Source of the DNA: Candidatus Hydrogenedentota bacterium
Lineage (GTDB): Bacteria; Hydrogenedentota; Hydrogenedentia; Hydrogenedentales; GCA-2746185
Length of the DNA: 64,000 nucleotides
Reading direction: 5' to 3'
NCBI GenBank assembly: GCA_046583315.1
Contig: JAYGCN010000011.1
Location: forward strand, 1-64,000
The translations under genes and the position numbers were made by a program. Shown in pieces: positions 1 to 64,000 of the stretch; positions within the stretch are counted from its first letter, which is position 1, and every line of letters begins with the position of its first letter. The notes beneath the pieces are model-generated. The model worked only from the letters and a program-made list of their open reading frames with translations, ran no database searches and had not been told where the DNA came from.

Positions 1-1067
1 TCATCCATCGAATTTCCTTCGGCGACCGATGGAATCAGATTGCGTATGAGGAGCCGTGGCACGGAGCCGTTGCCATCGGGGAAAAAACAACCTTCGTAGA
101 GATTGTCGAAATCGATCAATGCTTTCGCTGCCAAGTCCCAAAGCCAACCCACGGACTCGAGACCGGGCATACCAGTGAAGATTGCTTCCTGTACCGAAAG
201 GCCGTCGACACCCACGCCAAAGTTAGGGCGTATCAATGCATCAAAAATCCGGGCGGTGTCCGGAGCCAGTCTCACCTTGTCGGTAAGAAACTCAAGATAG
301 GACGTTGACTTGAGGTAATCCATGCGTTCGGGTAGGGAAAACCCGATGAGATAGTCCCACTTGCCGCCAAAAAATTTAACGAGTTTGTCCCGTTCCTCTT
401 GTGGAATCGGAAGCTGATTGACGAGCGATTTGTATTCCCCTTTCCCATGAAACGCCGCAAGCCATCGGCCGACCACAGTCTTCCCTTTGTTGTCACCGGC
501 CTTGATGAAAAGTCCGGTGTCTTGGCCCATGGTTGTAAGCGGGTACTCGGGATCTTGGTTTTGTCCGAGTTTCTTGATGTCAATGCCGATGTCTTTCAAG
601 AGACGCTTGGACACCTTGCTGTAATTCTGCGGGTCTTCCAAAAAGACACTGCCTCCAATGCCAAGCAGCATCTGCCCCTGACTCTCAAACTCATTCCGTT
701 TGGCATGACCTCCGAAGTCATCGTGGTTATCCAGGAGTAGAATCCGCTGCTTCTTCCCTCGCTTCTGTTGAAAGAAAGTCGCGGCGGCGAGACCACTGAT
801 TCCTGCTCCGACCACCACCAGATCGTATTCTTCGCCGGTATCATCAAACGTCTGCGGCGCCTCGCCCTGCCAAGCGAGTTTGTGGGCCACTTCGTAGGAA
901 CCGGGATGACTCCCTCTCATACCTGTCCGGAGAGGTGGATAGACCTCCGACGTGCCAGACTCTTGGGAAAACGCGGGAGCAGAAACGAAGGGCAGCACTG
1001 CCGATGCAGAAACACCGATGGCCACACCGTTGAGAAAATCTCTTCGCGTGATGGATTTCTTATTCAT
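1..1067 (-). CDS. Tat-exported FAD-dependent oxidoreductase, spermidine dehydrogenase (SpdH)-like; runs off the window edge
   Basis: Manual translation from ATG at 1067: MNKKSITRRDFLNG (twin-Arg signal), YPPLRTGMRGSHPGSYEVAH, YDLVVVGAGISGLAAA (Rossmann), LDNHDDFGGHAKRNEF, FPDGNGSVPRLLIRNLIP. Absent from the ORF track because no stop lies in the window. Confidence 0.85.
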   Translation of the reverse strand, partial: MNKKSITRRDFLNGVAIGVSASAVLPFVSAPAFSQESGTSEVYPPLRTGMRGSHPGSYEVAHKLAWQGEAPQTFDDTGEEYDLVVVGAGISGLAAATFFQQKRGKKQRILLLDNHDDFGGHAKRNEFESQGQMLLGIGGSVFLEDPQNYSKVSKRLLKDIGIDIKKLGQNQDPEYPLTTMGQDTGLFIKAGDNKGKTVVGRWLAAFHGKGEYKSLVNQLPIPQEERDKLVKFFGGKWDYLIGFSLPERMDYLKSTSYLEFLTDKVRLAPDTARIFDALIRPNFGVGVDGLSVQEAIFTGMPGLESVGWLWDLAAKALIDFDNLYEGCFFPDGNGSVPRLLIRNLIPSVAEGNSMD

Positions 1068-1079
1068 AGAGAAAGTCTC

Positions 1080-1790
1080 CTAATCGTTCGCAGGATTGAT
1101 TTGACTTTTGAATCGGATAAGCAGCGCGACAATGGCTACAATAAAAATGAACGAAGAAGAATCAGCATATCCCCAAATATCGCTCTGGGAAATGATTGCT
1201 GTCACAGCCACACCGAGGATCAGACAAATGACGACTCCGTAGACGAAAAGCGAAACGGCCGCGACTTTGGCGCTAGTCGAGAGGCGGAGGAGAGGACGAA
1301 AAAGAATAATACCCATGACCCCGTAAATCAGAAACCCTAGAAAATCCAATGTGGGCGCGAGTCCGAACGAGACGGACGGATTGGTCGCCAATAGAAACGC
1401 TTCGGCCGAGTCACGCGTTTCGCTCCCGGCCGCGAGCGATCGCGCGCTAAGGGGAACCGACCAAACGGCAATGAATTTCGTGATACTAAACGCTATAAAT
1501 GATACACCCGTCAGCGACCACAACAATAGTGACCGTAGCGGATTCGTCGAATAAATCTGCCATGCTGCTCCTACAAATATGGTCGTGGTGCAGAACATCA
1601 GAATAATTTGTACAATCCAGCCCATCATGTAAAGTGTGAGGTCATTGATCAACCATTCTGCCGCTTCTTCTTGCGTTGCGCCCGGTGAACCCAACGGTAA
1701 AAAGAGTGAAATGATGCCTAGGGCGAGCGCGATAATGGTGGCTTTGAACGCGACCGAGTTGATCTGAGTGGAAATATTTGGGTTAGTCAT
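1080..1790 (-). CDS. Multi-pass membrane protein of unknown function
   Basis: About 6 hydrophobic segments; likely start MTNPNIS at 1790; stop lies 12 bp upstream of the SpdH-like gene. Confidence 0.7.
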   Translation of the reverse strand: MTNPNISTQINSVAFKATIIALALGIISLFLPLGSPGATQEEAAEWLINDLTLYMMGWIVQIILMFCTTTIFVGAAWQIYSTNPLRSLLLWSLTGVSFIAFSITKFIAVWSVPLSARSLAAGSETRDSAEAFLLATNPSVSFGLAPTLDFLGFLIYGVMGIILFRPLLRLSTSAKVAAVSLFVYGVVICLILGVAVTAIISQSDIWGYADSSSFIFIVAIVALLIRFKSQINPAND

Positions 1791-1855
1791 GTGCAGACCT
1801 TTCATTTTTTTGAGTAACTTTCCGCTTCGTACACAGCATTGGTGTAGGTCCATTT

Positions 1856-1897
1856 TTTGGACAAATGTAAAGTATACTAAATTTGGACAAATGTCAA
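1856..1897. promoter_or_regulatory. Tandem putative TetR operators
   Basis: TTTGGACAAATGTAAA (1856-1871) and TTTGGACAAATGTCAA (1882-1897); quasi-palindromic; located in the divergent intergenic region next to tetR. Confidence 0.65.
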
Positions 1898-1973
1898 GTT
1901 TTCGTTGACCTCCCAGAACAATTAGCCTATAATTGATAAAAAGTGAAAGTAACGCACACCACTACGAGGGATT

Positions 1974-2555
1974 ATGAAATTAAGCGCAGGGAAGCGAAAA
2001 CGGCAACAGATTCTCGATGCCGCCCTTCAAACGATCGCAAAGGAAGGGGTTGACGCAGTGACGCACCGTCGAGTCGGACAGGAAGCCGGCGTTTCGCACG
2101 GCGTCGTGAGTTATCACTTTCCAACTCGGGACGAGCTCATCTTCAAGTCATTCGAACACCATCTCGGTACCGTGGACGATTACCTGGAGCAGACGGGGCG
2201 GCAGCCGAATAAGAAGATGACAAAGAACAGGCTCCTGTCCAATATCGCAAATGTAGTTGCGGAAGATCTTGCAGGGAAGACCGTAACGAAGGTGGAACAG
2301 GAACTCATTCTTTACGCTACCCGTAAGCCCGAATTGGCAAGACTCTACAATGCATGGGAACAGACAGTAGTTGATACTTTAGCACTAGATTTGAAGCAAC
2401 TTCGCTACAAGCGACCGAAAGAAATCGCACGCATCCTCGTCAGCCTCGCTCGTGGCTTTCTCCTCGAAAGCCTAACCAATCCTTCACTAACGGAGAAAGA
2501 TTTCAAGCAGCGCGCCAATATACTTCTGAAGTCTTTTCCAATGCAAAGCGAGTAA
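1974..2555 (+). CDS. TetR/AcrR family transcriptional regulator
   Basis: N-terminal HTH ILDAALQTIAKEGVDAVTHRRVGQEAGVSHGVVSYHFPTRDEL. Confidence 0.92.
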   Translation: MKLSAGKRKRQQILDAALQTIAKEGVDAVTHRRVGQEAGVSHGVVSYHFPTRDELIFKSFEHHLGTVDDYLEQTGRQPNKKMTKNRLLSNIANVVAEDLAGKTVTKVEQELILYATRKPELARLYNAWEQTVVDTLALDLKQLRYKRPKEIARILVSLARGFLLESLTNPSLTEKDFKQRANILLKSFPMQSE

Positions 2556-2786
2556 GAGAAGCAAATAAAGTTTCTGCACAATCAAGTACTCGTACGATCG
2601 AAAAAATAAGCCTAGCCGATTGTTGGTGTTTTGCGCGTTTTGATTGGCTTGTAACTGTGCCACAAAGTGTGTCACTATTTTCGGAGAACATATGCCATAT
2701 ATGCCACATAGGCAGGCAAACCCGAAATTGCTAAGTGTTGGACATATCGCTAGTTACCTGATATTAAACGAGTTATGCAGATCCTC

Positions 2787-2840
2787 CTCGTGGGGCTCAT
2801 AACCCAAAGGTCGCAGGTTCGAATCCTGCCCCCGCTACCA
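2787..2840 (+). pseudogene. 3' fragment of tRNA-Met(CAT), initiator type (att core)
   Basis: CTCGTGGGG-CTCATAA-CCCAAAGGTCGCAGGTTCGAATCCTGCCCCCGCTACCA gives the anticodon arm, T-arm and CCA; the 5' acceptor strand and D-arm are absent. Confidence 0.88.
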
Positions 2841-2856
2841 ATTTAACTACGCTATT

Positions 2857-2894
2857 GAAAAGGACTTACAACCTTTGTGAGTCCTTTTCTTTTG
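2857..2894 (+). terminator. Hairpin downstream of the tRNA fragment, probable rho-independent terminator
   Basis: GAAAAGGACTTACAA-CCT-TTGTGAGTCCTTTTC followed by a T-run. Confidence 0.65.
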
Positions 2895-3345
2895 TCAACA
2901 GACTTCCAAGTGTGCCACTTTCTGTGTCACATTTCATCCGCGTAAGTTGTTGCCTATCAACGCCTGTGATCTAGCTCGTTGGGTGTTACCCCAACGAGTA
3001 GTAGAAACAGCACTATCTTCCCTATTTCGAATTTTTTGTCAATGGACTTTGAAGCCACTCATGTCGACGAGTTAGTTGGTCGTTGAGTTACTCTCAAATC
3101 GTAGACTTAGATTAACCTTTGGTGCTGCGAACCCAAAGGTAGCTGCCTCTCTACACGACCGCCGATTAGGTGGCTTCAATACATCCCTGGGTTGAAGATT
3201 TCTAACAAGGGATTTCCCGACCTCCTGTGTCAGTCACAGGATATCCTGTGATTCGAGATGGTGATTTCTAACTAGGAGCAGAAGATCGAAGGCCCAAAGT
3301 TCCCTACTCAAATTCGCGTATACTCTCTAATTGCAAGCCCCGAAG

Positions 3346-3374
3346 CGTTAGGCTGAGTTTTTTGACCCTACGCG
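3346..3374 (+). mobile_element. Terminus of an IS-like element (family B)
   Basis: CGTTAGGCTGAGTTTTTTGACCCTACGCG; 27/29 inverted match to 10723-10751; related to 6843-6857 and 7388-7414. Confidence 0.6.
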
Positions 3375-3661
3375 CATATTCTGAAAGGCTCAACGGCAGT
3401 ATTCGTCGAGAGTGTCTGGACAGGGTCGTTATTCTCAATGAAGGACATCTACACCGTGTCCAGAAATCCTACTGCGAGTACAACAATCGCTACAGCGTCC
3501 ATCAGTCCTTGGAGATGGATGCGCCAGCCGACCGAAAGATTCACAACACAGAAGATGGAAATGTTGTCGCCGTTCCTCATGTCGGCGGACTACATCATCA
3601 CTACGAACGAAGAGCTGCGTGATGCTTGAAAACAAACGCGGATCAGTTTTCGGGACGGACA
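3375..3661 (+). pseudogene. 3' remnant of an rve/integrase-core transposase (IS481/IS3-like, family A) with right terminus
   Basis: AYSERLNGSIRRECLDRVVILNE..HQSL..GGLHHHYERRAA*, then GTTTTCGGGACGGACA ending at 3661. Confidence 0.8.
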
Positions 3662-3682
3662 GGCTCCGTGGTGAGATTGGTC

Positions 3683-4168
3683 CTACCCGACAGGGCCACG
3701 TAGGACGGGCGGATACTGCGAGTTTTCTGGACGTTTGCGCGCTGTAACCTGGCGAAGATCGATTTCTTCTCCACACTCTGCGCAGCCTAACACGGCGTGA
3801 AAGTCATGTCCGCATTTCGTATGTTTACGCAATATCGGCGGACCGGCGTCGTCCGAATAATACTTGTCGCCCCAATCAGCGAGAGTAACGATTACCGGAT
3901 AAAGCTCGCGGCCTTTCTCAGTCAGCTTGTATTTATTGCGCGTGGGTTTTTCCTGATAGGGCACCTGTACCAAGATGCCGTGTTCTTGGAGCTGCTGTAA
4001 GCGATTGGTCAGCGTAGTCCGAGAAATATCGAGTCGGCTCCGGAAAGCCTCGAAGGTATTCACGCCGAGAAAGCACTCGGTCAGTATGACTAAGGTCCAT
4101 CGGTCACCCAGCACGGCGGAAGTTCGTGCCACGGAACATTGCTCGTCGACCAGTGCATCCCATTTCAT
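3683..4168 (-). CDS. HxlR family winged-helix transcriptional regulator
   Basis: CSVARTSAVLGDRWTLVIL..YKLTEKGRELYPVIVTLADWGD; C-terminal HxxC..CxxC; start MKWD at 4168. Confidence 0.92.
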   Translation of the reverse strand: MKWDALVDEQCSVARTSAVLGDRWTLVILTECFLGVNTFEAFRSRLDISRTTLTNRLQQLQEHGILVQVPYQEKPTRNKYKLTEKGRELYPVIVTLADWGDKYYSDDAGPPILRKHTKCGHDFHAVLGCAECGEEIDLRQVTARKRPENSQYPPVLRGPVG

Positions 4169-4268
4169 CTCGCGTTCCCCCTTCGTTACGTTATGGCCCG
4201 CTTGCATCCAAGGTCGGAACTGTACCAAATTCACTCGGCGGGCTTTACTTTCGACTCAAGATACATTA

Positions 4269-4310
4269 TAGTGTCCAAAAAGGAAACTTACAAGTCCTAA
4301 TTTTGGACTA
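4269..4310. promoter_or_regulatory. Putative HxlR operator(s) in the divergent promoter
   Basis: AGTCC-TAATTTT-GGACT inverted repeat at 4293-4309, plus a related GTCCAAAAAGGAAAC half-site upstream. Confidence 0.4.
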
Positions 4311-4324
4311 TATGGAGACTCCAC

Positions 4325-6574
4325 ATGCCTGGCATCGCACCGTTTGACCCTACCGACGTTGAAGCAGCCTTATCTACGCCACGCGCAGATAAGGCTGGAA
4401 TCGAAATCAAAAAGACGCTATGCGCGAGTTGCGACATCGCCTGCAGTGTCGTTTCCGAAGTCAAGGACGGGCGCGTGGTACGGGTCCGCTCATCGGATAA
4501 TCCCATATTCAAAGACAACATTTGCATGAAGGGCATCGTCGCTCCCAAGGGTTTTGCGCACCCCGACCGCATTCTTCATCCCCTCAAGCGAGTGGGCGAG
4601 CGCGGCTCGGGAAAGTGGGAACGGGTCAGTTGGGATGAGGCGATGACCGATATCGGGAAAAGGTTGAAGGGGGTCATCGCCGAGCACGGACCCGAAGCGT
4701 GGGCCGTCTCCACGAGTCAGTGGAACACAGCCACGGATCACGGTCTTGGCCGACGAATCATGAATCATGTGGGGTCTCCCAATTGGATCAGCGGCGTAGC
4801 GCTCTGCGCGGGTAATACCGCAGCCATCAATCGGCTGACCTATGGATGGTTTCCAATGGCAGACTTTGGCAATACCAACTGCATCGTGCTTATGGGACAC
4901 AATCCGAAGCGTCATAGCTGGGTGCCGATCTACAATCAGATTCGCAGGGCACAGGCTCGTGGTGCCAAGCTGATCGTGACCGATCCCCGCCGAAGCGAGA
5001 ACGCGGAGCTTGCAGATATTTGGCTTCCCCTCAAAGTGGGTAGTGACGCAGCGATGATGTTCGGCTGGCTCAAGGTGATTCTTGACGAAGAACTGTACGA
5101 CAAAAAATTCGTGGACCAGTGGACGGTTGGCTTTGATGAATTGCGCACGAGGGTCGATGAGTTTCCAATCGACCGCGTCGCGAAACTGACGGGCTGCGAG
5201 CCGGAACTGATCAAAGAGGCGGCGCGCATGTACGCGACGAGTGGGCCCTCGATCATTCCTTGGACGCCCATCACGGACATGCAACGCAACAGCACATCCG
5301 CCATTCGCCTCCAGGGTATTCTGCGTTCCGTCTGCGGTTACGTAGACGTTCCCGGCGGAGAAACTCTGCAAGGATTCAATCCGGATATCATCTCCGAATC
5401 TGAAATCGAGATGCACGAAATATTGTCCGAAGAACAAAAAGCCAAGCAGCTGGGATCGGACGCCCATCCGGCCTTCACCTATCGCGGTCAAGCACCCTTT
5501 CGCAAACTCATGAAACGCGTGTGGGGGATCGAGTACCCGAATCAGGTGATGGGTTGTTACATGGCCACGCCTTCGGCGACATTTCGCGCGATGGCAGGCG
5601 AAGGCGCGTATCCGGTCAAGGCCTTTTTCGTACTGGGCAATAATGCCGTGATGAGTTACGCCAACATGCCGCTCATCATCAAGGCGATGATGAACCAGGA
5701 TCTCGTTGTGGTCAACGAACAATTCATGACCCCCACCGCTCAATTGGCAGACTACATTCTACCGGGCGACAGTTGGCTGGAGCGGCCGTGGTTGATGGAC
5801 GGATTCGGATGGATGTCCACCTATCGGCCCTCGCAACAAGCGATGGAGCCGCCGGGAGAAGCGAGAAGTACGTTTGAATTCTGGAAACGTATCGCCGAGT
5901 CGATTGACCGCCCCGAGGTGGTCCCATGGGCGACCTTGGAAGAGTTCTACGACTACCGGCTTGAGGGTACGGGCATGAAGTTTAAGGAATTTTCCGAAAC
6001 TCAGGAAGTCTATTTCGCCAAACCCGAGTTCAAGAAGTACGAGAAAGTCGGTTTTGCAACGCCAAGCGGAAAAGTGGAACTAAGCTCTTCGATACTCAAG
6101 GATCTTGGTTTCGATCCGCTCCCTTATTTCAGGGAAGACCCACCTGTGAATCCGGAATACCCACTCATGATGTTTACCGGCGTGCGAGAGGACGAGTATT
6201 TTCAGACGGGGCATCGACACATCCCCGAGATGCGGAAAAGAAAACCCGAACCCACGTTATTTGTCAGCCCGGCGACGGCGATCGAGCAAGACATCGAAGC
6301 CGAACAGTGGGTGGAAGTCGAAAACCCGACAGGCAGAATCAAGATTCAGGTCGCCGTAAAAGACGCGATGCCCGACGGGCTCGTTCGAATTCCTCACGGC
6401 TGGTGGAAACCCGAAACGAAACAGGGCATCGGATTTCTCTCCGGCGCGATGGATCATGCGGACGCACAACTATGCCCCGACGACGAAGACTATCTGGATC
6501 GGGAACAGGGCATACCGCATCTAAAAGGGATCCCCTGCCGCATCAACAAACTCGCTACTGTGGGAGCGTCTTGA
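4325..6574 (+). CDS. Acetylene-hydratase-family W/Mo-bisPGD enzyme with a [4Fe-4S] cluster
   Basis: CASCDIAC..ICMKG Fe-S motif; GSPNWISGVALCAGNT; IPWTPITDMQRNSTSAIR; QFMTPTAQLADYILPGDSWLERP; TPSGKVEL; IPHGWW; no Tat signal. Confidence 0.85.
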   Translation: MPGIAPFDPTDVEAALSTPRADKAGIEIKKTLCASCDIACSVVSEVKDGRVVRVRSSDNPIFKDNICMKGIVAPKGFAHPDRILHPLKRVGERGSGKWERVSWDEAMTDIGKRLKGVIAEHGPEAWAVSTSQWNTATDHGLGRRIMNHVGSPNWISGVALCAGNTAAINRLTYGWFPMADFGNTNCIVLMGHNPKRHSWVPIYNQIRRAQARGAKLIVTDPRRSENAELADIWLPLKVGSDAAMMFGWLKVILDEELYDKKFVDQWTVGFDELRTRVDEFPIDRVAKLTGCEPELIKEAARMYATSGPSIIPWTPITDMQRNSTSAIRLQGILRSVCGYVDVPGGETLQGFNPDIISESEIEMHEILSEEQKAKQLGSDAHPAFTYRGQAPFRKLMKRVWGIEYPNQVMGCYMATPSATFRAMAGEGAYPVKAFFVLGNNAVMSYANMPLIIKAMMNQDLVVVNEQFMTPTAQLADYILPGDSWLERPWLMDGFGWMSTYRPSQQAMEPPGEARSTFEFWKRIAESIDRPEVVPWATLEEFYDYRLEGTGMKFKEFSETQEVYFAKPEFKKYEKVGFATPSGKVELSSSILKDLGFDPLPYFREDPPVNPEYPLMMFTGVREDEYFQTGHRHIPEMRKRKPEPTLFVSPATAIEQDIEAEQWVEVENPTGRIKIQVAVKDAMPDGLVRIPHGWWKPETKQGIGFLSGAMDHADAQLCPDDEDYLDREQGIPHLKGIPCRINKLATVGAS

Positions 6575-6575
6575 A

Positions 6576-6821
6576 ATGAAGGACGCAGAAAAGACGTTTC
6601 GTAAACGAGCGCGCGCCGCGAAACTTCAAATTTGGTTAGCGACTAGCGCTTCAAGAAACAGAACACTACTAGATCGCGCGCTTCAATTGGTGATTCGCAG
6701 ACTTCTCGACAAAGCACTTTACATCGAACCCGAGAACGATTTCATGAAGGACGACCTCATCGATACAGACACGGGTTACGATCCCGAAGAATTGGAGCGA
6801 TATCAACGAGGCGATTCCTGA
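6576..6821 (+). CDS. Small hypothetical protein closely coupled to the oxidoreductase
   Basis: ATG begins 2 bp after the last base of the upstream stop; 81 aa; basic N-terminus, acidic C-terminus. Confidence 0.5.
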   Translation: MKDAEKTFRKRARAAKLQIWLATSASRNRTLLDRALQLVIRRLLDKALYIEPENDFMKDDLIDTDTGYDPEELERYQRGDS

Positions 6822-6842
6822 TAGTTGGGCAGACGAATTCGC

Positions 6843-7414
6843 CGTAGGGTCAAAAATGATGGGTGCAAATACATAGACGTGATGAACCGAGTACAAAATT
6901 GAGGGTACGATTTACAGTAAACCAGTTCGAAGAGCGAGAATCGGAGTGAGGATGCAGCTATCCAGTTCGTCGATGCGGTGTACTTTGATGATGCGATGAT
7001 CTGCGCCGCACTGTCCATCCCGAAAACTCGTACTGGTTGAAACGTAACGACTTAGGGTGGGGTCTTGCGGGAACCAAATTTCCGCGACAGACCCTCATTT
7101 GCTACTCTCTCCGCTCCTTTTTGCTAGCCGTTTCGACCTAACCGAGCATCCTGCCGCTGCATGGTCATCATTACAGGTTATCGAAGCCTTTCCGTGGGAA
7201 ACACTGCCGAAGTATCTACTTCGAGAAAGGGACGCGATAGCGGGCAGGGATACGCAGAACACAGAAGAAGGTGATGTTATCGCAATTACTTATGTTGGCG
7301 GACTACATCATCACTATGATCGAAGGGCAGCCGGATGCCAGAAAACAAACGCGGATCAGGTTTCGGGATGCACAGTGTACAATAGAAGTTGGGCTGAGAT
7401 TTTTTTGACCATAC
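6843..7414 (+). mobile_element. Degenerate non-autonomous element (family B) containing a nested family A mini-element
   Basis: Left end CGTAGGGTCAAAAAT (6843-6857); right end GTTGGGCTGAGATTTTTTTGACCATAC (7388-7414). Confidence 0.5.
7012..7374 (+). mobile_element. Internally deleted rve-transposase element (MITE-like, family A), 363 bp
   Basis: TIRs TGTCCATCCCGAAAAC and GGTTTCGGGATGCACA; residual peptides TEHPAAAWSSLQVIEAFPW..YLLRERDAI and GGLHHHYDRRAA; right end similar to 3628-3661. Confidence 0.75.
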
Positions 7415-7523
7415 TAATGAGAGGATTGGCACAGATGGTGGTATTTGAACAAGCTTGCAGTTTTGAAGCAATCGATCGAGTACCCGGTCTCAACGATGGC
7501 GTATTCTTGCCCATGGTTGAATC

Positions 7524-8435
7524 ATGAATGAGAATATCATCGAAACCAATGGGCTGACGGTATACTACGGTCATCACCCGGGCATCATTGATGTCGATCT
7601 GCAGGTGCAAACGGGGGAAGTATTTGGTTTCCTGGGGCCAAATGGGGCTGGCAAGACGACAGCTCAGAGAGTGCTTCTGGATGTAATTCGGCCTACCTCC
7701 GGCAGCGCCACCATTTTTGGTTTGGATTGTCAACGACAGGGGATTAGCATTCGGGAGCGAACCGGGTACCTGCCGGGTGAACTTAGCCTCTATCCTGGAA
7801 TGAAAGCCCATGCGTTTCTGTGCCTGTTGGCATCGTTACGCGCGAATGTGGTGGACGACGCGTTTCGTCTGCAGCTCTACGAGCGTCTGAATCTCGATCC
7901 TACTCGCAAAATGAAAACGTATTCGCGCGGCAACAAGCAAAAGGTTGGTATCATCGCCGCGTTTATGGGCAAGCCTGACTTGTTGGTGTTGGATGAACCA
8001 ACATCGGGCTTAGATCCACTTATGCAGCAAGTGGTGCTGGAATTGGTACAAGAAGCGAAAGATGAAGGCCGTACCGTTTTCTTTTCATCCCACAACTTAC
8101 CCGAAGTGCAGGCCGTGTGCGACCGAGTCGGTATAATTCGTGAAGGGCGGCTGATTAAGACAGAACAAGTGGAGACGTTGACCAAACAACAGTTCAAGCG
8201 ACTGAAAATCCGCTTTCGAGAATTGCCTCCGACAGATATTTTCAGCACCAATGGAGTGACCGAAACGGGGCGTGACGGAAAGGTCGTTACGCTGGAAATC
8301 GGAGACGGTTTGGATAAGGTTATGGAGTTGGCAGCGCGCTACGGCATCGAAGATATCGAAACGCTGCCTGTCTCACTGGAAGAAATATTTCTGGCCTTCT
8401 ATGAGGGCCGGCATGAAGGAGTCAACCATGCTTAA
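7524..8435 (+). CDS. ABC-2 type transporter ATP-binding protein
   Basis: GPNGAGKT Walker A, YSRGNKQK signature, LVLDEPT, SSH. Confidence 0.93.
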   Translation: MNENIIETNGLTVYYGHHPGIIDVDLQVQTGEVFGFLGPNGAGKTTAQRVLLDVIRPTSGSATIFGLDCQRQGISIRERTGYLPGELSLYPGMKAHAFLCLLASLRANVVDDAFRLQLYERLNLDPTRKMKTYSRGNKQKVGIIAAFMGKPDLLVLDEPTSGLDPLMQQVVLELVQEAKDEGRTVFFSSHNLPEVQAVCDRVGIIREGRLIKTEQVETLTKQQFKRLKIRFRELPPTDIFSTNGVTETGRDGKVVTLEIGDGLDKVMELAARYGIEDIETLPVSLEEIFLAFYEGRHEGVNHA

Positions 8436-9309
8436 TCTGCTCAGACACGAACTGTTCTCCCGGTGGGGTGCAGTCCTTGGCTGGGGCAGCGGCCTGTCCT
8501 TATTCGGCGTGCTGTATATCGCGATTTATCCTCAAATTGCCGATAAAATAGGGGTGTTGGCTGACATCTCTTTCTATCAGACGATGGGGGTGGACATGGG
8601 TTCATTCGAAGGGATCATCGCCTCATCCGTAATCCTTAACTTCGTCGTCATGTTGGGGGTCTTCGTCATCATCAGTAGCTCGGACACTCTCTCCGGCGAA
8701 GAAGACAGGGGAACACTGGAACTTGTTGTAACGATGCCCTTGAGGCGTTGGCATATCGTAACTACAAAGTCCATCGCTTTGGCAGTTGTTATTTTGGAAA
8801 TTTTGGTGTTGGCCGGAATTTGCAGCGTGATTGCCCTCATCTGGATGAAAAACTCTATAGCCGTGGACGTTACGTCTGCACAGCTCTTTATCGCCGTCCT
8901 CAGTTGCTTTCCGATAACGATGGCTATCCTAATGATTGGACTATTTTTTAGTGCCTCCATGCCGAATCGACGGATCGCATCCATGGCGACCACAGTTGTT
9001 TTTGTTGCCAGCTATCTCGGGGAAATGCTGGCGCGAAGCGTCGATTCGTTAGAAGTGATTAGACCCATTTTTCTGTTCCATTATTTTGATTCAAGTGCCA
9101 ATCTGTTTCTCAGAGGTGTTCAATTCAACGATGTGGCTATATTGGCTGGAATTGCATTGGTTTTTTTCGTCCTGACCCTCATTAGTTTTCAGCGCAGAGA
9201 CATTACGGTCGCCCAATGGCCCTGGCAGCGAGCAGTAGCGCGCCACGCCCGGGGACAGGTAATCACCGACGACGAGAGTGATAAATCGAATCATTCCGAC
9301 GCACATTGA
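8428..9309 (+). CDS. ABC-2 type transporter permease
   Basis: About 6 TM segments; GEEDRGTLELVVTMPLRR motif; start MLNLLRHE overlaps the ATPase stop. Confidence 0.88.
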   Translation: MLNLLRHELFSRWGAVLGWGSGLSLFGVLYIAIYPQIADKIGVLADISFYQTMGVDMGSFEGIIASSVILNFVVMLGVFVIISSSDTLSGEEDRGTLELVVTMPLRRWHIVTTKSIALAVVILEILVLAGICSVIALIWMKNSIAVDVTSAQLFIAVLSCFPITMAILMIGLFFSASMPNRRIASMATTVVFVASYLGEMLARSVDSLEVIRPIFLFHYFDSSANLFLRGVQFNDVAILAGIALVFFVLTLISFQRRDITVAQWPWQRAVARHARGQVITDDESDKSNHSDAH

Positions 9310-9397
9310 GATATAGCCGACGGCTCCACGGTTTTCTATACCTTCGCAATAAGATTCAAAGGCCGTATACAATGACAAATGGAATGGAGATTGAATC

Positions 9398-10567
9398 ATG
9401 CCTCGAATAGAAGAGATTATTCCGGATGTATTGGCTGCGGAAGCCGAGGCCGCCCGGGCTTGGTTCTCCCAGGAACGCGGCAGCGACTTCAAGTTGACCG
9501 GGATTGTCGATCCCGATGACATTGGTGAGCGAGGTTCAGCCGAGGCTGCTCGCGAGCTCCAACTGATTCTGTGCGGGAGTCCGGATGGGCAGGAGGTGTG
9601 TCTACGGGAACGCTTCGAGCTTAGCCCCTCGAGCGATGGTTTTGATGTCGTTCATCTTGAAGAAACACCCCCCAGCCTGGGCTCGCCGGCCCCGCTGCTC
9701 GATCCACCGAAGGGCGTTCGAAAGGGTTGGCTCGATACCGTAGCCGCCAATCATGCCTTCGTGGTTCTTGTCTTCTACCGTGGCTTTTGGTGACCTCCAT
9801 GCCGCCGCGAGCTGCGTGGCTATCAGCATGAAGGTATCGTCGATGCGATTCGTGAGGCAGGTGGCGAAATCTACGCCGTCACCAGTGAACCGCACTCACT
9901 GGCGCTCAACGCGCAGGAGCATTGGGAAACAGGCTTCGATCACGTCGGCGATCCGCACCAGGAAATCCTGGCCGAATGCAGCGACCGCGACTGGCTCTCG
10001 CTCTTTATTTGGCAACATGCCGCCGACTCACCCGCACAGAAGAGTAGATGGATCTCGCATCCCAAAGGATACTTCCAGCCGGGAGTACTCGCATTCAGCC
10101 GCGAAGGACGTGTGTTGTACCGGTGGCGAAGTCGTCCGAGCCGTCAGAACACCGGCGGCGCCACAGGCAGGCCGACCGCTACGCACGTGTGGGAGAGTGT
10201 GCGGGCCGAACTGGGGAAACCGTCCGACGCGCCTGATGCGTCATTGGACGACGCAGCAAATCTTGACGGCCGGAGCAGGCCCTGGATCCTCTTCCTCACC
10301 ATGCTACTGGGCAACGGCTGGTTCTTGAAACCCGCCTTCTTCGATCAGAGGACAGGCAACAATCCCAAAGACAACGTGAATAGACGTATACGTATCGCGC
10401 TAGTGCGTGCAGTAATCTTCGTCGCTGGATGGATCGCCGCCTTCGCGTTACTGCCTTTCTGGATACCGACAGTCTCCCTCGTCGCCTGGAGCGTTATGAT
10501 CGCACCCAAGATCCTGGCGGTGAACAAGGCCTTTCAGAACGTCGCGCCGGGCGAAGAACCTTCCTGA
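9398..10567 (+). CDS. Selenocysteine-containing peroxiredoxin-like (AhpC/TSA-fold) membrane protein, 389 aa
   Basis: VVLVFYRGFW-TGA(9791-9793)-PPC; the frame stays open to 10567, joining ORFs 9398..9793 and 10112..10567; later YFQPGVLAFSREGRVLYRW; hydrophobic C-terminus. Confidence 0.85.
9794..9820 (+). promoter_or_regulatory. Candidate bacterial SECIS hairpin
   Basis: Just 3' of the UGA: GCCG-C-CGC-GAGCT-GCG-TGGC stem-loop with a G at the start of the loop. Confidence 0.5.
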
Positions 10568-10644
10568 GTCAAGCGTCTTAACGGTGAGCCGCAGGAGAGA
10601 CCGACAAATTGTTACCACAGACCAAAATGACTAAGAGGAGATGC

Positions 10645-10749
10645 ATGATGCGCCACTCTCGAATCGCTTTGCTGACAGCACTCATCGTTTTAATCAGTAG
10701 TGGAGTCGAAGCTCAGCAAGCTCGCGTAGGGTCAAAAATATCAGCCTAA
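10645..10749 (+). pseudogene. Truncated gene for a secreted protein (signal peptide only)
   Basis: RBS GAGGAG then MMRHSRIALLTALIVLISSGVEAQQAR, cut at the family B terminus at 10723. Confidence 0.5.
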
Positions 10750-10751
10750 CG
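10723..10751 (-). mobile_element. Terminus of an IS-like element (family B), inverted
   Basis: CGCGTAGGGTCAAAAATATCAGCCTAACG is the reverse complement of 3346-3374 at 27/29 positions. Confidence 0.6.
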
Positions 10752-10912
10752 TTGAAAACGCACCGAACCCTGCACGTAAATTCACTATAGAGACGCATTC
10801 GGCTATGTTACTGACAAATCCATATTTCGGCAATTATTCGAAAATAGCCTGTCAGAATTGAAAAAAAGTCGACCGCCATTCATATAACAACCTCAAACTG
10901 ATTATTGGTACA

Positions 10913-11890
10913 ATGTGTTTCCGAATGGATTCCGTTGCGGAGGCGAAAAGTGTGAAACCAGACTCTTCAAAAAAGAGCAAAATTCCCCGACGTTCGTTCC
11001 TGGCGGCCTCGTCGATCACGGCGATAGGTTTAGCGACCGGATTCAAACCGATTACCGCAGAATCAAAATTTGCACTACGATACAATCTCGCATCATGTCT
11101 ATACGGCGAATTGTCGCTGGACGTGATTCTGCCGGAAGTGACGAAAATCGGCGCCACGGAAATTGACTTGTGGCCGCGAGTACACGGAAATCAACGAGAA
11201 CAGATTGATGAAATGGGTCACCACGTCTTTGCCGAAAAACTTCGCAAGCATGGCTCTCGCATGGGAATGATCACCCGATACGATTTGGGCCCATACGGTT
11301 TACAAGATGAAATGAAAATTGTCAAAGCGCTCGGTGGGGACTTGATGGTGACGGGTTCCGGGAATGTTGAGGGAGCCACGTTGAAAGAGCGTGTGCGGAA
11401 ATTTGTAGAGTCCATGAAGCCGCATGTTGCGGTCGCCGAAGATCTAGGCGTGACAATCGCTATCGAAAATCACAACAATCAACTCATCGAGAGCCCCGAT
11501 TCGCTGAAGTACCTCGCTGAAATGTCGAATTCCGAACGTCTAGGAATCGCGTTCGCCCCATACCATCTACCTCAGGACTCTGCGTTACTCGCGAACTTAA
11601 TCCGTGATTTAGGGCCGGGGATGAAACACTTCTACGCCTGGGAACACGGGATGGGATGTCATGTGAAAATACCAAAGGTTCAGGAAATGAAGCAATTGCC
11701 CGGATATGGGCCGCTGGACTTCCGGCCGATCGTGAAGGCACTGAAAGATACGAACTATTCCGGGCGAACTTCAATTTTTATGCATCCAGTACCACGTGGG
11801 ATTCCGATTTTACCCACAGCGGCAGAAGTGACCCGCGCGCTGAACCGATCACGTGAATATTTGGACAAACTTGTAAAAGGAATCGCATAA
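10913..11890 (+). CDS. Tat-exported sugar phosphate isomerase/epimerase (xylose-isomerase-like TIM barrel)
   Basis: RRSFLAASS signal; IAIENH; PGYGPLDFRPIVKALKDTNYSG. Confidence 0.85.
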   Translation: MCFRMDSVAEAKSVKPDSSKKSKIPRRSFLAASSITAIGLATGFKPITAESKFALRYNLASCLYGELSLDVILPEVTKIGATEIDLWPRVHGNQREQIDEMGHHVFAEKLRKHGSRMGMITRYDLGPYGLQDEMKIVKALGGDLMVTGSGNVEGATLKERVRKFVESMKPHVAVAEDLGVTIAIENHNNQLIESPDSLKYLAEMSNSERLGIAFAPYHLPQDSALLANLIRDLGPGMKHFYAWEHGMGCHVKIPKVQEMKQLPGYGPLDFRPIVKALKDTNYSGRTSIFMHPVPRGIPILPTAAEVTRALNRSREYLDKLVKGIA

Positions 11891-11892
11891 TC

Positions 11893-12450
11893 ATGGAAAA
11901 GGTGCTGATAATCATCGGGGACGCGTCGGAAACACTGGACACAATGTATCCGTATTACAGATTGCAGGAGGCAGGTTTCCAGCCGGTCGTGGCGGCGCCA
12001 GAGAAACGTCTATATCAAATGGTCATGCACGAGGTGAAGCCCGGATGGACGATTACCAAAGAATGGGAAGGTTACACGCTTGAAGCCGACATCGCTTTTG
12101 AGGATGTCGCTCCGGAAGAATATGCAGGAATTATGTATTCCGGTGGGCGTGCGCCGGAGTATATTCGAGACCATCCAGATCTGATAGCAATGACGAAGCA
12201 TTTTTTCGAAACCAACAAGCCGATCGCGAGCGTCTGTCATGGCGTTGAGATTCCTGCGCGGGCAGATTGCGTGCGTGGTCGGCGAATGGCGACTGTCGCG
12301 AAATGTCAATTCGACCTCGAGGTCTGCGGTGGGATTTACGTAAATGAGCCCTGTGTGATCGATGAGAATCTAGTGAGTGGAAGAACCTTCCACGATAACG
12401 GACATTACGTCGGGCCATGGATTAATCTGCTCGAAAAAGCGCGGAATTAG
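11893..12450 (+). CDS. DJ-1/PfpI family protein
   Basis: GGRAPEYIR, ASVCHG nucleophile elbow, DENLVSGR. Confidence 0.92.
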   Translation: MEKVLIIIGDASETLDTMYPYYRLQEAGFQPVVAAPEKRLYQMVMHEVKPGWTITKEWEGYTLEADIAFEDVAPEEYAGIMYSGGRAPEYIRDHPDLIAMTKHFFETNKPIASVCHGVEIPARADCVRGRRMATVAKCQFDLEVCGGIYVNEPCVIDENLVSGRTFHDNGHYVGPWINLLEKARN

Positions 12451-12459
12451 CGCTGCACT

Positions 12460-14694
12460 ATGATAGGTTTCCGCCAACTTCTGATTGCTAGCATTGCGAC
12501 TGTCAGTACGCTAACCACTCACGCGCAAAACCCGCCTATCATCCCTGGTGCCGAACGCTTGGCCGAGAAAGCTGATGGCAAGCCCAGTGTCGCAGCAGGT
12601 CGAGTTCTGTATCGAGAACTAGGGTGCATGAACTGCCATGACCAGGTAAGCGGACGACATTACACCAAGAATGGCCCAGACCTCACGACCGTAACCGAGC
12701 GAATCTCGCCGGGCTACCTGCGCGATTGGTTATCAGACCCGCACCAGACTAAACCCGGCACGACGATGCCAGATCTCTTTGCAGCATTAAGTAAAGCAGA
12801 CCGCGACGAAACCGTGGAACAAATACTCCATTACTTCATGTCTCGAGGCGAGACATTTCGGCCGGACGGCAATGAAAATTTCGAACGCGAAGCCCGAATG
12901 CGCGGCGAAAAATTATTTCATTCCGTCGGTTGCGTGGCGTGCCATGCGCCTCGCCGTGAACCCACCGTGCGGGTCGGGAGCGACGATGATTTCAGTGATC
13001 GGGCAGTAACGTATCCCGATGTAAAATTGCCGAGTGTGCCGCTTCCCGACCAGCGTAGGAAAACAAATTATACTTCGCTATCAGCATTTCTGCTCGACCC
13101 GCATAACATTCGACCTTCCGGCAGAATGCCGAATATGAAATTGAGTCCTGGTGAAGCGAAGGATATTGCGGCATATCTTCTGACGGATTCATCGGCACCC
13201 CTCGTAGAAAAGTTGCCTTTCCAGATAGATGCAGTAAAAGCAAGAACAGGAGAGAGGCTATTCGACCTAATTGGATGCGCACGATGCCATACCATTCAGA
13301 GCGATGAAGCCAAAGTCTACTCCTATACGTTGTATCCAAAAAACGACCTGAGTGCCGGATGCTTATCCATCGGGCCCATACCAAGAACAGCATGGTACAA
13401 CCTATCAGAACGCCAACGAGAATCAATTAGAATGTTTCTAACAGAACCCGGCGCGCGTGACGAAAAAGACGAGATCGAATCCCGCCTCGCTTCGCTCAAT
13501 TGCTACGCGTGTCACGAACGCGATGGCGTCGGCGGAATCGAGTCTGGACGCAATCCATATTTCTCCGCTACTATCGAAGCCGATCTCGGGGACGAAGGAC
13601 GAATCCCTCCCACATTGACCGGCATTGGCGCGAAATTGACCGAAAACGGATTGTCGAGTGTGCTGCTGAGTGACGGAACCGTGCGACCATACATGGCGAC
13701 GCGGATGCCGCAATTTGGCGAGGAGAATGTCGCGCATTTAGTGGATGCGTTTTCGAAAGCGGACAAAAATCCGGATGCGCTACCAATCGATGTATCGGGA
13801 TTGGAACATCATCATCGGAATATGTATGGGCGACAGTTGATGGGAACAGAGGGTTTTGGGTGTGTAAGCTGTCACAATTTGTATGGTGCAAAGTCGCTGG
13901 GAATTCCGGCGATCGACCTAGCGACCGTGCCGGAACGAATTCAACCGTCGTGGTTTAAGGAGTATTTACTGGATCCTGCGGAGTTGCGCCCTGGTACGCG
14001 AATGCCGACGTTCTTTGAGGACGGTAAGAGTACGTTTAGAAAGGTTTTCGGAGGCGACGCGAATAAGCAGATTGAAGCGCTCTGGATTTACCTCCGCGAA
14101 ATCGACCAAACTCGGTTACCGATCGGGATGGAAGACAACGGAAACTACGAACTCGTACCTACGGATAAGCCTATCATCCTTCGCACGTTCATGAAAGACG
14201 TGGGTACACATGCAATCGCGGTGGGATATCCAGAGGGTGTGCATATAGCGTTTGATGCATTGAATTGTCGACTGGCGATGGCCTGGCGCGGGCGATTTAT
14301 CGATGCAGAGTCGACCTGGTCGGATCGCTTCTCGCCAGAAGCTGAACCGTTGAGTGAGGAGCGTTTTCTTGTGTCGAAGGGTATGCCCATCGGAGTGACT
14401 CCAAAAGCATCCGGCGTATTGGGTAGGGAGGCGGGATATCATTTTCTTGGATATCGATTGAACGATGAAGGGTTGCCTACATTCGTATACTCCATCGCGT
14501 TAGAAGATGAATTGATATCTGTTGAGGAGCTGGTGCGAGTTCGGAAAAATGGTCAGATTGTGCGGCGTTTTACGATAGCGGGTGATCGCAAAACAGTACT
14601 ATACGTGCGGTCCGGTGCAGCAAATGCTATTCCATTTGTGGTGCAGCCTTCGAGTCGAAGTATGACAGTAGAACTGAATTGGAATTTGGATTGA
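12460..14694 (+). CDS. Secreted pentaheme cytochrome c
   Basis: Signal peptide; CMNCH, CVACH, CARCH, CYACH, CVSCH; repeated P..MP distal-Met motifs. Confidence 0.88.
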   Translation: MIGFRQLLIASIATVSTLTTHAQNPPIIPGAERLAEKADGKPSVAAGRVLYRELGCMNCHDQVSGRHYTKNGPDLTTVTERISPGYLRDWLSDPHQTKPGTTMPDLFAALSKADRDETVEQILHYFMSRGETFRPDGNENFEREARMRGEKLFHSVGCVACHAPRREPTVRVGSDDDFSDRAVTYPDVKLPSVPLPDQRRKTNYTSLSAFLLDPHNIRPSGRMPNMKLSPGEAKDIAAYLLTDSSAPLVEKLPFQIDAVKARTGERLFDLIGCARCHTIQSDEAKVYSYTLYPKNDLSAGCLSIGPIPRTAWYNLSERQRESIRMFLTEPGARDEKDEIESRLASLNCYACHERDGVGGIESGRNPYFSATIEADLGDEGRIPPTLTGIGAKLTENGLSSVLLSDGTVRPYMATRMPQFGEENVAHLVDAFSKADKNPDALPIDVSGLEHHHRNMYGRQLMGTEGFGCVSCHNLYGAKSLGIPAIDLATVPERIQPSWFKEYLLDPAELRPGTRMPTFFEDGKSTFRKVFGGDANKQIEALWIYLREIDQTRLPIGMEDNGNYELVPTDKPIILRTFMKDVGTHAIAVGYPEGVHIAFDALNCRLAMAWRGRFIDAESTWSDRFSPEAEPLSEERFLVSKGMPIGVTPKASGVLGREAGYHFLGYRLNDEGLPTFVYSIALEDELISVEELVRVRKNGQIVRRFTIAGDRKTVLYVRSGAANAIPFVVQPSSRSMTVELNWNLD

Positions 14695-16154
14695 TGAAAA
14701 TATTATTAAGCATATTAATGTACACGCTGGTAGTGCCGGCATATGGTGACGAAGAAAACGACTACTACCGTATCGTGACGCTGCCTACTCCGAAGGGTGT
14801 GCCCTTCGAAGTAGGCGGACTGGACGTGTTGCCGGATGGGCGTGTGGCAGTAGCGATTCGGAAGGGGGAGGTTTGGTTGGTAGATGGGGTGTATGACGAA
14901 CCGCCTATTGATATTTCATTCAAACAGATTGCGAGTGCATTGCATGAACCGCTGGGAGTTCTAGTGGACGGTGCGGATCTGCTGACGGTGCAGCGCAGTG
15001 AATTGACGCGTCTCAGGGATACCAACGGTGATGACATTATTGATGAATATTTGACCGTTGCGAACAATTGGGGCATAACGGGGAATTATCATGAGTACGC
15101 ATTCGGACCGAAACGAGATGGGGCCGGGCGACTGTGGTTGACGTTGAATCAAACAATCGGAGTGAAACTTACGGCAACGGACGACTGGCGCGGGTGGGGG
15201 ATGATGCTCGACGAGGGCGGGAAGTTGATTCCAATTTGCGGAGGAATGCGATCGCCATGTGGACTCGGAGCAAATAACCTTGGGGATATGTTCTTCACTG
15301 ACCAACAGGGGAATTGGGTGCCGACGGGGTCGTTGCACCACATGCGACCAGGTGCTTTTTTCGGACATGTGGATTCGCTAAAACATGCGCGACAACCCGA
15401 ATCTCCTTTGGAACATCCGGGTCAGATTCTCTCGAAGGTCCCCCTTGCGGAAGCCTTAGAAAACATTCCCGCGTTCAAGCCGCCCGCAATCTGGTTTCCG
15501 TATCGGAAAATGGGAATGAGCGCGACAGATATCGCTAATGATGCTACCGGCGGGAAATTCGGCCCATTCGAGGGGCAGATGTTTGTCGGGGATTTTACGA
15601 TGGCCCGAATCAATCGCGTTTTTCTGGAAAAGGTCGGAGGCAAGTATCAGGGCGCATGTTTCCCATTCAGAAAAGGGTTTCAGTCAGCAGTTGTTCGAAT
15701 GGCATGGGGTGCGGACGGTTCGATGATTGTTGGAGAGACGAATCGAGGGTGGAATTCGACAGGTAGCACTTCCTACGGTCTGGAACGTTTGGTGTGGACG
15801 GGCGAAACGCCGTTTGAGATCCTAAGCATGTCTGCCGAACCAGACGGATTCACACTCCGGTTCACCAAATCGATAGATTTGAAAAGCGCCGCGGCTCCAA
15901 GCTCATACACGATGTCGAGTTATACCTACACCTACCATCAAGATTACGGAAGCCCGGAAATCGACTCGAGAGAGTTGAACATAACACAGGCAACCGTGAG
16001 TGCCGACCGCAAAAGCGTGCGACTAACAGTAGATGGCCTGCGGGAAATCTACGTTCACGAGTTGAATGCTGTGGGCGTAATGTCCGTCGATGGTGAATCA
16101 CTTTTGCACAACGACGCGTATTACACACTCAATCAAATTCCCAATGTCAATTGA
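14694..16154 (+). CDS. Secreted beta-propeller protein (glucose/sorbosone-dehydrogenase-like, PVC type)
   Basis: Signal peptide; NYHEYAFGP, GMRSPCG, TDQQGNW, YQGACFPF; TGATG start overlap. Confidence 0.75.
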   Translation: MKILLSILMYTLVVPAYGDEENDYYRIVTLPTPKGVPFEVGGLDVLPDGRVAVAIRKGEVWLVDGVYDEPPIDISFKQIASALHEPLGVLVDGADLLTVQRSELTRLRDTNGDDIIDEYLTVANNWGITGNYHEYAFGPKRDGAGRLWLTLNQTIGVKLTATDDWRGWGMMLDEGGKLIPICGGMRSPCGLGANNLGDMFFTDQQGNWVPTGSLHHMRPGAFFGHVDSLKHARQPESPLEHPGQILSKVPLAEALENIPAFKPPAIWFPYRKMGMSATDIANDATGGKFGPFEGQMFVGDFTMARINRVFLEKVGGKYQGACFPFRKGFQSAVVRMAWGADGSMIVGETNRGWNSTGSTSYGLERLVWTGETPFEILSMSAEPDGFTLRFTKSIDLKSAAAPSSYTMSSYTYTYHQDYGSPEIDSRELNITQATVSADRKSVRLTVDGLREIYVHELNAVGVMSVDGESLLHNDAYYTLNQIPNVN

Positions 16155-16175
16155 TCGTAAAATTCCTTGGTTGAA

Positions 16176-16204
16176 ATGGCGGAGAGAGGGGGATTCGAAC
16201 CCCC
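16176..16204 (-). repeat. 29-bp duplicate of the tRNA-Ser 3' end (att site)
   Basis: ATGGCGGAGAGAGGGGGATTCGAACCCCC is identical to 18774-18802. Confidence 0.93.
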
Positions 16205-16511
16205 ACGCACGATTTTTGTGCAACGGGGTTAAGTGATTGGGTTTCATTGGCTTAGCCTATGCGATCCCCCAGTGACTCCATTTCCGTGCAGCGGATATGC
16301 AACTTATTGATGATTCGATGACTTTTTGATAGATTTTGGCACCAAAGAAACATACAGGGCGAATCAGAATAGACAATGATAACATTGCCGATGAATAAAT
16401 GCGATGCACAACACCCCCACCAAGTAGCCCGGTGTACACTCAGCCGGATGCTGCACTGGAAATATCGAACTCGCGAAGGATTTCCCCTCTTCGCGACAAG
16501 AAACCTCATAG

Positions 16512-17099
16512 ATGCGAGGAATGGAATTGACCCAAGCTCACGATAAAAGGAACGAAGCCGGACTCACTGACGCTGCGCGTATCGGAAGCGAGGCGGCTTG
16601 GCGTGACCTTTATCACAGGTACTTTGATCGACTCTACGGCTTCGTATTTCTGCGGGCGGGACGTCACGTGCAACGAACGGAGGAAGTCGTGCAGGAGAGT
16701 TGGATGACAGCGGTTCGCAAGATACGTCAATTCGATCCGAACAGAGGATCATTTGAAGCCTGGCTCTTCGGGATCGCACAAAATACACTCCTGAATCATC
16801 GCCGAAAATGGCGACGGAGCAATACCGAGGAGATTGCATACGACCACTCAGCCACCGATCAGGCACGGGGCACGGAGATCGTGCAGACGAGAGAATTGGT
16901 CGGGCTGACACTATCGGGCATCCCCATGGATTATGCGGACATCCTACGGGCGAAATATACTGAAGGCTATTCCGTAGCCGAAATCTCGGCGACGTGGAAA
17001 CGATCGGAGAAAGCCGTCGAATCGCTGCTCACTCGGGCGAGAAACGCTTTCAAAGAGGAATATAGGAGATTGGAGGACGATGACTATGCATCACAATGA
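16512..17099 (+). CDS. ECF sigma-70 factor
   Basis: EEVVQESW..FEAWLFGIAQN (region 2); GYSVAEIS..SEKAVESLLTRAR (region 4). Confidence 0.92.
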   Translation: MRGMELTQAHDKRNEAGLTDAARIGSEAAWRDLYHRYFDRLYGFVFLRAGRHVQRTEEVVQESWMTAVRKIRQFDPNRGSFEAWLFGIAQNTLLNHRRKWRRSNTEEIAYDHSATDQARGTEIVQTRELVGLTLSGIPMDYADILRAKYTEGYSVAEISATWKRSEKAVESLLTRARNAFKEEYRRLEDDDYASQ

Positions 17100-17649
17100 C
17101 GACCCGTTATTCGAATTGATCGAAGACGATATAGATCCACCGAGGCCCTCAGCTAGTTTCCGCGATGCCATGATTGGGCAAACGACCGGACTGCTCCGCC
17201 GACGTAGACGAATTCGAGGAGCCGCCATTGCATTTTCCGTGGTATTCATTTACGGCGCAGGCGTCGAAACGGCACTACTTATGCAGACATCCGAAGACGA
17301 CACTGCACTCACAACTCACATGAGTGAGTCCATTATACCGCCCACATCATCGTCTACTGCGCAACCCAAAGGTGTACCCGTAGCCGAAGAGGTGCTCCAT
17401 AACTGGGAAGCCCTGTCGATACGAGTCGAGGAGGCATCCCCCGCTGAAAAAGTCCGACTACTGCAGGCAGCCGGTGATTGGCACATGGAGGAGTCAGACG
17501 ATATCGAATCGGCTGCGTCCTGTTATGGCGCTATGTTTGCCGCCATGGAAACGGAAACAATGTTGGTCCTTAATGAAAAGGACAACTGGTTACTTGCGTC
17601 ATTAAAATTGGCACGACTAAAGGAGAAGAGTCATGATCAAAAAATTTAG
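17080..17649 (+). CDS. Putative single-TM anti-sigma factor
   Basis: Overlaps the sigma gene; RRRRR followed by one TM segment. Confidence 0.6.
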   Translation: MTMHHNDDPLFELIEDDIDPPRPSASFRDAMIGQTTGLLRRRRRIRGAAIAFSVVFIYGAGVETALLMQTSEDDTALTTHMSESIIPPTSSSTAQPKGVPVAEEVLHNWEALSIRVEEASPAEKVRLLQAAGDWHMEESDDIESAASCYGAMFAAMETETMLVLNEKDNWLLASLKLARLKEKSHDQKI

Positions 17650-18472
17650 TTGCATATGCATCGTTCTCATCATGGGATCCACCGCCTGGGGACAACCTGA
17701 TCAAGAGCAACCACCTGCTCATGAACTGGCCGACACGATGCTCCTGGCGCAACTTAGTGAGTCCTCGAATACGCCCGAATCTGCTGTTCAATCCGCGTTA
17801 CAGCATAGCCCGGAAATTCGAAAAGCGGAACTCGCCGTCGAGTTGGCCCAAGCGGATCTCCGCCTCGTACGCGCCCGAATCACCCGGGACGTTATCGCCC
17901 TTCATGCGAAGGTAACTAGCCTGCGCAAACAAAAGAAACACGTCCAGCTACTGGCTAAAAATGGCGTGGCGGAGCCCTTCGACGTGGAACAGGTACTCAT
18001 GTCCCTCGCCGAAATGGAAGGCGAACTCAAGTATCTCACCGGTTCGCGCGACTCCGTCGACAGAAAGAGCGTACTCGACAATCTGCTCGTCGGTGTCGTC
18101 GCAGAAAAGCCCGTCGCCGTCAAGCGGCCCGCTATTGCCAAGGAAACCCATATCTGGGAAATCCTTCAACAACCCTGTAGTCTTATCTTCGACAACATTC
18201 GATGGCCGGACTTGATGAAGATTGTAAGCGAAAACTACGATCTAAATATCAATGTAGACGCCACTTTGACGGAAGTCGTCGTACCCGGTATCAATATCAA
18301 GGGTGAGAGCATGTACAATTCCTTTCTCGCCCTCACAGATCTCTTCCTCACCAAACAAAACGAAGAGATCTGTTTCGTCATTCGAGACTACGGAATCTTC
18401 CTCACGACACGCGACCACGCCGCCAGAATCCCCGGACCCAGCATTCCGACCAACATACCCTTCTACGAATAG
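17633..18472 (+). CDS. Secreted hypothetical protein (coiled region plus STN-like domain)
   Basis: Signal peptide; ALQHSPEIRKAE helix; SLIFDNIRWPDLMKIVSENYDLNINVD. Confidence 0.6.
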   Translation: MIKKFSCICIVLIMGSTAWGQPDQEQPPAHELADTMLLAQLSESSNTPESAVQSALQHSPEIRKAELAVELAQADLRLVRARITRDVIALHAKVTSLRKQKKHVQLLAKNGVAEPFDVEQVLMSLAEMEGELKYLTGSRDSVDRKSVLDNLLVGVVAEKPVAVKRPAIAKETHIWEILQQPCSLIFDNIRWPDLMKIVSENYDLNINVDATLTEVVVPGINIKGESMYNSFLALTDLFLTKQNEEICFVIRDYGIFLTTRDHAARIPGPSIPTNIPFYE

Positions 18473-18513
18473 GTCGACAAATAGGTCGGCGGGAATCGCA
18501 AAAACCGGCAACT

Positions 18514-18575
18514 GTGTAGTGGTCCACCGACTTTCGGCCTTTCATCGCGAACCCGAAAGTCCTGGACTACTACAC
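18514..18575. repeat. Long interrupted hairpin (REP-like or structured RNA)
   Basis: GTGTAGTGGTCCA-CC-GACTTTCGG..CCGAAAGTC-C-TGGACTACTACAC. Confidence 0.55.
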
Positions 18576-18774
18576 CGCCCGAGGTTTGTGACACCCTGCT
18601 CACATCCGCTTTTTGTCAGATTTGCGACGAATCAGGGAGTTTGCACGTCGGCTGAATAATTTGGCCGTACGTGCAGATTCAGAGAATCTCCGCGATTCGG
18701 AATCGCACGACAGGCCGGGACAATGGGGGCGTATGGGCTGTACTACTAGGTGAGAAAACTAGTACAGAAAAAGA

Positions 18775-18865
<91 letters not shown>

Positions 18866-18944
18866 GCGTAGAAATGGCGTGTAGTATAATGCCTGACGGG
18901 CGGATGGGTCAAACTTCGCGTGATTTTGCCGACTCAATCGATGC

Positions 18945-19508
18945 TTATTGGAGCTCTCGTTGAAGGAATTCATGCACAGGCGTATCGTTGATATACAGTT
19001 CTTCAAGCACGCCAAATCCCGATTTAATACGCACGGTGATGTAGGTTGATCGTTCCGCCTCCCGCAAACTTTCACGATAGACCCGCTCGGCCTCCGGCGC
19101 TTTACTTTCTTCGAGGTAGTAGCGATCAAAAGGAAACGCCAGAGACACGTCCGTCTGACCCGCTGTATTCCATTGCACCTTGGCCTGTACATAATCCCCG
19201 AAATCAGGACGCGTCAGCGATAGCGAATCCACTTGGGCGAAACCTTCGGTATCTACACTCAACGATACATAAATCGGCTGGTTTTCTCGGAGGGGATCAC
19301 CTGACCAACTGAGGTCGCCTCCCGTTTGCAGACTCAGCGCGACGTATTTTCCGCGAAATGCATCGTAGGGATCCACCGGCGCGCAGCGGAACTTGTACGC
19401 GACGCCTTGCTGAAGTGTTCCTTCGCGTTGCACGATCATGAAAGCCGGTACGCCGAGTTGGGCGGCGACCATCGCCGCAAATAGTATCAACGTGATTGGC
19501 TTTGTCAT
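18945..19508 (-). CDS. GDYXXLXY family membrane-anchored protein
   Basis: APVDPYDAFRGKYVAL, FDRYYLEE; N-terminal TM. Confidence 0.88.
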   Translation of the reverse strand: MTKPITLILFAAMVAAQLGVPAFMIVQREGTLQQGVAYKFRCAPVDPYDAFRGKYVALSLQTGGDLSWSGDPLRENQPIYVSLSVDTEGFAQVDSLSLTRPDFGDYVQAKVQWNTAGQTDVSLAFPFDRYYLEESKAPEAERVYRESLREAERSTYITVRIKSGFGVLEELYINDTPVHEFLQRELQ

Positions 19509-20833
19509 GATACGTCTCCTGTGAGTTTCCGGATTCGACGGGCCATGAGCACGTTGGCAAACAGGAATCCTGAGCCTATGAGAATGAAGGCGACACCGCG
19601 TACCACGAAGCCCAAATCGCTATCGAAAAATCGAAATGTGAACAGGAGAGCCAGTACTCCCATGCCGCCATTAGCCGTCGAGAGTTTGCCCTCGCGCACT
19701 CCGGCGCACATGGTCAACGCGCCCAGCGCGAAGAGATACAAATTGAAGGAAAGTACTGCGAATTCGGAGACTATATCGGATTCGGCCAGATTCTGGAGAC
19801 CGAAGAAAAGCACCGCCAGCAGAGGCAACGCCAGCCACACAAACATCGTGCGATCACCATCCCGGAATCGCCTCAACCCGAGAACCACCACCACCGAAAG
19901 TAAACCCACCACAATCAAATAGTCCTGGATGGCACCCGCAAGGTGATAGTCGTAGCCGTAGCGATAGTAATGGTATCCAACGCTTCGCCAGAAACCATCA
20001 AAGGTGAAAATCAGCGCAAGGATCACCGACCCCAGCGTACCGATGATCGTATACGGTTGACCCCGGGTATCCGAGTACCAAATGCGCCCAACGAGTATCA
20101 TAATTGCGAACAGTGACGCATACGCCGGAATCCACAATCCAGGCAACATTTTCTCCAGAACAACTCCCAGGCTCACGCACAAGTTGAGGCATAGAACCCA
20201 GCCCAGCAGAAGTGTACGAGGCCGATCGGCACCACTGCGCAAAGCCTGCCACAGAAAGGGAAGTATCGCGAGGAGCAGGGGAATATACCAAAGCGTGTGG
20301 CCGCCTTGAATCTGCATCGAAATCGCCCAGCTCGTCGTCCCGACCAAATAGAACACCGCCGCGGTGGTACTGCGAAGAAGATATACGACCGGTAGGCCGA
20401 GCAACATCCACGTAAACAGAAAATTCGTCAGGTTGCCGGGGATGTGATAGGTCTGTCCGATCAACGAAATGGAGCTGCCGATGGCCAGGGCCAAAAACGC
20501 GCCGCTCCCTTCTCGCCAAGCCCTCGAGGTCTTGTTCTTGAACAACGCCCATCCTGCGACCATTTGTCCGATAACAAGTGGAGCAAAGGAAATGATCGTT
20601 CGAAGCGGACGCGAAAGTTCTTCCCAATTGTGGGCCAACAAAAGTATCAGACCCGAACCGATAAGGGTCGCGCCGAGCACGCTGCACAACGTCAACGCAA
20701 TGCTGGAAATCGAGGTTTGGCTGACCGGGCCGTAGTGCACCTTGATGCGTTCAGCATCCTCGTCATTCAGAATGTTATTCGATACGAGTTTCGGCAACTC
20801 TTCATACAACCAGCGTAGATTCCTGCCGCTCAT
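19505..20833 (-). CDS. DUF2157 family membrane protein
   Basis: LLAHNWEEL, SISLIGQTYHI; many TM segments; typical partner of GDYXXLXY. Confidence 0.88.
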   Translation of the reverse strand: MSGRNLRWLYEELPKLVSNNILNDEDAERIKVHYGPVSQTSISSIALTLCSVLGATLIGSGLILLLAHNWEELSRPLRTIISFAPLVIGQMVAGWALFKNKTSRAWREGSGAFLALAIGSSISLIGQTYHIPGNLTNFLFTWMLLGLPVVYLLRSTTAAVFYLVGTTSWAISMQIQGGHTLWYIPLLLAILPFLWQALRSGADRPRTLLLGWVLCLNLCVSLGVVLEKMLPGLWIPAYASLFAIMILVGRIWYSDTRGQPYTIIGTLGSVILALIFTFDGFWRSVGYHYYRYGYDYHLAGAIQDYLIVVGLLSVVVVLGLRRFRDGDRTMFVWLALPLLAVLFFGLQNLAESDIVSEFAVLSFNLYLFALGALTMCAGVREGKLSTANGGMGVLALLFTFRFFDSDLGFVVRGVAFILIGSGFLFANVLMARRIRKLTGDVS

Positions 20834-20945
20834 CGGACAATCCTCCAAATAGGTCTTCCAGCCTAAATCGTTCGATTTCTTACTGTATCATGAAAAACGA
20901 TCTTTTGGGGGGATCTATTGCCGGGTCTTCGGAAAAGTTGCCAAA

Positions 20946-21836
20946 TTAGTGAATATGCACGCGAATAAAGGCCGATATCTCGTCAATGGCTTCCTGCGCT
21001 TCGGGCAGCCACCCCGGATAATACTGCCATACATGGAACAGCCCCTCCCACACATCCAGCTGCACATCCACCCCAGCGTCGCTCATCCGGTCTGCAAGCA
21101 CGATCGAGTCGTCCAGCAAGATTTCTTCGGTGCCCACCTGAATCAGCATCGGCGGCAAGTCGCTCAAATCGGCGTTGATCGGTGATATCAACGGATGTGT
21201 CAATTCTTCGCCCTTCGCATAATTCTGCGCGTTCACTTTGGTACCCGGCGCAGACAGCATCGGCTCGGCATCCAGTTTCGTGGTGCGCGATTCGAGTTCA
21301 TTCGTCAGATCCGTCCAAGGCGACAACAATACGGCGCACTTGGGCAACGACGTTCTCTCGTCGCGCAGCTGCAACAAGGTCGCCATGGTCAGTCCACCAC
21401 CCGCAGAGTCGCCACAGAGGACAATCTCATTCGCGTTATGCCCCAACGCAAGCAGCCAGTGATACCCCGACACCGCGTCTTCCAATCCCGCAGGAAATGG
21501 GTGTTCCGGAGCCAGTCGGTAATCAATCATACACGCGCGCATGCTCGCCGCTTCGGCCATTTGCGCGACCATGTGGCGGTGCGACTGAATCGAGCCGATC
21601 ACATATCCGCCGCCATGCAGATAATACAACACACCCCGGTCGGAAGCGTCTTTCGGAATCAACCACTCAGCGGGAACGCCATCAACGTCGTCTTTCTCAA
21701 CGACGAGGCCTTCAGGAAGCGTAAAACGATCGCCGAGCGTATCCAGGTTGACACGTGTCTCCTCCAGCGTACTTTCATTCGCATCTCGATACTTCCGCAA
21801 CTTGTCCATTAACTTTACGCACTCGGGACTTGGCAT
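20946..21836 (-). CDS. HSL-family alpha/beta hydrolase (esterase)
   Basis: HGGG, DYRLAPEH, GDSAGG, E and H catalytic motifs. Confidence 0.93.
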   Translation of the reverse strand: MPSPECVKLMDKLRKYRDANESTLEETRVNLDTLGDRFTLPEGLVVEKDDVDGVPAEWLIPKDASDRGVLYYLHGGGYVIGSIQSHRHMVAQMAEAASMRACMIDYRLAPEHPFPAGLEDAVSGYHWLLALGHNANEIVLCGDSAGGGLTMATLLQLRDERTSLPKCAVLLSPWTDLTNELESRTTKLDAEPMLSAPGTKVNAQNYAKGEELTHPLISPINADLSDLPPMLIQVGTEEILLDDSIVLADRMSDAGVDVQLDVWEGLFHVWQYYPGWLPEAQEAIDEISAFIRVHIH

Positions 21837-21841
21837 CGAAT

Positions 21842-22729
21842 CTATCCCCGCACCTTGGCAACAAATCCATTCACCGCCTCACCAATCTCCACCGGCGAAT
21901 CTTCCTGAACAAAATGTGTGCCTTTTACGGTAATTTCCTCCTGATTCGGCCAACTCCGACAAAATTCGCGCTGAGCACCAATCAGAATCGTGCCGGGATC
22001 GGCGTTGATATACAGCTTCGGCAAACCGTCATCGCTGGACAACCACGCCGCGTAATCATTCACGAAACCAACCACATCCGCCGGCTCGCCTTCGATCGGA
22101 ATCTGTCGCGGCCACGTCAACGTCGGACGACGCGATTCACCCGCTTCCGTATACGGCGCACGATACACTTCCATCTCCGCATCGGTCAGTCCACGAACCA
22201 CACTCGCGGGCAAAATCCTCTCCACGAACACGTTCTTCTCCAACACGATCGACTCGCCCGCTTCCGAACGCATGCCCTGGAAAATCTGTCGTGCACCCTC
22301 CGGCCAATCGTCCCAACTTTCAATGTGTTTCACGATCGCTTCCATATACACAATGCCCTGCACGCGATCTCGATGACGATTCGCCCAATGAAAGCCAAGA
22401 CCCGATCCCCAATCATGAATCACCAGAATCACCTTCTCATCCGGCAATACTGCGTCAAACCACGCATCCAGATACCTCGCATGATCGGAAAAAGTATACT
22501 CCCCCGCTGGATTCTTGCCGGACTGTCCCATACCAATCAAATCCGGAGCCAAACACCGCGACGAACCCTCCACATGCGGCATCACATTGCGCCACAAATA
22601 CGACGACGTCGGATTCCCATGCAAAAACACCACCGGCGCACCGGACCCCGTATCCACATACGCGATGTCAGAATCCAACACCGACACTCGCTTGCGTTCA
22701 TATCTATCGTCTGCACTAATTTCGCTCAT
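21842..22729 (-). CDS. Haloalkane dehalogenase (HLD-II, DhaA/LinB-like)
   Basis: LHGNPTSSYLWRN, IHDWGS, YMEA, TWPRQIP, HFVQED. Confidence 0.92.
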   Translation of the reverse strand: MSEISADDRYERKRVSVLDSDIAYVDTGSGAPVVFLHGNPTSSYLWRNVMPHVEGSSRCLAPDLIGMGQSGKNPAGEYTFSDHARYLDAWFDAVLPDEKVILVIHDWGSGLGFHWANRHRDRVQGIVYMEAIVKHIESWDDWPEGARQIFQGMRSEAGESIVLEKNVFVERILPASVVRGLTDAEMEVYRAPYTEAGESRRPTLTWPRQIPIEGEPADVVGFVNDYAAWLSSDDGLPKLYINADPGTILIGAQREFCRSWPNQEEITVKGTHFVQEDSPVEIGEAVNGFVAKVRG

Positions 22730-23002
22730 GAGAATTCTCCTTGAAAAGTGATTCGATTACCCTAACGTAGCCGCGACCGAAAACGCAACGTAAGCGAATG
22801 ACGACGTACACTGCACATCGTTGAAGGCGCCCCATCGCTTCCGAGAAAAATATCCTCAATCTCTACTAAATATGAGGAGATAAACGTTTTTATCCGAAGG
22901 GATTTAGTGAAGCCGCTTGAATGCTGCGCGATCGACTAAACGCGTGGCACCGGCACCCGGAGGAATTCGAAAGTCTAATTATTCGTGTCTCGACGCCGTG
23001 AT

Positions 23003-23825
23003 TTAGGGCGTAACTCTCATCATTCTTTCTTCAAGCTCCCGTCGCAACCGGGCATCACGGGACTCATCGATCGGAGGTTTGGGCTCGGGCGCTGGATTGG
23101 ACTCGGGCTCGTCTAGAGGCTCGGTCAGAGGGTCGGTCTCTGGTATTGGTTTCGGCTCTGGAGGGGCAGGGGCTTGCGTTGTAACATTCCCGGTTTGCAC
23201 CTGCGCCGAAGCTTGATGTGATTTAAGCGCAGCCACAAATTCTTCTGATTGGAGTGCTTCTTCGATATCCACAAGTATCCGCGTCATTCCCTTTTTGATC
23301 CGCTTCTGATACCCATACGCGCCGCCAAGACTTATCCAGGAAGAGCCCGCCTTGAACGTTTGAGACCAGACTTCATTGCCTCCGTCATCAATAAGAACCA
23401 AGTCATAGCGAATACCGCCGCCATCAAAGATGAACGGCCAGAGCCAACTATAACTCCAATAATTGAATTTGGTTACGTCCCCACGTAGCACCACAGTGTT
23501 TGCCTCTTGCGCCGTTTTGAATTCGACGTTGTAGTTCGCGGCAGACAGCGCAGACGCCACCGCCCTGTTGAAGGCAACCGGCACATCCTCGGTCGCATTT
23601 ATAGCGACCGTCGGTATAGCTAACATTGTAAAGGTGTGTCGCCCGACGCGGGAAGGCTTCTTCCGCTCGTAATTTCCCAACCCGGTCGAAACGATGTCCA
23701 ACTCCGGGCTATTAACCTCCGCCCGCGCATCCCACAGTAATGGGTGCCATCGTTTGACACCCGACCAATGTAGCGCCAACCAGCAGACAAAGTGAGCAAT
23801 TTCGTATCCAAACAATCAATTTCAT
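23003..23825 (-). pseudogene. Lipoprotein with an apparent single-base frameshift near 23732
   Basis: RBS GGGAG then MKLIVWIRNCSLCLLVGATLVGC (lipobox) in one frame; the body (DARAEVNSPE..) is in the 23003..23815 frame. Confidence 0.65.
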
Positions 23826-24010
23826 TTTTTCTCCCAACTTGTCGGATAACGACCCTATATTCGATTCAGCCCTGGCCTTGTGTCCTCAACCTATAAAACT
23901 ATATTATGCGAATCGGCAATCTCAACAGACATTCGGTATGCCGATTGTCTCTCTTTCGAATCAATCTGCTATACTACATGCCTTCCCAAAATCCACCAAT
24001 CGAGAGCATT

Positions 24011-24511
24011 ATGAACACCATCGAAGAAATAACCCAGCTTGAAAAGACTTACGAGACCGACGTGACCGAAGAATTTTTGGACGAGTATGGTCATATGAAC
24101 GTGAAGTGGTATGCGCAACTCTGGGGACGCGGTGCGTCGGCGTTTATGCGGCTGCGCGACCTCGATTTCCGGGAATCCGTCAAGTTCGACAGGGGCCATT
24201 GGGTACTGCGCCAGGTCATCGATTACAAAGCCGAAGTCCTCGAAGGCGATCACATCGCCATCTACGGTCGCATGATCACCCACACCGACAAATGCATGCA
24301 CAACATGTACTGGATGGTTAACGAGACGCGGCAAAAAATCGCATCCACGTCCGAAGTGCTCGTCGGATACGCCGACCTCAGCGCGCGCAGACTTACCTCA
24401 TTCCCGGACGACGTCGTTGAGCGTCTCGACGATCACATCGATCTATGCAACGCGCTGGGCTGGGAACCCGAACTCTCCGGCGCCATCGATCTGGCTCCCG
24501 CAAACAGATAA
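24011..24511 (+). CDS. Thioesterase family (hot-dog fold) protein
   Basis: LDEYGHMNVKWY, IDYKAEVLEGD. Confidence 0.85.
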   Translation: MNTIEEITQLEKTYETDVTEEFLDEYGHMNVKWYAQLWGRGASAFMRLRDLDFRESVKFDRGHWVLRQVIDYKAEVLEGDHIAIYGRMITHTDKCMHNMYWMVNETRQKIASTSEVLVGYADLSARRLTSFPDDVVERLDDHIDLCNALGWEPELSGAIDLAPANR

Positions 24512-24520
24512 GGCCTCGCC

Positions 24521-24898
24521 ATGAAAATCCGTATCCAGGGAAACTCGATTCGACTACGGCTCAAGCAAGAAGAAGTCACCACGCTCGCCGAAACGGGTGC
24601 GGTCGAGGACCGGCTCAAGTTTGGCCCCGACGAATCACAGCATCTGGTCTATCGTCTCATCAGCGCGGACGTCACTGGCATCAATACTTCGTTCAAAGAC
24701 GGCACCGTGGTCGTTGAGCTGCCCGAAGAAGATGCCAAGACCTGGATTTGGTCGAATCGCATCGGATTCGAGCAGGACGTTACAGTAGGCGGCGATGAAT
24801 CAATCCACATACTCGTCGAAAAAGACTTCAAGTGCCTCGAAGATCGTCCCGACGAAGAAGACCTTTTCCCGAATCCCAATGCGGGCGAAACCTGCTAA
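24521..24898 (+). CDS. Conserved hypothetical protein
   Basis: MKIRIQGNSIRLRL..ILVEKDFKCL..DLFPNP. Confidence 0.8.
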   Translation: MKIRIQGNSIRLRLKQEEVTTLAETGAVEDRLKFGPDESQHLVYRLISADVTGINTSFKDGTVVVELPEEDAKTWIWSNRIGFEQDVTVGGDESIHILVEKDFKCLEDRPDEEDLFPNPNAGETC

Positions 24899-25915
24899 TC
24901 ACTCGCGCAGCAACACGTCCGCCACCAGCCGCACCTTCTTGAGCAATCCCCGAACCAATCCGCTCGACTGAGCCAACCCGCGCAGCTTGATGATTACCTT
25001 GCGCTGCAATCGATAGCGAGACATCGGTTGCTTCTTCGGAGTAAACGACTTGCCTGTCGCATTCTCCAAGGGTTGCCACAGCAATTCCGCTGGATACCCA
25101 ATCGTTTCCAGGTCGGTCGCATCGAGGTGCCCGATAATCGTCTGCATCAACGATAACTTCTCGCCATCCGCCGACAACTCTTCCGCCCACTTTTCCACCG
25201 ACTCGGTCGAGGGCCGCGAATGCTGTTGCACACCAATCGGATCGCCGAGACCCTTATCCGCAGATTCATCGCGTTGATGTGAACCATAGTCAATCGTGCC
25301 CGCTTCAAAATCGACTCCGATATAATCGTAAATCAACTTCATGCTCGCTTCTGGGTCGCTCACGAGATCTTCATAACGCACATGCACAAACGGCACATCG
25401 GTCTGGCGCAAAAACGCCGCCAATGCGGGCACATAACGATTCAACAAAGGGTTGTACTGTTGCGCGACCTCGTAATCCCCATCAAAAAACGAATTCGCAA
25501 AGGACGAAAACGTCGCCAGAGGGTGCCGCGTCAACACCACAAACTTCGCATCCGGAAATACCTTCGCCATAAACGGAAGAATCAGTCCATATGCCGGGGT
25601 TTTGTCCAGGCAGATCGTCTTCTCGCTCGACTCCATCCACCGCCCATACAACACATCGCAATACGCGCGACACGCGTCCCAATAATCCGCCACGCCCTTC
25701 GGTAATCCCTCCACGAACATCTTCTGCGATTCCGCAGCCAGTACGTGGTCATAAGGCGCCTTCTCCACATTGTCCCACACGCCCAAATGCGCCAGCGGCG
25801 TCAACAAATGCGGCTCCGGTCCACCCTTGATCTGCGAATGCGACTCCAGCATGCGCTCCAGCATCGTACTGCCCGAACGCGGCGAACTAATCACAAATAG
25901 CATCGAAGGTTTCAA
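24899..25915 (-). CDS. Sulfotransferase family protein
   Basis: SPRSGSTML (PAPS loop), DKTP, LTRHP, VRYEDLV; start uncertain. Confidence 0.9.
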   Translation of the reverse strand: MKPSMLFVISSPRSGSTMLERMLESHSQIKGGPEPHLLTPLAHLGVWDNVEKAPYDHVLAAESQKMFVEGLPKGVADYWDACRAYCDVLYGRWMESSEKTICLDKTPAYGLILPFMAKVFPDAKFVVLTRHPLATFSSFANSFFDGDYEVAQQYNPLLNRYVPALAAFLRQTDVPFVHVRYEDLVSDPEASMKLIYDYIGVDFEAGTIDYGSHQRDESADKGLGDPIGVQQHSRPSTESVEKWAEELSADGEKLSLMQTIIGHLDATDLETIGYPAELLWQPLENATGKSFTPKKQPMSRYRLQRKVIIKLRGLAQSSGLVRGLLKKVRLVADVLLRE

Positions 25916-26047
25916 AGAAATATCTCGGTTTGATGTTGAATGCCCATGGAAATCAAGGCTAGTTTAACAGAATTGTAAACGTATCCAAAGTAGTGTTACT
26001 CAAGAATCCGATAGGCTCCGCGCCTTCAATTGATGTACAATTTTGCC

Positions 26048-26644
26048 ATGCTCCATCGTCTGCAAATCGTTTGCCTCATCATCAGCGTGTTATTCACGTC
26101 CCTTGCCACACACGCTCAAGGTGCGCCCGGCATTACGAAACCTTCCAACAACGGCGGCATCTACGTCGTTGCCCATCGCGGAGCACATCAGGGCATCCCC
26201 GGGAATTCACTCCCCGCCTATCAAAAAGCCATCGAACTCGGCTGTGACTTCATAGAGATCGATCTGCGCACCACCCAAGACGGCCACTTCGTCAGCATTC
26301 ACAACGCGACCGTTGATGCCTACGGAGAAGGCTTCACCGGCACGGTCAAAGAAATGACACTCGCCGAAATACGCGCGCTCGATATCGGAATACGCATCGG
26401 ACCCGAATGGGAGGGCACCCGTGTCCCCACCTTCGAAGAGATTCTTGAACTGTGCACAGGTAAAATCGGCATCTATCTCGACATGAAAGACGCCGACATC
26501 GCGGACGCGCTCAAGAAAGTACAGCAATACGATATGGAAGCCTCAGTCCTCTTCCTCAACGGCGCACGCAATCTCGAAAAACTCGTGGCCCTCAGCAATC
26601 AGGCCATCCCCATGCCCGACCCCGGCAAGAAATTTTGGGCGTGA
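26048..26644 (+). pseudogene. Glycerophosphodiester phosphodiesterase, apparently C-terminally truncated
   Basis: Signal peptide; VAHRGA, IEIDLRTTQDG..H, VPTFEEIL; ends abruptly after MPDPG. Confidence 0.7.
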
Positions 26645-27522
26645 TTCCAGAAGCGAGGATCGTCGCGGAAACGGTTGATCACCAGTTTGTTCTTGATAGA
26701 CAAGGCAATTTTTATCGTACCAGCGACTATTCATTGATGACACTCCCCCTCGCTTTCAGCAGCACATCGTCTTATCCTGTGATGTCACCGGATGGGAAAT
26801 ACGTACATGCCCAGCGCGAGAAGTTTGATATAGCAAGCGGTGCACTCGTTCGTAATAATTTGTCGGTTACCTTCGATGGACGTTTCGCTACGGTGTATCC
26901 CAACGGCACCGTCGCGTTAGCTGACTCACACTATGTCCGATTCTACGACATGAATACCGACACTCTCCTCTCACAACTCCCTCTATCGAAACAAGGTGTC
27001 TATTGGGGTTCATCGAAATCCTCTCCTTCTGGACTCTATGCTGCAATCACCAGCTTCGGTTCTGCGCGGGGCAAGGTTCGACTCATCGAAGTGAACACGG
27101 GTGTCACCCTATACGCTGAAACCTACCTCGGCGATTTCACCGGTGAAATCGTCTTTACCCGGGATGGAACCAAGGCACTTGTAGGCAGTGGCGGTAACGC
27201 GTGGTACGGCTATGGTGGAATTTATGTCGTGGATATGAATAGCTTTCTTCGCACAGAATACATTCCAAATTATGGCGCATCAGCTTTAAAAGAAGATGGG
27301 ACTGGACGCATTTATACCACGTCGAGGTACTCCGTTCACTCAGGCCGGAAGCGAGGTAATCCAGCCGAACGTGGGATTAATGTTTTCGAATTCAGCGAGA
27401 CCGGAGCACTTGAAAAAGTCGACTCATACTACTTAAACACCAGATTTACTAATTCGTCAAAACCTCAGTTCCTCATTCGTGAGCCCCCCGAAATAGAAGA
27501 CCCCGCTACGCTCGGCCTATAA
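26635..27522 (+). CDS. Beta-propeller (YVTN/WD-like) protein, probably a 5'-truncated fragment
   Basis: MSPDGKYV, SPSGLYAA, FTRDGTKALV blade repeats; no convincing start or RBS. Confidence 0.55.
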   Translation: MGVIPEARIVAETVDHQFVLDRQGNFYRTSDYSLMTLPLAFSSTSSYPVMSPDGKYVHAQREKFDIASGALVRNNLSVTFDGRFATVYPNGTVALADSHYVRFYDMNTDTLLSQLPLSKQGVYWGSSKSSPSGLYAAITSFGSARGKVRLIEVNTGVTLYAETYLGDFTGEIVFTRDGTKALVGSGGNAWYGYGGIYVVDMNSFLRTEYIPNYGASALKEDGTGRIYTTSRYSVHSGRKRGNPAERGINVFEFSETGALEKVDSYYLNTRFTNSSKPQFLIREPPEIEDPATLGL

Positions 27523-27594
27523 AGGTCGCTTGGCGTTGGGGATATACGTATTGCAACAGGGGCATCCGACGTCCGCTGTGCTATCATAGCCCCT

Positions 27595-29367
27595 ATGTCC
27601 CCCTCATTTTGGCGATTCATGGCGTTTGCGCGACCGTACTGGAGATTATGTTTCGGTTCGATCGTGTGTGGCGTATTGAAATTTTCACTGGCGTTACTGT
27701 TACCCGGCGCGCTGGGTCTCGTCGTGAAAATTGTCGTCGAAGCCGAACTCACGCCCGAAGAACAAATCCGAAACCTCTCCTTTGTTCTCGGAATTCTCGT
27801 CGTCGCGTTCATGCTACGCGCACCGATTACCTACATGCGCACCTACCTCGCCGAACTCGCGGGCAACCGCACCATCTTCGACATCCGCACAGAACTTTAT
27901 CGGCACATCCAGAAGCTCAGCATGAACTACCACGCGAACCGACGCACCGGTGAAACCATCTCCCGACTCGTGAACGACGTCAACGCGGCCCAAGGCATTC
28001 TTGATCGCGGTGTCGTCACCGCGATCGTCGATTTTCTCTTTCTCATCGGCGTCGTCATCTTTCTATTTTTCCTCGATTGGCGACTCGCCTGCGCAAGCCT
28101 TATCACCTTACCCCTCTACGGCATGGCCATCATCTACCTCAATCCGCGTATGCGCCAGGCCGCCAAAGAGGTTCAATCCCAGGTCTCCGAAATGTCCGGC
28201 GAAGCCACCGAAAAGTTGTCCGGACTCTCCGTCGTCCTGTCCTTTGTCCGCGAGAAAACCGAAGAACTCGCCTTTTTCGGGCGCCATCGCGAATATCTCT
28301 CCAAAGTCATGAACAAAACCCGCATCCAGGCCTCGCAATTCTCCGCCACCGAATTCCTCACCGCCGCAGGCCCGCTCGTCGTCATCGGTTACGGCGGATT
28401 TCGCGTCATATACACCACCATGGACATCGCCGAATTCATCTGGTTCTACGGTTTCATCTCCCACCTATACTTACCCACCCGTCGCCTCGCCGATTCCTCC
28501 ACCATCGTGCAGGAACGCCTCGCCGCCATGGATCGCGTCTTCGAAGTCTTCGACGAAGTCCCTGAAATCACCGACGCGCCCGACGCAAAACGACTCACCG
28601 CTCCGCAAGGCCGAATCGAATTCCGCGAAGTCTCCTTCGGCTATACCCCTGACTTACCCGTGTTGCACGACATTTCCTTCATCATCGAACCCGGCGAATC
28701 CGTCGCCTTCGTAGGACGCAGCGGCGCGGGAAAAAGCACGCTCGTCAATTTGGTGCCGCGTTTCTTCGACGTCAACGTCGGGGAAATCCTCGTGGACGAT
28801 CACACCCTCAAAACACTACAAGTCAAAAGTCTTCGCGAAAGCATCGGCATGGTTCTCCAGGATTCCATCCTCTTCGCAGGCACCATCCGCGACAACATCC
28901 TCTACGGAAAACGCAACGCATCCGAAACCCAAATGCTCACCGCCGCCACCATGGCCCACGTCGATGAATTCGTCGACGAATTGCCCGAAGGTTACGACAC
29001 CGTCATCGGCGAACGCGGCGTGAAACTCAGCGGCGGTCAGAAACAGCGCATCAGCATCGCACGCGCCTTCCTGCGCGATCCCCGCATCCTCATTCTCGAC
29101 GAAGCCACCTCCAGCCTCGATTCCCACGCCGAAAACATCATCCAGGACGCACTCACCGAACTCATGGACGGCCGCACCACCCTCGTCATCGCCCACCGCC
29201 TCTCCACCATCGTCGGCTGCGATCGCGTCATCGTCATCGAAGCCGGCCGCATCGTACAAAGCGGCAACCACGACTCCCTCATCCAAACCGAAGGCCCCTA
29301 CCGCGCACTCTGCGAAGAACAATTCGGCTACGTCCGCCTCGAATGTCTCGGCGAGAATCCCGCCTAG
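27595..29367 (+). CDS. ABC exporter with fused TMD and NBD (MsbA/Sav1866-like)
   Basis: TM domain; GRSGAGKS, LSGGQKQR, ILDEATS, AHRL. Confidence 0.95.
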   Translation: MSPSFWRFMAFARPYWRLCFGSIVCGVLKFSLALLLPGALGLVVKIVVEAELTPEEQIRNLSFVLGILVVAFMLRAPITYMRTYLAELAGNRTIFDIRTELYRHIQKLSMNYHANRRTGETISRLVNDVNAAQGILDRGVVTAIVDFLFLIGVVIFLFFLDWRLACASLITLPLYGMAIIYLNPRMRQAAKEVQSQVSEMSGEATEKLSGLSVVLSFVREKTEELAFFGRHREYLSKVMNKTRIQASQFSATEFLTAAGPLVVIGYGGFRVIYTTMDIAEFIWFYGFISHLYLPTRRLADSSTIVQERLAAMDRVFEVFDEVPEITDAPDAKRLTAPQGRIEFREVSFGYTPDLPVLHDISFIIEPGESVAFVGRSGAGKSTLVNLVPRFFDVNVGEILVDDHTLKTLQVKSLRESIGMVLQDSILFAGTIRDNILYGKRNASETQMLTAATMAHVDEFVDELPEGYDTVIGERGVKLSGGQKQRISIARAFLRDPRILILDEATSSLDSHAENIIQDALTELMDGRTTLVIAHRLSTIVGCDRVIVIEAGRIVQSGNHDSLIQTEGPYRALCEEQFGYVRLECLGENPA

Positions 29368-29434
29368 TCCTACCGTGCTACAATGAATATTCGCGATGCG
29401 CGCGATGTATCATTGACATGGAGGAAATAAAATT

Positions 29435-30037
29435 ATGAGCAAGATAGGTTCGTTTCTGCTGGCGACACTGCTGGGTGGCGTCGTCTTTATGTTCCCCATT
29501 GTGATTGTTGGGACCCTGTTCGTGAAGACCTACGAAATTCTGAAAGGGGCTTCCGGAGTCGTCACCATGCTCCTGCCGGATTTGACCGTCGCCGGCATTG
29601 CGCTGGTTGACCTTCTGATTGTCGTGGCCATGCTCGGCATCTGTTTCAGTGCTGGCATGGTGGCCGAACATCGCTTCGCGCATTTTCTAAGAGACACGGT
29701 CGAGAATAAAATCGCGCTCGTGTTTCCCCGATACACCATCCTCAAAGCCCAGCTCGCGGGCAACATCGGCAATGACCTCGCGCAAGCCCAACTGAAACCC
29801 GTCGCTGTGCGATTCGACGACCAAACGCAAATCGCCTTCGAAGTCGAGCGACCCAACGATGACATGGTGACCGTGTACATTCCCGGTGCCCCCGATGCCT
29901 GGGGCGGCGGTGTAGTCCATGTAGCACCAGAACGCGTGCATCCCCTCGATACCGATATTCGCGATGTCGTTCGCGCCATGAATCGCATGGGCCGTGAATC
30001 CCGGAGTATCGTGAAAGATCTCCCGAAACCGGCCTAA
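29435..30037 (+). CDS. DUF502 family membrane protein
   Basis: Two N-terminal TMs; TVYIPGAPDAWGG. Confidence 0.75.
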   Translation: MSKIGSFLLATLLGGVVFMFPIVIVGTLFVKTYEILKGASGVVTMLLPDLTVAGIALVDLLIVVAMLGICFSAGMVAEHRFAHFLRDTVENKIALVFPRYTILKAQLAGNIGNDLAQAQLKPVAVRFDDQTQIAFEVERPNDDMVTVYIPGAPDAWGGGVVHVAPERVHPLDTDIRDVVRAMNRMGRESRSIVKDLPKPA

Positions 30038-30279
30038 CCCCTTAACGACAATCTAGTTAAGACGACCATTCACAGGATACCCAATACGAAAACCATAGTT
30101 TTTATAGTTTCGCGCGAGAATAATGGATACTCTTGCTGATTATGTGCTATATTACCTCGCTAGAAACTGAGCCAGCATCTCCGTTCATATCCGGATCTGT
30201 CCACCCATTTCTGGATTTAGGATTTGGCGCATAAATCCTTTTACGATAACGAGATACAACAAAAATAATTAGGTGAGCT

Positions 30280-31770
30280 ATGAGTTCCCAGGAAATTCTT
30301 GATTCCGAATATACCGGAAGCCGCGTCGAACAAAGCAACCGGAAAGCCGCCGAACTCGCCGATACCGAGTACAAACACGGCTGGTCCGTCGACATTGATG
30401 CCGATACCTTTCCCCCCGGACTAAACGAAGATGTCGTTCGCGCATTGTCAGCGAAAAAGGAAGAGCCCGAATGGCTCACCGAATATCGCCTCAAAGCCTA
30501 TCGACATTGGTTAACCCTCGAAGAGCCCCACTGGCTCAATGGTGACTACCCCCCAATCGATTACCAGGCGGTCAGTTATTATTCTGCTCCGAAGCAAAAG
30601 AAGTTGCTCAACAGCATGGACGAAGTCGACCCTGAAATTCTGCGGGCCTTCGAAAAACTCGGCGTACCCCTTGATGAGCAAAAACAGCTCGCCGGTGTAG
30701 CCGTGGATGCTGTCTTCGACAGCGTTTCCGTCGCCACCACACACAAAGACATTCTTGCGAAACAAGGCATCATCTTCTGCTCCTTTAGCGAAGCCGTGAA
30801 GGAACATCCCGAACTCGTCAAAAAGTACTTGAGCACCGTAGTGCCGGCCAACGACAACTATTACGCCGCGCTCAACTCCGCTGTATTCACGGACGGCTCT
30901 TTCGCCTACATTCCCAAAGGTGTCAAATGCCCGATGGATCTGTCCACTTATTTCCGCATCAATCAGGCCAACACCGGGCAATTCGAACGCACACTCATCA
31001 TCGCAGACGAAGGTGCCTCCGTAAACTATCTCGAAGGCTGCACGGCTCCACAACGCGACGAGAATCAGTTGCATGCAGCCGTCGTCGAAATCGTTGCTCT
31101 CGACAACGCCACGGTAAGTTATTCGACCGTGCAAAACTGGTACGCCGGAAATGACGAAGGTGTTGGTGGTATCTACAACTTCGTCACCAAACGTGGCAAA
31201 TGCCAGGGCGTCAATTCGCGCATCTCCTGGACGCAAGTCGAGACCGGTTCCGCCATCACCTGGAAATACCCGAGCTGCCTGCTCATCGGCGACAACTCCG
31301 TCGGCGAATTCTATTCGGTAGCCGTCAGCCACAAACGCCAGATCGCCGATACGGGCACGAAAATGATTCACATCGGAAAAAACACCAAGAGCACGGTGAT
31401 CTCCAAGACCATTTCGGCTGGCAGAGGCCAGAACAGCTACCGCGGGCTCATCAAAATCATGCCCAAGGCCACTGGTTCACGCAGTTATACGCAATGCGAT
31501 TCGTTGCTCATCGGCGACAAATGCGGCGCCCATACCTTCCCGACTATCGAAGTGAAAAACACGTCATCCAACGTGGAGCACGAAGCCTCCACGTCGAAGA
31601 TAAGCGAAGATCAACTGTTCTATTGTCAGCAACGAGGCATGTCGACCGACGACGCTGTATCCACCATCATCAACGGATACTGCAAAGAAGTCTTCGACCA
31701 TCTGCCCATGGAATTTGCCGTGGAAGCGTCCAACCTGCTCGGACTTACCCTCGAAGGCAGCGTCGGCTAA
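30280..31770 (+). CDS. sufB: Fe-S cluster assembly protein SufB
   Basis: [42 protein letters not shown]. Confidence 0.97.
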
Positions 31771-31828
31771 TCCACCCAAACCAACCCGCGACCCTTTTCA
31801 ATCCGGAAAGGAGCACCCAAGGAACACC

Positions 31829-32581
31829 ATGTTAGAAGTTAAAAATTTCCACGTCAGCGTCGAAGACACTGAAATCCTCAGAGGCCTCGACCTTACCGTC
31901 AACGCCGGCGAAGTACACGCCATCATGGGACCCAACGGTTCCGGTAAAAGTACGCTCGCCCAGGCCCTCGCCGGTCACAACGCCTACGACATTACCCAGG
32001 GGTCTGCCACTTTCCTCGGGCAGGACCTTCTCGAAATGCCTCCAGAAGAACGGGCGCGGCTCGGCCTCTTCCTCGCCTTCCAATACCCCGTCGAAATCCC
32101 CGGCATCTCCAATGCGTACTTCCTTCAATCGTCACTCAACGAAGTCCGCAAGAGCCACGGCCTCGAGGAACTGGACGCCCTCGATTTTCAAGACCTCCTT
32201 GCCAAAAAAATGGAGCTCGTAAACGTCCCGCTGCATTTCGCCGATCGTAACGTCAACGAATGCTTCTCCGGTGGCGAGAAATAACGCAACGAGATCTTAC
32301 AGATGGCTGTCATGGAACCTAAACTCGCCATCCTCGACGAAACCGACTCCGGCCTCGACATCGACGCCTTGCGCATCGTCTCCGACGGCATCAACAACCT
32401 GCGCAACCCCGAGCGCGCATTCGTGCTCATCACCCATTACCAACGACTGCTCGACTACGTGAAACCCGACTTCGTGCACGTGCTCTATCAAGGCCGCATC
32501 GTCAAGTCGGGTGGACCTGAACTGGCCATGGAACTGGAAGAAAAGGGATACGACTGGATCCGCGAGTTAAACCCCGCCTAA
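31829..32581 (+). pseudogene. sufC: Fe-S assembly ATPase SufC with an in-frame TAA at 32282-32284
   Basis: [49 protein letters not shown]. Confidence 0.9.
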
Positions 32582-32609
32582 CCACTCCCAGGGAGCAGAA
32601 AACACTATC

Positions 32610-33926
32610 ATGACCGATGTAGCCGAACGTACTGACCGCGCACACTTCATCGCCGATCTCGAAGCCCTCGCCACAAGCGAAGCCCCCGATTGGCTCAAAG
32701 AGCTGCGCGCCGATGCCGCCGCCGAGTTCAACGCGACCGAATTCCCAACCTATCGCGACGAAGTCTGGCGCCGCACCGATATCAAAGCCATCCTGCGCAC
32801 AGAGTTTCAGAGTACTGCGGGAGCATCCCCGACACTTGGCCAAGACGACATCGCGCAATTCTCTTACGCCCAAGACGGTATGCTGGAACTCGTTCTGGTA
32901 GACGGCGTCTATTCGCCTGATCTTTCCAGCACCTCAGACGCGCCAGATTCCATCACGGTCTCCTCGCTGGCAGAAGCACTCACCAACAACGTTCAAGGCC
33001 TCCGTGCGCAACTCAACGACACAGCGAAAAACACCAGCGCATTCGTCCCCCTCAACACCGCCTTCATCCAGGACGGCGCCTACATCGACGTTCCCGACAA
33101 CACACAATTCGAAACACCCATCCACGTGTTGTACATCACCACCCGTAGCGGCTCCGTGGCCACCCATCCTCGTAACCTCATCGTTGTCGGCCAATCCTCC
33201 CAGGTTACCCTCATCGAATCCTATGTGTCCCTTGGCGATACAAACGACTATCTCACCAACGGCGTCACCGAGATCGCGCTCGGCGACAACGCAAAAGTCA
33301 CGCATTACAAATTGATCGACGAAGGCGCCCACGCCTACCACATGTTTTCCACACAAGTGCACGAAGGCCGCGACTGCTCCTTCAACTCACACGTCATGAC
33401 ATTGTCCGGTCAAATCGTCCGCAACGAACTCAACGTCGATCTTGCCGGAGAAAACGGCAACTGCGACTTAAACGGACTCTACCTGAACGATGGCGACCGT
33501 CTCATCGACAACGCCCTCTTCGTGCAACACTCCGTATCCCGCTGTTACAGCCGCATGGGCTACAAAGGCGTGCTCGACGACAAAAGCACCTCCGTCTTCA
33601 CCGGCAAAGTCGTCGTACCACCCGATTCCCAACAAACCGACTCGGATCAGCTTAATAACAACTTACTTCTGTCCGATAACGCAACGATAAACACCAATCC
33701 CCAGCTGGAAATCTTCGCCGACGACGTAAAATGCACCCACGGAGCCACCATTGGTGGATTCCCCCCCGAATTGGTATTCTACTTTCAAAGCCGGGGCATG
33801 GACGCGGCCACGGCAGACGGCATTCTGACCTACGGATTCGCGGCTGAGGTCGTCGATTCCATAAAAGTCGAATCCCTGCGAACCCGCCTGTCCGATTACG
33901 TGTTTAAGAAGTATAGTCCCAAATAA
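32610..33926 (+). CDS. sufD: Fe-S cluster assembly protein SufD
   Basis: EVWRRTD, PQLEIFADDVKCTHGAT. Confidence 0.95.
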   Translation: MTDVAERTDRAHFIADLEALATSEAPDWLKELRADAAAEFNATEFPTYRDEVWRRTDIKAILRTEFQSTAGASPTLGQDDIAQFSYAQDGMLELVLVDGVYSPDLSSTSDAPDSITVSSLAEALTNNVQGLRAQLNDTAKNTSAFVPLNTAFIQDGAYIDVPDNTQFETPIHVLYITTRSGSVATHPRNLIVVGQSSQVTLIESYVSLGDTNDYLTNGVTEIALGDNAKVTHYKLIDEGAHAYHMFSTQVHEGRDCSFNSHVMTLSGQIVRNELNVDLAGENGNCDLNGLYLNDGDRLIDNALFVQHSVSRCYSRMGYKGVLDDKSTSVFTGKVVVPPDSQQTDSDQLNNNLLLSDNATINTNPQLEIFADDVKCTHGATIGGFPPELVFYFQSRGMDAATADGILTYGFAAEVVDSIKVESLRTRLSDYVFKKYSPK

Positions 33927-33982
33927 GACTGCGCATAACAGGGGGGTCAGTAACCTCCACGCAACAGAATCGGGATTTCCAC

Positions 33983-35221
33983 ATGTTAACTGAAACAACG
34001 ACATACCCCATTAAATCCATTCGTGCCGACTTTCCAGTCTTTCACGAAGTGTTTCCCCATGGAAAGCCGCTGGTGTACCTAGACAATGCCGCGACAAGTC
34101 AAAAACCTCAACAGGTCATTGACGCGATCGCCCATTATTACACCGCGGAAAACTCCAACGTGCACCGGGGCATCCACTACCTCAGCCAACTCGCCACCGA
34201 AAAATATGATGCTACACGCGAAAAGGTACAACGCTTTTTCAACGCGCCCTCGCCCAACAACATCATCTTCACCTCCGGCAACACCGAAGCGCTCAACCTA
34301 GTCGCCCATTCCTACGGGGAAGCCTTCCTCAAAGAAGACGACGAAGTCATCATCTCCGAAATGGAGCACCACTCCAACATCGTTCCCTGGCAAATGGCCT
34401 GCGAACGCACCGGAGCAACCCTTCGAATCGCCCCCATCAACGACAAAGGCGAAATCATCCTCGAAGAATTCGAGGCCATGCTCTCGGAAAAAACGAAATT
34501 CGTCGGCATCGTCTACGTATCCAACGCGCTCGGCACCATCAACCCCGTAAAACAAATCACCAAAATGGCCCACGATGTCGGCGCGGTGGTCATGCTCGAT
34601 TCCGCACAGGCCGCGCCACACCTGCGCATCGACGTGCAGGATATCAATTGCGACTTCCTCTCCATCGCGCCCCACAAAATGTGCGGCCCCACCGGCATCG
34701 GCGCGCTCTACGGAAAAGCCGAGTTACTCGAAAAAATGCCCCCCTTCAAAGGCGGCGGTGACATGATTCTCTCCGTCACATTCGAGAAAACCGTCTACAA
34801 CGAAGTCCCCTTCAAATTCGAGGCCGGCACGCCCAACATCGCCGGCGTCATCGGACTCGGCGCAGCCATCGACTACATGATGAACATCGGTCTGGACAAT
34901 ATTGCAGCTCACGAAGCCGAGTTGCTCGCATACGGTACGGAACAATTGCAGACCGTCGACGGACTCAAATTCATCGGCACAGCGGACAACAAAGCCGGCG
35001 TCATGGGCTTCATCATGGACTCCGCGCACCCCCACGACATCGGCCAAATTCTCGACGGAGAGGGTATTGCCATCCGCGCGGGACACCACTGCGCCCAACC
35101 CGTCATGAAACACTTCGGAATACCCGCAACCGCACGCGCCTCCGTGGCGTTGTATAATACAAAAGAAGACATCGACGCGCTGGTCACTGCGCTCGCAAAA
35201 GTAAATGAGATGTTTGGATAA
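33983..35221 (+). CDS. sufS: Cysteine desulfurase SufS
   Basis: YLDNAATSQKP, EHHSN, HKMCGPTG, RAGHHCAQP. Confidence 0.96.
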   Translation: MLTETTTYPIKSIRADFPVFHEVFPHGKPLVYLDNAATSQKPQQVIDAIAHYYTAENSNVHRGIHYLSQLATEKYDATREKVQRFFNAPSPNNIIFTSGNTEALNLVAHSYGEAFLKEDDEVIISEMEHHSNIVPWQMACERTGATLRIAPINDKGEIILEEFEAMLSEKTKFVGIVYVSNALGTINPVKQITKMAHDVGAVVMLDSAQAAPHLRIDVQDINCDFLSIAPHKMCGPTGIGALYGKAELLEKMPPFKGGGDMILSVTFEKTVYNEVPFKFEAGTPNIAGVIGLGAAIDYMMNIGLDNIAAHEAELLAYGTEQLQTVDGLKFIGTADNKAGVMGFIMDSAHPHDIGQILDGEGIAIRAGHHCAQPVMKHFGIPATARASVALYNTKEDIDALVTALAKVNEMFG

Positions 35222-35676
35222 TGCCCGATCAACGCTCCCTATACGAAAAAGTCATCCTCGACCATAACAAGTCGCCGCGGAATTTCCACGCCATGGAGAA
35301 TCCCGACCATAAAGCCGAGGGTTACAACGCCCTCTGCGGTGACCAGTTCACGGTCTACCTGAAAATGGACGATCAAGACTGCATCGAAGACATCACCTTC
35401 GAAGGAGCCGGCTGCGCGATATCAAAATCCTCCGCATCCGTCATGACCACGCTACTCAAGGGGAAGTCCACGGCAGAAGCGACGAAGCTATTCACCGATT
35501 TCACCGAAATGATCACTTCCCGGCACGATGCCCCTCTCGACGAACAAGCATTAGGCAAATTAATGGTCTTCAGCGGAGTGCGTGAGTACCCCGTGCGCGT
35601 CAAATGCGCGACCTTGGCCTGGCACACGCTGATTTCCGCCCTCGAAGACCGCGGGGATTCCGTCAGTACCGAATAA
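35221..35676 (+). CDS. sufU: SUF system sulfur-transfer protein SufU
   Basis: NALCGD, GCAIS, RVKCATLAW. Confidence 0.95.
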   Translation: MPDQRSLYEKVILDHNKSPRNFHAMENPDHKAEGYNALCGDQFTVYLKMDDQDCIEDITFEGAGCAISKSSASVMTTLLKGKSTAEATKLFTDFTEMITSRHDAPLDEQALGKLMVFSGVREYPVRVKCATLAWHTLISALEDRGDSVSTE

Positions 35677-35838
35677 TTCAACAAATAACTGGCCTTCCGG
35701 GGCCAATGGACATTAGAATTCACATAGTGGTAGACTATCGACCCAATAGCAGTGCTACACATAAGCACGCTGGGAAAACCAAATAAACAATGGTCTTCTG
35801 CTTTACTTAACGACACTCTAAAGCAAGGATTTATATAC

Positions 35839-36909
35839 ATGCCGAATTCACTGGCAGGCCAGGATTTACTGACCCTGGAAGATACAATTCAGTCTATGCG
35901 CGACAAGCTCACCGGAATCGTTCCGGACGTCGAAATCACGCTCAAGGCGGAACTGGCCTACAAAATAAATATACTCAAAGCCGAGAAAAACGCGGTGATT
36001 CTCGGCCACAACTACATGGAACCGGCCCTCTTTCATTCGGTACCTGACTACGTGGGCGATTCCCTCGAACTCTCCCGTGCCTCCATCGAAACCGATGCGG
36101 ATATCATCCTCTTCTGCGGCGTGCAGTTCATGGCCGAGACCGCCAAGATTCTGAATCCCGACAAGACGGTACTCATTCCGTCCCAGAAAGCAGGATGCTC
36201 ACTCGCCGCAGGCATCACCGCCGAAGACATACGCGCGCTCAGAGTCGCCTACCCCGGCATCCCCGTCGTTACCTACATCAACACCTACGCAGACGTAAAA
36301 GCCGAATCCGACTACTGCTGCACCTCCGGTAACGGCTCCGCCGTCGTGCAACACCTCTTCGATCTCGGACACAAACACGTCATCTTCCTGCCCGACGAAT
36401 ACCTCGCACGAAACACCGCCACCGAACTCGGCATCGGCTACGTGGAACCCGTCCTCGACGGATCGCCACAAACCCTGCCCGCCGGCAATGCACTCATCGG
36501 CTGGAACGCTCGCTGCGAAGTCCACGAATTATTCAAAGTCGAAGACATCGAAGCCGCCCGTAAACAATTTCCTGACGTCGCCGTCATCGCCCATCCCGAG
36601 TGCAGCCCGGAAGTCATCAGCGTTTCCGACTTCTCCGGCAGCACCAAACAACTAATAGACTACGTGCAGCGCGAAGACGCCAAACAATACTTACTACTCA
36701 CCGAATGCTCCATGGGCGACAATATTGCGGCCGAAAATCCCGACAAAGACATGTTACGCCTCTGCAGCTTCCGATGCCCCTACATGAATCTCATCACCAT
36801 GGAAGACACCCTCGCCGCACTCGAAGAAGTCCGCTACGAAGTCACCCTGGACCCCGACATCATCGAACGAGCCCGCACCCCCATCGAGCGCATGCTGTCT
36901 ATATTCTAG
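35839..36909 (+). CDS. nadA: Quinolinate synthase
   Basis: ILGHNY, GDSL, CGVQFMAETAK, GCSLA, YINT, AHPEC, CPYM. Confidence 0.96.
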   Translation: MPNSLAGQDLLTLEDTIQSMRDKLTGIVPDVEITLKAELAYKINILKAEKNAVILGHNYMEPALFHSVPDYVGDSLELSRASIETDADIILFCGVQFMAETAKILNPDKTVLIPSQKAGCSLAAGITAEDIRALRVAYPGIPVVTYINTYADVKAESDYCCTSGNGSAVVQHLFDLGHKHVIFLPDEYLARNTATELGIGYVEPVLDGSPQTLPAGNALIGWNARCEVHELFKVEDIEAARKQFPDVAVIAHPECSPEVISVSDFSGSTKQLIDYVQREDAKQYLLLTECSMGDNIAAENPDKDMLRLCSFRCPYMNLITMEDTLAALEEVRYEVTLDPDIIERARTPIERMLSIF

Positions 36910-37127
36910 GTTCGCGACAGCCTACTTTTCGTCATTCCCTGGCATAGCGAAACGCACCCCAAACGCCTAGTCCGTGTTCATCCGTGCTTACTATTCCCCA
37001 TTTTGTGTCGTAATTCCTTGAATATTCCCCCGAAAACCGCGTCCATATAAATACTTCGCCGCAAATGCAACGATTTCCGGTTTCACACAGTCTAATCGCT
37101 ATAGGACCCCAACAGGAGAACCAGACC

Positions 37128-37670
37128 ATGAAGACCCTTTGTTCACTACTCGCTCTTGCCGTTATGCTGACAGGCCTACCGCTGTCCGCGATGGCTGCTG
37201 AGGAAGAAAACACGGCTGATGAGTACGTCAGCACTGCCGATTCCACCGATCCTCTCGTTTTGGAAGAGGACGACCGGCACTCGCATGTACGGGCATTCCC
37301 GCTGGTGAATCATCGCCGGCATGGGGAAGATACCCGCACGAAATTCGTATATTTGCCCGGCGCATCGGTCGTCAAAACCCGCACCAGTGACGATGAAAAG
37401 AAGGTCGCCGTATTGGATATTCCCTTCTTCACGCTGGCTGAATCAAAATCGAACGCCAACGGCGAATTCGACAACAAGTTTATCGACCTACCCATATTCG
37501 GATCCCTCTTCCGCCACAAACGCCAAGGAAACAAGGAAAAAGTCCGATTCCTCATCTTCAGTCACACCCGCCCTGTCGACCCTGACGAATATGGCGACCC
37601 GAAAACCCACAAACCCAAGCCCGTCCGCCAGAATCGTGGTAAAGGCGGCTCTATCCATCGCGCCCACTAG
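37128..37670 (+). CDS. Secreted hypothetical protein with internal repeats
   Basis: RBS AGGAG; signal peptide MKTLCSLLALAVML..AMA. Confidence 0.7.
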   Translation: MKTLCSLLALAVMLTGLPLSAMAAEEENTADEYVSTADSTDPLVLEEDDRHSHVRAFPLVNHRRHGEDTRTKFVYLPGASVVKTRTSDDEKKVAVLDIPFFTLAESKSNANGEFDNKFIDLPIFGSLFRHKRQGNKEKVRFLIFSHTRPVDPDEYGDPKTHKPKPVRQNRGKGGSIHRAH

Positions 37671-37863
37671 CTGTTCGCTAGTCGATGGCCTGATGTTTCG
37701 ACCCGCACCCGGTACGCGCTACTCCTCTTCACCGGGTGCGGGTTCTTTTGATCGCCGCGCGCAACGGCTCATCCATTGAAGATCCCGTGTAAAACCGCGT
37801 ATCATACCGCTTTCTGCGCATAACCCTGCGTATGCTAAGGCACACTGAACACACGGAGTCCCC

Positions 37864-39693
37864 ATGAGCGAAGCATTATCCGAATTGTCGCCGGAGAAAA
37901 ACACCGACATCTACAAAATCCGCCATTCCCTGGCCCACATCATGGCTCAGGCCGTTCTGGAGATCCGACCCGCCGCAAAAATGGCCTTCGGCCCTCCCGT
38001 CGAATTCGGGTTCTACTACGACTTCGATTTCGGCGAGGAACCCATCGGTGAAAAAGACCTCGAAGAGATCGAAAATCGAATGCGGAAAATCATCAAACAG
38101 AAGCAAGATTTTGAGCACTCCTACAAGACCCTCGACGAAGCGGTCGCCTTTCTCGAAGAAACCGATCAATCCTACAAAATCGAATACGCCAAAGAACTCG
38201 TCGAAACTGGAAAAGCCGGCGACGAAGGCCTCGGATTCTACACCAACGGCCTATTCATGGACATGTGTGAAGGCCCGCACCTCGAAACCACGGGCGAAGT
38301 TCCCAAGGCCTGCTTCAAACTCGACCGTATTTCCGGTTCGTACTGGCGTGGTGACGAAAAAAATCCCATGCTCACCCGCATCTACGGTCTCGCCTTCGAA
38401 CGCAAGGCTGATTTAAAAGACTACATTGAACGCCGTAAACTCGCCATGGAACGCGATCACCGTAAATTGGGCGAAGAACTCGATCTCTTTTTCATGGACC
38501 AGGAAGTCGGTGTCGGTCTCCCCATGTGGATGCCCAACGGCGCGGTCCTTCGCGATGAATTGGAAAAGTGGGCGCAGGAAGAAGAATTCAAAGCCGGCTA
38601 CGTACGTGTTTCGACACCATCCATCACCCGCGGCGGACTCTACGAGCGCTCAGGTCACCTTCCATATTATGCCGAAGACATGTATCCGCCCATGACCGTC
38701 GACGACAACGACAAATACTACCTGCGGCCGATGAATTGTCCGCATCACCACAAAATATTCGCCGCGCGCCCGCACAGCTACCGTGATCTTCCGCTACGTC
38801 TCGCAGAATACGGCGACACCTTTCGCTACGAAAAACACGGCTCACTCGCAGGACTTCTCCGCGTGCGCGCCATGTGCATGAACGATGCCCACATCTACTG
38901 TACACCCGATCAGGTGGAAGAGGAATTTCGTAGCATCATCGACATGTACAAACTGTATTACGATAAATTGCGCATGGGTAGTTTCCAGGCACGCCTTTCC
39001 CTAAGCGATTCAAACTCCGACAAATTCGTCGGCGACCGCAAAGAATGGGAACGCACCGAAGCCATTGTGCGTCAGGTACTCACCAATCTCGATGTCGACT
39101 TTGAAGAAGTATACGGAGAAGCCGCCTTTTACGGCCCCAAACTCGATATCCAGGTGAAAAACCTGCTCGGTCGCGAAGAAACCGTCTCCACCTGTCAACT
39201 CGATTTCGTCGTGGCAAAACGCTTCGGCCTGGAATACATCGACGCGGACGGCGAACGCAAAACACCCTTCATCATTCACCGCGCACCGCTCAGCACGCAC
39301 GAGCGCATGATCAGTTTCCTCATCGAACTCTACGGCGGCGCATTCCCCACATGGATGGCACCGACCCAGGTCAAACTCATCCCCATCAACGATGAGATTC
39401 TCCCCTATGCACAGGAAATCGCCGACACCCTTCGCGGCAACCTCTTCCGCGCAAGCATCGACACCTCCAACGAGTCGTTCAACAAGAAGATTCGGAACGC
39501 TGTCACCAGCAAAATCCCGAACATCTGGATTCTCGGCGGCAAAGAAATGGAAGCACGCAACATCACCTGGCGTCGCTACTGCATCAAGGAACAGCAGACC
39601 GTCTCGCTCGATGCCGCATACGGCGCACTCGAAACACTGCGCACCGACCGCCTCATGGATAACTTCGACGACGTCGCCTTGCCGTTATCTTAG
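37864..39693 (+). CDS. thrS: Threonine--tRNA ligase
   Basis: RHSLAHIMA, CEGPH, RDHRKLG, PMNCPHH, AFYGPKLD, IHRA. Confidence 0.97.
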   Translation: MSEALSELSPEKNTDIYKIRHSLAHIMAQAVLEIRPAAKMAFGPPVEFGFYYDFDFGEEPIGEKDLEEIENRMRKIIKQKQDFEHSYKTLDEAVAFLEETDQSYKIEYAKELVETGKAGDEGLGFYTNGLFMDMCEGPHLETTGEVPKACFKLDRISGSYWRGDEKNPMLTRIYGLAFERKADLKDYIERRKLAMERDHRKLGEELDLFFMDQEVGVGLPMWMPNGAVLRDELEKWAQEEEFKAGYVRVSTPSITRGGLYERSGHLPYYAEDMYPPMTVDDNDKYYLRPMNCPHHHKIFAARPHSYRDLPLRLAEYGDTFRYEKHGSLAGLLRVRAMCMNDAHIYCTPDQVEEEFRSIIDMYKLYYDKLRMGSFQARLSLSDSNSDKFVGDRKEWERTEAIVRQVLTNLDVDFEEVYGEAAFYGPKLDIQVKNLLGREETVSTCQLDFVVAKRFGLEYIDADGERKTPFIIHRAPLSTHERMISFLIELYGGAFPTWMAPTQVKLIPINDEILPYAQEIADTLRGNLFRASIDTSNESFNKKIRNAVTSKIPNIWILGGKEMEARNITWRRYCIKEQQTVSLDAAYGALETLRTDRLMDNFDDVALPLS

Positions 39694-40364
39694 GCTTCGA
39701 GTAACGCGGAAATAAACTCGTCTGGTCCGAGTGGTAGAATATGATGCAGATCGTGCATCAACGCGTGCGGTGCCCTTGGAAAGCCATACTCAATCGTAAA
39801 TCCCGACGGATGCACAACCACCTGCCCATCGATCGCCGGCAACGGCAGCGTGCAACTCGAAAAATCATGTGGATAATCGATCTCGATATCCCTTTCCTCA
39901 AAGGTATCGATCAGATTCTCAATCGACACCACCCGATTCGCCTGATACCGCGTCTCCTGATACTGCTCCCCGAAGCCCAGACTCAGCTCGCCGTCCATGA
40001 TGATTTCTGCTGAAGTAATCTCCGATATCTCCCGCGTCCATTGCACATGCGAGGGCGACTCCGGGTCCAAGGCAATCGTCAGCCGATACGCGAAGGTCGG
40101 CGTGTTCACGTACGCCATATTCCCGTCCAGTCCCGCCACGATATCCTTACGCTTATAATTCAGCGTCTTGCGCAGGTGACGCGCCGTATCGTCGATATCG
40201 GTCTCTAGTTCCTTCTCCGCAATCTTCGCAATCCACGCGTTATGGTAATCGTCCACACGCTGTGGCACGCTGTGATGCTTCTCAAATCCGCTCAGCCGTT
40301 TCACGATGCTGCGATCCGTCCCGCACAGGGAAATCAGCGCAAGATGCTCTGGACTCAGCTCCAT
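39690..40364 (-). CDS. Hypothetical protein
   Basis: 224-aa ORF starting 2 bp after the radical SAM stop; protein-like composition. Confidence 0.7.
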   Translation of the reverse strand: MELSPEHLALISLCGTDRSIVKRLSGFEKHHSVPQRVDDYHNAWIAKIAEKELETDIDDTARHLRKTLNYKRKDIVAGLDGNMAYVNTPTFAYRLTIALDPESPSHVQWTREISEITSAEIIMDGELSLGFGEQYQETRYQANRVVSIENLIDTFEERDIEIDYPHDFSSCTLPLPAIDGQVVVHPSGFTIEYGFPRAPHALMHDLHHILPLGPDEFISALLEA

Positions 40365-40366
40365 CG

Positions 40367-41338
40367 TCAGCCCTTCACCGGCGAAACGATTCGTTCAAAA
40401 TGTTTGCCCTGATAACTCTCCCGCGCCTCCAGCTCCCAATCAATCGCGTTCAACACTTCCCATTTTTTCAGCGACCACTCCGGCCCGATCAACAATTTCG
40501 GCGGCCCATCCCCGGTCAACCGATGAATAATCATCTCCGGCGGCAACACCTCCAGCTGATCACACACCGTGCGAATGTATTCATCCTTCTCCATCAGCGT
40601 CAGCAAGCCATCTTCATACTGCTTCACCATCGCCGTATTCTTCAGCAGATGCAAGAGATGAATCTTGATGCCCTGCACGTCATGCTCAGCCACCACCCGC
40701 GCCGTCTCCATCATCATGTCATGCGTTTCCAGCGGCAAGCCATCAATAATATGCACGCACGTCCGAATTCCGTGTTTGCGAAGTTTATCCACGCCGTCAC
40801 TAAAACATTCCAGGTCATGCGCGCGATTAATCAGGTCCGAAGTCTTCTGATGCACCGTCTGCAAGCCCAACTCCACCCACAAATGCGTGCGCTCATTCAG
40901 TTCCGCGAGGTACTCCACCACATCCTCCGGCAAACAATCCGGACGCGTCGCAATCGCAAGCCCCACCACATCGTCCTGCTCCAGAATCACCTCAAACTTC
41001 TCACGCAACTCCGCCACCGGCGCATACGTATTCGAAAAGGCCTGAAAATAACCCAGATACTTGCCCTTCGGCCACTTCTTATGCATCCGCGCCTTCACAT
41101 TCGCGAACTGCGCAGCCAGGTCATCCCGACGATGTCCCGCGAAATCCCCAGAACCCCGCTGCGAACAAAACGTACACCCACGCGCCGCCACCGACCCATC
41201 CCGATTCGGACACGTGAACCCCCCGTCAATCGCCACCTTAAACACCTTCTCCCCAAACTCAGAACGAAGATGATGATTCCAAGTCCGATAAAGCTTCGGA
41301 CCAAAATCAGAATATGCAGAAGTATCAGGAACAGACAT
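40367..41338 (-). CDS. TIGR01212 (YhcC/YtqA-like) radical SAM protein
   Basis: FTCPNRDG..GCTFC, YFQAFSNTY, ATRPDC, ELGLQT, IHRLTGD. Confidence 0.93.
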   Translation of the reverse strand: MSVPDTSAYSDFGPKLYRTWNHHLRSEFGEKVFKVAIDGGFTCPNRDGSVAARGCTFCSQRGSGDFAGHRRDDLAAQFANVKARMHKKWPKGKYLGYFQAFSNTYAPVAELREKFEVILEQDDVVGLAIATRPDCLPEDVVEYLAELNERTHLWVELGLQTVHQKTSDLINRAHDLECFSDGVDKLRKHGIRTCVHIIDGLPLETHDMMMETARVVAEHDVQGIKIHLLHLLKNTAMVKQYEDGLLTLMEKDEYIRTVCDQLEVLPPEMIIHRLTGDGPPKLLIGPEWSLKKWEVLNAIDWELEARESYQGKHFERIVSPVKG

Positions 41339-41367
41339 GGAATCACCAAAAGTAAAGGACCACAAAC

Positions 41368-41397
41368 CACAGATTAACACAGAGTTACACAGATTGA
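41368..41397 (+). repeat. Three 10-bp tandem repeats
   Basis: CACAGATTAA CACAGAGTTA CACAGATTGA. Confidence 0.55.
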
Positions 41398-41418
41398 GAA
41401 ACCAGCCACCCCACAACC

Positions 41419-41465
41419 CGTCATTGCGAGGAGGTGTGCCTCGCACATCGACGCGGCAATCTCGC
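41419..41465 (+). repeat. CGTC-type REP-like palindromic element
   Basis: CGTCATTGCGAGGAG..CGACGCGGCAATCTCG. Confidence 0.55.
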
Positions 41466-41573
41466 GCTGAACGACCACCAATGCTCCAGACATCGATCTT
41501 AGAAGGATACTATTGCTATAAGTGGCCTAGCTCCGGCAAAATACTTTATACCAAAAATGGAGGTTTACTAAGC

Positions 41574-42543
41574 TTGGGACTCACTAAAAAAGAAAATCAT
41601 CAGGGAGTGCTTTGTATAGGGCTGGATATTGCGTGGTTCGGTGGTTCGAAGAGTTCCCGGGATTCGCAATATGACTGCCTTGCATCCGCTCTAATTAAGG
41701 AGGATAACCCTTCACCGGCTCTCACGCTCACGCGAGTACGCTTGCTGAATCGAGACCCGGATGCTTCACCTATTCTTCAAGCTATCAAGACGCTACTAAG
41801 TAAGTCCGGGAGTGTGAAACATGTCGTTTTTGCCATAGATGCTCCGATTCAAGCGGTCGACCGCCCGTCACTACCACCGCGCGCTCCTCGGCTGGTGAAG
41901 GGGTGCGTACAGAGACGGGACTCCGATAAAGAACTGAGTAACAAGCGAAAGGCCATCGACAAGCTCGCTGGTGGTAGCAAGAACTGGCATCCCAACCCAA
42001 CCGGGGGCACCTCTCGCTCCGCGAGTGCAGACAATGTTAAACGGGCTAGAAACTCTTGATTTCAAGCGATGGACAGAATCGGATCGAGACCACGCGCGTC
42101 TTGCGTTGGAGTGTTTTCCCGCTGAAGCCATCTGGGCCATGAAGCGACTTGGGCAATACCCCGAAAATCTATCAGCATCTGAAGTAAAAGAGTACAAGAA
42201 ACAAAAAGGGAGTCGTATTTCCGCTTTGCAAGTGGAAATACTCGTGCACCGTGTTCTGGATGAGTTTTCTTCGTGTTCTGTTTACTGGGATAGCCTCGTC
42301 GAGCAGGCGGTGAAACAGATGCTCGCGAGCGAGACCTTCTGAGTTGGAGATCACTATCGTGGAGGTAAGCTCTTGGATGATGTCGTCGATAGCATGATAT
42401 GTCTCGCCACAGCATTTAGTTATATCTCTGGAAATTCGCACATATGGCAAGATCCGCATAATCCAGATGATGGGCATATTATTGGTCCAGGAATGCCCGA
42501 CGGCGACGACAAATGGACGACCACGTCATCCCGGCTCGGATAA
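41574..42543 (+). pseudogene. DUF429-like (RNase H-fold predicted nuclease) pseudogene
   Basis: IGLDIAW, AIDAP, ECFPAEA, DDVVDSMICLATA, DGHIIGP; frameshift near 41997 and in-frame TGA at 42340-42342; start uncertain. Confidence 0.65.
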
Positions 42544-42563
42544 GCTCCGTCCCGGCATTACTT

Positions 42564-43973
42564 CTACGCCAGAATATCGTGCAGGACTTCCCCGTGGACA
42601 TCGGTCAGGCGCATGTCTCGGCCGCTGTAGTAGTAGGTGAGGCGGGTGTGGTCGAAGCCGATCTGGTGGAGCATCGTCGCGTGAAGATCGTGGATTTCGA
42701 CTTTGTTTTCGACGACTTTGTAGCCGTATTCGTCCGTCGCGCCGTAGCTGTAGCCACCTTTCATGCCGCCGCCGGCCATCCACGTCGTGAAGCCGTAGGG
42801 GTTGTGGTCGCGACCGTTCGTTCCCTGCGCGAAAGGCGTGCGTCCGAATTCACCAGAGAATACAACCAGGGTTTCATCCAACATGCCGCGACTTTTCAGA
42901 TCTTTCAGTAACCCTGCGATCGGTTGGTCAACGGCTTTCGCGTTGTTCGTGTGATTTTCTTTAAGACCACCATGCGCATCCCAGCGATCCGAACCTTTGA
43001 TCGACGAGCAGGTCAGCTCCACAAAACGCACGCCTCGCTCAACCAGGCGTCGTGCCACCAAACACTGCATCGCGTAACTCTTGGTCTGCGGATACTCGTC
43101 GTTCAAACCGTACAACTCTTTCGTCGCGTCAGTCTCACCCGAAATATCCATCAACTCCGGCACAGCGGACTGCATCCGGTACGCCAACTCATAATTCTTG
43201 ACGGCACTTTCCAGCGCATCATGCTCACCCATACGCGCCATCACTTCATCGTCCAATGCTCCCAATAACGCGAGCTTATTCTTCTGCAACTCGGCGTTCG
43301 CTTCCAGCGGATTGATATTCGGCACTGCGGGATCCTGAGCTTGCATGACCGACCCCTGGAAACTCGCGGGCAGGAATCCCGATCCAAAATTGTCCACGCC
43401 ACCCGAAGGAATCAGCCCACCGTTCAGCACGACATACCCCGGAAGATTCTCCGACGCCGCCCCCAGCCCGTACGACGTCCACGCGCCCATGCTGGGACGA
43501 CCCGACAAGCCATGACCCGTATGCAAAAAATAATTCGCCTGATTGTGCTCAGAAAACTTCGAGGTCATGGAGTGGATAAAGGTGATGTCGTCCACGCACG
43601 AACCGATATGCGGAAACAGATCGCTGACCTGTTTCCCACATTCGCCATACCGCTTGAAATCCCAGAGGTTTCCCAGCGTGTTCCCGTTATTGTCAAACTG
43701 CGTCGGCTCCATTTTCATCTTGAACGGTGTGCCGTCTTCTTCACGAAGCCGGGGTTTCGGATCAAAGCTGTCCACATGCGACACGCCCCCGTCCATGTAC
43801 AGGAAAATGATGCTTTTCGCTTTTGGGGCATGGTGATAGGGCCCGGTGGCCCCGAAGGCTTTATCGCCCAGCAAACTCGACAGTGCAAGCCCGCCGAATC
43901 CCAGCGCACTGGTTTTCAGCATATCGCGCCGCGTCAATGGCATATCTCGAAATCGTCCGCAATGATGACTCAT
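42564..43973 (-). CDS. DUF1501 family Tat-exported protein
   Basis: TRRDML, MDGGVSHVDSFDPKP, GEFGRTP, GRDHNP. Confidence 0.93.
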   Translation of the reverse strand: MSHHCGRFRDMPLTRRDMLKTSALGFGGLALSSLLGDKAFGATGPYHHAPKAKSIIFLYMDGGVSHVDSFDPKPRLREEDGTPFKMKMEPTQFDNNGNTLGNLWDFKRYGECGKQVSDLFPHIGSCVDDITFIHSMTSKFSEHNQANYFLHTGHGLSGRPSMGAWTSYGLGAASENLPGYVVLNGGLIPSGGVDNFGSGFLPASFQGSVMQAQDPAVPNINPLEANAELQKNKLALLGALDDEVMARMGEHDALESAVKNYELAYRMQSAVPELMDISGETDATKELYGLNDEYPQTKSYAMQCLVARRLVERGVRFVELTCSSIKGSDRWDAHGGLKENHTNNAKAVDQPIAGLLKDLKSRGMLDETLVVFSGEFGRTPFAQGTNGRDHNPYGFTTWMAGGGMKGGYSYGATDEYGYKVVENKVEIHDLHATMLHQIGFDHTRLTYYYSGRDMRLTDVHGEVLHDILA

Positions 43974-44007
43974 TATTCAAACTCCATAACGACCTAGGGG
44001 CGACCCC

Positions 44008-47000
44008 TTAGCCAATGTAAATAAATTCCTTGGACATATACAGCACCTGACACAGATCTTTCCAGAGGTCGGTATTGTTCAAAACGTCATCTTCACTCAA
44101 TTGATACGCCTCGGCCTGTTGCGCCAAGAATTGATTCACAGTCGAAAGCTCGACATCGGAGGCTGCACGCCCGAACGCGCTCATGTAGGCTGTGTTCACA
44201 CGATCATTTATCGACGCTGGATGCGCCTCCATCAGCGATTTCGCCCACGCTTCGGCCTGCGCAACAATAAAGGGATCGTTCATCATAATGAGTGACTGTG
44301 CAGGCACGTTGGACACCGTGCGTTTGCCGATCGTGGTGTCCGGCAGCGGCATATCGAAGGCGAGCATCATCGGCGACAAAAAGTTTCGCTGCACACGCAT
44401 GTAGATCGAACGGCGCCGATCGGCATCCACCGGCCCAGATTCGCCGGGTCGACGGTGATTGGTCATAAAAGGATAGAGGTGCGCCGCGACGGAATTTCCG
44501 TACATGGTATCGTTGAGCTCGCCCGCAACGGCCAACACGGCATCGCGAATAATTTCCCCTTCGAGTCGACGCACATTTTGCCGATGAAGCAGGAAATTCG
44601 CGGGGTCCTTTTCTTCGGCAGCGGCATCGCTGAGGCCACTCGACATGGCGTAGGCTTCGGATGTAACGATGAGGCGAATCGTGTCCTTGATGGACCAGCC
44701 ATCGTCGCGGAATTGGGTCGCGAGATAGTCGAGCAACTCGGGATGCGTCGGTGTACGACCCAATACGCCGAAGTTGTCCACCGATTCGACGATGCCTCTG
44801 CCGAACAGATGGTGCCAGAGGCGATTGACCATGACCCGCGCGGTCAGGGGATTATTTTTGTCGAGGATCTGGTCTGCGAGTTGGAGTCTGCCTTCATTCA
44901 TTTCTTCGGGTTTGGGTGCGTTGCCGCCGAGGGCTTCGAGGAATCGTCCGGGTGTTGTGTCGCCGGGGGAAGTGTGATTTCCGCGTACGAATACGTGTGC
45001 GTCTTGGGAGTAGCCTTTGGCCATGGCGAGAACGATGATGGGTTCTGGTATTTCGGCAGCTTGATCGGCGATTTTACGTTTGATGTTGAGGTATTTTTTG
45101 TCGAACTTCTTTCGCCCGATAAGGTCTTTTTCGAGAAGGAAATTTAGGTATCCGGTGGTAAGTGTGTCGGTGGATTGATCTTTCCAGTTGGCGAATCCTT
45201 TTTTCGCCCAGTTGGCGTATGCGTTGATGAGGTCGTCGTAGTCTTCGATCGATCCACCGTTTTTTTCGAGTACTTGCTTCGTTTTGAGTGGGACGGCTTT
45301 TTGGTTTGTGAACCGAATTTCGTCTACGGCTATCCATCCGTCGCCATCATCGATGATTTCGATGTAGGCTTGTTTACCTTTGAATTTATGTAGGTTTGCG
45401 ATCTGGGTTTCCCAGGCGTAGGTGGAGTTGTTGTTGATGGTGGAGAGTGAACCGTTGAAGAGGAGTCCGTTGAATTCGCGGATCTGGTATTGGTTGATGA
45501 CGAGGCGCAATTTACCTTTTCGGCCTGCTGTACGGTATTGGAGTCCGTCGTGGGTGATGGTGAAGTTGGGTGATCGTAGTACGCCGCGAAGTTTGGCTGA
45601 GGTTCGTGCGCTGTGTACGACGCCTTCGGGGATGAGTGTTGTGCTGTTGGATGCTGTGGAGAATTCGGGTTGGGTGGTAGGGGCTTCTCCGAAGGCTTCT
45701 CCGGTGGCGGTCCAGTTTTCGAATGTGCCGTCGTTAAAGGTAGCGAAGACGACGGATTCGGGTTGTTCTTTGGCTTTGGGTATTGATTTTCCGGAGGCCA
45801 TGCGTGCCCATGGGTAGAAGGGGTGGTTTGGATTCGCTGTGCGTTTGTGTGCAAGGGCGTTGACCCAGCGTTTGGTTGTGTCGTAGTCGAGATTGCATTT
45901 TTTTGCGGTATCGATTATCTTTTGGTCGGGGATTTCGATTTTTTCTGCGCTGATATCGAAGTCTTCTCCGACGATTTCTTTGAGTGCGAGCAGGTAGTCT
46001 TTGATGTCGGGGGCGGACTTGGCGAGGGTTGGGACGGCTTTGTTGATGGTCTTGATGGCGTCGGCTTGCTGTTTAGCGAGGGTGTTGGATTTGGATTTTA
46101 TTTTGTCGAATTGATCGAGGAATGCGAATTGCTGGCGTGATGAGCGGATGTAGCTGGTCATGGAGTAGTAGTCTTTGGTGGAGATGGCGTCGAATTTGTG
46201 GTCGTGGCAGCGTGCACACGCGACGGTCATACCGAGGAAGGCTTTGCCAAGTACGTCGATTTGGTTATCGATGCGGTCGGCTTCATCTTTGACGACGTCC
46301 ACGGGCGCGTGGGTGGCCTGATGCATGAACCACCAGCCGGTACCGACTATCGATTCGTTAAATCCCTCTTCTTTGTTCATGCGCGGGTTGCCGAGCAAAT
46401 CGCCCGCAATCTGTTCGCGCACAAATTCGTCGTAGGGCAAATCCTGATTCAAGGCCCGGATGACATAGTCTCGATATTGCCACGCGTGCCGAATCGGATA
46501 GTCGCCTTCATGACCGTAGGTTTCCGCATAACGTGTGATGTCCAGCCAGTGACGACCCCAGCGTTCCCCGAATGCCGGATTCGCAAGCAACTTATCAACA
46601 ATGTTGGCGTAGGCATCGGACGAGGAATCGTTTGCGAAGGCTTCAACCGCCCCAGGTGTTGGCGGCAGTCCGATCAGATCAAAATGAATCCGGCGAATCA
46701 GCGTACGTTTTTCGGCACGCGATGCAGGATTGAGTCCCTCGGCTTCAAGTGCGGCCCGGACGAATCCGTCAACCGGGTTTTTGTTCCAGGCGGAATCGGA
46801 AACCTTGGGGACCGCCGGGCTGGTGATCGGTTGCCAGGCCCAGTGGGATTTCGCACGCCTTTCCAAATCAAACGTGTCTTTTTCGATGCTTTCAGCGGGA
46901 AGCGGTTCATCGGGCCACGGAGCGCCCATCGCGATCCAATTCGTGAGCTTGTCGATTTCCTCGTCGCTCAGTTTTTTCTTCGGCGGCATCTGAAAATCAG

Positions 47001-47295
47001 GATCAGACCAGTTGATGGCCTCAACGATGTTACTGTCCTCCGGTTTTCCGGCGACCAGTGCCGCACCGTATTCTCCACCGATGAGGATAGTCGTAATATG
47101 GTCGAGCCGCAGGTCGCTCTCTTGTTCTTCGGGACCATGACACTCGTAACAACGTTCGGCAAGAATCGGGCGAATGACGGTCTCGAAATACGCGATGTCT
47201 GCATCGGTGGCCGCGAGACTAACTGAAGAAAGGGACAAGGCCAGAAGACCCAGAAGAGACGGGATTCGGCACGGCCGAAGAAATACGCTAAACAC
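44008..47295 (-). CDS. Planctomycete cytochrome c / DUF1549 (PSCyt2) / DUF1553 (PSD1) protein
   Basis: CYECH, HWAWQP, GERWGRHWLD, CARCHDHKFD, ARVMVNRLW, PTHPELLDYLA; GTG start after GGAGG. Confidence 0.9.
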   Translation of the reverse strand: MFSVFLRPCRIPSLLGLLALSLSSVSLAATDADIAYFETVIRPILAERCYECHGPEEQESDLRLDHITTILIGGEYGAALVAGKPEDSNIVEAINWSDPDFQMPPKKKLSDEEIDKLTNWIAMGAPWPDEPLPAESIEKDTFDLERRAKSHWAWQPITSPAVPKVSDSAWNKNPVDGFVRAALEAEGLNPASRAEKRTLIRRIHFDLIGLPPTPGAVEAFANDSSSDAYANIVDKLLANPAFGERWGRHWLDITRYAETYGHEGDYPIRHAWQYRDYVIRALNQDLPYDEFVREQIAGDLLGNPRMNKEEGFNESIVGTGWWFMHQATHAPVDVVKDEADRIDNQIDVLGKAFLGMTVACARCHDHKFDAISTKDYYSMTSYIRSSRQQFAFLDQFDKIKSKSNTLAKQQADAIKTINKAVPTLAKSAPDIKDYLLALKEIVGEDFDISAEKIEIPDQKIIDTAKKCNLDYDTTKRWVNALAHKRTANPNHPFYPWARMASGKSIPKAKEQPESVVFATFNDGTFENWTATGEAFGEAPTTQPEFSTASNSTTLIPEGVVHSARTSAKLRGVLRSPNFTITHDGLQYRTAGRKGKLRLVINQYQIREFNGLLFNGSLSTINNNSTYAWETQIANLHKFKGKQAYIEIIDDGDGWIAVDEIRFTNQKAVPLKTKQVLEKNGGSIEDYDDLINAYANWAKKGFANWKDQSTDTLTTGYLNFLLEKDLIGRKKFDKKYLNIKRKIADQAAEIPEPIIVLAMAKGYSQDAHVFVRGNHTSPGDTTPGRFLEALGGNAPKPEEMNEGRLQLADQILDKNNPLTARVMVNRLWHHLFGRGIVESVDNFGVLGRTPTHPELLDYLATQFRDDGWSIKDTIRLIVTSEAYAMSSGLSDAAAEEKDPANFLLHRQNVRRLEGEIIRDAVLAVAGELNDTMYGNSVAAHLYPFMTNHRRPGESGPVDADRRRSIYMRVQRNFLSPMMLAFDMPLPDTTIGKRTVSNVPAQSLIMMNDPFIVAQAEAWAKSLMEAHPASINDRVNTAYMSAFGRAASDVELSTVNQFLAQQAEAYQLSEDDVLNNTDLWKDLCQVLYMSKEFIYIG

Positions 47296-47377
47296 GATGA
47301 CACCTCCAAAAAGAAACACAGGAATCGGGATAACTCCCGATTCCTGTGCGGAACTTATCGGCTGTATTGTATACGAC

Positions 47378-48322
47378 TTACTGCACAATCTCAAAGGTCG
47401 TGGACCATTTCTGATCGCCCCAGAACATGTCGAGATTCGCATTATCCCCGTCTTGCTCCATTTCAACACGATACGTTTCAGCGGGATCGCCTTCAACGGT
47501 TGAAACCGTCATGGGAACTTCATACTCATCGAATTCCGCATTGTGGCGCGAGCCCCAAATATCAGGTTGGCTGTTGAATACGAGGCTCCATCCGCCAGCA
47601 ACTTTCTTGAGCCACACGCTGTACACACCCGGATAATCCGGCGCGAAATTTTCTTTCTTGATGGTAGTGTCGCCGTGGGTCAAATCAAATTCGGTATAGA
47701 TTTTCATGGCACGGTGCAAGGTAAACTGAAAAATTTCGCCGTCTTTGGTGTTCTGCAACTGATCCCACTCCACGGAATCTCTTTCCAATCCAGAGAATGC
47801 CAAACGAACCGTCTTCTTACCCACGCGAATTTGCGCCTCGGTCGGTGCGCGGCGTTTGCCCTGCACCGAATCCAGTTCCACTTGAGTCAACGGTTCGCCT
47901 GTCAACGGAGATTCAAAGAAGCCACCCGGATTCTTGACGACTCCATAGATGACGTTCTCATCATCAAATTGAAGTTTCATATTGATCTCAACCTTGATAC
48001 TGCCCATAAACAGCAACTCGCCATCCAATTCAATGCCGTTTTCCGTTTTGGCCATTGAGGCAAAGGCGCGAGGCTCCGGGTTGCCCTCCATATCCAGGGT
48101 GGCGCCCAGTTTGCCTTCAACCTCGGCAATGTTGAGGAAGAGAATGAACTCACGATCCATGATTTCTGTGGTGACTTTCCAAAGCCCCACCCAATCCTCG
48201 ACACCGGAGACACTCAACTCGGTAGCGACAGGATCTTCGGCCTGCGCCTGGGGCGCAAAGGTTAATACGGTCACAGCCATGACCACGCACGCGAGACTAG
48301 AAATTGACTTGAATACTTTCAC
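47378..48322 (-). CDS. Secreted hypothetical protein (C-terminal half DUF2911-like)
   Basis: Signal peptide; GVYSVW..WSLVFNSQPDIWG. Confidence 0.65.
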   Translation of the reverse strand: MKVFKSISSLACVVMAVTVLTFAPQAQAEDPVATELSVSGVEDWVGLWKVTTEIMDREFILFLNIAEVEGKLGATLDMEGNPEPRAFASMAKTENGIELDGELLFMGSIKVEINMKLQFDDENVIYGVVKNPGGFFESPLTGEPLTQVELDSVQGKRRAPTEAQIRVGKKTVRLAFSGLERDSVEWDQLQNTKDGEIFQFTLHRAMKIYTEFDLTHGDTTIKKENFAPDYPGVYSVWLKKVAGGWSLVFNSQPDIWGSRHNAEFDEYEVPMTVSTVEGDPAETYRVEMEQDGDNANLDMFWGDQKWSTTFEIVQ

Positions 48323-48413
48323 GGGGTTGAACTCCTTTGATAGAACACCGCGCCCTTCCCAGATTGCTGCGCGACGCTCTTTTAACTACACTAAATCAGG
48401 ACGAAAAATCTAA

Positions 48414-48446
48414 ACGGGGGAATTCGGCCTGGCCGAATTCCCCCGT
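48414..48446. terminator. Perfect GC-rich hairpin, probable terminator
   Basis: ACGGGGGAATTCGGCC-T-GGCCGAATTCCCCCGT. Confidence 0.75.
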
Positions 48447-48473
48447 AAGGTTACACTAATTCAGACCCAATAA

Positions 48474-49760
48474 TCAGTCGCTCAGGTCAGGCTTGGCGTT
48501 GGAATAAGTATACCAACCAAGGTCCATTTCATCGGTCGTGGGTCCACCGAAGCTCACCGCACGACTCGAGTCAAAACCGACGCGCTCTGCGTTTTCAGGT
48601 GAGTTGTCATAGACCAACTCAACTTCAATACGTGTTCCTGCGGGAATGAGTTTGGGCTCTTTGTAGTAGTAATATTCCTGCCAGTTAAAGTCGTAGTTCG
48701 GCGTTTCCAGAAGTTCCTCAACGGTGCCATCAGGATAGTACGCCGTATACGTGCTGGCCACACCACGAAGGTGCGTATGCGGGAAGAGGTTCAACAGAAG
48801 AATATCTTCTTCGAAAGTCCTCGCGCCGCTGACAACCCAATTGTCCACGCCGGGCGGAATTTCGAATGCCCCGTGCGCTATGGTCGTAAAATTCATGCTG
48901 TGCCGAGGTGTTCCAGTGGCAAATTTCATCGCCATTGTGGAATCGTCATACACGCCCGTACCCGGACCCGCTTCCTTGTGGTAATGCATTGCGAAGGTAA
49001 TTTCAGAACCCTGTTTAATCGGGAATGCGAATCCTTCGGGATAGTAGCCAGCATCTGTACCGGGAGCCAGACCACCAAGCATCGTACGACCCCGCAGGCG
49101 TTCTTCTTCGCCCCCTTCAAGGTCTTCGTTTTCACCGATCTCCGTGATGTACTCAGCTTCAGGATCCGAAGCGTAGGCAATGATGTGGTGAACCACTTCG
49201 CTGCCAGGAATAAACTCAACGTTTGTGATGAATTTATCTTCGGGCATCATTTCGTCGGTAATCGTCACCGTTTCATTATAATAGAGATCCTGAACATCAT
49301 CTTTCACAAAGAAAGGTTCATTGAAATTAATCACCAAATCAGGCTCGCCCATGAAATACCCTTCACGGAATTCTATGGGAGCAGGCGCATCCGCAGGGTT
49401 TCCGCGTTTCGCGCCGGTCTTCACCCAGGCGACAACCGTTGCAATTTCTTCGGCGGTCAGCGTACGTTCATTGCTGAAGTGACCATTGAATTTTTCACCG
49501 GCATGCCAAGGTGGCATCGTCTTATTTTCAACAGCCTTCATAATCGCTTTGGCCCATGGACGCGTTTCCTGATAATCCATCAAGGACATCGGAGCAATCA
49601 TGCCAGACATATTGTCGCCACCGGGGCGGTGACAGGTCTGGCAGTTTTCCTGCAAGATGGGTAACACGTCTTTGGTAAACGTGACCTGTGCGGCCATCGC
49701 CGTCGTACTCACCATTAGACCGGCAAGCATCAGTGACACGCTGGTTTTTGTTGCCTTCAT
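48474..49760 (-). CDS. Secreted cytochrome c fused to a copper type II monooxygenase-like domain
   Basis: Signal peptide; CQTCH, MPPW, VHHII, MHYH, PHTHLRG, YDFNWQ, TDEM. Confidence 0.82.
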   Translation of the reverse strand: MKATKTSVSLMLAGLMVSTTAMAAQVTFTKDVLPILQENCQTCHRPGGDNMSGMIAPMSLMDYQETRPWAKAIMKAVENKTMPPWHAGEKFNGHFSNERTLTAEEIATVVAWVKTGAKRGNPADAPAPIEFREGYFMGEPDLVINFNEPFFVKDDVQDLYYNETVTITDEMMPEDKFITNVEFIPGSEVVHHIIAYASDPEAEYITEIGENEDLEGGEEERLRGRTMLGGLAPGTDAGYYPEGFAFPIKQGSEITFAMHYHKEAGPGTGVYDDSTMAMKFATGTPRHSMNFTTIAHGAFEIPPGVDNWVVSGARTFEEDILLLNLFPHTHLRGVASTYTAYYPDGTVEELLETPNYDFNWQEYYYYKEPKLIPAGTRIEVELVYDNSPENAERVGFDSSRAVSFGGPTTDEMDLGWYTYSNAKPDLSD

Positions 49761-50005
49761 TTTTAGATCTCCCTATTAAAGAGGTTTTCAGTAGCGGTCC
49801 ATGCGCGGAACCGTAAAGTGTTCAACCCACGCAACCCACCACATGTTCCACAAAAATAATAAGATGAAACAGAAACACGAGGAGCTACTCAGGTTTAGAG
49901 ATGATTATAGGGCTAGATATAGGAAATGACAAGGAAAAAATGCTATACTGCCGCCATTATTGTTAGAAGTGGTTTAGTTAAGACATTATGTATCGGAGCA
50001 GTGCC

Positions 50006-50944
50006 ATGAAGAAACGTGGATTTACCCTCATCGAATTGCTCGTCGTCATTGCCATTATCGGCATTTTGGCCTCAATTCTGCTCCCTGCCCTGTCAAGAGC
50101 ACGTGAAGCCGCCCGCAGAGCATCCTGCGCCAACAACATCAAACAACTCGCACTCTCCTTGAAAATGTACGCCGGAGAATCCAGAAAAGGCATGTATCCG
50201 CCTATACAAGGCGATCCCGAGTTCGGCACCGTTCTCGATGCCATGGGATGCGACCCGGATTCAATGCAGGACAACGCTGTATTCACCTTCAACACCCGCG
50301 CGATGTACGCGCAATATATGGATGAGCCGAACATTCTCCTGTGCCCCTCGGATTCAGGTATCTTGGACTCCGATAACCCGCTGCTCATCGTGGCGGACGA
50401 TGGATCGAATACGTGTGAATACGTCGGAAGAATCACCAATGCCGATGAAAGCTACAATTACCTCGGTTACGTGCTCGATAATTCTGAAGACAACGACAAC
50501 GTGGTCACGGCTCCATTTCCCGGTCCGGCGCAGTTGGTCGGCATGACGGTTTACCTTCTCATCAACGGAGTCATGGACGCTTCCACGCCCGATGAAGAGC
50601 TGGACACGATCAATTTCGCCGAAGACATGCTTATCTGGGGAATCGACTGGTCGGGCCTGGGCTACGGCAACGGTCGCACCGATAAACTGAATCGCTTACG
50701 CGAGGGGATATCCCGTTTCCTCATCACGGACATAAACAACCCGGCAGCATCCAACATACCCGAGAGCCAAATTCCTGTCATGTGGGATACCATCAGCCTC
50801 AACATCGCAGGAAGCGGGGTTGACTACAATCACGGCCCGGGCGGCTGCAATGTGCTGTACATGGATGGTCACGTCGGCTTCATCAAATACGAAGGAAAAT
50901 TCCCGGTGACCAAGGGATTCGCGGCGATGTCCAGCCAGTTCTAA
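50006..50944 (+). CDS. Prepilin-type N-methylation / DUF1559 protein
   Basis: [37 protein letters not shown]. Confidence 0.93.
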
Positions 50945-50948
50945 GCGT

Positions 50949-53006
50949 TTACCACCGATAGACGAACTTGCTGAACACACCCTGGCTTTCGATGCCGTTA
51001 CTTTCTTTGATGTCGTTCAGAACGATGTAGAAATCCCAGACACCGACGTCCTCATAGGCAAATAGCAGGGTGCGGTTGTAGCGATCCTCGGAACTCTCTT
51101 CAACGGTCAGTTTCACGCGTCCTTCCCAGGCGAAGGTGTATTCATTGACGCAACGCACCAACCAGATTTCTTCTTCATCGTTGCTGTCTTCGATTTCCTC
51201 AAGGCGATAATCGGCGGTTAGTTCTGTCGTATACCGCTCCCCGATTCTGAACGGTTTTCTTGTGCTGAACTGCTTAAACTTCGTCTCTTGGAATTCACCC
51301 CAGCTATAACTTCCCATGTACGACTTGTACCGATTCTGCATGTTATACCCCATCCAGAAAGTATTGGTGTGATTGTCGTAGGGGTGATGAAAATCCTCCG
51401 TGCGCTGAACGAAAAAATCAATATTACTATCAAAATTTACGAACGACCCCAACTCGAAATCCCGCAGCGTCGTCATACCATCGTGATTCTGATAATACTC
51501 GAACTCCGCTTCTCCACCATAGCGTTCAACCGGACCCGAAACATCGTCCATCACCAAATCGAGCTCGCCGTTGAGTCCTTGAATATCGTCACGTGAAATG
51601 AACCCCAAATCGGGCGAATATCCTTCCGAAATATCGACGAGTTCAATTTCCCAGAAGAGCGGTTTGGTGCCACCCTCCAATTCGGTTACCCATGCGTAAT
51701 CGGAACTCCGAATATCGCCCTGTTCCGTTGCATTGGGATCCGATTGACGCGATTTGTCTTCAAGAAAAGTAGCCTGAGTCGTCCACACCGTGTTCTCGCC
51801 CAACTCCACGCGCGAATCCAGCCCAAACACCGTATTGTCTCCGTCTCGACCTGTCGCATTGATCAACACGCCACCCAATTCGACTTCATCCGTCACGCGC
51901 TGCGTATAACGCGACACCAGAAAGTTTCCGTCACCGGTACTGGTACTCGTCCCCTGAATGTCCAGCGCGGCCAGCGTCCAGTCTTCGCCCGTTCCGGTAA
52001 TCTTGGCACCCACTTCGATATCCGTGATGCGACGACTGTTGTACAAACGAAGCGGTGTTCGAAACAACTCGGCCCCTTCGTTGAAAAACGGGCGGCGTTC
52101 CGGCAAGAATCGCTCTGTATCCCGCAACTCAATCGTGTCGGAGTCCGCTTCCACCTGACCAAAATCCGGGTTCACTGTCACCGTAGTAATCCAGTGTGAA
52201 TTAATACGCAACGAAGCGTCCAGTCCAGCGGATATCCGTGTCGAAGCGTCCTCATCTTTCACCTTCGTGGTGGATACGCTTGCATAGGTCTCAATGTCGG
52301 GATCCGTAACCACCGTCACGTTGGACAAATCCAGACCACGCAACTCGCCATAGCGCTCGGTCCGGCTGGCGATATTGGGGTTGTAACTCCAACGGCTGAA
52401 TTCGTTCGCTTCACGATTGTCCCGGAAAAAATTGACGCCCCATGTTTCAGTTGCTGTTTTGTCGAGATACATGACGCCAATCGGAATCCGCATTTCAGTA
52501 ATCCAGCGATCGGGAAGAATCGTCGTTTCGGCCTCCCAGTCCGCATCCCAAGCAATATTGAACCCGCTCGTACTCGACCGTGCATCCAGCCGCGTACCCA
52601 ATGGATTCACGCCGAATATGTAGGAGCGTCTCTGGTCGTGAAAGGTATCGAAAGTAACCTGCACCTGATCATCTTGAAAAATGCGCGTGCGGTCATATTT
52701 CCTCTCCGTCGCGACCAGCTTCGAGGTGTCCCCGTAAGCGATAATTACGACGTAGAAGTTGTCGTCGTCATAGAGAATACGTGCTTCGGTAGGTATTTTA
52801 GAGTACCCGTCACTGATGCGATCATAGAATTGATCCAGAACCGGCGCCGTGTCCCAAACGGCCTCGTCCATGACACCGTCAATCGTGGGCGGTTCACTCG
52901 CGCGAACCGCTTGCGTATGCCGCTTCGCGTAAGAAACGTCCTGCGCATGCGTCGTCAGGGAAAACACACCCATGGCGATACAGAGGATAAAAATACGTAA
53001 TTTCAT
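50949..53006 (-). CDS. CBM9-like/DUF5916 outer-membrane protein
   Basis: PTIDGVMDEAVW, FDTFHD, TVNPDFGQVEAD, ERRPFFNEG; C-terminal aromatic residue. Confidence 0.85.
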   Translation of the reverse strand: MKLRIFILCIAMGVFSLTTHAQDVSYAKRHTQAVRASEPPTIDGVMDEAVWDTAPVLDQFYDRISDGYSKIPTEARILYDDDNFYVVIIAYGDTSKLVATERKYDRTRIFQDDQVQVTFDTFHDQRRSYIFGVNPLGTRLDARSSTSGFNIAWDADWEAETTILPDRWITEMRIPIGVMYLDKTATETWGVNFFRDNREANEFSRWSYNPNIASRTERYGELRGLDLSNVTVVTDPDIETYASVSTTKVKDEDASTRISAGLDASLRINSHWITTVTVNPDFGQVEADSDTIELRDTERFLPERRPFFNEGAELFRTPLRLYNSRRITDIEVGAKITGTGEDWTLAALDIQGTSTSTGDGNFLVSRYTQRVTDEVELGGVLINATGRDGDNTVFGLDSRVELGENTVWTTQATFLEDKSRQSDPNATEQGDIRSSDYAWVTELEGGTKPLFWEIELVDISEGYSPDLGFISRDDIQGLNGELDLVMDDVSGPVERYGGEAEFEYYQNHDGMTTLRDFELGSFVNFDSNIDFFVQRTEDFHHPYDNHTNTFWMGYNMQNRYKSYMGSYSWGEFQETKFKQFSTRKPFRIGERYTTELTADYRLEEIEDSNDEEEIWLVRCVNEYTFAWEGRVKLTVEESSEDRYNRTLLFAYEDVGVWDFYIVLNDIKESNGIESQGVFSKFVYRW

Positions 53007-53312
53007 GAAATCTCGCGGCTGGTTATGAGAAACGGCTCGGTAAGCCGGGTAATGGTCTTCTTTTGACTGCGGTAACACCAAAATCGTTGCGTTGCATGCC
53101 TTCGCAACTCGATTTCCCCCAAGTAACGATTCAGGAGTATACCTTTCTCACAGTTTTTGTCCATTTGCAACGTAAATTCTCGTGTCCGATAGTCGCCCGT
53201 CGCGACGAGTTGACTCTCAACAACCGGAATCCTGTATACTACTCGCTCATCAGTACGCATAATCCGGTCTGATCGATAGAGCCAAGGCCAGAGACGATAA
53301 GGAGAGTCACCC

Positions 53313-53633
53313 ATGAGCAATGCCGCTGAAATAACTGTTGCCAATTTTGAAGAAATGACCAAAGAAGGCGTTACCCTTCTCGATTTTTGGGCTGAATGGT
53401 GTGGCCCTTGTAAGATGATAGCCCCGATGATCGATGAACTCGGTGTTGAATTTGAGGGCACGGCAAGAATCGGTAAAATCAACATTGATAACGAAGCCGA
53501 CCTCGCAGCGCGTTACAACGTCTCCAGCATCCCTACATTGCTCATCATGAAAGACGGCGAAGAAGCCAGTCGTTTCATTGGTGTTACGGCCAAGGCCGAG
53601 CTGGCCGATGCCATCACAAAGGCTACAGCCTGA
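53313..53633 (+). CDS. trxA: Thioredoxin
   Basis: DFWAEWCGPCK, SIPT. Confidence 0.96.
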   Translation: MSNAAEITVANFEEMTKEGVTLLDFWAEWCGPCKMIAPMIDELGVEFEGTARIGKINIDNEADLAARYNVSSIPTLLIMKDGEEASRFIGVTAKAELADAITKATA

Positions 53634-53683
53634 CCCCGGTAGGTTTTCTGACGTTCCACCAAGTGTAATTTACTGAATCCTGC

Positions 53684-53717
53684 CAAGGGCCGACTTCCAT
53701 TTGTCGGCCCTTGTTTT
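53684..53717 (+). terminator. Rho-independent terminator after trxA
   Basis: CAAGGGCCGAC-N8-GTCGGCCCTTG-TTTT. Confidence 0.7.
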
Positions 53718-53760
53718 GTGTCAACCCCCAAACCCGATCAACAGGGAGTATCTCTGAATC

Positions 53761-54765
53761 ATGTCCGAGAAAGTCGTCGCCATCGCCGGAGCCACCGGGC
53801 TCGTCGGCCAACAAATCCTGCGCACCCTGGAATCGCGCAATTTTCCCGTGAAAGCGCTCAAACCCCTCGCGTCCGCACGATCCATTGGCAAGACAGTGAC
53901 CTTCAAAGGCGAAAAAATCCCGGTTGAAGTGCTTTCCGAAGACTCTTTCAAGGGTGTGGACATTGCCCTGTTCAGCGCAGGCGGCGGTACGAGCAAAAAA
54001 TTCGCTCCATGTGCAGCTGCGGACGGATGTGTGGTCGTGGATAACTCCTCGGCGTGGCGTATGGATCCGAAAGTGCCACTGGTCGTGCCGGAAGTGAACC
54101 CGCACGACGTGGAATGGCACGAAGGCATCATTGCCAACCCGAATTGCTCCACCATTCAGATGGTTGTCGTGCTTCATCCGCTGCACAAGGCCGCGACCAT
54201 CAAACGCGTCGTCGTCTCCACCTACCAGGCCGTGTCCGGTGCGGGTGTCAATGCGCTAAAGGAAATGGAAGATCAAATGCGCGCGATTCTGGCTGGTGAA
54301 GAACCCAAATGCGACCTCTTTCCGCACCCCATCGCGTTCAATGTCATTCCCCAAATACCCGGTAGCGATGCCTTCGTCGACAACGGATACACCACCGAAG
54401 AAATGAAGATGGTCAACGAGACCCAGAAAATTATGGGAGACGATTCCATTCGCGTGACCGCCACCACCGTGCGCGTACCGGTGCATACGGGCCACAGCGA
54501 GGCGGTAAATGTCGAAACCGAGAAGAAGCTGACCGCCGACGAAGCGCGCGAGATTCTGAGTCAGGCTCCCGGCGTCATCGTGAAGGACAATCCAGCGGCC
54601 CAGGAATATCCACTGGCACTCGATGCCCACGGACTGGGCGATACCTTCGTGGGTCGAATTCGCGAAGACCTGTCCCATCCCTCAGCACTCGACATGTGGA
54701 TCGTCTCGGACAACCTGCTTAAAGGCGCGGCCTACAACGCTGTGCAAATCGCCGAGCTGCTCTAG
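53761..54765 (+). CDS. asd: Aspartate-semialdehyde dehydrogenase
   Basis: GATGLVG, DNSSAWRM, NPNCST, STYQAVSGAG, DNLLKGAA. Confidence 0.97.
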   Translation: MSEKVVAIAGATGLVGQQILRTLESRNFPVKALKPLASARSIGKTVTFKGEKIPVEVLSEDSFKGVDIALFSAGGGTSKKFAPCAAADGCVVVDNSSAWRMDPKVPLVVPEVNPHDVEWHEGIIANPNCSTIQMVVVLHPLHKAATIKRVVVSTYQAVSGAGVNALKEMEDQMRAILAGEEPKCDLFPHPIAFNVIPQIPGSDAFVDNGYTTEEMKMVNETQKIMGDDSIRVTATTVRVPVHTGHSEAVNVETEKKLTADEAREILSQAPGVIVKDNPAAQEYPLALDAHGLGDTFVGRIREDLSHPSALDMWIVSDNLLKGAAYNAVQIAELL

Positions 54766-54768
54766 GAA

Positions 54769-56514
54769 TTATTCGGCACCATCCGTTTTGGGTCGTAATA
54801 TCGCGTAGGTCGGCAAGCCGATACCGTCGAAGCGTTTGAGCACTTCCTTGGTTGGCGACACTTCAAGATCTTCGGACTGATACTTCACCTTCACGTAGTC
54901 CTCGAGGGCAGCCGTGACACCGGCATCTTTCAAAGTCGTTTTATCCATCACAAAACAATTCTTGCACCAGCTCGCCCACATGTCGACCAGCACCAGCGAA
55001 TCATCTTCGAGTGCTTGTTCCAGACCAGCGGTCAAACTCGGTGTCCAGCCGTCTTCAAGCAACTCTTGCACGCTTCCCGCGACCGCCCCTTCTTCGACGT
55101 TGCGGCTATCAAGAATCTCATAAGCCAGATACGCATAGTATGCGGCGAATCCAAGAATGAATACGCCCATGCCCTGTTTCACACGCACCATCCACGCGCC
55201 AGGCTTGGGCATAATCGACATACCACCACCGGCCAGCGGCCAGGGAATCGCCATGCCGAGTCCCAAAAAGAACGGCAACGCGAGCGCAACCGTATTTCCT
55301 TTAGCATACAGGTCGCTCGAGAATACGATCACCTGAATCACGATGGGTGCCACACACGCGCCAGCCAGCAAGGCCGAGATACCGCCCATTCCAAAGGCGA
55401 GCGGCAGGCTGCCTTTTTTGCCCTTGTTGGCCAGATTAAACTTCGTCTGGAATTTCGTGAAATCAATCTGAATCACATCAAACATCGCGAGGCCCAACAC
55501 AACAAAGAGGATCGCGATTCCGATGTTAAACCATGGCGAGGCGTTGATCGTGCCGAAGGTGCCAGCCGTCAATATGACGATCAATCCGAGCAATCCATAG
55601 ACCACCGCCATCGCAGCACCGTAAGCACCACCCAGGGCAAAGCCCCGCACGCGCGACTCGGATTGTGCGCCGGCACCGATGATGGCCAAATTGATAGGAA
55701 TCAGCGGCAATACGCACGGTGTCATGTTCAGGGCCAAGCCGCCAATAAGCACAAGCAACACGATGGCGATCGGGCCTCTTCCCGCGAATAAGCCCTCGCG
55801 AACCACTCCCGCTTCAGCATCATCAATGAACTGCATGAAATCGTCCGGCGGCATGTTTCCGCCCGTGGTACCGATCACGTCAAAGCGATCGAGCAAGGCC
55901 ATCACGTCGCCCTCTTCAGCAACAGCGACATCTGACTCTATTTCCGGCTCCGTCGCGGCGACCTTGACGGCTTCGCCCGTACCGCCAGCAAAGATAAGTC
56001 CCGCGAAGATCGCCTCGTGCTGTTTGGTCAATGCCGTATCCGAGGACACAACCGTCAGCGTCGCTTCCAGTTCCAGCGTCATGGGTTGCAAACAGGTCGT
56101 ATCATTACAGGCTTGATAGCGCAGGCTCACGTTCAAGGGATAATCCCCGGCAGCAACGGAATCGCCCACATCAAGCGCGACGCCCATAACAAATTCTTCT
56201 TCGTACACAGCCATTGGAGTCGGCGAACCGCCCGTTATCACTTCAATCGCTTGGGGATAAACAACTTCTGACGCGGCCACGCCTTCCGGCCCTTCAACCG
56301 TCAATACGGTGGCAATCAGAAAACTTTCCAACGGTTTGTTCGAGTTCACGTGGTACCCGTGCTCGAGACTCACCGTGACGGCCAGATGATGGGTCGCGCC
56401 CGGATGCGCCGCTTGCGTATCCTGCAACAAATCCGTATCCACACGAATGCCCTGCGCCAATGCGACAAAGGGAAGTAGAAAAATGGCGACAAGTGCCAAA
56501 TAAGTCCGATACAT
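54769..56514 (-). CDS. dsbD: DsbD-like thiol:disulfide interchange protein
   Basis: YQACNDTTC (alpha), TPCVLP and ACVAP (beta), WCKNC (gamma). Confidence 0.85.
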   Translation of the reverse strand: MYRTYLALVAIFLLPFVALAQGIRVDTDLLQDTQAAHPGATHHLAVTVSLEHGYHVNSNKPLESFLIATVLTVEGPEGVAASEVVYPQAIEVITGGSPTPMAVYEEEFVMGVALDVGDSVAAGDYPLNVSLRYQACNDTTCLQPMTLELEATLTVVSSDTALTKQHEAIFAGLIFAGGTGEAVKVAATEPEIESDVAVAEEGDVMALLDRFDVIGTTGGNMPPDDFMQFIDDAEAGVVREGLFAGRGPIAIVLLVLIGGLALNMTPCVLPLIPINLAIIGAGAQSESRVRGFALGGAYGAAMAVVYGLLGLIVILTAGTFGTINASPWFNIGIAILFVVLGLAMFDVIQIDFTKFQTKFNLANKGKKGSLPLAFGMGGISALLAGACVAPIVIQVIVFSSDLYAKGNTVALALPFFLGLGMAIPWPLAGGGMSIMPKPGAWMVRVKQGMGVFILGFAAYYAYLAYEILDSRNVEEGAVAGSVQELLEDGWTPSLTAGLEQALEDDSLVLVDMWASWCKNCFVMDKTTLKDAGVTAALEDYVKVKYQSEDLEVSPTKEVLKRFDGIGLPTYAILRPKTDGAE

Positions 56515-56517
56515 CGA

Positions 56518-58782
56518 TTATTCTCCCGGGTTCAAGTCCAACTGTTTCGCCAATGCTTCCGGCGTATCCACAGGCTTCTTACAGGCAAAATCCTTGCACA
56601 CATAAGCGGTAGCCTTGTTGTTGATCATTGTTTTGTTGGCCAGTAGCGGAATAATCGCTGCCGTCTCCACAGCCGATGCGTCCGCAGGATCTACCTGAGC
56701 AACAATCTTGTTCGGAATAAAATTCCCACGCACCGTGACCAGCAATTTGGTGGTGCCTGCGTCAGCCAAGGGACCCGCCAGTGCAATCTCCCGTGGTGGA
56801 TACACCATGAAATCAACCGCACACATCAATCGCATAAATCCAAGCGGATGCTCATTCAAATAAGGATAGTTATTCATTATGATTCGACTCGCCATGTCGT
56901 AATCTTCAGCCGAGTCGGTAAACTTCGCGAGACGCAACAAGCCGTAGGCCGCCATGGAGTTGCCGGACGGCGTGGCGTTGTCCTGTGACGTACTCGTGCG
57001 CACGATGAGATGTTTGTGTTCCAGCGAGGTGAAGTAAAACTGGCCCACTTCTTCGTCCCAGAATTTTTCGGTCATGCCGATCGCCAGTTCCTGCGCCGCC
57101 TGAATCCAACGCGTATCAAAGGTCGCTTCATACACGTCCAACAAGGCGACTATCATAAATGCATAGTCATCCAGATACGCCGGAATGCGACTCGTACCCT
57201 TGCGATGGGTTCGCAACAGTTCACCGTCCTCAATCATATCGTTCAGAATAAAGTCTGCTGCTTCTACCGCAGCATCCCGGTACGCCTCGTCCCCCAGCAC
57301 CTGATACCCCTGCGCAAATGCGGAAATCATCAGCGCGTTCCACGAGGTCAATACTTTGTCATCCAAACCCGGCCGTACACGTTTGCTACGCACCTCCAGC
57401 AGCTTGGCTTTCAGTTCTGCCATCTTCTCGGATAGATCGGCTTCGGAAATCTGCAGTATCTTCGCAACCGCCTCATCGGAAATCGGCGTATGCAGAATAT
57501 TGAGGCCTTCGTGATAACTCTCTTGCGACGAAAAATTCCCATCGGCTTTCACGTTGTAATAGGTACAGAATAGTTTCGCATCGGCCTTGCCCAGATATCC
57601 ATCCAGCTCCGTGCGGTCCCAAATGTAGAATTTCCCTTCTTCGCCTTCACTGTCGGCATCTTCGGCACTGTGAAATCCACCGCGTTCATCACGCATGTCT
57701 CGTAAAATATAGGTGAAGGTCTCATCCACGACGCGACGGTAATCCTCGTTGCCCGTCAACTGATAGGCTTCCAGATACACCTGCGCCAACTGCGCGTTGT
57801 CATACAACATCTTCTCGAAATGCGGCACCAACCACTCGTCATCGGTCGAGTACCGCGCGAATCCACCGCCCAGATGATCGTACATGCCGCCGTCAGACAT
57901 CTTGTCCAGCGTCAACGTCGCCATATGCAGCAAGTCCGCGTCCTTCGTACGATTGTATTCGCGCAACACCATGGCAATGCTGGACGACGACGGGAATTTC
58001 GGGGCCTGACCAAATCCTCCTTCGTATCGATCAAAGTTCGATGCCAGTTGCGCGACCGCATTCGTAATAAGCTGCGGTGTAGGTTCACCTTCGCCTCCTA
58101 TGTCCGATGCCAGTATCGCGTTCATGTGGGTCGTCAGCTTTTCCGACGATTCCAGAATCTGCTCGTGTTTCGTATCCCAGGAATCCGCAATACCCGCGAG
58201 AATCGTCATGAAACCCGGTCGCCCGAACTTACTCTCTTTAGGGAAATAGGTACCGCCCCAGAAGGGTTTCAATTCGGGCGTGATAAACACACTCATCGGC
58301 CAGCCACCCTGCCCCGTCATCGCCTGCACGGCGGCCATATAAATCTCATCGATATCCGGACGTTCTTCGCGGTCCACTTTGATGCTGATAAAGTGTTCAT
58401 TCAGCAGCGCGGCGACTTCGTCGTCTTCAAACGACTCGTGCTCCATCACGTGGCACCAATGACACGATGAATACCCCACCGACAGGAAGATAGGCTTGTT
58501 CTCCGCCTTCGCTTTTTCGAGGGCCTCATCACCCCAGGGATACCAGTCCACCGGATTATGGGCATGTTGCAAAAGGTACGGACTCGTTTCGTTTACAAGA
58601 CGATTCGTGTGCTTGTGGACTTCAGTGGGCGTGGCCACGGGTGTCGGCTCCTTGTTGGACGTCGGCTTCGGCTCGGCGTCTTGGGCACAGGATAGATTCA
58701 CAAAGCTCAAAACAGCAACCAGCAGTACTCCCGGGACGGTGCGGATGATTGGGCGCACCATTCCATCTATGACTCGAATCAT
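56518..58782 (-). CDS. Thioredoxin-domain YyaL/SSP411 (DUF255) family protein with an export signal
   Basis: [42 protein letters not shown]. Confidence 0.92.
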
Positions 58783-58940
58783 CTGCGGGCTCCTGGTTGC
58801 AGTCAGCTACGGGGAATTGTAACACGCGGCCATGCGGTCTTCCCACATTGCATCCATTCGCGGCAACCACCATTCGATGTCAGATCACGCGCTCAAGAGG
58901 CTGCTGGCAACTCCATTTCAGGCGGAATTTCGGGGGAATC

Positions 58941-59546
58941 TTACGGCGTTTCGATTTCGGTCACACCGGACTCTACCGGTTTCGGCGAACGCACAGGCGC
59001 CGCTTCCACCGACACTTCGTCAGCAGCCTCAACAAATGTTTCCGGTTTCTCCTGCAGTTCTGACTCCAGAGAGGTCAACAGCGATTCAATCTCCGCAGAC
59101 GTCTGTGATTCTATTGAATCCGCATCCGTATCATCGGACGAGGCTTCCTCCTCCACCGGGACTTCGGTTATGCCCGAAATAAGATCTTCAAGATCCGACA
59201 CCGCCGCGCTCGTGGATGACGGTTCAACCGCCTGATCATCCACAATCACCTCATCACGAACGGTTATCGTGCCCGGATCCATGTCCGAGTCGACATCGCC
59301 AACACCCTCTTCAAAAAAACTGACCAATGCGTCTGGGCGCAGGTTCTCTTCGGTGTAATCCATGGGATCGGAGACACCCAAATCAACGGACACGGGCGTG
59401 GTGAGCCCCGACATGTTAATAAAATCGAGATCACTGTCTACCAGAATAGCACCAGCACCACTATCAAGGCGACCATCTGCATACTCCTCATCCATGTAGG
59501 ATGCGCCCCCCTCGTCCGCCGATGTTTGGGATTCTTCGTCTGTCAT
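58941..59546 (-). CDS. Highly acidic hypothetical protein, possibly truncated
   Basis: D/E-rich 201-aa ORF directly downstream of the ExeA-like gene. Confidence 0.6.
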   Translation of the reverse strand: MTDEESQTSADEGGASYMDEEYADGRLDSGAGAILVDSDLDFINMSGLTTPVSVDLGVSDPMDYTEENLRPDALVSFFEEGVGDVDSDMDPGTITVRDEVIVDDQAVEPSSTSAAVSDLEDLISGITEVPVEEEASSDDTDADSIESQTSAEIESLLTSLESELQEKPETFVEAADEVSVEAAPVRSPKPVESGVTEIETP

Positions 59547-59558
59547 AATGCAATGTGT

Positions 59559-60602
59559 TTAACGGCCCCTTGCTTGATCCATATTGGCTTTCAGCAATAA
59601 TTCATTGGCTCTGTTGCTATTGGTGCGCACTACCGTGGCCGGAACTATCGTATCGTCCAACGCACGCCTTTCAGAGGTCACAACGGGCATGGCATCCGGT
59701 GTCGCTGATTCCAATGCGCGCGACTCGGCCTCAACCAAGCTCCCACGAGCCAACGCAATCTTACGCGAATTCGGCAAAGTCGTCTTGTCGATCGTCTGCA
59801 CAATAACATCGCGATCAATAACTGATTTCTTGGTCTGCGTTGCGAACATGAGTGCATTGCGACATAAGGTCACAATCACACGCGGATTACCCTCAGAAAA
59901 CGTATGAATCAACTGAATCGCGTCTGATTGAAACGAAGGCGTACTGCCCGGTGTCGCCCCGGCCCGACTCAATCGAAACTCAATGAATTGCGCAACCTCT
60001 TCCACCGTCAATACTTCAAGCGTATAGGTCATATTTACACGCTGCTCAAAATTGGGTGCCGCCTGCAACACGCGCGCCCACTCCAACTGCGCAAACAAAA
60101 CCAGGTTCAGCAATTTGTGCTGCGGGGTCTCCAGATTCTGCGCCAAACGCAAGAGCTCCAATTGCCCCCGCTTATTCAAGTTCTGCGCGTCATCAATGAT
60201 CAACGTGTTCACCCGATCACGATTCACAATCAAGTACCGATTCAACGATTCCATATACGAGGCGAAAGATCGTTTCTCCGGCGACAAACGAAACTGCTGA
60301 ATGATCGCTTCCAACAACGAGAAACTCGTCCACGAAGGAATCGGCGATCCGATCACCGCCGTGTTGTACTTTTCAGGATCCGTTGCCATGCCCGTCATCA
60401 ATTTTCGTAGCAAGGTCGTTTTGCCCGTGCCGTAATTCCCGAGTACAACCGCAATGCCGTGCCGCTCGTCAATCGTGGACCACAATTGAAAAAGACACGT
60501 CTTGTGATCACGCGACGCATAGAAATAATCCGGGTCAGCCGTTGGCGCAAAGGGTTGCTCAGTCAGGCCGAAGCCTTTTAGATGTACATTGACATCATCC
60601 AT
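59559..60602 (-). CDS. ExeA/GspA-like AAA ATPase
   Basis: FGLTEQPFAPTADP, GNYGTGKTT, IIDDAQNL, SEGNPRVI. Confidence 0.9.
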   Translation of the reverse strand: MDDVNVHLKGFGLTEQPFAPTADPDYFYASRDHKTCLFQLWSTIDERHGIAVVLGNYGTGKTTLLRKLMTGMATDPEKYNTAVIGSPIPSWTSFSLLEAIIQQFRLSPEKRSFASYMESLNRYLIVNRDRVNTLIIDDAQNLNKRGQLELLRLAQNLETPQHKLLNLVLFAQLEWARVLQAAPNFEQRVNMTYTLEVLTVEEVAQFIEFRLSRAGATPGSTPSFQSDAIQLIHTFSEGNPRVIVTLCRNALMFATQTKKSVIDRDVIVQTIDKTTLPNSRKIALARGSLVEAESRALESATPDAMPVVTSERRALDDTIVPATVVRTNSNRANELLLKANMDQARGR

Positions 60603-61125
60603 ACCGCATCGATCTCCTCACCACCGGTGATACCGCTCGACACGATTGTTCCCCCGAATACTCAGTACGAATAGTACACATTTCGCGCATCAACGTATTG
60701 GACTACAGCCTTGCGAACCCGTGCCTAGCGAATTCGATCAACACTGTATCTAAAGAACAAAAGACTGTCAAGCGCACGACGTGTCTAAATTCACAATTTG
60801 CTAACTACTAAAGGTTATATTTTATACACAATATGTAATCTATTCGGTACTTATCGACTAAAATCATCAAATCACTCGCGATCAAACTAGTCAGCCGAAT
60901 ACCATGCTCCACCAGACCTGACTGCATCAGCTCTATTTCCACCGAACTCTCAATCAGAACCACAATTCGGCCAACGATGAAAATTACACCTTTCCACAGA
61001 TATCGACATTCGATCGCAATGTTGACCGGCAAAGATGTAACTCGTTAAAGTGGCGGATTCCCATTGAACTGTGTGTTCTGTCATGAGCGACGAACCCACG
61101 TACAAATGGCATTTTCGGAGATTTT

Positions 61126-62623
61126 ATGCAAACCAACAATCGGTTCGTTGTCGTGCTACTTGTCGCTGTAATTGGAATCTCGGGGTATCTCGCCATCCGA
61201 TTCTCCGGGCGAGGCGAACTACCAGAGGAACTCAAAGAAACGATTGTTCCAGCAGTCAATGTTGTCGACTCACTTCCACACCTACCGAGATTTGAAGTTC
61301 GGCGAAAGAGCCAAAGCCTATGTGGATAGTGTTACCGTACGCGACCGCTACACCATATCGCGACCCTATGCGAAATGGGTGACCGTTCTACATGAAGATC
61401 GCGACTTTGCCGCTATCCAGGTGAAAGCGGATGCACTTTTGGTAGCGAGTATCGACGGAGTGGCGGCGAATGAATATGCAGCATTCGTGAATCGCCTGGA
61501 AGATATCCCGGCTCAGACGAAAAACGAGCAGGTCGAGCAAACCTATGCCGATTGGATCCAAAGCGACCCGGAAAGTGCACTTCCTTTCCTCGTTCGGGGC
61601 CAGTACTACATTGATCGGGCGTGGGAGGCACGCGGCACTGGATTCTCGGATACCGTATCTGAGGAACAATTTGAGCTGCTTTTCAATTGGCTCGGCAAAG
61701 CGCGCGTGGACCTTGAGCGAGCCTATAAAATGAACCCGAAGGACCCCGCATCATCCACGCATTTGATTGTTGTGGCCATGGGATCGCAACTTGGTAAAGA
61801 AATTGAGCAACGTTACTTCTCGAATGCAATTGAGTCGATGGCCTATTACGTATCGGCCTACAGCGCGATGCTCAGCTGTCTGCAACCAAAATGGGGCGGC
61901 TCAAGGGAATCGGCTAAAAATTTCGTCGAGACCTCCTTGGAACAGTTCGATACGAATCCGATGATTGTTACCATTCAGGACAGTCTCCTGTACCAGCAAC
62001 GGCATTATGAAGACGGCTCTGAGGACATTTTGAAGCGCCTTGATGTCGCGCAAGATATGATATCGAAATATCGCATCTTGCGAGACCTTTATCCGACTCA
62101 CAAAGGAATCAATCTAAAGTGCTTTATATGGGCACGAAGGGTGGACGACTATAAGCTTCAATTCGACGCTGCCAGCACGATAGGCGACACCTATATTTAT
62201 TCAACATCTTTCAAGTCTCTGGAAAGTTATCACTACGGTCGAATCAATGCCATCCGCAATTACGCCAAGACGACGGAAGGTGAAGAACGCATTCGCCTCT
62301 ACAAAGAATTGATCGAGATGGCTCCTAAATGGCCAACGCCCCTGTCCGATATCGGTGGAGTTTTTTGGAATGACGGAAACAAGGAACAAGCTTTTCGCTA
62401 TTACGAGAATGCCGCACAACTGGGTTCCAATTATTTCTGGATGTATCGGACATTGGCCCGGGAAGCTATGCGAACCAGACGTTACGAAGATGCGCTAAAG
62501 TATATCGAACGAGGCGAACCGCTCATCAAGAAAGACATCGATCGACAGCGGTTCTCTATTCTTCGTAGTGAAACCGAAAAAGCCATCGAGCGCGAACGAA
62601 GCCGCGCTGGACTTAGGAAATAG
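61126..62623 (+). pseudogene. Membrane-anchored DUF4034/TPR protein with an apparent frameshift near 61280
   Basis: TM anchor in ORF 61126..61329; body (AWEARGTG, PKWGGS, TPRs) in the +1 frame ORF 61172..62623. Confidence 0.7.
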
Positions 62624-62701
62624 AGAATGCGCAATCGTTATGCCACGTCCGATTTCCTGCTCCCATTGCATCCCCGTCGCAGCTAGCCGTATACTCTCCT
62701 G

Positions 62702-63811
62702 ATGGGGATTACGGTTGACCACATAGCCAAGTCGATTCGCGGGCAGGAGATCCTGCGCGACATATCCTTCGACGTGGCGGATGGAGATTTTGCGACAATC
62801 CTGGGCGCAACGGGTTCCGGCAAAACATCCCTGTTGCGTATTATTGCAGGCATTGACCGTCCCGATGCCGGTCGTATTCTCTTCGACGGCGAAGATGTCA
62901 CCGCATGGCCTGTGCAACGCCGAAATGTCGCCTTTGTGTATCAACAATTCGTCAACTACCCCTCCCTCACTGTCTTCGAAAATATCGCCTCGCCATTGCG
63001 GGTCAGCAAAGCATCCCTTAGCAAAGAGGAACTCACGCGCAGAGTCGATGAGACCGCGGAACTACTCGGATTGAGCGCCATACTGCACCACCGACCCGAA
63101 GAAATCAGTGGCGGCCAACAACAACGCTGCGCCATCGCGCGCGCACTCGTGAAAGGTTCGAAGTATATTTTCCTGGACGAGCCACTGGCGAATCTGGACT
63201 ATAAACTGCGCGAAGAATTGCGTGGCGAACTCAAACGCATCTTTCGTGATCGGGGTGGATGCGCCATTTACGCGACTCCTGAACCCGTGGACGCGCTCTC
63301 CATGGCGACACACGTCGGCTACATGCAGGACGGTCAACTCGTGCAATACGGTCCGACGCAAGAGGTCTACAAACGGCCCGCCCATCGTGATGTAGGTGCG
63401 TACTTCAGTTATCCGGAAATGAACATTCTTTCCTGCATAGCGTGCGAAGAAAATGACGCCTTATGGATCAAAGTCTCCGATTCGTTCCGCATTCCCTGGC
63501 CCTGGGACAGAGATGACTATAGGCCGGGTGAATACCTTGTCGGCATACGCGCCCACGAATTGCGCCCAACCCTCGAAAGCGAAAACACACACCTCAGGGG
63601 CACAGTCGAACTCGCCGAGGTGGTCGGTTCGGACACGGAGCTGCACCTAAAACATGAGTCGCACTCCTTGCTCGCGTTGCTTCCCTCGTTAAAAACTTTT
63701 TCGATAGGCGATTCCATCTCGCTTACCCTTTCGCCAGAGAAGTGTTTCCTTTTTGATGCGACGACCGGCGAACTAAAACACGTGCCCGCGTCTGATGCGG
63801 TAGGGGTATAA
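62702..63811 (+). CDS. Sugar/polyol ABC ATPase (glycerol ABC GlpS-like)
   Basis: GATGSGKT, VYQQFVNYP, SGGQQQR, DEPLANLDYKLREELR, YATPEP. Confidence 0.88.
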   Translation: MGITVDHIAKSIRGQEILRDISFDVADGDFATILGATGSGKTSLLRIIAGIDRPDAGRILFDGEDVTAWPVQRRNVAFVYQQFVNYPSLTVFENIASPLRVSKASLSKEELTRRVDETAELLGLSAILHHRPEEISGGQQQRCAIARALVKGSKYIFLDEPLANLDYKLREELRGELKRIFRDRGGCAIYATPEPVDALSMATHVGYMQDGQLVQYGPTQEVYKRPAHRDVGAYFSYPEMNILSCIACEENDALWIKVSDSFRIPWPWDRDDYRPGEYLVGIRAHELRPTLESENTHLRGTVELAEVVGSDTELHLKHESHSLLALLPSLKTFSIGDSISLTLSPEKCFLFDATTGELKHVPASDAVGV

Positions 63812-63813
63812 CC

Positions 63814-64000
63814 GTGGCGCGCATCGAAATGAAAAATATCGGGCATCGCTACAGTGCCGACGCGGACAAAAGCGGATTCGCCCTGGAAGCCCTCAACATG
63901 ACGTGGCAAGATGCCTCGGCCAACGCATTACTCGGGCCGTCAGGCTGCGGAAAAACGACGCTACTGAACATGATTTCCGGCCTGTTGCGCCCCCAGACCG
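63814..64000 (+). CDS. Second ABC ATPase of a glycerol-type ABC system (partial)
   Basis: GTG start MARIEMKNIGHRY..ALLGPSGCGKTTLLNMISGL. Confidence 0.85.
   Translation, partial: MARIEMKNIGHRYSADADKSGFALEALNMTWQDASANALLGPSGCGKTTLLNMISGLLRPQT

Follow-up and report, generated by a model that had tools for sequence, protein, structure and literature searches.

Selenoproteins with a UxxC motif in a peroxiredoxin-type domain have been described in several settings. In the 2008 GOS survey (PMC2398784), Table 2 and Dataset S1 use the name 'Prx-like 1' for a PF00578 group with UxxC. Dataset S1 contains 20 matches to YRGFWUPPC and 7 to YRGLWUPPC, 27 in all; the 22 that were inspected (15 + 7) come after the header Prx-like 1 and before Prx-like 2, and some of the matching reads include the N-terminal Cys pair described below and others the hydrophobic tail. 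On the strength of these matches, the prediction that the family uses Sec was already published in 2008. The gene analyzed here resembles Prx-like 1 in its PF00578 domain, its UxxC motif and a SECIS element inside the open reading frame, and reads of the same family are in that dataset. Prx-like 1 is, however, a broad bin, and neither the N-terminal domain nor the membrane module of our protein is among the four fusions drawn in Figure S1 of that paper. SelL-related and eukaryotic AhpC-like UxxC selenoproteins (PMC3753652, PMC3473315, PMC7539508) share an active site of the FYRG.W-U-xxC type, but neither extra module is mentioned where these papers treat the proteins.

Family models and the literature give a similar picture. 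The best NCBIfam match, the SelL-related redox protein NF040769, scores 27 bits against a cut-off of 120, and no NCBIfam model exceeds its cut-off. The table rows consulted in PMC13188914 contain no family of three-part build, and a literature search found neither a description of the three-part architecture nor a functional test of the subfamily, though the proteins may already be listed in BSepDB. The class is thus known, and the architecture of what is very likely a selenoprotein gene is what was not found in print. The sequence-only reading had presented the gene as a hidden selenoprotein; the selenoprotein stands, but it was not hidden in the sense of unknown, Sec forms being present in Dataset S1 of PMC2398784. 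As the class was already known, the Sec call alone is a modest one; within the 'Prx-like 1' catch-all the gene marks out a distinct subfamily that carries two uncharacterised modules.

The window (the whole 64,000-nt stretch of DNA that was analyzed) carries the gene at 9398..10567 on the forward strand, where it forms a single frame of 389 codons plus stop, beginning with ATG at 9398. A likely ribosome-binding site, GGAG (9386..9389, forward strand), lies 8 nt 5' of the ATG, and the start residue is common to the homologues, the Cys-containing ones aligning over their full length at 49-72% identity. The sole internal TGA is at 9791-9793 (codon 132) and the next stop is the TGA at 10565-10567, so the frame does run on past the first TGA to 10567, as had been claimed, and gives a read-through product of 389 residues. 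The active-site stretch then reads VVLVFYRGFW-U-PPCRRELRGY, and the other motifs quoted earlier are all present: IYAVTSEP, YFQPGVLAFSREGRVLYRW, C59/C68 and a hydrophobic C-terminus. Could the TGA be an assembly error? In each of two runs, both flagged as possible sources of the window DNA, contigs span the gene unbroken; they differ from it at 1 and 2 positions, all outside 9791-9793, and this explanation was rejected.

An AlphaFold model of the full protein (mean pLDDT 78.7, pTM 0.72) has three parts: an N-terminal domain, a thioredoxin/peroxiredoxin core and C-terminal helices. The core (residues ~106-277; 9713..10228, forward strand) scores 32.9 bits with PF00578 against a cut-off of 26, which bears out the UxxC redox domain proposed from the sequence. 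In VIA comparisons with solved structures the core gave Z 12.8-13.1 to peroxiredoxins (rmsd 2.6-3.3 over ~135 residues), with 13.1 to PrxQ/BCP-type chains, and the ranking put peroxiredoxins (Z 13) ahead of disulfide reductases (Z ~10.6). PrxQ, BCP and AhpE are the closest folds, with a Foldseek E of 5e-5 for the core. Sequence searches of solved structures returned nothing at E <= 1 for one alignment (A2) and weak matches for two others (A1 and A3), and in the ESM Atlas the N- and C-parts of a Cys homologue hit nothing but unnamed clusters (scores 0.75-0.83), at best a lead.

Is the core then a peroxiredoxin? Its likeness to these enzymes (BCP/PrxQ, AhpC, AhpE) lies in the fold and in Cys135 (9800..9802, forward strand), the second residue of UxxC, which aligns with the peroxidatic Cys. 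The PxxxTxxC/U motif, however, is missing and is replaced by RGFWUPPC, with Arg128 at the position of the Pro and Sec132 at that of the Thr. Missing too is the catalytic Arg: in an alignment with a single peroxiredoxin sequence, a BCP-like protein of the host genome, its position is occupied by Pro228 (10079..10081, forward strand). This residue is Pro in 97% of 88 distinct full-length proteins (drawn from 104, loci that were cut short or had no start being dropped), and Cys194 is present in 89% of the same set. The extra N- and C-terminal modules are a further difference from peroxiredoxins. Judged by the fold, Pro228 would be the cis-Pro of thioredoxins, and the definition of CDD PRX_like2 (cd02970), CxxC plus an incomplete peroxiredoxin triad, fits the core. 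Since the motif Pro and Thr and the catalytic Arg are replaced, the protein is no true peroxiredoxin, and the same replacements make a thiol-disulfide oxidoreductase likely; judged from these residues, disulfide rather than peroxide chemistry is the more probable. The earlier label 'peroxiredoxin-like' therefore suits the fold and not the catalysis.

The alternative that survives best, although we think it unlikely, is that the selenoprotein acts as a membrane lipid hydroperoxide peroxidase in which Sec replaces the missing catalytic residues of peroxiredoxins. The reactivity of Sec suffices for peroxide reduction even where the peroxiredoxin triad is lacking, as in GPx. A membrane tether would suit such an enzyme, as would the closeness of the fold to PrxQ, BCP and AhpE and the invariant Arg258 and GGA..RP motif near the end of the core. 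Against this, PxxxTxxC and the catalytic Arg are absent and Sec occupies the first CxxC position, not the peroxidatic one; the Sec-containing peroxiredoxins in Table 1 of PMC13188914 use TxxU.

The C-terminal membrane module (residues 294-378; 10277..10531, forward strand) opens with a short hydrophobic helix, followed by a conserved GWF..P..F loop, a stretch rich in basic residues and, last, a hairpin predicted to consist of two helices. Family-mean hydropathy is 1.7-1.9 for segments starting at residues 336-351, and residues 306-336 contain a mean of 5.3 K/R; the hydrophobic C-terminus noted from the sequence is thus seen both in the model, as a membrane hairpin, and across the family. The segment 294-312 is weakly hydrophobic (mean ~1.0), with a predicted helix of 10 residues. 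At the other end of the protein, residues 1-30 are acidic throughout the family (mean 5.7 D/E vs 2.3 K/R), and this non-hydrophobic N-terminus has no signal peptide. From the lack of a signal peptide and the basic residues ahead of the hairpin we infer that the catalytic part faces the cytoplasm, so that the likely topology is a cytoplasm-facing enzyme on a C-terminal anchor.

The N-terminal domain had been put at ~115 residues with two Cys. The extra domain and the conservation of both Cys are confirmed, but the folded part is shorter (residues ~1-90; 9398..9667, forward strand) and is predicted to be a long helix on an antiparallel sheet. Folded alone, residues 1-90 reach an AlphaFold pLDDT of 84.8. 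Cystatins are the best VIA matches of this model among solved structures (Z 7.9, rmsd 2.8, 74 aligned residues) and, by title, make up most of the top 12 rows, although with Z < 8 this may be just a common arrangement; Foldseek found no match at E<=0.001. A cystatin-like fold is thus a borderline assignment for the model. The likeness to the cystatin superfamily (phytocystatins, cystatin E/M, MS5, SQAPI) lies in the predicted helix-on-sheet topology, over 74-81 of 95 residues; identity, by contrast, is 5-20%, and the domain is fused to a redox domain. QxVxG, the cystatin inhibitor motif, is absent from the N-terminal domain in the 32-row alignment A3. Cys59 and Cys68 (9572..9574 and 9599..9601, forward strand), at the end and the start of consecutive predicted strands, are invariant in that alignment and present in 88/88 distinct full-length proteins. 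When the domain was sought in longer proteins, all 9 matches belonged to the same selenoprotein family, which is weak evidence as only 8000 candidates were scored. One 180-aa protein (P0196) joins the N-terminal domain straight to the membrane module without the redox core; it is a single sequence on two contigs and may be a deletion or an assembly artefact.

How might the three parts work together? Our main reading, to which we give a probability of roughly 0.6 (a figure that partly overlaps with those of the rival readings), is that the gene encodes a thiol-disulfide oxidoreductase that depends on Sec, sits at the inner membrane face and uses Sec-Pro-Pro-Cys as its active site. The UGA would be decoded as Sec through the SECIS hairpin to give one tripartite protein, with a predicted attachment to the cell membrane from the inside. 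Sec132 would attack a substrate disulfide or oxidised thiol and Cys135 would resolve the intermediate, as in enzymes of the Trx/TlpA type. By analogy, and most simply in a reducing compartment, the invariant Cys59/Cys68 pair could form another redox centre and pass electrons to or from the UxxC site; this is the part of which we are least sure, and we put it forward tentatively. DsbD and the N-terminal domain of AhpF are multi-centre thiol relays. The resemblance is that a thioredoxin-fold CxxC domain is combined with a second Cys-pair domain and, in DsbD, with a membrane part; no sequence or fold match was found, however, and the analogy is functional only. In its boldest form the reading is of a marine selenoenzyme subfamily, widespread in occurrence, whose cystatin-fold domain was turned into a redox module: the cross-strand Cys pair would trade electrons with Sec-Pro-Pro-Cys on the membrane-tethered thioredoxin fold, as a self-contained relay at the inner membrane. 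We hold this to be less likely than not.

Alternatively, the Cys pair might serve just to stabilise a binding domain as a structural disulfide, perhaps at the outer membrane face. Among the cystatin-fold matches are the colicin M immunity protein and secreted proteins with disulfide bonds, and the third hydrophobic segment, 294-312, could in principle flip the topology. This reading is improbable: the acidic N-terminus without a signal peptide does not agree with it, and 294-312 is weakly hydrophobic and predicted to form a helix of only 10 residues.

The case for Sec at codon 132 starts from a survey of the codon in 134 sources (52 genome loci, the best 80 of 197 metagenome loci, the window and a paralog in the host genome). 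The genome loci came from an alignment-based scan of genome contigs; a scan of the same kind of contigs with a single sequence gave no match. The site could be aligned in 132 sources, L075 and L125 being the exceptions. With the metagenome part limited to the best 80 of 197, these 132 loci have 121 TGA, 8 TGT and 3 TGC codons at the site, and no Trp codon, other stop or other codon. Reading of TGA as Trp was rejected, TGG being found in 0/132 aligned loci. Databases hold full-length proteins (387-401 aa) that can be aligned over their entire length and have W-C-P-P-C at the site; most other database matches are ~250-aa pieces beginning just past the site or ~125-aa pieces ending in YRG.W, so that the database split of the gene falls exactly at the UGA.

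The host genome has the genes that Sec insertion calls for: profile searches found selA, selB, a selD match and tRNA-Sec, all above their cut-offs. selA was also found in 10/13 other genomes of the host family, which indicates that the machinery is native. Across genomes, selB exceeded its cut-off in 41/44 with the TGA allele and in 0/6 with the Cys allele (L075, with no site, is left out); as the genomes are related and incomplete, these counts overstate the significance and are no clean test. The three TGA-allele genomes without selB above cut-off comprise one with full selA (G007), one with a selA fragment at a contig edge (G048) and one with no match (G012). Five of the six Cys-allele genomes show no selA match either; in the sixth (G002) selA is present, along with what is probably a truncated piece of selB. 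In a quick tree of the 88 proteins, made without bootstrap and rooted only at the midpoint, the 7 Cys forms need two changes and are nested inside TGA clades in two places, which fits Sec-to-Cys reversions. The Cys allele of G002 (L033, motif CPPCRPE) has an Arg-to-Pro change that breaks the SECIS stem; together with the retained selA, this suggests a recent reversion from Sec to Cys.

The stem-loop that had been noticed after the UGA is a bacterial SECIS hairpin (9804..9820, forward strand) with a 6-bp stem (9804-9809/9815-9820) and a five-base loop (9810-9814) that begins 16 nt downstream of the UGA. Its folding energy is -19.9 kcal/mol (z -2.3; 4/200 shuffles as good), and a 6-bp stem in the same register follows only 524/160,804 TGA triplets of the genome (0.33%). 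The SECIS description in PMC13188914 gives a loop of 3-9 nt at 16-37 nt past the UGA with G within the first two loop positions, a stem of 4-16 bp and an MFE <= -7.5; the window hairpin, with its 16-nt spacing, AGCUG loop, 6-bp upper stem and energy, falls within these limits. The stem also shows compensatory changes. In 91 distinct 45-nt TGA contexts, 98.7% of 546 cells pair and 63 cells are changed on both sides, a level reached by 0/500 shuffles; controls slid along the sequence were 23-61% paired with 0-1 two-sided cells. All six stem pairs are intact in 97/102 distinct TGA contexts vs 1/8 Cys contexts, and the Leu codon of the loop is TTG or TTA in 101/102 contexts vs 235/2059 Leu codons elsewhere downstream. 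Taken together, the codon survey (121 TGA and 11 Cys among 132 loci), the covariation and the Sec genes bear out the proposal of Sec at this UGA, for which the in-frame TGA (9791..9793, forward strand) would supply the first residue of U-P-P-C. The family almost certainly uses Sec, the UGA of the 9398-10567 gene is very likely decoded as selenocysteine, and it is highly probable from the sequence that the window copy makes at least some selenoprotein.

The loop of the window copy is atypical. Among 102 contexts AGCUG is unique, 100 having AGUUG or AGUUA (AGUUR) and one AAUUA. In PMC13188914 the loop G is usually, though not necessarily, followed by G or U; the window has G-C, whereas 100/102 contexts have G-U. 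The difference lies at position 9812, where the window has C but almost every relative has T; T is also what two runs with otherwise near-identical DNA carry. The change is synonymous. Apart from the window, C is known from one 171-nt contig of depth 5.2, possibly from the same sample, so that a rare variant or an error may lie behind it. With the T allele a TTG arises, which gene callers mistake for a start codon.

The odd loop may mean that the window copy reads through less well. The family would then use Sec while this copy, its SECIS weakened, mostly stops at codon 132, and the working gene would be the paralog at contig C77:5376-6542 on the reverse strand (L021), which is 72% identical, has the same TGA and shows an AGTTG loop with compensatory stem changes. 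That paralog could itself be foreign, as the host genome is 5.4% contaminated. Inspection by eye of 11 other likely Sec genes of the host genome showed G-T or G-G in the loop region of all, and this, like the rarity of the loop, the T at 9812 in the two runs and the existence of a second copy, is what a weakened copy would predict. Its stem, 16-nt spacing and loop G are intact, however, and so is its frame: against a 93%-identical locus (L077) there are 39 synonymous and 28 non-synonymous changes, in similar proportion on both sides of the TGA. With the C allele perhaps a mere variant or error, a copy that mostly stops is a slim prospect. A real stop, whether in a pseudogene, through a sequencing error or between two separate genes, is already largely refuted: gene callers do give two pieces and a few loci (e.g. 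L073 and L076) are broken downstream, but the same TGA recurs in 119/130 other loci (metagenome part: best 80 of 197) and in the paralog, there are Cys orthologues of full length, the hairpin shows covariation, and genomes with the TGA allele tend to have selB.

The host genome appears to hold further selenoprotein genes. Ten likely UGA-Sec genes were picked by eye from 105 script candidates, at C101:3371(-), C94:800(-), C272:1845(-), C186:26138(-), C46:33040(-), C232:11382(-), C154:3793(-), C163:1591(+), C9:4131(-) and C17:2761(+). By motif they would be labelled Prx-like, TlpA-like, UGSC-like, BCP-like, SelL-related and deiodinase-like. The selD match (L023:6204-8396, contig C299) lies inside an ORF of 730 aa that begins with a part resembling FAD oxidoreductases and contains a CAGC motif; tRNA-Sec is ~4 kb away. 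This ORF resembles the Ndh-SelD fusions reported in PMC2398784.

Carriers of the gene include MAGs of Myxococcota, Gamma- and Alphaproteobacteria, Acidimicrobiia, Verrucomicrobiales, Spirochaetaceae and Saprospiraceae, and the runs that hold at least half of the gene's words are marine or seawater metagenomes. Within the host family, 0/13 other genomes match the gene. Such a patchy distribution fits horizontal spread, as had been suggested from the surroundings of the gene. The description of those surroundings as IS-scarred is borne out as regards dispersed repeats (3373-3662, 7255-7375 and 10724-10895), but not as regards IS identity, the ORF at 7057-7524 having no Pfam match; it resembles an integrase-core remnant. 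The first two repeats are related degenerate copies (83% over 121 nt) that also occur on C294 and C355; the third, of ~170 nt, recurs whole or in part on roughly a dozen further contigs, with 70-90% identity. Neighbours in the intervals 4325-6574, 7524-9309 and 10913-16154 are a molybdopterin oxidoreductase with an HxlR-like regulator, an ABC-2 exporter pair, a xylose-isomerase-like TIM barrel, a DJ-1/PfpI protein and a multi-haem cytochrome c protein. When 2441 ORFs were clustered by neighbourhood, no gene proved to be shared beyond close kin and none pointed to a substrate or reductant, and a promoter/terminator scan stayed at chance level.

The core plus membrane module seems, on sequence, to have protist relatives. 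Seven distant relatives (P0212, P0256, P0192, P0249, P0251, P0259 and P0260) share a QP..L..W...P..N.GG..RP core, and most of them also have the G.F loop and hydrophobic tail and begin past the active site. P0212, from Ploeotia vitrea, begins after the active site, and in P0256 (Paulinella) the active site is garbled; proteins such as these are possibly unrecognised eukaryotic selenoproteins. In other organisms (P0180, P0194, P0222 and P0246) the same redox core is fused to a YHS (seleno)protein, RasGAP, RGS or DEP domains.

The Sec call mends a gene that databases split into two 'hypothetical' pieces across several phyla. In its SECIS one sees, cleanly and in nature, how an RNA structure can steer the sequence of a protein: RRE-LRG, RSE-LRS and RLE-LRG covary so that the stem is preserved, and the synonymous loop polymorphism is a ready test of SelB loop specificity. 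The chemistry is easy to test because natural Cys versions can be expressed without Sec machinery. If the Cys pair of the N-terminal domain is redox active, it would represent a new use of a cystatin-like fold.
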